A program made the translations under genes and the position numbers. Of a DNA stretch of 34,245 nt, positions 1 through 34,245 are shown in pieces. Position 1 is the stretch's first letter. Every line of letters starts with the position of its first letter. The stretch is taken from positions 1 through 34,245 of IMG/VR virus record IMGVR_UViG_3300049023_000137. The stretch is one strand, 5' to 3'. The stretch comes from a virus (taxonomy: Duplodnaviria; Caudoviricetes). The notes beneath the pieces are model-generated. The model searched no databases. It was not told the DNA's origin and saw only the letters and a program-made list of their open reading frames with translations.

Positions 1-446
1 CGCACCTGGTAGCGCAGGCCTGCGGCGTCCGTGCCGTAGATCGCGCTCGGGTCCGGGATCGTCGTCGAACCGACGAACACCGTGCCCGCCTGCGCCGTCG
101 CGAGCACGGTGCCGCTGCCACCGGTGCCCGGGAGCGGAGCTTCGCCCCACATCGGCGCGTGATACCCGCGGAGCCATGACGTGCCCGCGCGGTCGATGCG
201 CACCTGATCGGCGAGCCACAGCGCGCGCTGCTGCTCGCCCATCAGCACGACGTCGATCGCGTCGGCCTCGTTGTACCAGCGCCCGCCCGCTGCGGTCGCG
301 GTGGCGATCTCGGTCTCGGTGAACGCCTCGCCCGTGTCGGGGTTCACGAGCTCGCGGAGCGCAGCGCGCCAGCTGGCGAGCGTGAGCTCGCGGTGTTCGC
401 CTCGCGTGAAGAACGAGAACTCGCGGTCAGCGGATGCGACGGTCAA
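1..446 (-). CDS. Baseplate J-like protein (Mu gp47 type), N-terminal part, runs off window
   Basis: Manual translation from TTG at 446 (TTGA overlap with upstream stop, GGAG SD): MTVASADREF...LWLADQVRIDRAGTSWLRGYHAPMWGEAPLPGTGGSGTV...GTVFVGSTT...GLRYQV. Matches the baseplate-J pattern and position. Confidence 0.75.
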   Translation of the reverse strand, partial: MTVASADREFSFFTRGEHRELTLASWRAALRELVNPDTGEAFTETEIATATAAGGRWYNEADAIDVVLMGEQQRALWLADQVRIDRAGTSWLRGYHAPMWGEAPLPGTGGSGTVLATAQAGTVFVGSTTIPDPSAIYGTDAAGLRYQV

Positions 447-940
447 AGGATATCTCCGAGGCTGGAGTCAATGCGCACGCGCTGGATGTCGAACTCGATG
501 TCAGTGCCGTCGTTCGGCTTCTTCCGTCGTCGCTGAGTGCGCATGTTGATGTACTGGAACCAGACGTGTCCCGTGTCTCCGTCCTCGACGACTGCCACCT
601 TCGGGAGCTTGATGTCGCCGCGCTCGATCAGGTCTGCGAACAGGTTCTCGACTGCGTTCGTCACGCGCTTCACGAACGCGTCGTCGACCTTGCGGATCTG
701 CGCGAACTCGTGACCGACGTTCATCACGCTGACGCCCGATGCGCGCTGCGTGCGGAGCCGCGTGATCACGTGCGAATCGACGGGATGAATCCCGCTCAGA
801 ATCGACAGCAGTTCACCCGTGCTCGGGTCGATGTTGTCCGCGAGGACCGCGGGAGGCTTCGCTGGCGAGACGAACTCGACAGGCGACGCGAGGCCGGCTG
901 CCGAGACGCCTGCAGGAACGAGGACGATGGGTGCGGGCAT
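443..940 (-). CDS. Putative baseplate wedge protein (Mu gp46/gp25-like)
   Basis: 165 aa between spike region and baseplate J. Segment RVTNAVENLFADLIERGDIKLPKVAV...VWFQY fits the gp25/gp46 pattern; call rests mainly on synteny. Confidence 0.55.
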   Translation of the reverse strand: MPAPIVLVPAGVSAAGLASPVEFVSPAKPPAVLADNIDPSTGELLSILSGIHPVDSHVITRLRTQRASGVSVMNVGHEFAQIRKVDDAFVKRVTNAVENLFADLIERGDIKLPKVAVVEDGDTGHVWFQYINMRTQRRRKKPNDGTDIEFDIQRVRIDSSLGDIL

Positions 941-962
941 ATGTGCGATGGAGCTGCGTTCG

Positions 963-1057
963 TGCTAGGTGCATGCACCTGGGCGCTCGGGTGTTCGTTG
1001 CGCGTGCCGGATCCCGGGCATTGCCGCAGGATCGCGATCCTGCTAGGTGCATGCACC
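963..1057. repeat. 17-bp direct repeat TGCTAGGTGCATGCACC (963-979, 1041-1057) with palindromic core, plus 18-bp palindrome GCAGGATCGCGATCCTGC (1026-1043)
   Basis: Read directly from the 941-1071 intergenic gap. Confidence 0.85.
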
Positions 1058-1071
1058 AAGCAGGACGACGC

Positions 1072-1383
1072 CTAGTTCAGCGGGCAGGGGATGGTCCGCG
1101 GGACCGGAGGAATCGGCGGCGTCAGCGATGGGATCATCACCGTTGCGAGCACCAGCGCGGGCGCTGCGGGTGCCCCAGGAAGCGTCGGAAGCGAGCGCGG
1201 CACCGGAGGCGTCGGCGGTATCAGCGAGGGCAGCAGCACGCTCGCCAGCGCGAGCACGGGGGCACCCGGGACGCCCTGCAGGTCGACACCGGCCTTCGGG
1301 ATCGGTGGAATCGGCGGAGTCAGCGACGGCAGCAGGACGCTTGCGAGCACGAGCGTCGGAGGCTGCGGGAACGCGCAGGACAC
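1072..1383 (-). CDS. Proline-rich protein with three 33-aa repeats, candidate spike-tip protein
   Basis: GTG start overlaps the spike stop (TAGTG). Three LxLAxVxxPSLxPPxPPxP units at a 99-bp period; Cys near each end. Confidence 0.65.
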   Translation of the reverse strand: MSCAFPQPPTLVLASVLLPSLTPPIPPIPKAGVDLQGVPGAPVLALASVLLPSLIPPTPPVPRSLPTLPGAPAAPALVLATVMIPSLTPPIPPVPRTIPCPLN

Positions 1384-2042
1384 TAGACGGGCGGCCCCGC
1401 GCTGGCCTTCAGCGTCGACGACGGTGTGTTCGCGGGCAGCATCACCGAGAGCGCGGTCGCGATGTCGCCGACGACCATCGAGCCGTTCACCTGCACGTTA
1501 CCGTTGATGACGATCCCGGTGTCGTTGATCTCGATGTACGCGTTACCGAGTCGGTTTGCGATCACGACCTTCGAGCCGGCGAGCTGGATCATCACGCCGC
1601 TGTCATGCATGATGGTCACGTTCGAATTCGCCGTCGTCGTGTCGATGCTGATCGCGCTTGCCTTCGACCCGTCAGCCTTCGGCGCGTACGCGGTGAAGTC
1701 GCAGCCGTCGTTCGTCGCGTTCGGCTTCAGCGACACGAAGCCGCCGTAGTACCCGGTCAGGATCGCTTCACCGAGCTTCCCGTTCGTCTGCGCGCTCAGG
1801 CGCGGATCGCGCCAGCCCACAGGAAGGAGCCCGTCCTCGGTGCGGACGCAGATCGCCTCCGCTGCTCCGTTCTCGTCGGGCGGCAGCGGGCGCGTGATCA
1901 CGCCGAGCGCGCCGTAGGCGATCTGTTCGTTCGATGTCTCGCCCTCGATTCCTTCGACGTTGGCGACGAGCACCTTTTTCGTGCCCTTCAGGGACGTGGC
2001 GACGACGCGCGCCAGCGAGAACACCCAGTCGAAGCCGCCCAT
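1383..2042 (-). CDS. Baseplate central spike (Mu gp45/gpV-like)
   Basis: N-terminal OB-like region (QIAYGALGVITRPLPP...AEAICV...DPR...GEAIL) and beta-helix repeats (YIEINDTGIVINGNVQVNG); follows the hub gene. Confidence 0.75.
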   Translation of the reverse strand: MGGFDWVFSLARVVATSLKGTKKVLVANVEGIEGETSNEQIAYGALGVITRPLPPDENGAAEAICVRTEDGLLPVGWRDPRLSAQTNGKLGEAILTGYYGGFVSLKPNATNDGCDFTAYAPKADGSKASAISIDTTTANSNVTIMHDSGVMIQLAGSKVVIANRLGNAYIEINDTGIVINGNVQVNGSMVVGDIATALSVMLPANTPSSTLKASAGPPV

Positions 2043-3164
2043 CTATACCTCGAAAATCCCCGGCGCCACGAGCGACAGCATCGTCGTTGCGCCTTCCTGC
2101 GACGACCCGGTGCACACGACCCGGTGCACGTAGTACAGCCCCGCCGGCGAGCCGATCGCGTCGATGTCGACGTCGCACGTCGTGTTTACGCCGTACGGGA
2201 TCGCGCTCGTGCCGTCCCAATACGACCACCCGTCGACCGACAATTCATAGCAGTCTTTGCGCTTCGACCGGTTCGCGCGCTCGCGGTTCGCTCTCGACTG
2301 CGCGATCGACGCAGACCGCGAGCCGTCGTCCATGATCAGCACCGGCCGGTGGAACCCAGCGGCCTGCACGTCGCTCCACGCCGCGCTCACCTTTACGCGC
2401 TTCCGGTTCTCATAGTCGTCGCCAACGAGCGCGCCGTGCACGTTCACCTCGCTCGGCACGTCGCTCCAGTCCGCGATGCGCTGCCACTCGAGCAGGTTGT
2501 TCGCGTGCGACTGCCACCCGCGCTTCGACGCGAACCGGTACAGCGGCAGTTGCTGATCGTCGGGAGCGCCCACGTAGATTTTCCCGTCGGGCGTCTCCCA
2601 GTGCATGAGCCCGTAGCGTTTTAGGTGCTTCTCTGCGGCCTCGCGCACGGTCTCGGGCGGGTTCACCTTCGCCTCTTTGGCGGTCATCCGGCGCAGATCG
2701 GCCGGCGGAGCCTGGCCGCGCGAGCCGCGCCCGGTCATCAGGTCGCGCTCGACGTCGGCGCGGAACACGAAGTCAGACTCGGTGATGCCGTACGGCTCGT
2801 AGAGCTTCAGGAGAAAATCCTTGATCGTGCTCCTCTCGACGCGGACTCGAGGGTCGGCGCTCGCGTAGTACGCGTCCGCCATGATGCCGCGGATCGTGAT
2901 CTGCGTCGTGCTCCCGTTCGCTGCGCTGCCCGTCGTGTTCGGGATGTACACGCGGCCGGTCATGCGCAGCCGGTCGTTCAGGTACACGCGGAACTCGCTG
3001 CCGTGATCGATGACGCCCGCGAGCTCCGCGTACGAGCGGTCGTCGCCGACGTCCATCACGCACTGCGCGGGCGCCCCGATCTCGTTCGTGATCTCGATCG
3101 AGTTGAACCGGTCGAACGTGCCGAACTCGGACTCGACGGTAATCCGGTCAACCGGCCTAGGCAC
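2043..3164 (-). CDS. Baseplate hub protein (Mu gp44/P2 gpD-like)
   Basis: 373 aa with GSEFRVYLNDRLRMTG, KVNPPETVRE, WETPDGKIYVG, NNLL, SEVNVHG and YYVHRVV motifs typical of this family; synteny. Confidence 0.8.
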   Translation of the reverse strand: MPRPVDRITVESEFGTFDRFNSIEITNEIGAPAQCVMDVGDDRSYAELAGVIDHGSEFRVYLNDRLRMTGRVYIPNTTGSAANGSTTQITIRGIMADAYYASADPRVRVERSTIKDFLLKLYEPYGITESDFVFRADVERDLMTGRGSRGQAPPADLRRMTAKEAKVNPPETVREAAEKHLKRYGLMHWETPDGKIYVGAPDDQQLPLYRFASKRGWQSHANNLLEWQRIADWSDVPSEVNVHGALVGDDYENRKRVKVSAAWSDVQAAGFHRPVLIMDDGSRSASIAQSRANRERANRSKRKDCYELSVDGWSYWDGTSAIPYGVNTTCDVDIDAIGSPAGLYYVHRVVCTGSSQEGATTMLSLVAPGIFEV

Positions 3165-4095
3165 GCTCGAACACCTTCACCGTCGCGCGCGCAGGGATCG
3201 CGAGCGGGTCGCCAAGGTTCGGGTTCGCGGACATCAGCGCCATCGGGTCCTGACCGAGCTCCGCCGCGATGTCGAAAATCGACCGTTGCGACGGGACGAC
3301 GTACGGCACGAGGCGAGGCAGCGCGCTCTGCTTCTCGTCGACGACGCGAGCCGCCTTGTCACGGAGCTCGACGAGCCCGCGCACCGCGCGCGCGCCGGGA
3401 GGCATCGCCAGGAGCTCGCCGACCTGCGTACGGCGCGACGCGTGGATGTCCTCGAGGCGTCCGCACAGCGCGACCACGCTGTCAGCCTGCGCCTGGAGAT
3501 CGCCGAAGTACTCGAAGGGCGAGTTGATCAGCGTCTCGATCTGCGATGCGAGCTCTGAGATCCCAGCGCTCGAGTCGGACAGCGAGACGCCGTTCTGCTC
3601 CGCACTGAACGTCGTGATCTCCGCGAGCCGGCGAGACACCGAACGCGCAGACGGCGCGGTAAACGAACTCGACGTGAGGTTGTCCTCGTTGTCCTCGATG
3701 AACGTCAGCGTGACGATGCCGGTGTCGATCTCCTCGAACGTTTCCTTGCGATCGTACGACTCCGCGCGGCAGCGTTTCCGGCCCACGGTGGGCAGCGTGA
3801 GCGTGCCTGTCTCGTGGACGTCGAACGACTTCACGAGGAAGTTCAGGACGTCCGGGTACAGGTCAGCGACCGGGATCCCCTCCTCGGTGTTTCCGTTGAA
3901 GAAATCGACCTCGAGCGTCCACGTTTTCTCGACGCTGCCCGTGTCGTCGAGCTTCGCGCCGTTGCGGTTCTGCCGGTTGCGCCGGACGAGGCGGTTACCG
4001 CCGCGCTCGGAGATCGACTTGACCGGGATCGGCACCTTGTAGCCAGGAACCTCCCACGTGCACAGCGGGTATTGCTCGAAGATGGTGTCGGCCAT
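3157..4095 (-). CDS. Mu gpN-like DNA-circularization/tail protein with C-terminal LysM-like segment
   Basis: N-terminal GGNRLVRR...AKLDDTG...GTLTLPTVG...LTFIED; C-terminal SIFDIAAELGQDPMALMSANPNLGDPLAIPA; lies directly after the tape measure gene. Confidence 0.8.
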   Translation of the reverse strand: MADTIFEQYPLCTWEVPGYKVPIPVKSISERGGNRLVRRNRQNRNGAKLDDTGSVEKTWTLEVDFFNGNTEEGIPVADLYPDVLNFLVKSFDVHETGTLTLPTVGRKRCRAESYDRKETFEEIDTGIVTLTFIEDNEDNLTSSSFTAPSARSVSRRLAEITTFSAEQNGVSLSDSSAGISELASQIETLINSPFEYFGDLQAQADSVVALCGRLEDIHASRRTQVGELLAMPPGARAVRGLVELRDKAARVVDEKQSALPRLVPYVVPSQRSIFDIAAELGQDPMALMSANPNLGDPLAIPARATVKVFERA

Positions 4096-4115
4096 GGCTG
4101 TTGGTCAGGAATCGG

Positions 4116-6050
4116 TCACCCGCCGCGCGTCGCGTATCCCGGCGCCGTCGGCGCGCCGCCGCTGGGCGCGTTTCCCGCCGGCTGCTTCAGGTCGTTAGCG
4201 TTCACGATGCGAGCCTGCACCACGCCGTCGATGCCCATCTTCCGGGCCGCCTGCGCGCGGCTCGGACCTTCGCTCTCAAGCAACGCTGCGAGCTTCCCGA
4301 GCACGCCGCCGCCGTGCTGCGCTTGGCTGTCGAGCACCTCCTGCTCGAGTCGCGACGCCGTGTCGCCCGCGCTCTCCTTCTGGATCTGGAGCAGCGTCGC
4401 CTGAGCGCGCAGGTTCCCGAGCTTCTGCGGGTCTTCTTTCTCCAGTTTCGCGATTTGCTCTGGCGACATCCGAAGCGAAGCGAGTTCGCGTCCGGCCTTC
4501 GCCTCGCGTCCGCGCGCCTCGCGCGCGGCCTTCGACTTGCCGTACTCCTCGATGGTCTGACCGGACGTGAACATGCCCACGAAGTCCGCGAAGGAGCCGA
4601 GCATCTCGCCGGCGAAGATGATCGCGTCGGTGAACCCGCGGATCGCGTCGGGGTTGTTCGAGAACTCGTCGACAAGCCTGCTCAGCGCAGGAGTCACTGA
4701 CTCGCTCACCTGCGCAACGATTGACTGCCACGCGGCGGTAAGCTTCGCGCTGTTCGTGCTCTGCGCGCGCTCGCTGTCCTGCATGACGTCGGTCCAGGTA
4801 CCCGCGGCGTTGATTGCGCCGTTGAACTGCTGACGCAGCATCTCGATCGCGGCGGCGCGCTTCTGCGCGTTCGTGCCTTCGGTCTGCGCGAAGGTTGCCT
4901 GGTACTTCGCGATCAGTGGGTTGATCGCGCGGATCCCTTGCTCGCCGAAGATCTCCGCAAGCTTCGCGTTCTTCTGCTCCGTGTTCGTGCCGCCGACCTT
5001 GCTGATCGCGTCGACTAGGATGTCTGGCACGTCGCGGACCTTGCCTTTGTCGTAGACCTTCACGCCGGCAGCGCGCAGATCGCCGCTCTTCACCTTCAGG
5101 TTCGTGAGCAGCGACTCGACCGCGGTCGCAGCCTGCTCGCCGGAGCCCGTGCCGGAACGCGCGATCTGCGTGAGCCCGCCGAGCGTCTTGACGCCCTGCG
5201 CGTTTCGCTGGATTCCGAACGCCGAACCCGACGCCGCAAGTCGTTGAAACAGACTCGCCGCATCCTTCAGCTCGAAGCTACCCGCTTTGCCCTGATAGAT
5301 CAGAGCCGCGAGCACGTCGCGCACTTCCTTCGGATCGGTTACGCCGAACTGCGTGGACACCGACGCGACCGCTTCGGACACGTCACCGATCTCCGCGCCG
5401 GAGGCGGTCGCGGCGACGCCGAAGTCGCGCAGCGACGAACGGACCGTGGCGAGGTCGCCTGTCAGCGAGACGAACTTCGCAGCAGCATCTGCAGCGGCTT
5501 CGCCGGTGATGCCTTTGACGTCGCGCGCCACATCAAAGAACTCCTTCGTGAGCGCCTTGGGATCGACGTACTCCTGCCCCGCGCCGCGCGCACCGATCGA
5601 GATCCGGTTCGCTGCTTCCTGGACGCGGTTCGCTTCGCTCGCAGCCTGCACCGTGGTACCTACGGCGGCGTCAATCGCCTGCTTGCCGTAGTCGGCTGCG
5701 AGCTGCCCCGCCGCGATCGTGCCGACGCCGATGCGGCCCTTCGCGCCGCTGAACGCGTCCTTGAAGTAGTTCTTGATCTTCCGCGCGACGACGAGCGCCT
5801 TCACGTCCATCGTGTGCAGCGCGGAGAGGAACCCTTCCTTGTTCAGCCGAACGTTCCGCAGCGCGACGAACGCTGCTTTCGTACGGTTTGCGAACCCCGC
5901 GACGTCGCGCCCGCTCTTCACGATCCACGTCTTGATCGCGCCGGAGAGCGTCTCCTCAGTTTTCTTCGCAGGAGCCTTGATGGCGTCCGACAGGTTGTTG
6001 AGGCCGACCGGTTTTACCCGGACGGTAAGCGTCGTGTCTTTGTCGCTCAA
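4116..6050 (-). CDS. Tape measure protein
   Basis: 644 aa, Ala-rich and helical, with tape-measure core motifs QGKAGSFELKD, EQAATAVESLL and LAEIFGEQGIRAI; lies after the chaperone gene. Confidence 0.85.
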   Translation of the reverse strand: MSDKDTTLTVRVKPVGLNNLSDAIKAPAKKTEETLSGAIKTWIVKSGRDVAGFANRTKAAFVALRNVRLNKEGFLSALHTMDVKALVVARKIKNYFKDAFSGAKGRIGVGTIAAGQLAADYGKQAIDAAVGTTVQAASEANRVQEAANRISIGARGAGQEYVDPKALTKEFFDVARDVKGITGEAAADAAAKFVSLTGDLATVRSSLRDFGVAATASGAEIGDVSEAVASVSTQFGVTDPKEVRDVLAALIYQGKAGSFELKDAASLFQRLAASGSAFGIQRNAQGVKTLGGLTQIARSGTGSGEQAATAVESLLTNLKVKSGDLRAAGVKVYDKGKVRDVPDILVDAISKVGGTNTEQKNAKLAEIFGEQGIRAINPLIAKYQATFAQTEGTNAQKRAAAIEMLRQQFNGAINAAGTWTDVMQDSERAQSTNSAKLTAAWQSIVAQVSESVTPALSRLVDEFSNNPDAIRGFTDAIIFAGEMLGSFADFVGMFTSGQTIEEYGKSKAAREARGREAKAGRELASLRMSPEQIAKLEKEDPQKLGNLRAQATLLQIQKESAGDTASRLEQEVLDSQAQHGGGVLGKLAALLESEGPSRAQAARKMGIDGVVQARIVNANDLKQPAGNAPSGGAPTAPGYATRGG

Positions 6051-6720
6051 AGGATGTCAGCAATCGTTTCTACGTACTCACCACGAAGAATCTTGCGCAG
6101 GTGCGCGAGCCTCAGGCTACCCGACTGGAGTTCATTTGCGATCGCAATGACTGTAGCTGCGTCAGAGAGCTCACAAGCAGGCTCGCCATAGTAATCACGT
6201 AGCTGTCGAGCTCTGTGCCAGCGATACCGACTAAAGGGCTGAGGTTCTGCACCTCCGAGACAGCGCGCGCCGACCGAATCACATCGTCCTCCGTGACCAC
6301 TGTCACGGCCGGATTGACCATCTTGCTGTAGATCTCGAGGTGCCTCCACACGTCGATGAGCGACTCCGAGTCGAAGCCCTCGCCGGGCTTGTCGGAGAGG
6401 AGGTACTCCAGCGGCTGAAACTGGTCGTGCGGCGCATCCTTCGAGCGCATCGCGCGCGCAAGTTGTGCCATCGTGTCGAGCTGCTCGAAGAGGTCGGCGT
6501 CTTCCTTCGGGTCGAGCTTCTGCTTCGCGAAGATCTCGCGGGCTTCCTTGCGTGCCTTCATCTTCTCGATGTCGCGCAGCACGCGCACGCGGATCTCGAT
6601 CTCCTCGAACGACCCGTCCGATCGGATGCGCTTGACGGCATCCTTGAACAGGACACGCCCGCCGTGCTCGATGATCGCGAGATCCTCGACCTTCTTCCCC
6701 TTCAGCCACTCGTGCATCAT
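6047..6720 (-). CDS. Tail assembly chaperone G-T product via -1 frameshift at C CCT TTA (6238-6232)
   Basis: In-frame X XXY YYZ heptamer. The -1 frame reads PFSRYRWHRARQLRDYYGEP...IADIL, and its TGA overlaps the tape measure TTG start. Confidence 0.7.
6112..6720 (-). CDS. Tail assembly chaperone (G product)
   Basis: Acidic helical 202-aa ORF between tail tube and tape measure genes. Confidence 0.7.
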   Translation of the reverse strand: MMHEWLKGKKVEDLAIIEHGGRVLFKDAVKRIRSDGSFEEIEIRVRVLRDIEKMKARKEAREIFAKQKLDPKEDADLFEQLDTMAQLARAMRSKDAPHDQFQPLEYLLSDKPGEGFDSESLIDVWRHLEIYSKMVNPAVTVVTEDDVIRSARAVSEVQNLSPLVGIAGTELDSYVITMASLLVSSLTQLQSLRSQMNSSRVA

Positions 6721-6726
6721 CCGATG

Positions 6727-7095
6727 TCAGCTCGCCTTCTTCGCGCCGCAGATGAACGTGAGCGACGTCTTGAACGCGTCGTCGGCGGGCTGGTCCTCGG
6801 CGATCTCCTGGAACGCGCCCTCGAGCACGCGCACCGCGCCGCCGGGCAGCTTCTGCCGGATCTGTTTCATCTGGCCGGACTGCACGAGCGTGAAGAAATC
6901 GCGCTCGGGGCCACTCTCAGGCACCTCGAGGTCGAACTTCAGCGTGCCTTCGGTGTTGCCCATCGTCACGCCCGCGTTCCTGCGCCGCAGCGTCGACTTC
7001 ATTTTCGCGTTGTTCGTGTAGGTGAAGTTCCAGTTTGTCACCTGCACGAGGTCGCCGTTATCCATGGCGATATACGCTCTCGGATACTTCTCCAC
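6727..7095 (-). CDS. Tail tube protein
   Basis: 122 aa, beta-rich, immediately after the sheath gene. Confidence 0.75.
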   Translation of the reverse strand: MEKYPRAYIAMDNGDLVQVTNWNFTYTNNAKMKSTLRRRNAGVTMGNTEGTLKFDLEVPESGPERDFFTLVQSGQMKQIRQKLPGGAVRVLEGAFQEIAEDQPADDAFKTSLTFICGAKKAS

Positions 7096-7098
7096 GGG

Positions 7099-8625
7099 TC
7101 ACCCGATCCTCTGCCCGACGATTCCGAGCTTCGCGAGCGGCTTGATGATCTTGAACGGAATCACGATGTCGACCTGCGAATCGTCGGTCTCGTTGATCTG
7201 CACGCTCAGCGTGCCGTCCGCGACTGCCTCGGTAAGCGCATCGCGCCGGAGCACGCCGCGCGAGACCCACTCGTCCGCGTGCGCGATCACGAACGCCTTG
7301 ATGTCGCGCGGCTCGACGACGCCGGCCGGAAGCTCCTCCTCGTCGCCGGTCAGATCCGGATGAATCTTCGCACCGCGGAACTCTTCCTTCAGCGCGCGCC
7401 GAAGATCCTTCAGGTACGCGTACGCGCCAGACACGCCGGACACGTACCGAAGCTTGTCGCTGCGGTTCCCGTCGCTGTCCTGCGAGTAGGTCGTGAGCGG
7501 CGCGACGAGGTACGGGTCGAGCTGCGCGTCGTAGTTCACGATCGACAGGCCGTCGATCAGCGCGCTCTCAATCTCCGCCGCGGTCGGCTTGTCCGCGACC
7601 AGATCAGCCGCGCCGAACAGCCCATCGATCGGGTCGTCGATGCGGTTCACCGCCGGATCGATCTGCTCCTCGCGCAGGCGCCGGCCAGCCTCCCAGCCCG
7701 CGAACTCGCAGCCGAGCGACTGCCCGGCCATGCAGAACACGTACTGCGTCGGCCCGTGGTTGCGCGCGATGGCGCCAGTCTGCGCCGCCGAGAGCGTGCC
7801 CGTGAGCCCGACGATCTGCTGCTGGAGCTTCGCGTTCAGGCCACTGCTGTACGTCTCGATGTGCGCTTCGATCAGCGCGGGATTGCTCGTGCCCGACGCG
7901 CTTTCCGCGTCCGCATTCGAAACGCACGGGATGATGAAGTCGTACTCGTACGACGACACGTTCGTGAGCGCCGTCGCGAAGCTCGGCTCGGTCGTGCCGC
8001 CCGTTAGCGCTGATCCGGCAGCCGTCACCGTGCCGCCGGCGCCGTCGATGAGCTGCGCGCGATAGGTGATGTCGTTGCCCCACGGGCCAGCGAATTTCGC
8101 GGTCAGAGTGACGATCGCGACGGTGCCGCCGACGTTCGACAGCACGACCGGGATCTTGTCGCTGAGCGCGTTGCCGGCCTCGACGACCTTCGTCGCGATG
8201 TCGACCTCATCCTCGCCGACGAGCCACGGGACCGCGAAATATTCGCCCTTGATCCACACCTCGACGGTCCGAGCACTCGTGATCGGGCTCGTGTCGTCGA
8301 ACGTCAGCGTGCCGGTTGCCGCGACGCCGCCGCTGGCTGTCGGCGCGATGACGTCAAGCGATGCCGTCGGGTGCGCGCGGAACAGGGCGACCGCGGCAAG
8401 GTGCCCAGGCGTGCCAGGACCGAGCAGCCCGCGCGCCTCGCTCGCGTCGGTCACGCCGCGCTCGAGCTGCGTGTTCGCGGTGATGGTGCCCGAGCTCGAC
8501 TTCGGGGCCATCATCAGCCCGCGCATCGCGAGCGAGCCGGGCGCGGAGGGGCCCGCGGTCAGGTCGACGTTGAGGTAGATGCCGGGCGTAAGGACCGCCG
8601 GATCGACGGCAACGGGCGTACTCAT
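7099..8625 (-). CDS. Tail sheath protein (Mu gpL-like)
   Basis: 508 aa with TPGIYLNVD, LTAKFAGPWGNDI, ALTGGTTEP, EIESALIDGLS and LTTYSQDSDGN motifs of Mu-type sheaths. Confidence 0.92.
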   Translation of the reverse strand: MSTPVAVDPAVLTPGIYLNVDLTAGPSAPGSLAMRGLMMAPKSSSGTITANTQLERGVTDASEARGLLGPGTPGHLAAVALFRAHPTASLDVIAPTASGGVAATGTLTFDDTSPITSARTVEVWIKGEYFAVPWLVGEDEVDIATKVVEAGNALSDKIPVVLSNVGGTVAIVTLTAKFAGPWGNDITYRAQLIDGAGGTVTAAGSALTGGTTEPSFATALTNVSSYEYDFIIPCVSNADAESASGTSNPALIEAHIETYSSGLNAKLQQQIVGLTGTLSAAQTGAIARNHGPTQYVFCMAGQSLGCEFAGWEAGRRLREEQIDPAVNRIDDPIDGLFGAADLVADKPTAAEIESALIDGLSIVNYDAQLDPYLVAPLTTYSQDSDGNRSDKLRYVSGVSGAYAYLKDLRRALKEEFRGAKIHPDLTGDEEELPAGVVEPRDIKAFVIAHADEWVSRGVLRRDALTEAVADGTLSVQINETDDSQVDIVIPFKIIKPLAKLGIVGQRIG

Positions 8626-9005
8626 CGGCTACCTCCGAGTAGGAACGCCTTCGGGCGCTCGGTCTCGCCGCTCGGCGAGGTCAGCGGCGCGCTCTCGGCG
8701 ACGGCGCGAACGCCCTTTGCGGGCAGGCCCGCAGCCTCGCGCGCAGCCGCGTTCTTCGCAGCGCGCGCCTTCTGCTGCGTTTCGTACTCGGCCGCGGTGT
8801 GCTTCTTCAGCGCGCCGTCGGCGATCGCGCCGTCGTACTCGGCGCGGAAACGGCTGTACTCGTTCGAAGGAATACCCACGATCCTCACCGTGTCCCATGT
8901 GATCTGTTTGCCGACGCGCTTCGCGCCGATGTACGTGTTCGGTGGAGCGCCAAAGCGCCGCACCGTGCGCCCCTCAACAGGGGTCACGTAGAGCCCGAAT
9001 TCCAT
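8622..9005 (-). CDS. Mu gp38-like small protein preceding the sheath
   Basis: LYVTPVEGRTVR start and AIADGAL resemble the Mu gp38/DUF2635 pattern; synteny; ATGA overlap with sheath. Confidence 0.55.
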   Translation of the reverse strand: MEFGLYVTPVEGRTVRRFGAPPNTYIGAKRVGKQITWDTVRIVGIPSNEYSRFRAEYDGAIADGALKKHTAAEYETQQKARAAKNAAAREAAGLPAKGVRAVAESAPLTSPSGETERPKAFLLGGSR

Positions 9006-9012
9006 AGGTCTG

Positions 9013-9852
9013 TCACTCCATCGAGTAGCGAGCGTCGTCGACGACTTCGACCGCAGGATCTGCGCCTGTGTCGAGATCGTACCGAGTCACGAGCCACGGC
9101 TGGAACACGCGGCTATCGCGTTTCGTCAGCGCACCGCCGGTGCGGAACGCGATCGTATAGATGTACACGTTGTTGTTGGTCACGAGCCGACGCGCGCGAC
9201 CGATCTGAACACCGTTTGGAGCGGAGATCGTTTCGCCGTCGACAACGCGTTTGTCGAGCAGGAGCTCGCGCGCCTCCTGCATTACGTGCAGCCCCTCGGC
9301 GCGACGCACGTCGTCGTTGTCGTTTCGGGACGCGACGATCGCGAGAACCCAGTTCTCCTCGACGCGCCAGGTTCGCGGCTCCGGCGCTTCGCTGCCGTCC
9401 CAGTACAGTACGAGCGCAGGGAAGTCGGTGACCTTCGACTTCAGCAGATCCTGCTCGGCAGCGCTCGTGCGGATCTGCTCGTAGATGCGCAGCGATTTGA
9501 CGGTGCCCGCTGCGCCGCCAGACATTGCCGTGCTGACTTCGACCGTCTCCGCGAGCCCGTCGATCGCTGGATGCCAGCGCAGCGGCGTGCGCTCGGGCAG
9601 GTTCACGGCTGCGCCGCCGAACGCGGACTTCACCGGGATCGTGACGCCGGCTGCGGTGACCGTCGCCGCTGCGGTCGTTTTCACGAGCACGCGCGTCGCG
9701 AGCGCGGCGTCGGTCGGGACGAGGTAGCTCCCGAGCGGGACAGCGACGTCGGCGCCCGTTGCGCGCGCCGAGATGACGCCCGTCGACTGCGTGCCAGTGA
9801 GCGAGGAGAGGAGCGAGAACACGCCCCGCGCGGTGCGGAGGATATCAGTCAA
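9013..9852 (-). CDS. Tail terminator/neck protein (Mu gp37-like) with inserted baseplate-J-like beta domain
   Basis: C-terminal FPALVLYWDG...WVLAIVASRN...AEGLHVMQEARELL is gp37-like. Residues ~20-115 resemble the baseplate-J barrel. Confidence 0.6.
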   Translation of the reverse strand: MTDILRTARGVFSLLSSLTGTQSTGVISARATGADVAVPLGSYLVPTDAALATRVLVKTTAAATVTAAGVTIPVKSAFGGAAVNLPERTPLRWHPAIDGLAETVEVSTAMSGGAAGTVKSLRIYEQIRTSAAEQDLLKSKVTDFPALVLYWDGSEAPEPRTWRVEENWVLAIVASRNDNDDVRRAEGLHVMQEARELLLDKRVVDGETISAPNGVQIGRARRLVTNNNVYIYTIAFRTGGALTKRDSRVFQPWLVTRYDLDTGADPAVEVVDDARYSME

Positions 9853-10034
9853 GCTGATGTGGGCGCAATGCGAACGTGCGTGTCAACCTTGATCGAGAAG
9901 TGCTTCTCTGCCTCAGCGCGAAGCGCGAGCCAGACTGCTACCTCCTCGTCGGTGAGTAGACTCGACGGCTCTCCGTAGTACGCGCTCATCTCGACGGCGT
10001 ACTTGATGCGCGCGTAATCGATGCTGTCTTTCAT
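9849..10034 (-). CDS. 61-aa protein resembling the T portion of the tail chaperone
   Basis: ATG at 10034 just after the upstream stop; MKDSIDYARIKYAVEMSAYYGEPSSLLTDEE; stop overlaps the next ATG. Confidence 0.6.
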   Translation of the reverse strand: MKDSIDYARIKYAVEMSAYYGEPSSLLTDEEVAVWLALRAEAEKHFSIKVDTHVRIAPTSA

Positions 10035-10038
10035 GTGG

Positions 10039-10461
10039 TCATCCAGCAATGTGAGCGAGAATCGTATCTGCTGCGTCTTCGTACACGTCGTCGGGCAGAT
10101 CGAAGAAGTCACGCAGCGGGATCTTCGTGCGAGGCTCAGCGCTGACGTGGTACTTCGCGTATTCAACGCTCGTGCCCACTTCGGCGAAGTCCTTGCCGCT
10201 CTCGCCTGCGATGCTCCCTGACAGCACGCCCGTGTCGACGAGGATCTGATACTCCGATCCGCGCCGCTGCTGCTTCGTCGACTCGGCGAGATCGGGCCAG
10301 CCTGGACCGCTCTGTTCGAACTTGTCCTGCACGGCCGTGACGAGCGATTCGGCGATCACGCTCATCGGCTCGGAGAGGTCCTCGGCGCGGTCCGCGAACC
10401 CTGCGAGCGCAGCGGCCAACTGAGCGGTGTCGAGCTCGACGAGACGCTGCGAGCCGGCCAT
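10039..10461 (-). CDS. Virion morphogenesis/tail completion protein (Mu gpG-like)
   Basis: DLSEPMSVIAESL...KFEQSGPGWPDLAEST...ILVDTGVLSGSI...EVGTSVEYAKYH...IPLRDF is the characteristic family signature. Confidence 0.88.
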   Translation of the reverse strand: MAGSQRLVELDTAQLAAALAGFADRAEDLSEPMSVIAESLVTAVQDKFEQSGPGWPDLAESTKQQRRGSEYQILVDTGVLSGSIAGESGKDFAEVGTSVEYAKYHVSAEPRTKIPLRDFFDLPDDVYEDAADTILAHIAG

Positions 10462-10949
10462 CAGAACCCGCCTGAGCCGCGCGGGTTCGTGCGCGACGTG
10501 GCGTACGTGTGAACGTGCGGGAGCGTCACCGTGGTGCGGTTACGCAGCGTCGGATTCGAGCCCTGCACGGCTTCGATGCCCATGCGCTGGACGCCTTTGC
10601 CGAGTTGGTCGAGCATCTTCTCGCCGCGCTTCCGGTGTCCGGCATAGGGCGCGCGCTCGCCGTCCGCACCGCCGAACTCCTGCTTCGTCTCGCCGGCCAG
10701 CGACATCGCAATGTCGCAGACGGCGCTGCGGAACCGCGGATCATCGATCAGCCGCTCGACCATCCCTGCGCCGAACGCTGCGAGCAGGTAGGCGTCAGCG
10801 GCGCCGCTGGCTTCCTCGATGATGGCGATCACGCTTTCCGAGTTCGGATCTGCGCTGCCATCCTGCGAGAGAAACTGCGACACCGCCGACACGCCGAACC
10901 TGCTCTGCATGTCCTGCAGCGTGATGTACCGCGGCGGCTGGTACGTCAC
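10461..10949 (-). CDS. Head-tail connector (Mu gp36/DUF1320-like)
   Basis: YITLQDMQSRFG...IEEASGAADAYL...AVCDIA...Y...MLDQLGKG pattern; synteny. Confidence 0.82.
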   Translation of the reverse strand: MTYQPPRYITLQDMQSRFGVSAVSQFLSQDGSADPNSESVIAIIEEASGAADAYLLAAFGAGMVERLIDDPRFRSAVCDIAMSLAGETKQEFGGADGERAPYAGHRKRGEKMLDQLGKGVQRMGIEAVQGSNPTLRNRTTVTLPHVHTYATSRTNPRGSGGF

Positions 10950-11140
10950 CGGCTGGGCTCCACAGCGTCGCCGATTGACTTCGCCTCGGCGTCGGTGAGA
11001 CGCAGGGTGTCGCCGCGCACGTAGGTATGCGGCTTGCCGTCGACAGCGCCGGCGATCTTGTGACGCGCGCGGTACTCGCGCCTCGGATCTGCCGGCGTCG
11101 CTGCCTGCGCAGCGGGCTTCGCGCTCGGCTCAGCCATCAC
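10946..11140 (-). CDS. Small protein after the major capsid gene (Mu gp35-like position)
   Basis: 64 aa, YVRGDTLRLTDAEAKSIG; coupled to both neighbours. Confidence 0.55.
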   Translation of the reverse strand: MMAEPSAKPAAQAATPADPRREYRARHKIAGAVDGKPHTYVRGDTLRLTDAEAKSIGDAVEPSR

Positions 11141-12222
11141 TGCACCGCGTTGATGAGGAGGCCACCGACGTTGTTCGCGAGCATGATCGGGAGATCGGAG
11201 ACGCCCACGACAATCGTCGTGCCGCCAGCGTATCCGCGGTCCTCGACGCGATATTCACGCGACTCGTACCCGACGCCCTGGGGCCCCTTCACACGGAAGG
11301 TCTTCGTGGTGTGGATGTCGTCGCCGCCGGGGTTCGACGTGAGCACGACATGATTCCCGAGAATGGGAGACAGCGCTCCGCCGGACGTCGATCGCGACTT
11401 CGCGTTGGCGACTCGAATCGGCGGAAGACCAGGGATCACGAAGTCCGTGATCGTGCCCGTTTTCACGCCGCTATTGACCGCCACGAGGTCACGAGCCGCG
11501 GCTCCGTCGCCCATGAACTGCCGCATGTGCTCGCGCACCGAGGCATGTCGGATGAACGCGTTTGCGACCGTCTGGTTCATCCAGACGTCGGTGATCTGCA
11601 TTGCAGAGTCCTCCATGGCGTCCTGGATGTTCTTGATGGGATCGGAGCTTGCGCCACCGTTCCACGCGGCCGCCGCGAGGAGCGTCGTGACGACGCTGGA
11701 GTCCCAGTTGCCGGATGTCGTGAGCATACTCCAGACGTCGTGCTCTCGCCCGATCGCGAGCGCCGCTTGGCACCGCCGCGCCGCAGCCTGTCTCGTTCGA
11801 TACCGAGTGCCGATCTCCTCATCCTCCGTCGCCTGCGGCACGTAGGAGGAGACGAACTGCTCCACCGTGGAGTACTCGACCAGGCTCGACTTCGGGTCGA
11901 TCTGCGGAGGCGATGCCTGAATCGACCCCTTCGTATCGACACGAAGGAACGCATCGTCGGCGCTCTCGGTGCGGTACTTGTCCTTGCGGTGGTCGACCGG
12001 CATGATCGGCGACACGTCGTCCGCGCGGTACGCTCCGTTGCGGTACATCGCGAGGTAGCTTGGGATCTCGGCCGGGCTGTGCACGTCGTCGGGGACGAGC
12101 GCGAGGTGGCGAATCCGTCGACCGGACTGGTCGAACACATGGCCGGACTTCGTGTCCAGCACGATGCGGGTGCCGTCGGCTCCAAGCGGGGAGTCTCCGG
12201 CGATCAGAATGGTCTGCTCCAT
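11137..12222 (-). CDS. Major capsid protein
   Basis: 361 aa after scaffold and decoration genes. YRADDVSPIMPV, WNGGASSDPIKNI and VWMNQTVANAFIRHASV fit HK97-fold capsids. GAAGGA SD. Confidence 0.85.
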   Translation of the reverse strand: MEQTILIAGDSPLGADGTRIVLDTKSGHVFDQSGRRIRHLALVPDDVHSPAEIPSYLAMYRNGAYRADDVSPIMPVDHRKDKYRTESADDAFLRVDTKGSIQASPPQIDPKSSLVEYSTVEQFVSSYVPQATEDEEIGTRYRTRQAAARRCQAALAIGREHDVWSMLTTSGNWDSSVVTTLLAAAAWNGGASSDPIKNIQDAMEDSAMQITDVWMNQTVANAFIRHASVREHMRQFMGDGAAARDLVAVNSGVKTGTITDFVIPGLPPIRVANAKSRSTSGGALSPILGNHVVLTSNPGGDDIHTTKTFRVKGPQGVGYESREYRVEDRGYAGGTTIVVGVSDLPIMLANNVGGLLINAVQ

Positions 12223-12268
12223 GGTATTCCTTCGATCTCTCTGAGTTGTTGTCGCGCAGCCGCGCTGA

Positions 12269-12676
12269 TCAGCCCTGGCGCACCACGCCGGGGCCCGCGA
12301 GCTCGACCTCGATCAGGTCGCCGTCGGTCGTCGCAGCAGTGATTGCCTTACCGACCACGGCCGCGTTCGAGCCACCCGCGGCGGTCCACGTCGCGACCTT
12401 GCCGGCGGTCGTGAGCATCAGGCGATCGCCGATGGTGATCGCGGCCGACGCGGTGCAGATCGCCTGTCCGCGAATCTGCACGTCGCCCCACGTGACGTTT
12501 GCGATCGCCTTCAGCGTGACGCCGTACACGTCGTCGGTGACCGCGCCAGGGAGCTCGATTTGGCGATCTCCTGCGTTGTCGAGCACGACAACCAGCGCCG
12601 CTCCAATCGAGCTACCGGTTGCGTTGTAGCCAGACCGCAAATCCTGCGGTCCAATGATCTGTCGAGGCTGTCCCAT
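12269..12676 (-). CDS. Capsid decoration/cement protein (DUF2190-like)
   Basis: GVTLKA...GDVQIRG...ASAAITIGDRLMLTTAGKV...VVGKAITAATTDGDLIEVEL. Confidence 0.8.
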   Translation of the reverse strand: MGQPRQIIGPQDLRSGYNATGSSIGAALVVVLDNAGDRQIELPGAVTDDVYGVTLKAIANVTWGDVQIRGQAICTASAAITIGDRLMLTTAGKVATWTAAGGSNAAVVGKAITAATTDGDLIEVELAGPGVVRQG

Positions 12677-12741
12677 GGGTAGATCTCTCCGTCAGCGCGG
12701 CGTCGTTTGCTGCGCTCCGATTCGTTGTTCTGAGCGTGGCT

Positions 12742-13554
12742 TCAGGCCGCGCGCGCGGTCGCGAGAAGGGCGCACGCCTGAGCGTGCAGGTCATCGAGGG
12801 CGATCTTGTCGCCGCCGGGCTGCGACTTGAGGTAGTTCATCGCCTTCATGACGTCGTTCGCGCCAGGCACCTTCGACAGGTCGACGCGCTGCGCGCCGGC
12901 GCCTGGCTTGTCCTGCATGGACTGCGGAACGCGAACCAGCGCTCCGCCTGCGCCGAGCGCGAGCTGGTCGAGGATCGATGTCGGCTGGCGCTGCGCGTGC
13001 TGCCGCTGCGTCGCGAGCGCGGCGGTCGGGTCGACGCCGCCGGTCGTGGTCGTGGTCGCTGCGGCGTTGGCGCGCGACAGCTGCTTCGCAGCCTCGACGT
13101 TGTACGCCTTGCGGAACCCTTCCTTGTCCGCCTTGCGGTGGTTCGTCAGCGACGCGACGACGGCAGCCTTGGTCTTGTCGGCGGGGTCGACACCGATGGT
13201 CGCCAGCGCCATGCCGACGTCCTCCATCGCGCTCTCCTCGTCGATCTTCGCGAGCTCCTGCTGCGCGGCCTCGAACTGCGGGAGGAGCTTGTCGAGCTCG
13301 ACCTTGACCTTCTTCAGCGTGTCGATGCTCGCGAGCGCTGCAGGCAGGCTCGCTACGTCGAGCGACTGAAGGAGCGCGGCGAGATCGGTCGTCGCAGTCG
13401 CGCCGCTCTCGACGGCCATCAGGATCTGCGTGTTCGTGACGTCCTTCGCGTCGCACTTCCGGTGCTTCGCGAGCGTGATCGCGAGCGAGTCGCGGAGGTC
13501 GTCGGCGGGCGACTTCTGCGCCGCCGGCTGCGTGTTCGTGGTAGCGGTAGACAT
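12742..13554 (-). CDS. Probable nested in-frame scaffold protein (Mu gpZ analogue)
   Basis: Internal AGAGGGA SD-like sequence precedes an in-frame ATG (MSTATTNTQP) after a low-complexity linker. Confidence 0.6.
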   Translation of the reverse strand: MSTATTNTQPAAQKSPADDLRDSLAITLAKHRKCDAKDVTNTQILMAVESGATATTDLAALLQSLDVASLPAALASIDTLKKVKVELDKLLPQFEAAQQELAKIDEESAMEDVGMALATIGVDPADKTKAAVVASLTNHRKADKEGFRKAYNVEAAKQLSRANAAATTTTTGGVDPTAALATQRQHAQRQPTSILDQLALGAGGALVRVPQSMQDKPGAGAQRVDLSKVPGANDVMKAMNYLKSQPGGDKIALDDLHAQACALLATARAA

Positions 13555-14475
13555 GATTCCCTCTGTGGTTGCGCCGGCAGGCGCAGTAGTCGTGTTCGCT
13601 GGAAACAGCTTGTCGAACTCGGCGAACACGTCGTTCGCCGGAGTGAGGTACGGCAGGTTGAAGATGCAGCGCAGCGTCTGCAGCGCGTGCTCGATGTCGA
13701 CGCCATCGGGGACGACTGCGCCGGGCTCGGTCCAGCGTCGGAGTTCGTTCGCCTTGTCGATCAGCGCGGTATCGGGCTCGGTCTTGTCGAGTTCGAACTC
13801 CGCGCGGAGGCGCGCGATGATGCCTTCCGGGCCGTCAGACGGCGCCCATTCGCTCTTGTAGACCGACGCCGCAAGCGCTGGCAGGTCCTGCAGGAACGGC
13901 TGGTTGGTGACCGCGATCGACGTGAGCACCGCGCCGATCGGATTCCCACGCTCCGGATCCTTCGCGTTGAACACGACAGATACGCTCGCCCAGCGATACC
14001 GCTTCTCGCGGATGTACGTGCGCGCGGGCTCGAGCCAGCGCGTCAGGGCTTCGAGCTTCGCCTTGCCGTCCTCGCGCTGCCCGATGCGCACGTCGAGGAC
14101 CCATCCCTGAGCAGGCGCGCCGCTGACCGGAATCTCGCCGCTTGTCGCCGGCGCCTCGGAGGCATGGTGCATGTCCCACTGCACGACGTCGTACGCGCCG
14201 GCCTCGAGGAGCTCGGGCGCGGCGCCCTCCGCGCCCGCCTGGAACGCAGGGTGCGCATGGAAGTTCCGCACGATCTCCTCGAACGTGGCACGCGTGAACT
14301 CGAATTCGCCCATCCAATGGCCCTTGAACGAGCCCTCGTAGGCAACCTCGAGCCACACCGCGGCAGCGGTGCTGCCAGCCGCGTCGAGCAGACGCACGCC
14401 GGGCGCGCGCACCTGTCGCGAGACCATAGCAGCGCCATCCGCTGCCGCGATCGTCGACCGCCTGCGCGTCTTCAC
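12742..14475 (-). CDS. Mu gpI-like prohead protease with C-terminal scaffold
   Basis: WDMHHAS, APAQGWV, WLEPARTYIREKRYRWASVSV and LTSIAVTNQPFL are Mu-like protease motifs; coiled-coil C-terminal half. Confidence 0.85.
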   Translation of the reverse strand: MKTRRRSTIAAADGAAMVSRQVRAPGVRLLDAAGSTAAAVWLEVAYEGSFKGHWMGEFEFTRATFEEIVRNFHAHPAFQAGAEGAAPELLEAGAYDVVQWDMHHASEAPATSGEIPVSGAPAQGWVLDVRIGQREDGKAKLEALTRWLEPARTYIREKRYRWASVSVVFNAKDPERGNPIGAVLTSIAVTNQPFLQDLPALAASVYKSEWAPSDGPEGIIARLRAEFELDKTEPDTALIDKANELRRWTEPGAVVPDGVDIEHALQTLRCIFNLPYLTPANDVFAEFDKLFPANTTTAPAGATTEGIMSTATTNTQPAAQKSPADDLRDSLAITLAKHRKCDAKDVTNTQILMAVESGATATTDLAALLQSLDVASLPAALASIDTLKKVKVELDKLLPQFEAAQQELAKIDEESAMEDVGMALATIGVDPADKTKAAVVASLTNHRKADKEGFRKAYNVEAAKQLSRANAAATTTTTGGVDPTAALATQRQHAQRQPTSILDQLALGAGGALVRVPQSMQDKPGAGAQRVDLSKVPGANDVMKAMNYLKSQPGGDKIALDDLHAQACALLATARAA

Positions 14476-15119
14476 GTGAGGTCCAGTTCGTAGGTCAGCA
14501 CGTAGTCGTTCGTGCCGTTGGCGCCGCTGTTCGGCAGGTAGCTCCCGTGCGGCGGGTGCGTCGCCGGGATCGTGAACGTGCCGTTCGTCACGCGCGAGCC
14601 CGCGGCGGTCTCGTTGACGACGTGCACGAGACCGGCGCGGATCTTCGGCTTGCGGCGGAGCCCGAGATACGGACCGAGCCCGATCGCGATGGTCGCGGCC
14701 GTGCCGTCGCCCGCGGCTTCGACGATGCTCGTGACCGTCGAGAAAAACTTCGTGCTCGTCGCGGTCGTCGCGGTCTGCGCGAGCGTGACCGTCTCGGTCT
14801 GCGCGGCACCGAGCGCATCGGTGCCCGTGATCGTCGCCGTCGCCGGCGCATCTGCGGGCGTCGCGCCGGCGGTCGTGAACACGATCTGACGCGGAATCGA
14901 CGCCATCGCGGCGACGCCGCCCGCCGAGAACGACGTGGTGGTGCGCTCGGTCGTGACGCTCGCCGTCGCTGCGCGGAGCGACGTGCCCGACGACGCCGCC
15001 GCGTCGATGAACTCGTCGACGTAGAGCGGCGCGCGGTTCGTGAGCGCGGTGAGGAGTTGCTGCGCGGAGTCGACGCGCGAAGAGAATCGCGCGAGGACGT
15101 CAATCGTGGGATCAGCCAT
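14472..15119 (-). CDS. Thr/Ala-rich hypothetical virion protein
   Basis: 215 aa, AGGAG SD, beta-rich (ATITGTDALGAAQTETVTL...TKFFSTVTSI), located in the head module. Confidence 0.65.
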   Translation of the reverse strand: MADPTIDVLARFSSRVDSAQQLLTALTNRAPLYVDEFIDAAASSGTSLRAATASVTTERTTTSFSAGGVAAMASIPRQIVFTTAGATPADAPATATITGTDALGAAQTETVTLAQTATTATSTKFFSTVTSIVEAAGDGTAATIAIGLGPYLGLRRKPKIRAGLVHVVNETAAGSRVTNGTFTIPATHPPHGSYLPNSGANGTNDYVLTYELDLT

Positions 15120-15128
15120 GATGGTCTC

Positions 15129-18100
15129 CTAGATCAGATCTGATTTCGAGCTCGACCACCCGGGGTCGGGAAGGCCGGAGATCTCCGAGCCTTTGCGCAC
15201 GCTGAGTCCGAGTCGCTTGATCTCTCGTTCGCTGCGAGAGACGACCTTACAGCGGCAGTTGCTGGCAACGATTCCGTCTGCTACGACCCATCCAGTCTCA
15301 GACTGGAAGTCGTGAACATGTCCCGAGTAATCGAATTCCCGAACCTCGATAACCTTGTCGAGCGATACACTTCCGGAACCTCGCTCAAGCAACTTTCCGA
15401 CGAGCTCGGCATCGCCCGACAGACCATCGGCAATGCACTGCGAAGTCGCGGCGTCACGTTGCGCAACCAATCCGAATCGGAGCGCAATAAGTGGGCTGCT
15501 CTCAAGAGCGACCGCTCCGCCATCGAGCGGCAATGCAGCGGCGCCTGGCGAGCGACCAGAGGGCGCGTCAGATCCGAGCGCGAGCGCGTCGCAGTCGCGC
15601 TCACAATGAGTCGACTCCGTGGCCTGTTCGAGGACGAACTCGCCGCGGAGCTCTCCGTTCGCGGACTTCCGGTCGTCGGTCAGCTTCCAGTAGCTACCTA
15701 CAACCTCGACCTCGCCTACGAACCGCTTCGCCTCGCCGTGGAAATCATTGCCAACACACCGAAGTCTTCCAGATGGGAGCATTTCCGAGAGCGCACGGAA
15801 TACCTCATCTGCTCTGGCTGGCTCGTGGTGTTCGTCCCGCTGCGCAGCCGTCCCCAGCGAAGCGATCCGGGAATCGGTCTGATAGCAGACAAGATCGTCT
15901 CCTACGCGGATCGACTGCGCAGCGGCGAACCCCTGGGGGGTCAGTATCGGGTGGTTGGCCGTCACGGAAAGTCGACGACCTTCATGCGTGACCAACTCGA
16001 TGGCCTTCCCGGCATACAGGGCACGTGATGCACCAACGATCGCGCCGCTGATGATCGTCTGCGGCAGGAAGCACTGGTGCCCCCACGGCGGCCGACCGAC
16101 CTTGCGCCAGAACGGATCGTCAGCACGCAGCACGTAGCCTCTGACCTTCGCGTGCGTTGCGCGACAACGATCGTCGCGTACCGCCATAATCTGCCAGTAC
16201 GGCCGCGCCGCTAGCACCGCTGGCTGTGTCATCTGCGCCTCGCGCCCGCTGCTGTATGCACCCATCGTCGCGTTGCGAAACACGGTCTCGACGTGCGATG
16301 GCTTGAGCTTCGTCCAGCCTGCGCTGACGAAACGTTCGCTGAGCGCCTTGCTGAAGTTCGCGAGGCTCTTGCCTTCGGTGATGCTCTTGCCGAGTTCGTC
16401 GAACGCGACCTGAAGCATCGACTTGCGAGCGAGTCCTGCGATGTTGAACGCAGCCTTTTTCGCGTTGCCAGCGAGCTTGTTCCACGTCGGTCGGTCAACG
16501 ATCTCGCGCGACAAGAACGCGTTGATCGCCTCCCAAAACGGACGCGTGGTGAACCCGCGCTGACCGCCGGCGAGATGCACCGAGAACTCAGCCGGCTGAA
16601 GCGGCTTGTCGTTCTCCGCTTCCCACTCCGCTTCGACCGCGCCGAACGCAGCGGAGTGAAGCATGCAGCGCTCGACCTCGACGGCGAGCGTCTTCACGTC
16701 GAGCGCCTTCGCCGCGGCGCGCAGTGCGGTGCGGATGTCCGTCGCGGTCTCGAGTCCGCGCGTGGAACGAGCGAGCGCGCGGGCCCAGCGCGTCGTGATG
16801 GCTGCGCCGCGCTTTGTGCGCGCGGTGGAGATGTCCTCCACGTCGCCGGCGACGTCGCCGGGCTGTGCGTCGAGGAGTAGCGGGTCGCCGTACGCGGTCG
16901 CAGCAGCCTGCGGCGCCGACGGAGCGACCTCGCGGATCCGAGCCTTCTCCACGCCGATCGTGCGGAGCATCCGATCGATCCCCTGCGCACCGACGACGAG
17001 CCACTGGATCTGCGCGACCACGCCCGCGACGTCCATGTCGCCGACGTGCCGCGCAGCCCATGCCTCGCGCAGGCGCACCGCCTCGTCCTCCGCGTCGGTC
17101 TCGACGACGCCGCGACGATCGACGATCGGCGCGAGCCGACGGAACTGGAGCTTCGACAGTGGTGTGCCTTTGCTCCAGATCTGCGGATACTCCTCGCGGA
17201 GTTGCCGCGCGACGCTGAGCGGGAACACGCGGTGCTTGCTGTTGATCAGCGAAACGCGCTTGTTCTCGCCAGCGAGCGGGAAGTTCGTGATGCCGCCGGC
17301 CGCTTCGGTCGCAGCGAGGTCGGTGAGCTCGGCGAACGTCGCACCGAGCGGCCCGTGAAACAGGTCGAAGTCTTCGTCGGGCGAGCCGGGCTCGAGCGTC
17401 GAAGCGGCGGCCGGCGCAGGCTGCGCGGTGCCGTTCGCGGGCGGAGGCTGCGCGCCGGGCTTGCCCCATTCGCCGATCCCGGGCTCGCTGCCGCTCGGGT
17501 CAATCAGCATCGGGCGCGGGGGGATGTACCGTGCGCTCATGTCGTCCTGCGGCGCCTCGACGAGCTGCACGATCGCTTCGCCCTTCTCGGGTTTGCGGTA
17601 TCCGGTGCGCTCGCGAAGTTCGTCGGCCGCGATCGGCATGCCGAGATCGCTAAACGCCTTCGCGCACTCGAGCTCGCGCTTTCGGTCGCGCTCGGGCGCG
17701 GTGCGCAGCGAGAATGTCGGCGCGTACCTGCGCGCGTCGAACGTCGAGATGCCGTAGAACGGCGCGTTCAGCGCGACGATCGACAGAACGAGATCGCGCT
17801 GGACGACGCCGCTGATGCGCTCGCCGTCGGCCTGGAGGATGAGCAGCTGCTCGTCCTGATGAACGCGCGCCTGCTGGCTGCCGAGGCCCGCGGACTGTGC
17901 GTCCGTCGTGCTGGTCCCTCCAAGGACCAGCTTCGAAATCTGCTTGTCGCAGTCGGCGATCGTGTGGTTGTGCAACTCGCCGGACTTCGGATCAGGCGAC
18001 TTGACCTCGAGCTTTACCCCCTTGGCGAACTGCGCGACGAGCGCGCCGCCGAGCGCTTCGGCTTGATCGACGGCTTCGTCGAGGTCGTCGGGCGTGGGGT

Positions 18101-18857
18101 TGCCCTCGAACGCCGGATCCCGCTCGATGATCTTCCACGGCTTCGCGTAGAGCTCGATCAGAATCATCCGATCGCGCGCGCTGTACCGCTTGAAGTTCGA
18201 CCAGTACAGGCAGCGCGGGTTCAGCCCGTCGCGCTCCGGGTACTCGTCGAACAGGCGCGGAACGAACCGAATGAACTTGCACGGGATGCGCGTGTCGAGG
18301 CCGTGCTCCTCGAACCCGCCGACGTAGCGCGCCGGGTCGATCACGCGGAGCTCGCGCTCCGGACCGAGCGTCAGGCGGCGCGGATGGATCCACGCAAGTT
18401 CAGCAACCTGGTACTGCGCGCGCCCGGTAAACCGGCGATCCCAGTGGATCTCGAGCGCTGCGCGTCCGTTCCAGTGCGCCCAGGCGAGATCCTGGATCGC
18501 TTGCCGGAACGACGGGATCTGCGTGATCTGCGAGCGCACGAGGTTCGCGAGCTCGAGCGCCTTGCCCTTGTCGATGCCGTCGACCTGCGACGGCGCGACA
18601 TCCCAGTCGACCTGGGACGGCGAGACGAAGCGCTTCTGAAGCACCGAGCCGAGGTGCGGATCGCAGAGGATCGTCTCCGCGCCCGCGTCGGTCAGATCCG
18701 TGAGATACCCGGTCGCCGCGTTCAGCAACGCGGTCTCGATGCGCGCCGGCGTGAGGCTGCGCCCGAAGTGCTGGCGCCATTCCTCGCTGCGTGGCACACG
18801 CTTCGACACGAAGGCCCTAGCGAGCGCCGCCGGGTCGATGGTCAGAGGTGCGTTCAC
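15129..18857 (-). CDS. Portal (Mu gp29/DUF935-like) fused to an unknown domain and to an intein-containing Mu gpF-like minor head protein
   Basis: Portal motifs DPHLGSVLQKR, ALEIHW, ELYAKP, CDKQISKLVLGGTSTT and VHQDE. gpF motifs AFNIAG, HVETVFRN, AYSSGR, RPYWQIMAVRDDRCRATH and PPWGHQ/CRC. One uninterrupted 1242-codon frame. Confidence 0.88.
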   Translation of the reverse strand: MNAPLTIDPAALARAFVSKRVPRSEEWRQHFGRSLTPARIETALLNAATGYLTDLTDAGAETILCDPHLGSVLQKRFVSPSQVDWDVAPSQVDGIDKGKALELANLVRSQITQIPSFRQAIQDLAWAHWNGRAALEIHWDRRFTGRAQYQVAELAWIHPRRLTLGPERELRVIDPARYVGGFEEHGLDTRIPCKFIRFVPRLFDEYPERDGLNPRCLYWSNFKRYSARDRMILIELYAKPWKIIERDPAFEGNPTPDDLDEAVDQAEALGGALVAQFAKGVKLEVKSPDPKSGELHNHTIADCDKQISKLVLGGTSTTDAQSAGLGSQQARVHQDEQLLILQADGERISGVVQRDLVLSIVALNAPFYGISTFDARRYAPTFSLRTAPERDRKRELECAKAFSDLGMPIAADELRERTGYRKPEKGEAIVQLVEAPQDDMSARYIPPRPMLIDPSGSEPGIGEWGKPGAQPPPANGTAQPAPAAASTLEPGSPDEDFDLFHGPLGATFAELTDLAATEAAGGITNFPLAGENKRVSLINSKHRVFPLSVARQLREEYPQIWSKGTPLSKLQFRRLAPIVDRRGVVETDAEDEAVRLREAWAARHVGDMDVAGVVAQIQWLVVGAQGIDRMLRTIGVEKARIREVAPSAPQAAATAYGDPLLLDAQPGDVAGDVEDISTARTKRGAAITTRWARALARSTRGLETATDIRTALRAAAKALDVKTLAVEVERCMLHSAAFGAVEAEWEAENDKPLQPAEFSVHLAGGQRGFTTRPFWEAINAFLSREIVDRPTWNKLAGNAKKAAFNIAGLARKSMLQVAFDELGKSITEGKSLANFSKALSERFVSAGWTKLKPSHVETVFRNATMGAYSSGREAQMTQPAVLAARPYWQIMAVRDDRCRATHAKVRGYVLRADDPFWRKVGRPPWGHQCFLPQTIISGAIVGASRALYAGKAIELVTHEGRRLSVTANHPILTPQGFAAAQSIRVGDDLVCYQTDSRIASLGTAAQRDEHHEPARADEVFRALSEMLPSGRLRCVGNDFHGEAKRFVGEVEVVGSYWKLTDDRKSANGELRGEFVLEQATESTHCERDCDALALGSDAPSGRSPGAAALPLDGGAVALESSPLIALRFGLVAQRDAATSQCIADGLSGDAELVGKLLERGSGSVSLDKVIEVREFDYSGHVHDFQSETGWVVADGIVASNCRCKVVSRSEREIKRLGLSVRKGSEISGLPDPGWSSSKSDLI
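15258..16073 (-). mobile_element. Intein (272 aa, residues 929-1200 of the portal-gpF fusion)
   Basis: Starts CFLPQT (block A); LSVTANHPILT (block B TxxH); HVHDFQS (block F); ends GIVASN followed by Cys+1. Removal restores the gpF motif PPWGHQ-CRC. Confidence 0.92.
15318..16028 (+). CDS. HTH plus Vsr/DUF559-like (PD-(D/E)xK) endonuclease encoded antisense within the intein
   Basis: HTH: LVERYTSGTSLKQLSDELGIARQTIGNALRSRGV. Nuclease-like: FEDELAAELSVRGLPVVGQLPVATYNLDLAYEPLRLAVEI...RERTEYLICSGWLVVFV. GGAAG SD-like sequence 8 nt before the ATG (alternative GTG at 15312). ORF lies wholly inside the intein. Confidence 0.8.
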   Translation: MSRVIEFPNLDNLVERYTSGTSLKQLSDELGIARQTIGNALRSRGVTLRNQSESERNKWAALKSDRSAIERQCSGAWRATRGRVRSERERVAVALTMSRLRGLFEDELAAELSVRGLPVVGQLPVATYNLDLAYEPLRLAVEIIANTPKSSRWEHFRERTEYLICSGWLVVFVPLRSRPQRSDPGIGLIADKIVSYADRLRSGEPLGGQYRVVGRHGKSTTFMRDQLDGLPGIQGT

Positions 18858-19071
18858 GTGGTGAGAAATTGAGCGAGCAGCGGGGAATGCAGCCGGTGCG
18901 GCTGCTGCGACTGATCGACTACCGTCGTCGCTGGATGCGGATCATCTGGCCGGATGGCCGCGCGCTGGATCGGCTGCGTCGCAGCACGACGCTTGGGATC
19001 GTCGTGCTCGCGCTGCGAGGCGCGCGCGTGGTGGTGCTACAGGGAGAGGAAGCGCTGCGGGCGTGGAGCGC

Positions 19072-19314
19072 TCAGCCGCCCACCGTCCCGCCCGCGCCGA
19101 GCGCCGGATCCTTCATCGCGCGGATCGTCGCGAGGAGCGCGCCGGACCACCGGGGCGAACTGCCGGCCTTGCCGTCGTTCACGCCGATTGCGACTGCGAC
19201 GTCCTCGTCGAGCGTTCCCGCGAGGGTCTCGACCGAGTACCCGAAGATGCCGGCCACATAGGCGTGGAGGTAGCAGCGGTAAACGGAGCTCTGTTCGTTG
19301 GTCAGATCGGCCAC
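19072..19314 (-). CDS. Hypothetical protein (80 aa)
   Basis: GTG start with GGAAGGG upstream; ordinary globular composition. Confidence 0.5.
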   Translation of the reverse strand: MADLTNEQSSVYRCYLHAYVAGIFGYSVETLAGTLDEDVAVAIGVNDGKAGSSPRWSGALLATIRAMKDPALGAGGTVGG

Positions 19315-19447
19315 GCGCGGGAAACCCTTCCTGCTCGGTGCTCACAACGCGACCCGAGCCTACCTGAACCCTACGTCGTTACAGGCGGTTCGCAACCGTC
19401 AACCATGCTGGATTCGACGGAGTGATCGCGGCCTGTTTGTCGCTGTT

Positions 19448-19864
19448 TCACGCAGCATCCGTCAACCGTGTTGGGTCCGCAGCCTCGGCGCAGTACTGAA
19501 ACGGTCGGTCGTGTCCGTCGATCCAGTCGTCGAGTGCGCAGTTGTAACACCATGGGTGTTTCTTGCCGAGACCGTAGATCGGCAGCGGGTCGACATGGAG
19601 ACGCGCAAGCGCCTTCACGCCGTTGATCGAGCGTTGCGTGAGCCGCCCGAGTTCTTTTAGACCGACGATGCGCGGCAGGTCGGCGTCGTCGATCTGTCGC
19701 GCCTTCCAGAGCTCCAGCGTCGAGCGTCGGATCCAGTACCGGTCGATCATCCAGCGCAGGCGCAGCGGGTCAAACGGCCGCTGAGCGAACGCGATCACGG
19801 TGCCGCGGTCCGCGACGCCGAGCGCCTTCGCGATGTCGCGCAGCGTGTAGATCGCGTCGATCAC
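19448..19864 (-). CDS. Tandem excisionase/MerR-like winged-HTH DNA-binding protein
   Basis: Two internal repeats: IYTLRDIAKALGV...DPLRL...YWIRRSTLELW and IVGLKELGRLTQRS...DPLPI...PWCYNCALDDW. GTGA overlap with the upstream gene. Confidence 0.7.
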   Translation of the reverse strand: MIDAIYTLRDIAKALGVADRGTVIAFAQRPFDPLRLRWMIDRYWIRRSTLELWKARQIDDADLPRIVGLKELGRLTQRSINGVKALARLHVDPLPIYGLGKKHPWCYNCALDDWIDGHDRPFQYCAEAADPTRLTDAA

Positions 19865-20883
19865 GAGCTCGCTCCGGCCGAGCGAAGCGCCTCCGACGCA
19901 CGAGGCGGGACGCGCGGCGCGGCGGGTGCGGGAGCGGGCGCGGCGACGGCGCGCCGCTCGCGAGGCGGGATCAGGCCGCGCTCGCGGAGCGCGTCGCGTA
20001 CCCGGTCACGCGCGCGCTGAATGCGCTGCTTCGCCTCGCGCTGCGAGCGCGGCAGGTCGGACAGGTCGAGCGGCCCGGGATCCACACCGAGCTTGTCGCG
20101 CTTGAACACCTGCGCGGCGTACTCCTCGCGCAGCCTGGCGAGCGCGTCCTGCACGCTCAGCGGCTCGACGGCGAGCGCGAGCCCGTGCTTTGTCCTGCGC
20201 GCCCGCGAGCGCACCGTGCCCTGGTCAACGAGCTCCAGCAGGCGCTGATCGACGTAGCTCACGCCCGCTGCGCCGACGGCGTACGCGAGGTCGATCCGGT
20301 CAACCAGCGCGTCCTCGCCGCGCGCCGCCCCCGTGCGGTTCGCGTCGGGTGAGCAGGCGATCCGACCGAGCTGCATGCCGCCGCGAAGCCTGTACTTCGG
20401 TCGCGCCTCATCGACGCGCATTCCACCGCCGAGCCCCAGGACAGGGCGTGGTGTGTTCATCTCGGCCGCGGCGTGGCGGTACCCAGCGAACGCCGTCTCG
20501 CGTCGGCGCCGCGAGCGCACGATCATGTCGGCCTGCCCCGAGCGCAGGCGCGCGATGTTCCAGATCCACCGCGAGAACTGCGCGAGGATCGCGAGCGTCA
20601 CGAGGCAGCGCGTCGCCTTGCCCGCAGCACCGAGCACGCGCACGCGGTACGCGTCGAGGCGCGAGATCTCGGCAAGCGTCCAGGTGCTGTCGGCGTCGAG
20701 CCGCGCGTCGTCGCGCTCGATCCAGCGGTCGAGCCGTCCGGCGCTCGGCGCGTCGACCATGTGCTCGTAGCTCGGATCTGGCTCGCGTCGGATGGTCACG
20801 CCGCGATCGCAGTCGCGACAGGTGAGATGATCGCCCGATGTATCCCAGTGCGTCGAAGTAGAACGACAGAACGGACATCGCAT
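19861..20883 (-). CDS. Zn-ribbon protein with C-terminal sigma-region-4-like helix, putative late transcription regulator
   Basis: ATG at 20883 after AGGAG; CPFC...CRDC; C-terminal DQRLLELV...SVQDAL...REAKQRIQRARDRVRDAL. Confidence 0.5.
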   Translation of the reverse strand: MRCPFCRSTSTHWDTSGDHLTCRDCDRGVTIRREPDPSYEHMVDAPSAGRLDRWIERDDARLDADSTWTLAEISRLDAYRVRVLGAAGKATRCLVTLAILAQFSRWIWNIARLRSGQADMIVRSRRRRETAFAGYRHAAAEMNTPRPVLGLGGGMRVDEARPKYRLRGGMQLGRIACSPDANRTGAARGEDALVDRIDLAYAVGAAGVSYVDQRLLELVDQGTVRSRARRTKHGLALAVEPLSVQDALARLREEYAAQVFKRDKLGVDPGPLDLSDLPRSQREAKQRIQRARDRVRDALRERGLIPPRERRAVAAPAPAPAAPRVPPRASEALRSAGASS

Positions 20884-20955
20884 AGAGAAAACGCTCCTCG
20901 ACGAGACCCGCTCGTCGGTGCACACTCCCGATGTCCTAGCTGTGGCGGCGCGGAC

Positions 20956-21000
20956 GGGAACCCCCTTCTCCGGTTGACGGCCCGGAGTTGGGGGTTTCTT
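20956..21000. terminator. Long hairpin between TerL and the regulator gene (terminator or regulatory stem)
   Basis: GGGAACCCCC-TT-CTCCGG-loop TTGACGGC-CCGGAG-TT-GGGGGTTTCTT. Confidence 0.5.
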
Positions 21001-21185
21001 ACGTCGTGTCGGCGGAGCGATCGACGCTTGCTTCGGTCTGAGACTCCAGGATGGTGCCTGCTGGCAGAGCGACGCGCGCGCCGCAGGGCAAGATGGCAAC
21101 GTGATCCACGTTGATCGTGATCGTCTCGTGCAGACACGCAGGAAGCTCGAGTCGAAGTTCTCCGATCATGCCGGGGTAAACCATA

Positions 21186-22823
21186 TCAGAACCCTCCTGT
21201 GTTGTTCATCTCGCGCTGACCGCGCACCTTGCTCTTCTTCTCGACTTTCACGCTCAGATCCACCTGCACGAGCGCGAGAATCGCCGCCTGCATCACGTCG
21301 CCGTGCCGCGCGCCGTGCTTCGGTACCACGATTCCGATCCGTCCGCCCGGCAGCACGCGGCTCCGTGTGTCCTCCAGCTGCTTCCGTAGCACCGGGTCGT
21401 CGGGTAGATCCGCAAGCCCTTCCTGCATCAGTCGACGCATCTCGGCGAACCGCTCGCCGATTTCGTCAGGTTGCTGGCTGACCGCATCGTACACGATGTC
21501 GAACGTGCGATCTTCTTCGCGCAGCTTTCCGAGCTCCTCATACGCTGTCTCTTTGCTGTGATGGTCACCCTGCATTCTGCGCACGCGGTACTCTTTGCAC
21601 TTCCGCGCGAAGTCGCGCACGACTTCTGACGGCTTCAGCGAGACGCCTTTGTCTGGGCGCTTCTCCTCGTGATACACGAGCTGCGCCTTGACGATCTGCT
21701 CTCCGTCGACGATGACACGCAGCGGTCGCGCGATGGCAAGCGCGCTGCTGTTTTTCGTGAACCCAAAGTCAACGCCTGCTGTGTGAGGCACACCGAGCTC
21801 AGCTGTCAGATACAACGCCCGCTTCGGGTCGAAGCTCTTCTCGATGGCGTCGAGCGGGAAGAACGCCTTGTTGCCGGCGGCAAGCGGCAGCGCGTCGAAC
21901 TCGCGCTGCGCCTTGTCCGGATCGTACCGGCGCACGCGATCGATGTCCGCCTGCGGATACGCAGGGTTCATGCTGCGCGTGTCGCTGTGGAACGCGAGCG
22001 CATCGCCCGGCTTCCCGTAGTACCGCATAAACAGGCGGTTGAACGCGTCGTCCTCGGACCACGGCGAGCTCACCACCCATGCCTGAGCGCCTGGCAATAG
22101 ACGGCCAAGGATGGCGTCGATGTTGTCGCCGAGGTTTACCGCGGCTTCGTCGTCGTCATGGAATGCGGCCTCGTCGAACAGGATCCCGGCGAGCCACGTG
22201 CCACGAAGGTTGCCGCCTCCCTTGTCCGCGGCGATCTTCATGATCTTGACGAGCGCACCGTCTGGCCGCTTGATCGTGATCGACTCTGCGGCGTCCGGGT
22301 TTCCGTGGATGTACTTCCGCAGGATCGGGCTGTTCTTCATCGTGCCGCGGATGTGCTCCAGCGGCGCAGCGCCGTGATGCAGTTTCGGCCCGACGATCAG
22401 CGCGCGTATCTCTTCTCCAGAGCGAACGCCGATCAGTCCGTCCGCCTGCGGCCGCTCCCCCTGCGTCGGATCCGGTGGCCGGCGGAACTGGCAAAACAGC
22501 GCGCCGTATAACAATGAGAGCGCTGCAATCAGTGACTTCGCCGCGCGCACACCGGTACGCAGGATGACGAGGCTCGGGCGGCCGGGCGGCAATCGCTCTG
22601 CGTTGAAGTGGAATCCCATCTGTTCCGACGACAGCAGACCAGGCTCGATCGGCTTGCCGTCCGCCGCGAGCAGCAGAGCGATCTGCGTGTCGGATGCCGG
22701 CAGATCCGCCATGTCGCCACGGCAGACCATCTCACGGAACGAGAGATCGCGCGGAAGCTCCCGGTTCTTCTCCGGGTCGCTCATCTCGAGGAAGGCTTCG
22801 GCGAACGGGTTACGACATGCCAT
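21186..22823 (-). CDS. terL: Terminase large subunit
   Basis: Variant Walker A LVILRTGVRAAKS, LRG, Walker B GILFDEAAF, VVSSPW coupling motif, RNase H-like AGVDFG and HGDVMQA. Likely start is the ATG at 22823 (TGATG overlap). Confidence 0.88.
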   Translation of the reverse strand: MACRNPFAEAFLEMSDPEKNRELPRDLSFREMVCRGDMADLPASDTQIALLLAADGKPIEPGLLSSEQMGFHFNAERLPPGRPSLVILRTGVRAAKSLIAALSLLYGALFCQFRRPPDPTQGERPQADGLIGVRSGEEIRALIVGPKLHHGAAPLEHIRGTMKNSPILRKYIHGNPDAAESITIKRPDGALVKIMKIAADKGGGNLRGTWLAGILFDEAAFHDDDEAAVNLGDNIDAILGRLLPGAQAWVVSSPWSEDDAFNRLFMRYYGKPGDALAFHSDTRSMNPAYPQADIDRVRRYDPDKAQREFDALPLAAGNKAFFPLDAIEKSFDPKRALYLTAELGVPHTAGVDFGFTKNSSALAIARPLRVIVDGEQIVKAQLVYHEEKRPDKGVSLKPSEVVRDFARKCKEYRVRRMQGDHHSKETAYEELGKLREEDRTFDIVYDAVSQQPDEIGERFAEMRRLMQEGLADLPDDPVLRKQLEDTRSRVLPGGRIGIVVPKHGARHGDVMQAAILALVQVDLSVKVEKKSKVRGQREMNNTGGF

Positions 22824-23758
22824 CAGGCAGCAACAAGCATAGCTCCGACGTGCTCTTCTACAAGCTGTCTCAGCGTGAGATAGGGGCTGGCGTGGTCGCG
22901 TGCATCGATCTTGAACCCAGCCGCGCGCTCGTGCCCGCCTCCGCCGTTCGCCTTCGCCAGCGCGAGCGCCGACACGCGACCGCACGAGCGACACGACACG
23001 ATCATCCGGCAGCGGCCTGCGTCGACGTGGTAGTGCCATCCGAGCACGAGGTCGATCTCGCTCTCCAGTCGCTCTGCGATGTCGCTCGTGTGCGTGCCCT
23101 CGAACGCGATCACGCGCACGCCGTTCACCTCGAACCGGTACGCCTCCGCGATCGTGCGCTCGTCGCGATGCTCATCGCGCGCGAGTAACGTCTCGCCGAT
23201 CTCCAGGCGAGACGCGAGCGTATCGATCGGTGCGCCGACGAGCATCTCCGACGGCCAGAAGCGGAGCGCAGCGGCCTGCGCACATGCCTCACGCCAGCGC
23301 GGATCGCTGCGCTGCCAGGTGTCGCGGATGCCGGCGAGCGTCGCCGTATGCCCCAGTAGATCCGATCGCTGCGTATACCTGTACCCGTGCAGCAACCTCA
23401 TCCACACCTCGCGGAACGCCAGCGTCGCACCGCTCACACCCGGCTCCGTCACCTCATCCGCGAACACACCGCGCTCGCCGAACGCAGCGACGATCTCCAG
23501 AGCGCCCTTGTGATGATCGAGCACGATCGCGCCCGCGTCGACAAACTCCTGCACGCGCGCGGCCGGCGGCGTCATGTCGCAGAACAACATGCCGGGCTCC
23601 GCGCGCAGGTCGCGATGCGCCGGCGTGTTGTACTGCACGAACTCGATGCGTGCCTGCGGCAGCGCATCGTGCAGGATGATGGCGGACGCGACGCCATCGG
23701 CGCAGCCTTCGTGCGTGATGATGCGGCGGACGGCTAGGAGCGAGTCGACGTCAAACAT
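22823..23758 (-). CDS. DHH/DHHA1-family phosphoesterase
   Basis: ITHEGCADG, FCD, IVLDHH, SGA, RDTW, SCRS and GGGGHERAAGF motifs. Confidence 0.9.
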   Translation of the reverse strand: MFDVDSLLAVRRIITHEGCADGVASAIILHDALPQARIEFVQYNTPAHRDLRAEPGMLFCDMTPPAARVQEFVDAGAIVLDHHKGALEIVAAFGERGVFADEVTEPGVSGATLAFREVWMRLLHGYRYTQRSDLLGHTATLAGIRDTWQRSDPRWREACAQAAALRFWPSEMLVGAPIDTLASRLEIGETLLARDEHRDERTIAEAYRFEVNGVRVIAFEGTHTSDIAERLESEIDLVLGWHYHVDAGRCRMIVSCRSCGRVSALALAKANGGGGHERAAGFKIDARDHASPYLTLRQLVEEHVGAMLVAA

Positions 23759-23806
23759 GCGGTGTCTCTGATGGTGAAGGATGCGGGGAGAGATGCAAGC
23801 GGCGAT

Positions 23807-23998
23807 TCATCTGGATCCTTGACCGAGAAGATCATTGAGTCTGTCCAGCCAGAACTGAGCCTTGCGAAGGCTCTTTTCGGCCGTCTTCACCGCTCCGCGC
23901 TCGATCTCCTCGTTGTAGTTTCCGAGGTGCATTCCTGCGTTCGCCTCGGCCTCGGCGACGCGATCTTCGATGCTACGCAGCGGTACGCGCGTCGCCAT
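23807..23998 (-). CDS. Hypothetical helical protein (63 aa)
   Basis: GAGGAGG SD, MATRVPLRSIEDRV...AQFWLDRLNDLLG; promoter just upstream. Confidence 0.65.
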   Translation of the reverse strand: MATRVPLRSIEDRVAEAEANAGMHLGNYNEEIERGAVKTAEKSLRKAQFWLDRLNDLLGQGSR

Positions 23999-24050
23999 CT
24001 CCCGCCTCCTCTTCTCGCGCCACGAACACGCGACGCTCTCCCACGCTAAC

Positions 24051-24078
24051 ACAATAACACGTGTCGCGCTGATGTCAA
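24051..24078 (-). promoter_or_regulatory. Sigma70-type promoter, class B (TTGACA-16-TATTGT, ACACGTGT palindrome in spacer)
   Basis: Minus strand TTGACA tcagcgcgacacgtgt TATTGT; sister copy at 25971-25998. Confidence 0.7.
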
Positions 24079-24088
24079 CACGGCACGA

Positions 24089-24424
24089 TCACTTTATCCG
24101 ATGCACCGCAAGCCGACGCGGTATCTCGCTCTCCGGCACGATGAACGGCGAGTGATGCACCGCGCCGCCGCTCCGGTTTCGCTCCCTGTGCTGCTGCACG
24201 CGCGCCTGCGCGCTCTCGCGGTCGCCATCGTACACGACCGGATCGCGGTGCGTACAGCTGTCGTCGTGCACGTGTGGCCCCGGGCGATCCCACGGACCGA
24301 CCCATCCGGCGCAGCACTCGATCGCGTACCGGAACCCGCGCGCCTCGCCGGACTCCTCGCGCGCGATCTGCGCTCGCCGTGCCGCGCGCTCGGCGCGCCA
24401 CTTCTCCATCCTGTCGTTGCTCAT
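24089..24424 (-). CDS. Hypothetical His/Cys-containing protein (111 aa)
   Basis: GAGGG SD after a hairpin; MSNDRMEKW...ECCAGW...HVHDDSCTH. Confidence 0.55.
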   Translation of the reverse strand: MSNDRMEKWRAERAARRAQIAREESGEARGFRYAIECCAGWVGPWDRPGPHVHDDSCTHRDPVVYDGDRESAQARVQQHRERNRSGGAVHHSPFIVPESEIPRRLAVHRIK

Positions 24425-24485
24425 GGTGCCCTCACGCAGCGAAGCCCCGGGCCAGCGCGCTTCGCTGGACACCGGGGCTGCTCCC

Positions 24486-24962
24486 CTACCTCGCAAACCG
24501 CAGCCGCTCGATCAGCGACGAGCACGTGTCGATCGTCGCATCCGCGAGCTCGGTCTCGCTCGCGCCGAGCTTCCGGGCGTACTCGATCTGCGCCCTCGAC
24601 GCGGGCTTCGCTCGGCGCTGCGTGCGGCGCTTCTCATTGCGCTCCTTACGCCGCGCCTTCTCCCGATCGCTCAGCACACGCTCTGCGGCAGCGACAAGCC
24701 GCTTGTCGTTCGTCTTGCGGCAGCAGTCGCAGCCCACCTTGAACCGCTTCCCGTTCGCGTCCTCGATCGTGCACACCAGCATGATGCCCTGCCCGCAGTA
24801 ATCGCACGAGCTGCCCGGCAGCACCGGGCACGACGGGTCGCCAGGGACCGCCTGAAACTTGCTCTCGTACGTGCCCACGAACCGGAATGGCGCGACGCCC
24901 AGGCCGGCGCGCTCGAACGGATGAACCTTGCTGCTCTCGGTGCTCGTCGTCGCGTTGTTCAT
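24486..24962 (-). CDS. Zinc-finger protein, leaderless (MNNATT)
   Basis: HPFERAGLGVAPF...CDYCGQGI...FKVGCDC; ATG 6 nt after the -10 box. Confidence 0.75.
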   Translation of the reverse strand: MNNATTSTESSKVHPFERAGLGVAPFRFVGTYESKFQAVPGDPSCPVLPGSSCDYCGQGIMLVCTIEDANGKRFKVGCDCCRKTNDKRLVAAAERVLSDREKARRKERNEKRRTQRRAKPASRAQIEYARKLGASETELADATIDTCSSLIERLRFAR

Positions 24963-24996
24963 ACAGGTAATATATACGATCGTAGAACTATGTCAA
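24963..24996 (-). promoter_or_regulatory. Class A promoter/operator module 1
   Basis: TTGACA tagttc TACGATCGTA TATATT acctgt ATG. Confidence 0.85.
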
Positions 24997-25035
24997 CACG
25001 TCGCGCGCAGATCGGTCGTATCCACACCTACACGC

Positions 25036-25245
25036 TCACCACGCGCGGTCGATCCGGTCGAGCAGCAGCCGCTCGCGCACCGCATCCGGTACGATGCGAT
25101 CGCGACGACGCAGGGCGCGCTCGTACGGCGTCGGCAGCGGCGGAGGACCGCCGGTGCGGCCGAAGCGCTGCACGACGGCTGCGAGGCGCGTGGACGCGTC
25201 GGAGAGCATGCGGGGGAGGGTGGTTCGGCCGCGCTGCGCGCTCAT
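25036..25245 (-). CDS. Hypothetical basic protein
   Basis: ATGA-coupled to the upstream ORF; MSAQRGRTTLPRML. Confidence 0.4.
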   Translation of the reverse strand: MSAQRGRTTLPRMLSDASTRLAAVVQRFGRTGGPPPLPTPYERALRRRDRIVPDAVRERLLLDRIDRAW

Positions 25246-25421
25246 CGCCGCGCCCACTGCTCGAGGTAGCGCTGCAGGTCGACCTCGACGTTACACGCCT
25301 GGCAAAGGCTCATCGTGAACGGACCAGGGTGCGGCTCATCCGGACTACCTCCAGGTACACCTGGGGTGATGTCAAGGCATCGCGGACAGACCGGTCGAGC
25401 GCAAGGCTTCTGCTTATTCAT
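25242..25421 (-). CDS. 59-aa CxxC...CxxC protein (absent from the ORF track)
   Basis: GGAGGAGG SD; MNKQKPCARPVCPRCLDIT...SLCQACNVEVDLQRYLEQWARR. Confidence 0.6.
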   Translation of the reverse strand: MNKQKPCARPVCPRCLDITPGVPGGSPDEPHPGPFTMSLCQACNVEVDLQRYLEQWARR

Positions 25422-25496
25422 CGTTGCCTCCTCCGCGCGCCATCAGCGACGCGCCTCCCAACGGGGCGAGCCCGCCGAGCGAGTGCTGGGCGGGCG

Positions 25497-25739
25497 TTAG
25501 CCAGTCGATGCGCGTCGCCGCGGACAGTTGGCGCTGCACGCGCCCAGCACGAGAGGACTTCCCCCAGACAGGAGCCAGCGCGCGGCCCTCGGGTCAAAGT
25601 CGCGCCATTGCTCGGGCGTCTTCAGCCTGCACCGAGGCAGCGGCGTGCCGACCTCGACGTTCAACGCATTCGCTGGCCTGCGCGGGACGTCGAGGTCGAT
25701 CCGCTCGTCGCACGGCTCCGGAGAGCCGGAGCGGCTCAC
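25497..25739 (-). CDS. Hypothetical protein
   Basis: GTGA overlap with the upstream ORF, GAGGG SD. Confidence 0.4.
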   Translation of the reverse strand: MSRSGSPEPCDERIDLDVPRRPANALNVEVGTPLPRCRLKTPEQWRDFDPRAARWLLSGGSPLVLGACSANCPRRRASTG

Positions 25740-25930
25740 GCCGCCCTCAGAACGGCGTGGGGGTCGGCAACCCCCTCCCAGTGGAGAACGCGGCCCTTGC
25801 AGGCCACGACGAACGAGGCGAGGCGGACCTCCCGAGCGTAGCTGAGCGCCGAGCGCTCGAAGCAAAAGGAAGAAACGGAGACCCCGCTGGTGGTCACGCT
25901 GTAGAGGTCAATGCAGCGCACGTCCTTCAT
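25736..25930 (-). CDS. Hypothetical protein (64 aa)
   Basis: GGAGGAG SD, class B promoter upstream. Confidence 0.6.
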   Translation of the reverse strand: MKDVRCIDLYSVTTSGVSVSSFCFERSALSYAREVRLASFVVACKGRVLHWEGVADPHAVLRAA

Positions 25931-25970
25931 GGTCGATTCTCCTCCGCGGCACCGCGCCGCTCACATCTCA

Positions 25971-25998
25971 ACAATACATCACGTGACGCTGTTGTCAA
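25971..25998 (-). promoter_or_regulatory. Sigma70-type promoter, class B (TTGACA-16-TATTGT, TCACGTGA palindrome in spacer)
   Basis: Minus strand TTGACA acagcgtcacgtgatg TATTGT. Confidence 0.7.
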
Positions 25999-26231
25999 CT
26001 CTGCACGCAACAAAATCGCTCGGCCGCACGGATCAGTCGATCGCCAATCCTCACCGCGACATCCTGCACGCGCTCAGCAAGCTCCGAGCCAGCGCCGAGC
26101 ACCGCAGCGTCTAGCGCACCATAGCCGGCTTCGGCCAGCGCCATGCACTCGGCCGCGCTGTCGGTCGACGATGCGAGCGTTGCGGCGCGCTCTGCGGTGG
26201 CCAGGAGACGGGCGATGTCGATGCGGGTCAT
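25995..26231 (-). CDS. Hypothetical Ala-rich helical protein
   Basis: MTRIDIARLLATAERAA...; fills the gap between neighbours. Confidence 0.5.
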   Translation of the reverse strand: MTRIDIARLLATAERAATLASSTDSAAECMALAEAGYGALDAAVLGAGSELAERVQDVAVRIGDRLIRAAERFCCVQS

Positions 26232-26290
26232 GGCGGCGCGAAAGCCCCGCTGCGGACGTGCCGAGCGGGGCCGATGGGAGCGGCGTGCGG

Positions 26291-26548
26291 CTAGGTCCGG
26301 CGCTGGTAGAGGTACGACTCTACCGCGCCCACGAACACGCGCCGCGCCTCTGTATCTGTGTAACCGTAGTAGGACGCCACCCGTTCCGCGACGTGCTCCA
26401 CGGACGCCGACGGGAACGCGAATGCGCACACGCGCGCGGCTTCGAACACCCGATCCGGGATGTTTCGCGCGCTGCGCATCTGGTTGATCGCCACCGTATA
26501 CGTCACCAGCTCACTCCACTCACCAGGCTGTTTCACGTTGTTGGCCAT
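26291..26548 (-). CDS. Hypothetical protein (85 aa)
   Basis: Hairpin followed by AGGAGG SD; MANNVKQPGEWSEL. Confidence 0.65.
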   Translation of the reverse strand: MANNVKQPGEWSELVTYTVAINQMRSARNIPDRVFEAARVCAFAFPSASVEHVAERVASYYGYTDTEARRVFVGAVESYLYQRRT

Positions 26549-26617
26549 CGTCGTGCCCTCCTGGCGCGAAAGGCCGGCCACCCTTCCGGGTGCCGGCCTG
26601 GCGCTGCCCATCTGCGC

Positions 26618-26785
26618 TCAGTCCCAGCGCCGCTTGAGCTCAGCGCAGAGCCTGTCGAGGTGCGCCTGTCGGATGGTCCGGAGCGAGGTCCCCTCCAGGC
26701 ACGCGAGGGTCATCTCGCGAGCCTCGTCAATCCAGGTCCTGAGCTCGGCCACCGTGATCTGCGTCATGTCCAGCGCGTCGTTCAT
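26618..26785 (-). CDS. Hypothetical protein, leaderless (MNDAL, 55 aa)
   Basis: ATG 7 nt after the -10 box of module 2. Confidence 0.65.
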   Translation of the reverse strand: MNDALDMTQITVAELRTWIDEAREMTLACLEGTSLRTIRQAHLDRLCAELKRRWD

Positions 26786-26820
26786 AGGAGTGAGCATATA
26801 CGATCGTAGAGCGCTGGCAA
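26786..26820 (-). promoter_or_regulatory. Class A promoter/operator module 2
   Basis: TTGCCA gcgctc TACGATCGTA TATGCT cactcct ATG. Confidence 0.85.
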
Positions 26821-26850
26821 GAACTATCTTCGATCGCCCAGTCGATTCTC

Positions 26851-27369
26851 TCAGCCCTTCGCCGCGCGCTTCTGGCACGACTCGTGCCGGAGCTTTCCGC
26901 CGAGCACCGGCACGACGCGGCGCCCAGTCTGGAACCGCTCACCGCACAGCGCGCACGCCTCGCTGTTGACCACCGCTGCGCTTCGCTCGGTCAGTGCCGC
27001 ACCCGGCTCCGGCTCCTCGCTCCACTCTGTGGGCTCGCGGTCGTCGCGCAGTAGGTCAGCCAGCGTGGACCCGTTGAAGCGGTCCGCGACGTCGTCGAGC
27101 GGCTTGTGCGGCGGGCGAACGGACAGGTCTAGCAGGTGCCGTGCGACGACGCGCTGGATGGTCGAGTTGATGGGTCCGCCGCGCGTCGCGTGCGCGACGC
27201 GGTTCCAAGCGCGCCCGTGTCGCTCGTACAGCTCAGCGAGTAGACGCTGCTCGACGCGGTATGCGAACGAGCCACGAACGCGCGGGTCTACCTGCAGCAG
27301 CGGATCGCCGAAGCGGCGCAGTAGCACAGCCGCGACGAGCGCGGCGAGGGTGTCGAGGGGGGCGGTCAC
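26851..27369 (-). CDS. Hypothetical protein with Fis-like helix and C-terminal CxxC...HxxC finger
   Basis: GTGA-coupled start; VEQRLLAELYERHGRAWNRVAH; CALCGERF...HESC. Confidence 0.5.
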   Translation of the reverse strand: MTAPLDTLAALVAAVLLRRFGDPLLQVDPRVRGSFAYRVEQRLLAELYERHGRAWNRVAHATRGGPINSTIQRVVARHLLDLSVRPPHKPLDDVADRFNGSTLADLLRDDREPTEWSEEPEPGAALTERSAAVVNSEACALCGERFQTGRRVVPVLGGKLRHESCQKRAAKG

Positions 27370-27602
27370 AGCGTGGTCATCAGCAGATCCTGCTGCTCCT
27401 TCGAGAGTTCGTGCCACCATACGGTGGGCGCTTGGCCCCACCCGAGGATCTCGATGCTGTATGGATCGTCGTTGATGTATTCCTGCCACACGGCATCGGT
27501 CGGATGCGCCGTTGCCCACACTTCACCGAGTTCGGACAGATCGATCTGCACATATCCACCCTTCCCGACATTCACGCCTGTGCCTCTGTATGGCCTAAAC
27601 AT
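27366..27602 (-). CDS. Hypothetical protein (78 aa)
   Basis: GGAGG/GAGG SD; aromatic and acidic composition. Confidence 0.6.
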   Translation of the reverse strand: MFRPYRGTGVNVGKGGYVQIDLSELGEVWATAHPTDAVWQEYINDDPYSIEILGWGQAPTVWWHELSKEQQDLLMTTL

Positions 27603-27611
27603 CCTCGCCTC

Positions 27612-27794
27612 CTACTCGTTCTCGCTCGTCCCGTCCGATGCATTGTTCAGCCAGTCGATATTGAACTGGTCGAACTTCTCGACGATGAACGACCCGTGGC
27701 CGTCCTCGTGAGCTATCGAAAGCCCGTGCCGCCTACACACATCGGCCACCTCGTTCAGGAACGCCTGCACCTTCTCCGAACGATCTCTGTTCAT
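27612..27794 (-). CDS. Small hypothetical phage protein (60 aa)
   Basis: GGAGG SD; FLNEVADVCRRHGLSIAHEDGHGSFIVE. Confidence 0.7.
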   Translation of the reverse strand: MNRDRSEKVQAFLNEVADVCRRHGLSIAHEDGHGSFIVEKFDQFNIDWLNNASDGTSENE

Positions 27795-27846
27795 CCTTCG
27801 CCTCCATCGCCCAGCGCACGCCGCGCCGGGCTCCTCCTCGCCTACA

Positions 27847-28050
27847 TCACAGCGCGCTCGGCAGCATCGACCAGCCGCTGCCCGGCGTCAGGAGCGACGC
27901 GAGCTCCTCGCGGGCCGCATCGAGCGCGAGCACCTGGTCGCCGTCCTGCTCCGTCCACCGCGTCGCAACCGGCAGGCCCTTCGTGATGGTGTAGACCCGA
28001 ACCGTGCTGCCCTTGATGATGCGGACCATGTTGCTCGTCGCGTCGTTCAT
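27847..28050 (-). CDS. Hypothetical protein, leaderless (MNDAT), distant paralog of 28433-28636
   Basis: ATG 7 nt after the -10 box of module 3. Confidence 0.7.
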   Translation of the reverse strand: MNDATSNMVRIIKGSTVRVYTITKGLPVATRWTEQDGDQVLALDAAREELASLLTPGSGWSMLPSAL

Positions 28051-28085
28051 GAGAGTGAACATATACGATCGTATAACGATGGCAA
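28051..28085 (-). promoter_or_regulatory. Class A promoter/operator module 3
   Basis: TTGCCA tcgtta TACGATCGTA TATGTT cactctc ATG. Confidence 0.85.
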
Positions 28086-28112
28086 GAACTATCTACGCAA
28101 TCGATGTCGATT

Positions 28113-28382
28113 TTATCGACTACCCGCACCCACCGGCGAGCGCTTCGTGAAGCACGACGCGACGAGCCCCTTCGCGTCAGCCAGGCCTGCTGCCTCCATG
28201 TCAGCCCAGACAGCGCTCTCTGTCTGGGTGTCGAGCGGTACCCCGCGAGCACGGCACGTGAACCAGTAGTCGCTCTTGTTCCAGTAGAACGACGCGTCGT
28301 GCTTCTGCGCAATCCGCGCGATCTGGTTACACACACGCGCCTTGACCTGACCTGTGCCCGCACCGAAGCGATGTTCGTCCAT
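28113..28382 (-). CDS. Hypothetical protein (89 aa)
   Basis: Hairpin followed by GGGAGG SD; MDEHRFGAGTG. Confidence 0.65.
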   Translation of the reverse strand: MDEHRFGAGTGQVKARVCNQIARIAQKHDASFYWNKSDYWFTCRARGVPLDTQTESAVWADMEAAGLADAKGLVASCFTKRSPVGAGSR

Positions 28383-28432
28383 GCTTGCCTCCCTCTCGCA
28401 CGCGGGCCTGGTCACCCGTGCCCGTCCTCGCC

Positions 28433-28636
28433 TCACGCCGCCGCGCTCCACCCTTCCGCGCGCCGTTCGATCATCAACTCGCGGGCGTCGTCCATCGGGA
28501 GCCAGCACCCGGAGCCGTCGGCGTCGATGAACCACGCGCCGAGCTGACCCTTGCTCGTCTCGAGCGTCGCCTTCTCGTTGCCGCGGCGGAGGGTCACGAT
28601 GTTCAGGTTGCGGGGAGCGGTGCGCGTCGTCTTCAT
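28433..28636 (-). CDS. Hypothetical protein, leaderless (MKTT)
   Basis: ATG 7 nt after the -10 box of module 4. Confidence 0.7.
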   Translation of the reverse strand: MKTTRTAPRNLNIVTLRRGNEKATLETSKGQLGAWFIDADGSGCWLPMDDARELMIERRAEGWSAAA

Positions 28637-28671
28637 GAGAGTTAATATATACGATCGTAGAGCGAACGCAA
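28637..28671 (-). promoter_or_regulatory. Class A promoter/operator module 4
   Basis: TTGCGT tcgctc TACGATCGTA TATATT aactctc ATG. Confidence 0.85.
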
Positions 28672-28779
28672 AAACTATCTGCGAGCGCTCGGTCGATTTT
28701 TCGATCGGCCGCTGTAGTCGCCGTCTCACACGTCCGAGCCCGCCGAGCCGGAGCCGGGCGGACTCGGACGACACGGCGC

Positions 28780-29289
28780 TTAGGGCACCAGAACGAGACC
28801 TCCCTCCTCGGCGACGTCGCGCCCACCGAGGAACGTCCACGAGGGGAGCGTGAGCATGCTGTTCACCGGCGCGCGTCCCCAGACCTGCAGCTCGCCATTG
28901 AAGCGGGAGTGAGCCTGCAAGGTGACCTCTTCGCCATCCACGCTTGCCACCTCGAGGTCCCGGTCCTCCCCGTCTACGCGCCACGGCTGCCCGCGCTCGA
29001 CGCGCTTCGGCTTCTGCTGCGGCTGGGCGAGCTCGACGCGCACGGCGCGGCTGAGCGCCGCGTACGCATCCTCGGAGTCGTCGGTGCTGTCCAACAGGTC
29101 GGGCAGGCCGAGCTCTCCGCCGTCGAACGCCTCGCCGTCCCACTTGCAGCCGCCGACGAAAGAGCCGTCTCGGTACACGTCGACGTGCGCCGTGTACTCC
29201 GTAGTCCCGTTGGCGAGCTCCCCGGCCTTCTCGATGTTGGTCAGCGTGGCCCGAAACTGATGCCCCTTGTGCCTGATGCCGATGTCCAT
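28780..29289 (-). CDS. Hypothetical two-domain protein, paralog of 30899-31441
   Basis: AGGAGG SD; shares AGELANG, YRDG, KPKRVE..Q.WRVDGE and WGRAPV.SMLT with its paralog. Confidence 0.75.
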   Translation of the reverse strand: MDIGIRHKGHQFRATLTNIEKAGELANGTTEYTAHVDVYRDGSFVGGCKWDGEAFDGGELGLPDLLDSTDDSEDAYAALSRAVRVELAQPQQKPKRVERGQPWRVDGEDRDLEVASVDGEEVTLQAHSRFNGELQVWGRAPVNSMLTLPSWTFLGGRDVAEEGGLVLVP

Positions 29290-29360
29290 GTAGGTCCTCC
29301 TGACGCCGAAAGCCGCCTCACCCTCTCGGGTGGGCGGCCTCGTCGCTGCTCTACTCAGCC

Positions 29361-29579
29361 CTACTCGCCGTACTCCAGCGCCTCTTGCACGCTGACCTCG
29401 GCCTCCATCGCTTGGACGACCAGCGCGTCCCACTCCTCGATCGTCCTCTCCCCCTGGACACAGGCACACTGGAAGAACATGTGCGCCAGCCTAGCGCTCA
29501 CCGCGCCCTCGCGCGCCGCCATGTCCGCCTGCACCGCCACGTACGCCGCCCCGCTGATCTTCTTGCCCGTCGTCTTCAT
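29361..29579 (-). CDS. Hypothetical protein, leaderless (MKTTGKKISGAAY), paralog of 31541-31774
   Basis: ATG 7 nt after the -10 box of module 5; close paralog present in the window. Confidence 0.8.
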   Translation of the reverse strand: MKTTGKKISGAAYVAVQADMAAREGAVSARLAHMFFQCACVQGERTIEEWDALVVQAMEAEVSVQEALEYGE

Positions 29580-29614
29580 GAGAGTGAGTATATACGAGCG
29601 TAGAGCGTATGCAA
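29580..29614 (-). promoter_or_regulatory. Class A promoter/operator module 5
   Basis: TTGCAT acgctc TACGCTCGTA TATACT cactctc ATG. Confidence 0.85.
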
Positions 29615-29624
29615 TCGAATTCGA

Positions 29625-29662
29625 CGAGCGGTCGGTCGATTTTTTTTTTGACCGACCGCTCG
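29625..29662. terminator. 13-bp perfect inverted repeat around a T10 tract
   Basis: CGAGCGGTCGGTC-GATTTTTTTTTT-GACCGACCGCTCG, between a stop codon and the next promoter. Confidence 0.55.
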
Positions 29663-29668
29663 CCTGCA

Positions 29669-30037
29669 TCAGGCCCGCGTCGCGCGCGACACCATTAGCT
29701 CCGTCTCGTGCGTCTCGCATCGGCGAGATGCGGCGCGCTCCCGATCCGAGCGGGCGCGCTCAGCGTTGGCTTCGTCGAGTTCCGCCTGCTTCTGCTCCGC
29801 CGCGAGCGGCTTCGCGCGACGCAGGCCGGGCACCCAACCGCTGCTCACCTTGACGAGCGTGGAGACGATCTCTTCGGCATCGAGCATCTCACCGATCGCG
29901 ATCTCCACCGCCTCCTCCTCGATTCCGCTGTGGCCACACTTGCCGAACACCTCGCACTCGACAATCTCCGATCCGCCCCACACGAGGCCGCCGATGACCC
30001 GCTTCGCCTGCTCAACCGTGCTCGTTGCGTCGTTCAT
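29669..30037 (-). CDS. Hypothetical protein, leaderless (MNDAT)
   Basis: ATG 7 nt after the -10 box of module 6. Confidence 0.7.
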   Translation of the reverse strand: MNDATSTVEQAKRVIGGLVWGGSEIVECEVFGKCGHSGIEEEAVEIAIGEMLDAEEIVSTLVKVSSGWVPGLRRAKPLAAEQKQAELDEANAERARSDRERAASRRCETHETELMVSRATRA

Positions 30038-30072
30038 ATAACGTAGCATATACGATCGTAGAGCAATCGCAA
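30038..30072 (-). promoter_or_regulatory. Class A promoter/operator module 6
   Basis: TTGCGA ttgctc TACGATCGTA TATGCT acgttat ATG. Confidence 0.85.
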
Positions 30073-30099
30073 ATGGATTCGACTGGCGGTCGGTCGATT

Positions 30100-30375
30100 T
30101 TACCTGCGCCGCTTACCGGCAGGCTTCTGCCACGCCGCAGCGGCGTCCACGAGCGAGAACCGTGCCGCGAGCTGCGCGGCTTCGGCGATCTGCTCCGTGC
30201 TCGCCGTTGTTCCAGCCTCCTCCAGGACACGCACGCGCTCCTCGATGGCGTCGGCGCGCACGCCAAACGCGCGCTCGGCGACGTCGATCCAGTGCGGCAC
30301 CTGGTGTACGATCTCCGGGTAGTCCGCCTCAAACGCCGCGCGCTCGCCCGCAAACAACGCCTTCCTATCGACCAT
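30100..30375 (-). CDS. Hypothetical protein (91 aa)
   Basis: Hairpin followed by AGGAGG SD. Confidence 0.7.
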   Translation of the reverse strand: MVDRKALFAGERAAFEADYPEIVHQVPHWIDVAERAFGVRADAIEERVRVLEEAGTTASTEQIAEAAQLAARFSLVDAAAAWQKPAGKRRR

Positions 30376-30428
30376 GCTGCCCTCCTAACGCCGAAAGGTC
30401 GCACCGGCGAAACCGGGCGACCTATCGG

Positions 30429-30704
30429 TCAGACGGCTAGCTCGCCTACGGGCGAGAGCGCGATGAAGGTCTCGGAGCGCTCGGCGGCGCGAGCTACGTG
30501 CCAGCGCCAGGCGGCGTCGGACACGCCGGGGTCGCGGGGGCCGACCCACGGTTCGACCTTGAACCCTTCGGCGCGAACCGCCGCCGCCGCGTTGCGACCC
30601 CGGAAGATCCGCCCGCCCTGCGGCGAGCTGACGTAGCGCCCGCCGGCGCCCTCCACGAAAGCCTTGAAGCCCTTCGCGCCGAGGAGCGCCTTGCTGATGG
30701 CCAT
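30429..30704 (-). CDS. Hypothetical protein (91 aa, MAISKALL)
   Basis: GGAGG SD in the short leader downstream of module 7. Confidence 0.7.
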   Translation of the reverse strand: MAISKALLGAKGFKAFVEGAGGRYVSSPQGGRIFRGRNAAAAVRAEGFKVEPWVGPRDPGVSDAAWRWHVARAAERSETFIALSPVGELAV

Positions 30705-30743
30705 ATGCACCTCCGTTGTCGGCGTTCTCGTTGCGCCGTTGAT

Positions 30744-30777
30744 ATGAGTACTATATACGCTCGTATAACTAAGGCAA
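30744..30777 (-). promoter_or_regulatory. Class A promoter/operator module 7 (leadered variant, ATC in place of ATG)
   Basis: TTGCCT tagtta TACGAGCGTA TATAGT actcat ATCAACGGCGCAACG. Confidence 0.8.
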
Positions 30778-30898
30778 GTGCTATCCGCGAGCGGTCGGTC
30801 GATTTCGATCGACCACCGCGCGTCGGTTCCTTCTGACGCCTGAAGCCCGCGCAGGCTGTACCTGGCGAGCTCCGGCGTGCGACTGCTGCGGTCGACCG

Positions 30899-31441
30899 CT
30901 AGAGGGCCAGAGCGATGCCGCCGGTCTCTTCTGGCTGCACGGTCCCGACGAACGCCCAGCACCTCATCGTGAGCATGCTGCTCACGGGTGCGCGGCCCCA
31001 CGTGACCCACTCGCCCGTCGCGAGAGTCCGGACCCGCAGCGTGGCCCAGCCGTCATCCACGCTCACTACTTCGAGCTCCTCGCCGTCAACACGCCAAGTC
31101 TGCTCGGGCTCCACGCGCTCGGGCTTCTTCCGCTGGGGCTCGATGCGAGCAAGGTACCCACGCACCTCCGTCTCCAGTGCGTAGTACACGTCGTTTTCGT
31201 TGACGTCCGGGCACGGCTGGCACAGGTCCAGCGGCTGCCCTCGCAGGTCGACGCAATCGGCGAAGCCTTCGGGCTCCCATTGTCCGGCGCCGACGAGTTT
31301 GCCTTCTCGGTAGAAAGAGACCTTCGCATCGAAGCCGCGTGCGCCGTTGGCGAGGTCGCCCGCGTGCGTCGGTTCGGATACCTCCACGCCGAACGTGTGC
31401 CCCTTGATACGCTTGATCAGTGTCGTGTCAGTCGATGTCAT
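30899..31441 (-). CDS. Hypothetical two-domain protein, paralog of 28780-29289
   Basis: AGGAGG SD; shared motifs listed for its paralog. Confidence 0.75.
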   Translation of the reverse strand: MTSTDTTLIKRIKGHTFGVEVSEPTHAGDLANGARGFDAKVSFYREGKLVGAGQWEPEGFADCVDLRGQPLDLCQPCPDVNENDVYYALETEVRGYLARIEPQRKKPERVEPEQTWRVDGEELEVVSVDDGWATLRVRTLATGEWVTWGRAPVSSMLTMRCWAFVGTVQPEETGGIALAL

Positions 31442-31540
31442 AGTGTCCTCCTAGCGCCAAAGGACCGGGGCTCGAAGCCTACCGGTCCGGGTGCCGCTGG
31501 CCGCCTCACCCGACAGGGTGGGGCGGCCTCGCCGCCTTAC

Positions 31541-31774
31541 TCAGCCCTTGTCGTCCTCGTCGTACTCCAGCGCCTCTTGCACGCTGACCTCGGCGCCCAT
31601 CGCCTTCACGACCAACTCCTCCCACTCTTCGAACGTCCGCTGTCCCTCGACGCACGCGCACTGGAAGTACAGATTCGCCAACCTCGGCGAGACCGGCCCC
31701 TCGCGCGAGGCGAGATCCGCCTGGATGCCCACGTACGCCGCCCCGCTGATCTTCTTGCTCGCCGTCGTCTTCAT
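31541..31774 (-). CDS. Hypothetical protein, leaderless (MKTTASKKISGAAY), paralog of 29361-29579
   Basis: ATG 7 nt after the -10 box of module 8; shares FQCACV.G.RT.EEW and AEVSVQEALEY. Confidence 0.8.
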   Translation of the reverse strand: MKTTASKKISGAAYVGIQADLASREGPVSPRLANLYFQCACVEGQRTFEEWEELVVKAMGAEVSVQEALEYDEDDKG

Positions 31775-31809
31775 GAGACACAGCATATACGATCGTATAA
31801 CAAGCGCAA
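31775..31809 (-). promoter_or_regulatory. Class A promoter/operator module 8
   Basis: TTGCGC ttgtta TACGATCGTA TATGCT gtgtctc ATG. Confidence 0.85.
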
Positions 31810-31850
31810 GAACTATTTCTGAGTCGCGATGTCGATTCCCTCAGCCCAGC

Positions 31851-32435
31851 CTACTCCCCGCGCGCCAGCCGCACAGCGCGCTCGACCTCGGCGCGGTGCG
31901 CCGCCTGCACCTCGCTCGCGAACGTCACGGAGACGTGGAACGCAACGTCAGTGTAATCCGACATCGAGTCGCTTCTGTCGTAACTGTACTGCTTCGCGAC
32001 CGCCTCGACGGCGGCCTCGATCCGTTTCCCGCGCGTCGACATCCAGGGCAGGCCGCTGAACCCGTGCGGGTCGCGCAGTTCGAACTCAACGCGCGCTGGG
32101 TTCACGATGGGCATCAGGTCGCCCGTGGGAACATCCACGATCTCGATGTCGATGGCCCACCGGTGCGTCGCGCGCCCGGACCGCACGCGGCACTTCACAC
32201 CCTTCAGCGGGCCGTTCGCCTTCGTCGCTGCGGCGAGCTCCTTTCGGATGAGCTTCGCCGTCTCGGCGATCGGGCGGCTCTTGTCGTACTTCGCGCCCGT
32301 CCAGTGCGTCTTCGCCACCTCGGCGAGCCGCGCATACTCGGGAGCAAGCCGACGCGCCCGGTCCTCGCCGACCGTCGCACAGACATCGTTTGCCGCCACA
32401 CCGCCGAGGACCATCGAAGCGCCGTCGTTGTTCAT
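31851..32435 (-). CDS. LPD29-like (large polyvalent protein-associated domain 29) protein, leaderless
   Basis: AETAKLIRKEL...GVKCRVRS...AIDI...VEAVAKQYSYDRSDSMSDYTDVAF resembles the LPD29 pattern; ATG 7 nt after the -10 box. Confidence 0.65.
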   Translation of the reverse strand: MNNDGASMVLGGVAANDVCATVGEDRARRLAPEYARLAEVAKTHWTGAKYDKSRPIAETAKLIRKELAAATKANGPLKGVKCRVRSGRATHRWAIDIEIVDVPTGDLMPIVNPARVEFELRDPHGFSGLPWMSTRGKRIEAAVEAVAKQYSYDRSDSMSDYTDVAFHVSVTFASEVQAAHRAEVERAVRLARGE

Positions 32436-32470
32436 ACAGAGCAGTATATACGATCGTAGAACGTTGTCAA
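32436..32470 (-). promoter_or_regulatory. Class A promoter/operator module 9
   Basis: TTGACA acgttc TACGATCGTA TATACT gctctgt ATG. Confidence 0.88.
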
Positions 32471-32528
32471 CACGATCGCGCAAATAGGTGGGACATGGTC
32501 GCACTCGCTGAGGTCGCGTCGATTGTTC

Positions 32529-32563
32529 TTGCTTCTGCTATACGATCGTATATGTTCACTCTC
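32529..32563 (+). promoter_or_regulatory. Class A promoter/operator module 10 (divergent, leadered variant)
   Basis: TTGCTT ctgcta TACGATCGTA TATGTT cactctc, then a short leader containing AGGAGG. Confidence 0.8.
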
Positions 32564-32598
32564 AGATGCGGCGGCGAGCCGCGCAGGAGGATGCACGA

Positions 32599-32961
32599 AT
32601 GACGAAGCGAACGACGAGCAAGATGCACCCGACCCAGGCCGCTTACGCGCTCGCTCGCGCGACCTACGATACGGCCATCGCGGCGCACAACGCCGAGTGC
32701 CTTGCGGCCGGGTGGTGGGATCGCGACGACGACGAGGCGTTCGATCTCATCGAGGCGAGCGCCCAGCGGCACAACACCTCGCGCCTGTTCGATCTACTGT
32801 GCCAGGCCGAGCGCGCCATGGTCACGTGGAGCATCGAGAACGTGCGTGAGCTCGCTACCAGCACAGGGAAGGCAGGCGAGCTCCCCACGGTCGACGAGCT
32901 CGTGCGGCGCCCGTCGAGTTGGAAGCGCGCTGTCGACCTCGCGTTTCGGGCGGCAGCGTGA
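32599..32961 (+). CDS. Hypothetical helical protein (120 aa)
   Basis: AGGAGG SD before MTKRTTSK; an in-frame ATG at 32566 is an alternative near-leaderless start. Confidence 0.7.
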   Translation: MTKRTTSKMHPTQAAYALARATYDTAIAAHNAECLAAGWWDRDDDEAFDLIEASAQRHNTSRLFDLLCQAERAMVTWSIENVRELATSTGKAGELPTVDELVRRPSSWKRAVDLAFRAAA

Positions 32962-33227
32962 GCACCGACGCAGCGCGCGTAACCCTGCGCCTCGCATCGG
33001 GCGAGCTCGCCGGCCCCGTTGCTGTCCACGGCGCTGGAGGACCGCTCGCCGTCGACGCGGAGCGCGCCATCCTCCGGGCGCTGCGGTTCGCCGCGGCGGG
33101 ACGACCGACGCGACTCGCCGAGCCGATGCCTGGACATGCGCGCGTGTACGTGCATCGGTCCGCGGGCGATCGCGACGAGCGCGTCGTCGATCTGCGCGGC
33201 GCGGAGCTCGTGTCGATTTTTGCTTGA
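32958..33227 (+). CDS. Hypothetical protein (89 aa)
   Basis: GTGA-coupled; its stop TGA lies within the -35 box of module 11. Confidence 0.55.
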   Translation: MSTDAARVTLRLASGELAGPVAVHGAGGPLAVDAERAILRALRFAAAGRPTRLAEPMPGHARVYVHRSAGDRDERVVDLRGAELVSIFA

Positions 33228-33257
33228 CGTAGTTCTACGATCGTATATATTAGTCAC
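33224..33257 (+). promoter_or_regulatory. Class A promoter/operator module 11
   Basis: TTGACG tagttc TACGATCGTA TATATT agtcac ATG. Confidence 0.88.
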
Positions 33258-33881
33258 ATGAACAACGCGACGACGATGACTGCCGGAACTTTTCCCTCGT
33301 GCGAAGTCGTGGATCTTACTGGCGGCGGACGCGTTGTCCTGCATCGCGGCTGGATGAACGCAGCGCGGTCCGGCGAGATGTTCGAGGCGCTGGCATCCGC
33401 GCCTTGGACGCAACGTGTGGTGCGCATCTACGGCCGAGAGATCCCGCAACCGCGCCTCACCGCATGGTGGGGCGACGTCGGAGCGACGTACACCTACAGC
33501 GGGATCCGGAACGTGCCGCAGCCGTGGCCGGCGTGGATGGAGCATCTCCGAAGCGAACTGACGCGAGAACTCGGCATCCACTTCAACAGTTGCCTCGGCA
33601 ACCTCTATCGCGACGGTCGCGACTCGGTCGCGCTGCACGCGGACGATGAACCAGAGCTCGGGCCGGAGCCGACGATCGCGTCGCTGTCGCTCGGCGGGTC
33701 TAGGAAGTTCCAGTTGAGGCACGCGACGGCCGCATCGATCGACCTCATGCTCGACGATGGCGACCTGCTCGTGATGTCCGGCCTGATGCAGCGTGAGTGG
33801 AAACATGGCATCCCGAAGGCGCGCACGGCTGAGCCTAGGATAAATCTTACATTTAGGCACGTGACAACGCGCAGCGATTGA
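33258..33881 (+). CDS. alkB: AlkB-family (ALKBH2/3-like) 2OG-Fe(II) dioxygenase, leaderless
   Basis: QPRLTAWWG, YTYSG, FNSCLGNLYRDGRDSVALHADDE (HxD), IASLSLG, WKHGIPK (H) and PRINLTFR (RxxxxxR). Confidence 0.93.
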   Translation: MNNATTMTAGTFPSCEVVDLTGGGRVVLHRGWMNAARSGEMFEALASAPWTQRVVRIYGREIPQPRLTAWWGDVGATYTYSGIRNVPQPWPAWMEHLRSELTRELGIHFNSCLGNLYRDGRDSVALHADDEPELGPEPTIASLSLGGSRKFQLRHATAASIDLMLDDGDLLVMSGLMQREWKHGIPKARTAEPRINLTFRHVTTRSD

Positions 33882-33887
33882 AGGTGG

Positions 33888-33918
33888 CGGCCGGTCCTGA
33901 CGCTCGCAGGGCCGGCCG
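33888..33918 (+). terminator. GC-rich hairpin after alkB
   Basis: CGGCCGGTCCTG-acgctcg-CAGGGCCGGCCG; no clear U-tract. Confidence 0.4.
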
Positions 33919-33930
33919 TGTCGAATCTTG

Positions 33931-33965
33931 TTGACGTCGCTCTACGAGCGTATATACTCACCAGT
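33931..33965 (+). promoter_or_regulatory. Class A promoter/operator module 12
   Basis: TTGACG tcgctc TACGAGCGTA TATACT caccagt ATG. Confidence 0.88.
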
Positions 33966-34208
33966 ATGAACAACGCGACGGACTCGCTGGGCAGGAAGTA
34001 CGAGGAAGCGGTAGCGACGGCCCGGAAGTCGTCGGCGACGCATAACCACGTCGTGGTGGTCGGGCGTCTGCACAGCACCGACGGTGAATGGGTCTGGAAA
34101 GTATACGGCGCAACCGGCCCGTCATCGCGCGCGGCGCACCAGGAACTGCGCGACGACGGCAAGCGTTGGGAACCGGTGATCGAGATCAGGCGGGAGCGTC
34201 GCTGGTAA
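33966..34208 (+). CDS. Hypothetical protein, leaderless (MNNATD, 80 aa)
   Basis: ATG 7 nt after the -10 box of module 12. Confidence 0.7.
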   Translation: MNNATDSLGRKYEEAVATARKSSATHNHVVVVGRLHSTDGEWVWKVYGATGPSSRAAHQELRDDGKRWEPVIEIRRERRW

Positions 34209-34245
34209 TCCGCTCCCACGCCGCGCGATGCTCGTCGCGCCGCAG

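Follow-up and report, generated by a model that had tools for sequence, protein, structure and literature searches.

Can one stretch of phage DNA encode a splicing intein on one strand and, on the other, the nuclease that moves it? The window, by which we mean the whole 34,245-base contig analyzed here, belongs to a Mu-like myovirus with family matches for terminase, portal, protease, capsid, sheath, and tape measure genes, and in its gpF gene an intein lies opposite a long open reading frame (ORF). We find that this layout is real and widespread, that it is a dual-coding intein of a kind known from a 2025 preprint, and that the intein is likely spread by its antisense nuclease.

The host gene and its intein

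The elements of the minus strand are as follows.

15129..18857, minus strand: host gene, a portal-gpF (MuF) fusion (Portal_Mu, E 6.9e-52; Phage_Mu_F, E 9.1e-10; PHROG 113 and 220)
15258..16073, minus strand: class-1 intein, 272 aa, between H-x-[N/Q] and C-x-C of the MuF motif (motifs; high-confidence Hint-type core)
16071..16073, minus strand: intein Cys1, invariant in alignments A2 and A5
15951..15962, minus strand: block B, T38-x-x-H41; its plus strand is part of antisense Y-R-V-V-G-R
15258..15320, minus strand: blocks F/G, H252-V-H-D255-F ... S271-N272, with Ser in place of the penultimate His
15255..15257, minus strand: +1 Cys of the C-extein (CRC motif)

The host ORF encodes 1242 aa including the intein, with 970 aa predicted after splicing. 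Portal_Mu covers residues 61-419 and Phage_Mu_F residues 820-929 of the 1242-aa product and, because both domains lie in one ORF, we describe the host as a portal-gpF fusion. The ∼400 residues separating the portal from gpF match no Pfam family, and the intein sits 42 residues short of the C-terminus. Elsewhere on the minus strand, 22823-23758, which encodes a DHH-family phosphoesterase (PHROG 4771), lies directly upstream of the gene for the large terminase subunit and overlaps it; 19861-21099 is a 412-aa ORF between terminase and portal with a weak zinc-ribbon match, for which no family was found; and the ORF at 31851-32504 matches part of PHROG 1926 ("released from the phage upon host infection", E 8e-8).

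The intein occupies host residues 929-1200 and reads CFLPQT...TANHP...HVHDFQ...ASN between the flanks PPWGHQ and CRC. Its motifs, taken with the Phage_Mu_F match, bear out an earlier note on this DNA, which had placed a 272-aa intein between these two halves of the gpF motif and whose coordinates are all correct. As sequence motifs, C1, T38-H41, D255, N272, and the +1 Cys are those of a class 1 intein. The Hint fold is predicted from a model with a confident beta core, and the fold matches listed for it are inteins and hedgehog Hint domains only (best 2IMZ, E 1e-3). The penultimate residue is Ser271, a position at which relatives carry Ser in 36/84 cases and His in 36/84; a penultimate His is common in class 1 inteins but not obligatory. 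What we take to be the usual block F His is absent from the window intein. Profile searches of the intein frame against the LAGLIDADG and HNH families gave no match, in keeping with the earlier claim that the frame holds neither, and nearly all of residues 128-232 are modeled with pLDDT <50; the model is confident except at 68-83 and 128-232. The remark that intein codons, unlike those of the host gene, often end in A/T also holds, third-position GC being 0.66 for the intein frame and 0.86 for the N-extein.

The antisense ORF and selection in the two frames

On the plus strand an ORF starts and stops inside the intein, as had been proposed.

15318..16028, plus strand: antisense gene, 236 aa, with a helix-turn-helix (HTH), a helical linker, and a Vsr/DUF559-type nuclease domain

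It is codon-aligned with intein residues 252 to 16, such that antisense residue n lies opposite intein residue 253-n. The proposal needed one refinement: the overlap reaches beyond the middle of the intein, spans its residues 17-252, and takes in block B. The aligned antisense frame likewise lacks stops in 4 of 10 further host genes or parts of genes in the window, so that an open frame alone is little evidence; the caution that such a frame may be open by chance was therefore valid, but it is overruled by conservation and selection.

When used as a tblastn query, the intein matched 111 phage records and the antisense protein 37. All 17 of the GenBank phage loci that were fetched have the antisense ORF opposite a head gene and unannotated, with the consequence that such inteins are taken for mini-inteins or for decayed copies. 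Among the 17 are four loci that only the intein search had found, and the ORF is present in 4/4 of them. In Gordonia and Mycobacterium phage MuF inteins, the antisense ORFs are homologous to the window protein at 25-33% identity (tblastn). A DNA pattern for the nuclease motif retrieved at least 120 IMG/VR loci, a set biased toward intact copies since the pattern picks motif carriers; an intein profile, which includes the mirrored middle, matched the other strand in all 120 listed. Long flanks were available for 80 loci and nine were dropped (cut off or uncalled ends); complete inteins numbered 89 with that of the window, 84 of them unique. In 84/84 unique inteins, which span 39-72% GC, at least 80% of the length is open in the aligned antisense frame, and the other four frames are open to this extent in 3, 1, 0, and 1 of the 84. 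There is no internal stop in 83/84 antisense ORFs, and 83/84 stop inside the intein. The exception of L096:657-1484, with an internal stop 24 codons past the start, is a candidate decayed nuclease. Intein length (259-391 aa) appears to track how many HTH repeats the antisense protein has (L010, L012, L013, L036, and L081, among others).

In an unbiased HMMER scan, 1772 protein clusters matched, 764 of them at E <= 1e-10, and the antisense-Vsr intein family thus amounts to many testable dual-frame overlaps; in prokaryotes and phages, it is rare for a long natural overlap to be fully antisense and under selection in both frames. Among the best 150 of the 1772 clusters, 148 homologs have Val/Met opposite the block B His codon, which suggests that these too sit in inteins. 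A word-indexed protein search with the antisense protein gave 0/2821 candidates, a miss of sensitivity given what the full HMMER scan found. The related-locus search with the intein protein alone or the antisense protein alone found none, and two wide alignments were too variable and were left out of the analysis.

A C-x-C C-extein lies beside 61/84 inteins, and intein-free MuF relatives (36-37% identity) read N-G-F-N-C-R-C at the site in 3/4 loci. Some of the remaining antisense-Vsr inteins appear to sit in genes other than MuF. Nine inteins of this type (L018, L019, L024, L050, L051, L066, L069, L089, and L097) have flanks unlike MuF; to the eye, some of their exteins resemble terminase or DNA-glycosylase types, and three have Thr at +1. 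Another five loci (L038, L044, L058, L072, and L080) are without Cys at the expected intein position 1 (Ala or Ser, for instance) and so may be class 2 or 3 or inactive inteins; these were left out of the intein counts.

Read in the antisense frame, the central 174 codons have a dN/dS of 0.30 against the nearest relative (L035, 81% identical); read in the intein frame, the value is 0.82 (Nei-Gojobori, without transition correction). Changes silent in one frame only were also pooled over 12 disjoint close pairs and are given as antisense : intein; the pairs are kin, so that p-values are only indicative.

15378..15692, unstranded: mainly antisense-constrained segment, intein 128-232 (modeled disordered) / antisense 21-125, 294:66 silent changes
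15693..15824, unstranded: both-frame segment, nuclease core YNLD...AVE...R facing intein 84-127 (helix and strands in the model), 47:36
15873..16025, unstranded: both-frame segment, C-terminal part of the nuclease facing intein blocks A/B (17-67), 54:74

The two ends of the intein gave 2:44 (residues 1-15) and 4:55 (residues 253-272), residues 68-83 gave 24:10, and residues 233-252 gave 62:68 in a bin that includes the extra HTH repeats of longer members. By these counts, selection acts for the intein at its ends, for the nuclease gene in the loop, and for both products in three segments, in agreement with where the intein model is confident. In the segment at 15693..15824, amino-acid identity over the 12 pairs is 85% and 83% in the two frames. 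A single pair, L028/L091, shows no frame bias. Purifying selection is thus specific to each frame, and the dual coding and plus-frame constraint that the earlier note had suggested are borne out by the openness of the frame across related inteins, the two dN/dS values, and the excess of antisense-silent changes in the loop. The antisense gene is almost certainly real and selected.

The predicted nuclease, its probable mobility, and rival explanations

The antisense protein contains two predicted domains.

15345..15446, plus strand: predicted HTH, residues 10-43 (HTH_7, E 0.009; Hin recombinase domain, Z 6.4)
15615..16019, plus strand: predicted Vsr-type nuclease fold, residues 100-234, with E105, Q122, N129, D131, E142, and R159

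Its AlphaFold model, made with 127 sequences, has a pLDDT of 95.4 and supports the N-terminal HTH and Vsr/DUF559-like domain that had been recognized by eye. The HTH superimposes on the DNA-binding domain of Hin recombinase with an rmsd of 2.5 over 45 aligned residues, and structural realignment of the nuclease domain gives 1CW0 (Vsr; Z 10.7, rmsd 2.5, 114 aligned), 3HRL (DUF559; Z 10.1), and 3R3P (I-Bth0305I; Z 9.8). Foldseek with the model returned nothing at E <= 0.001, its best being 3R3P at E 0.064, phmmer with the single antisense protein had 0 matches among PDB sequences, and the Pfam MTES_1575 match is below cut-off. The nuclease-domain profile matches 3R3P at E 1e-7, and the nearest ESM Atlas clusters are DUF559 (0.93).

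Among 150 homologs (best of the 1772 clusters, 50% identity clusters), E105 is kept in 146, Q122 in 144, N129 in 143, D131 in 150, E142 in 149, and R159 in 142, and all family-invariant residues are present in the window copy. The reading EIIAN where ExDG..H is usual had raised the concern that the nuclease is divergent or inactive. The motif is indeed absent, but His/Asn at E+2 occurs in 27/84 inteins and 6/142 scorable close homologs, which makes its absence a trait of the family; inactivation of the window copy was rejected on this ground. In the alignment to I-Bth0305I (PMC3239194, as its text describes the enzyme), E105 corresponds to E170, D131 to D196, and E142 to the acid at the Vsr Phe62 position, and N208, H213, and D222 fall on I144, about P148/K149, and F156. 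As far as alignment can tell, the E105/D131/E142 acids are kept and the His and second Asp of EDxHD are missing; the latter equivalents are non-catalytic residues, so no general base is apparent. The predicted activity is likely that of a protein resembling a Vsr-type homing nuclease in its workings.

A real antisense gene might instead encode a DNA binder of regulatory or site-protecting function whose Vsr fold is catalytically dead, in an intein inherited vertically. The absence of the EDxHD His and second Asp would suit such a protein, as would the related folds found in mitoribosomal proteins (Z 8.1-8.4), but a dead enzyme would not need the three acidic positions that are nearly invariant over 150 clusters. 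Vertical inheritance would account for the equal divergence of window and L035 (intein 81%, exteins 77-82% identical), which gives no sign of recent transfer; against it, the patchy distribution in Gordonia phages fits homing, and we consider the dead-fold explanation unlikely. Gordonia cluster-mates differ in what occupies the MuF site that the intein uses in the window: in Geodirt it is empty, and others carry a Vsr-type intein of 275 or 316 aa or an antisense-LAGLIDADG intein of 275 aa. Many among the 60 Gordonia records listed span 976 bases for a 1801-base query, which marks an empty site. In the pairs measured, extein identity is 92-97%, compared with 61-63% between the two Vsr-type inteins. 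For several other pairs, the inteins resemble each other more closely than the exteins do (L014/L015, 86% vs 71%; L037/L041, 84% vs 62%), although double coding slows divergence and this is no proof of transfer. A search of viral contigs for the empty site of the window's own gene gave 0, and the contigs of four runs held no joint skipping the intein, which is no evidence of absence because contigs drop rare variants.

On the antisense strand, ATG or GTG can face only a His codon in the aligned frame. The expression signals of the window copy overlie the end of the intein.

15305..15309, plus strand: weak SD-like GGAAG, 8 nt from the downstream ATG, lying over intein codons D255-F256-Q257
15279..15287, plus strand: weak extended -10-like TGCTACGAC in the intein V263-V264-A265 codons, enriched in the family

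His occurs at intein position -21 in 64/84 inteins, and 15 of the other 20 have an ATG/GTG 1-6 codons further in; since the His travels with the start codon, it probably exists for it. This His is encoded by CAT in 47/64, vs 68/266 extein His codons, and CTC, which reads GAG on the opposite strand, encodes the V-Y-N-L Leu in 45/59 vs 344/1068. A -10-like score of at least 5 is reached by 50/64, where three synonymous-recoding nulls predict 4.8, 9.3, and 15.8 (with maxima of 11, 16, and 25), and an SD match of at least 5 by 34/64 (expected 16.0, 12.0, and 5.8 under three such nulls); 39/50 representatives (<65% identity) pass the scoring. On sequence scoring, the last 20 intein codons of the family are enriched for -10 and SD signals, which are weak in the window copy. 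There, the -10-like score is reached by 11-45% of recodings and is not significant, and the SD-like GGAAG reported previously is present but weak, the family consensus being GGAGGT. A consensus promoter scan placed its single match downstream of the antisense ORF, at 16161-16190 (plus strand), and none upstream, and the hairpin of the 5′ leader is not unusual (z -1.68). Sequencing reads gave no demonstration of expression: one contig from a soil RNA run covers 15217-15438 (222 nt, 8 differences), but it gives no strand and was not used as evidence of expression.

The weak SD and -10 would also fit a family that homes and a window copy that is decaying, its nuclease expression lost, as would the internal stop in L096 and the 29/44 residues of intein 84-127 that window and L035 keep in either frame, below the pooled 85%. 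With an intact ORF, a dN/dS of 0.30 over the central 174 codons, and every family-invariant residue in place, decay is quite improbable. Least probable by far is an ORF that merely mirrors a GC-rich gene by chance and has no product, which the stop-free frames in 4/10 host genes or gene parts would allow but which is refuted by dN/dS (0.30 vs 0.82), the 84/84 openness (also in 12 inteins <50% GC), and the pooled silent changes (294 vs 66 in the loop). Val/Ile codons fixed under Y-N-x-D in 18/18 sequences found without that pattern and the confident known fold also speak against it.

The explanation that we favor, and hold to be probable, is a two-strand selfish element that pairs a minus-strand intein predicted to splice with a plus-strand HTH/Vsr-type protein likely to cut intein-free gpF alleles. 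That the homing nuclease is active in the window's lineage seems to us a reasonably good prospect as well. Class-1 splicing (Cys1 thioester, transfer to the +1 Cys, Asn cyclisation) would restore PPWGHQ-CRC. A sigma-70-like -10 in the last intein codons would drive transcription, with translation from the ATG that mirrors intein His252. The HTH may guide recognition of the empty site, where an E105/D131/E142 metal center would nick or break the DNA, and gene conversion in mixed infection or with a prophage would follow as repair copies the element in. Such a layout would uncouple the timing of nuclease expression from splicing and late genes.

We tentatively offer a more ambitious joint reading, about which, taken whole, we have slightly more doubt than belief. 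It sees the locus as a deeply overprinted, inseparable enzyme pair and not as a mini-intein with a nuclease in its loop: block B and part of the folded intein core would share codons with the active-site strands of the nuclease, the last 21 codons of the intein would be its promoter, ribosome site, and start codon, the nuclease would cut DNA without the EDxHD His, and the design would occur in hundreds of phage lineages, having moved into terminases and other genes.

Comparison with known systems

Gosselin, Arsenault, and Gogarten (bioRxiv 10.1101/2025.01.02.630785) describe, in the main text of their preprint, anti-sense VSR-like HEN inteins in actinobacteriophages, and minor-capsid (IPR006528) inteins all with non-canonical HENs. 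The architecture, of which the earlier note knew no description, is thus already described. Dual coding, a separate antisense HTH and Vsr/DUF559-like gene, and plus-frame constraint are supported from its interpretation, with splicing, homing, and uncoupled expression timing as proposals. As in the inteins of that main text, the window has a full, contiguous intein whose middle is unstructured in frame and without an in-frame nuclease fold, and a Vsr-like nuclease core on the anti-sense strand; the fold matches are 1CW0 (Z 10.6) and 3R3P in the preprint and 1CW0 (Z 10.7) and 3R3P here. Unlike those actinophages, the window is a non-actinobacterial-looking Mu-like phage with a portal-gpF fusion. 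The words "start codon", "ribosom", and "synonymous" are absent from the preprint's main text, and its supplement may cover selection or these subjects. Among the papers listed in our literature search on intein, antisense, and minor capsid or MuF, this preprint was the only relevant one.

With I-Bth0305I and the EDxHD enzymes, as portrayed in PMC3239194 and PMC2677866, the antisense protein shares an N-terminal HTH-type DNA-binding part and a C-terminal Vsr-type domain. Those enzymes occur in group I introns or between split-intein halves according to the same sources, unlike the window nuclease, which lies on the antisense strand of a contiguous intein. The profile alignment to 3R3P finds equivalents of Glu170 and Asp196 but variable residues at His213 and Asp222, and a single HTH stands where EDxHD enzymes have HTH/NUMOD parts; membership in EDxHD was rejected for want of the His and Asp.

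The Gordonia phages Sitar (L142:616-1440) and SchottB (L144:616-1440) have a 275-aa intein at the MuF site with an antisense LAGLIDADG-like ORF, a kind also described in the main text of bioRxiv 10.1101/2025.01.02.630785. Insertion site and codon-aligned antisense frame are as in the window, but the nuclease is unrelated, with no match to the Vsr-type profile. A cyanobacterial dnaX intein with an out-of-frame LAGLIDADG HEN, argued from frame-dependent dN/dS and SD motifs (bioRxiv 10.64898/2026.09.14.751524), likewise has its nuclease in an overlapping frame, but the nuclease differs and the ORF is called +2, with antisense unmentioned in the text available to us. The out-of-frame HNH of ShiLan (PMC11855218, in the account given there) also overlaps, with a different nuclease and no splicing domain.

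Since the architecture is already in the preprint, the window locus adds a member and some anatomy rather than a new kind: the overlap extends across block B, and both frames constrain the nuclease core.
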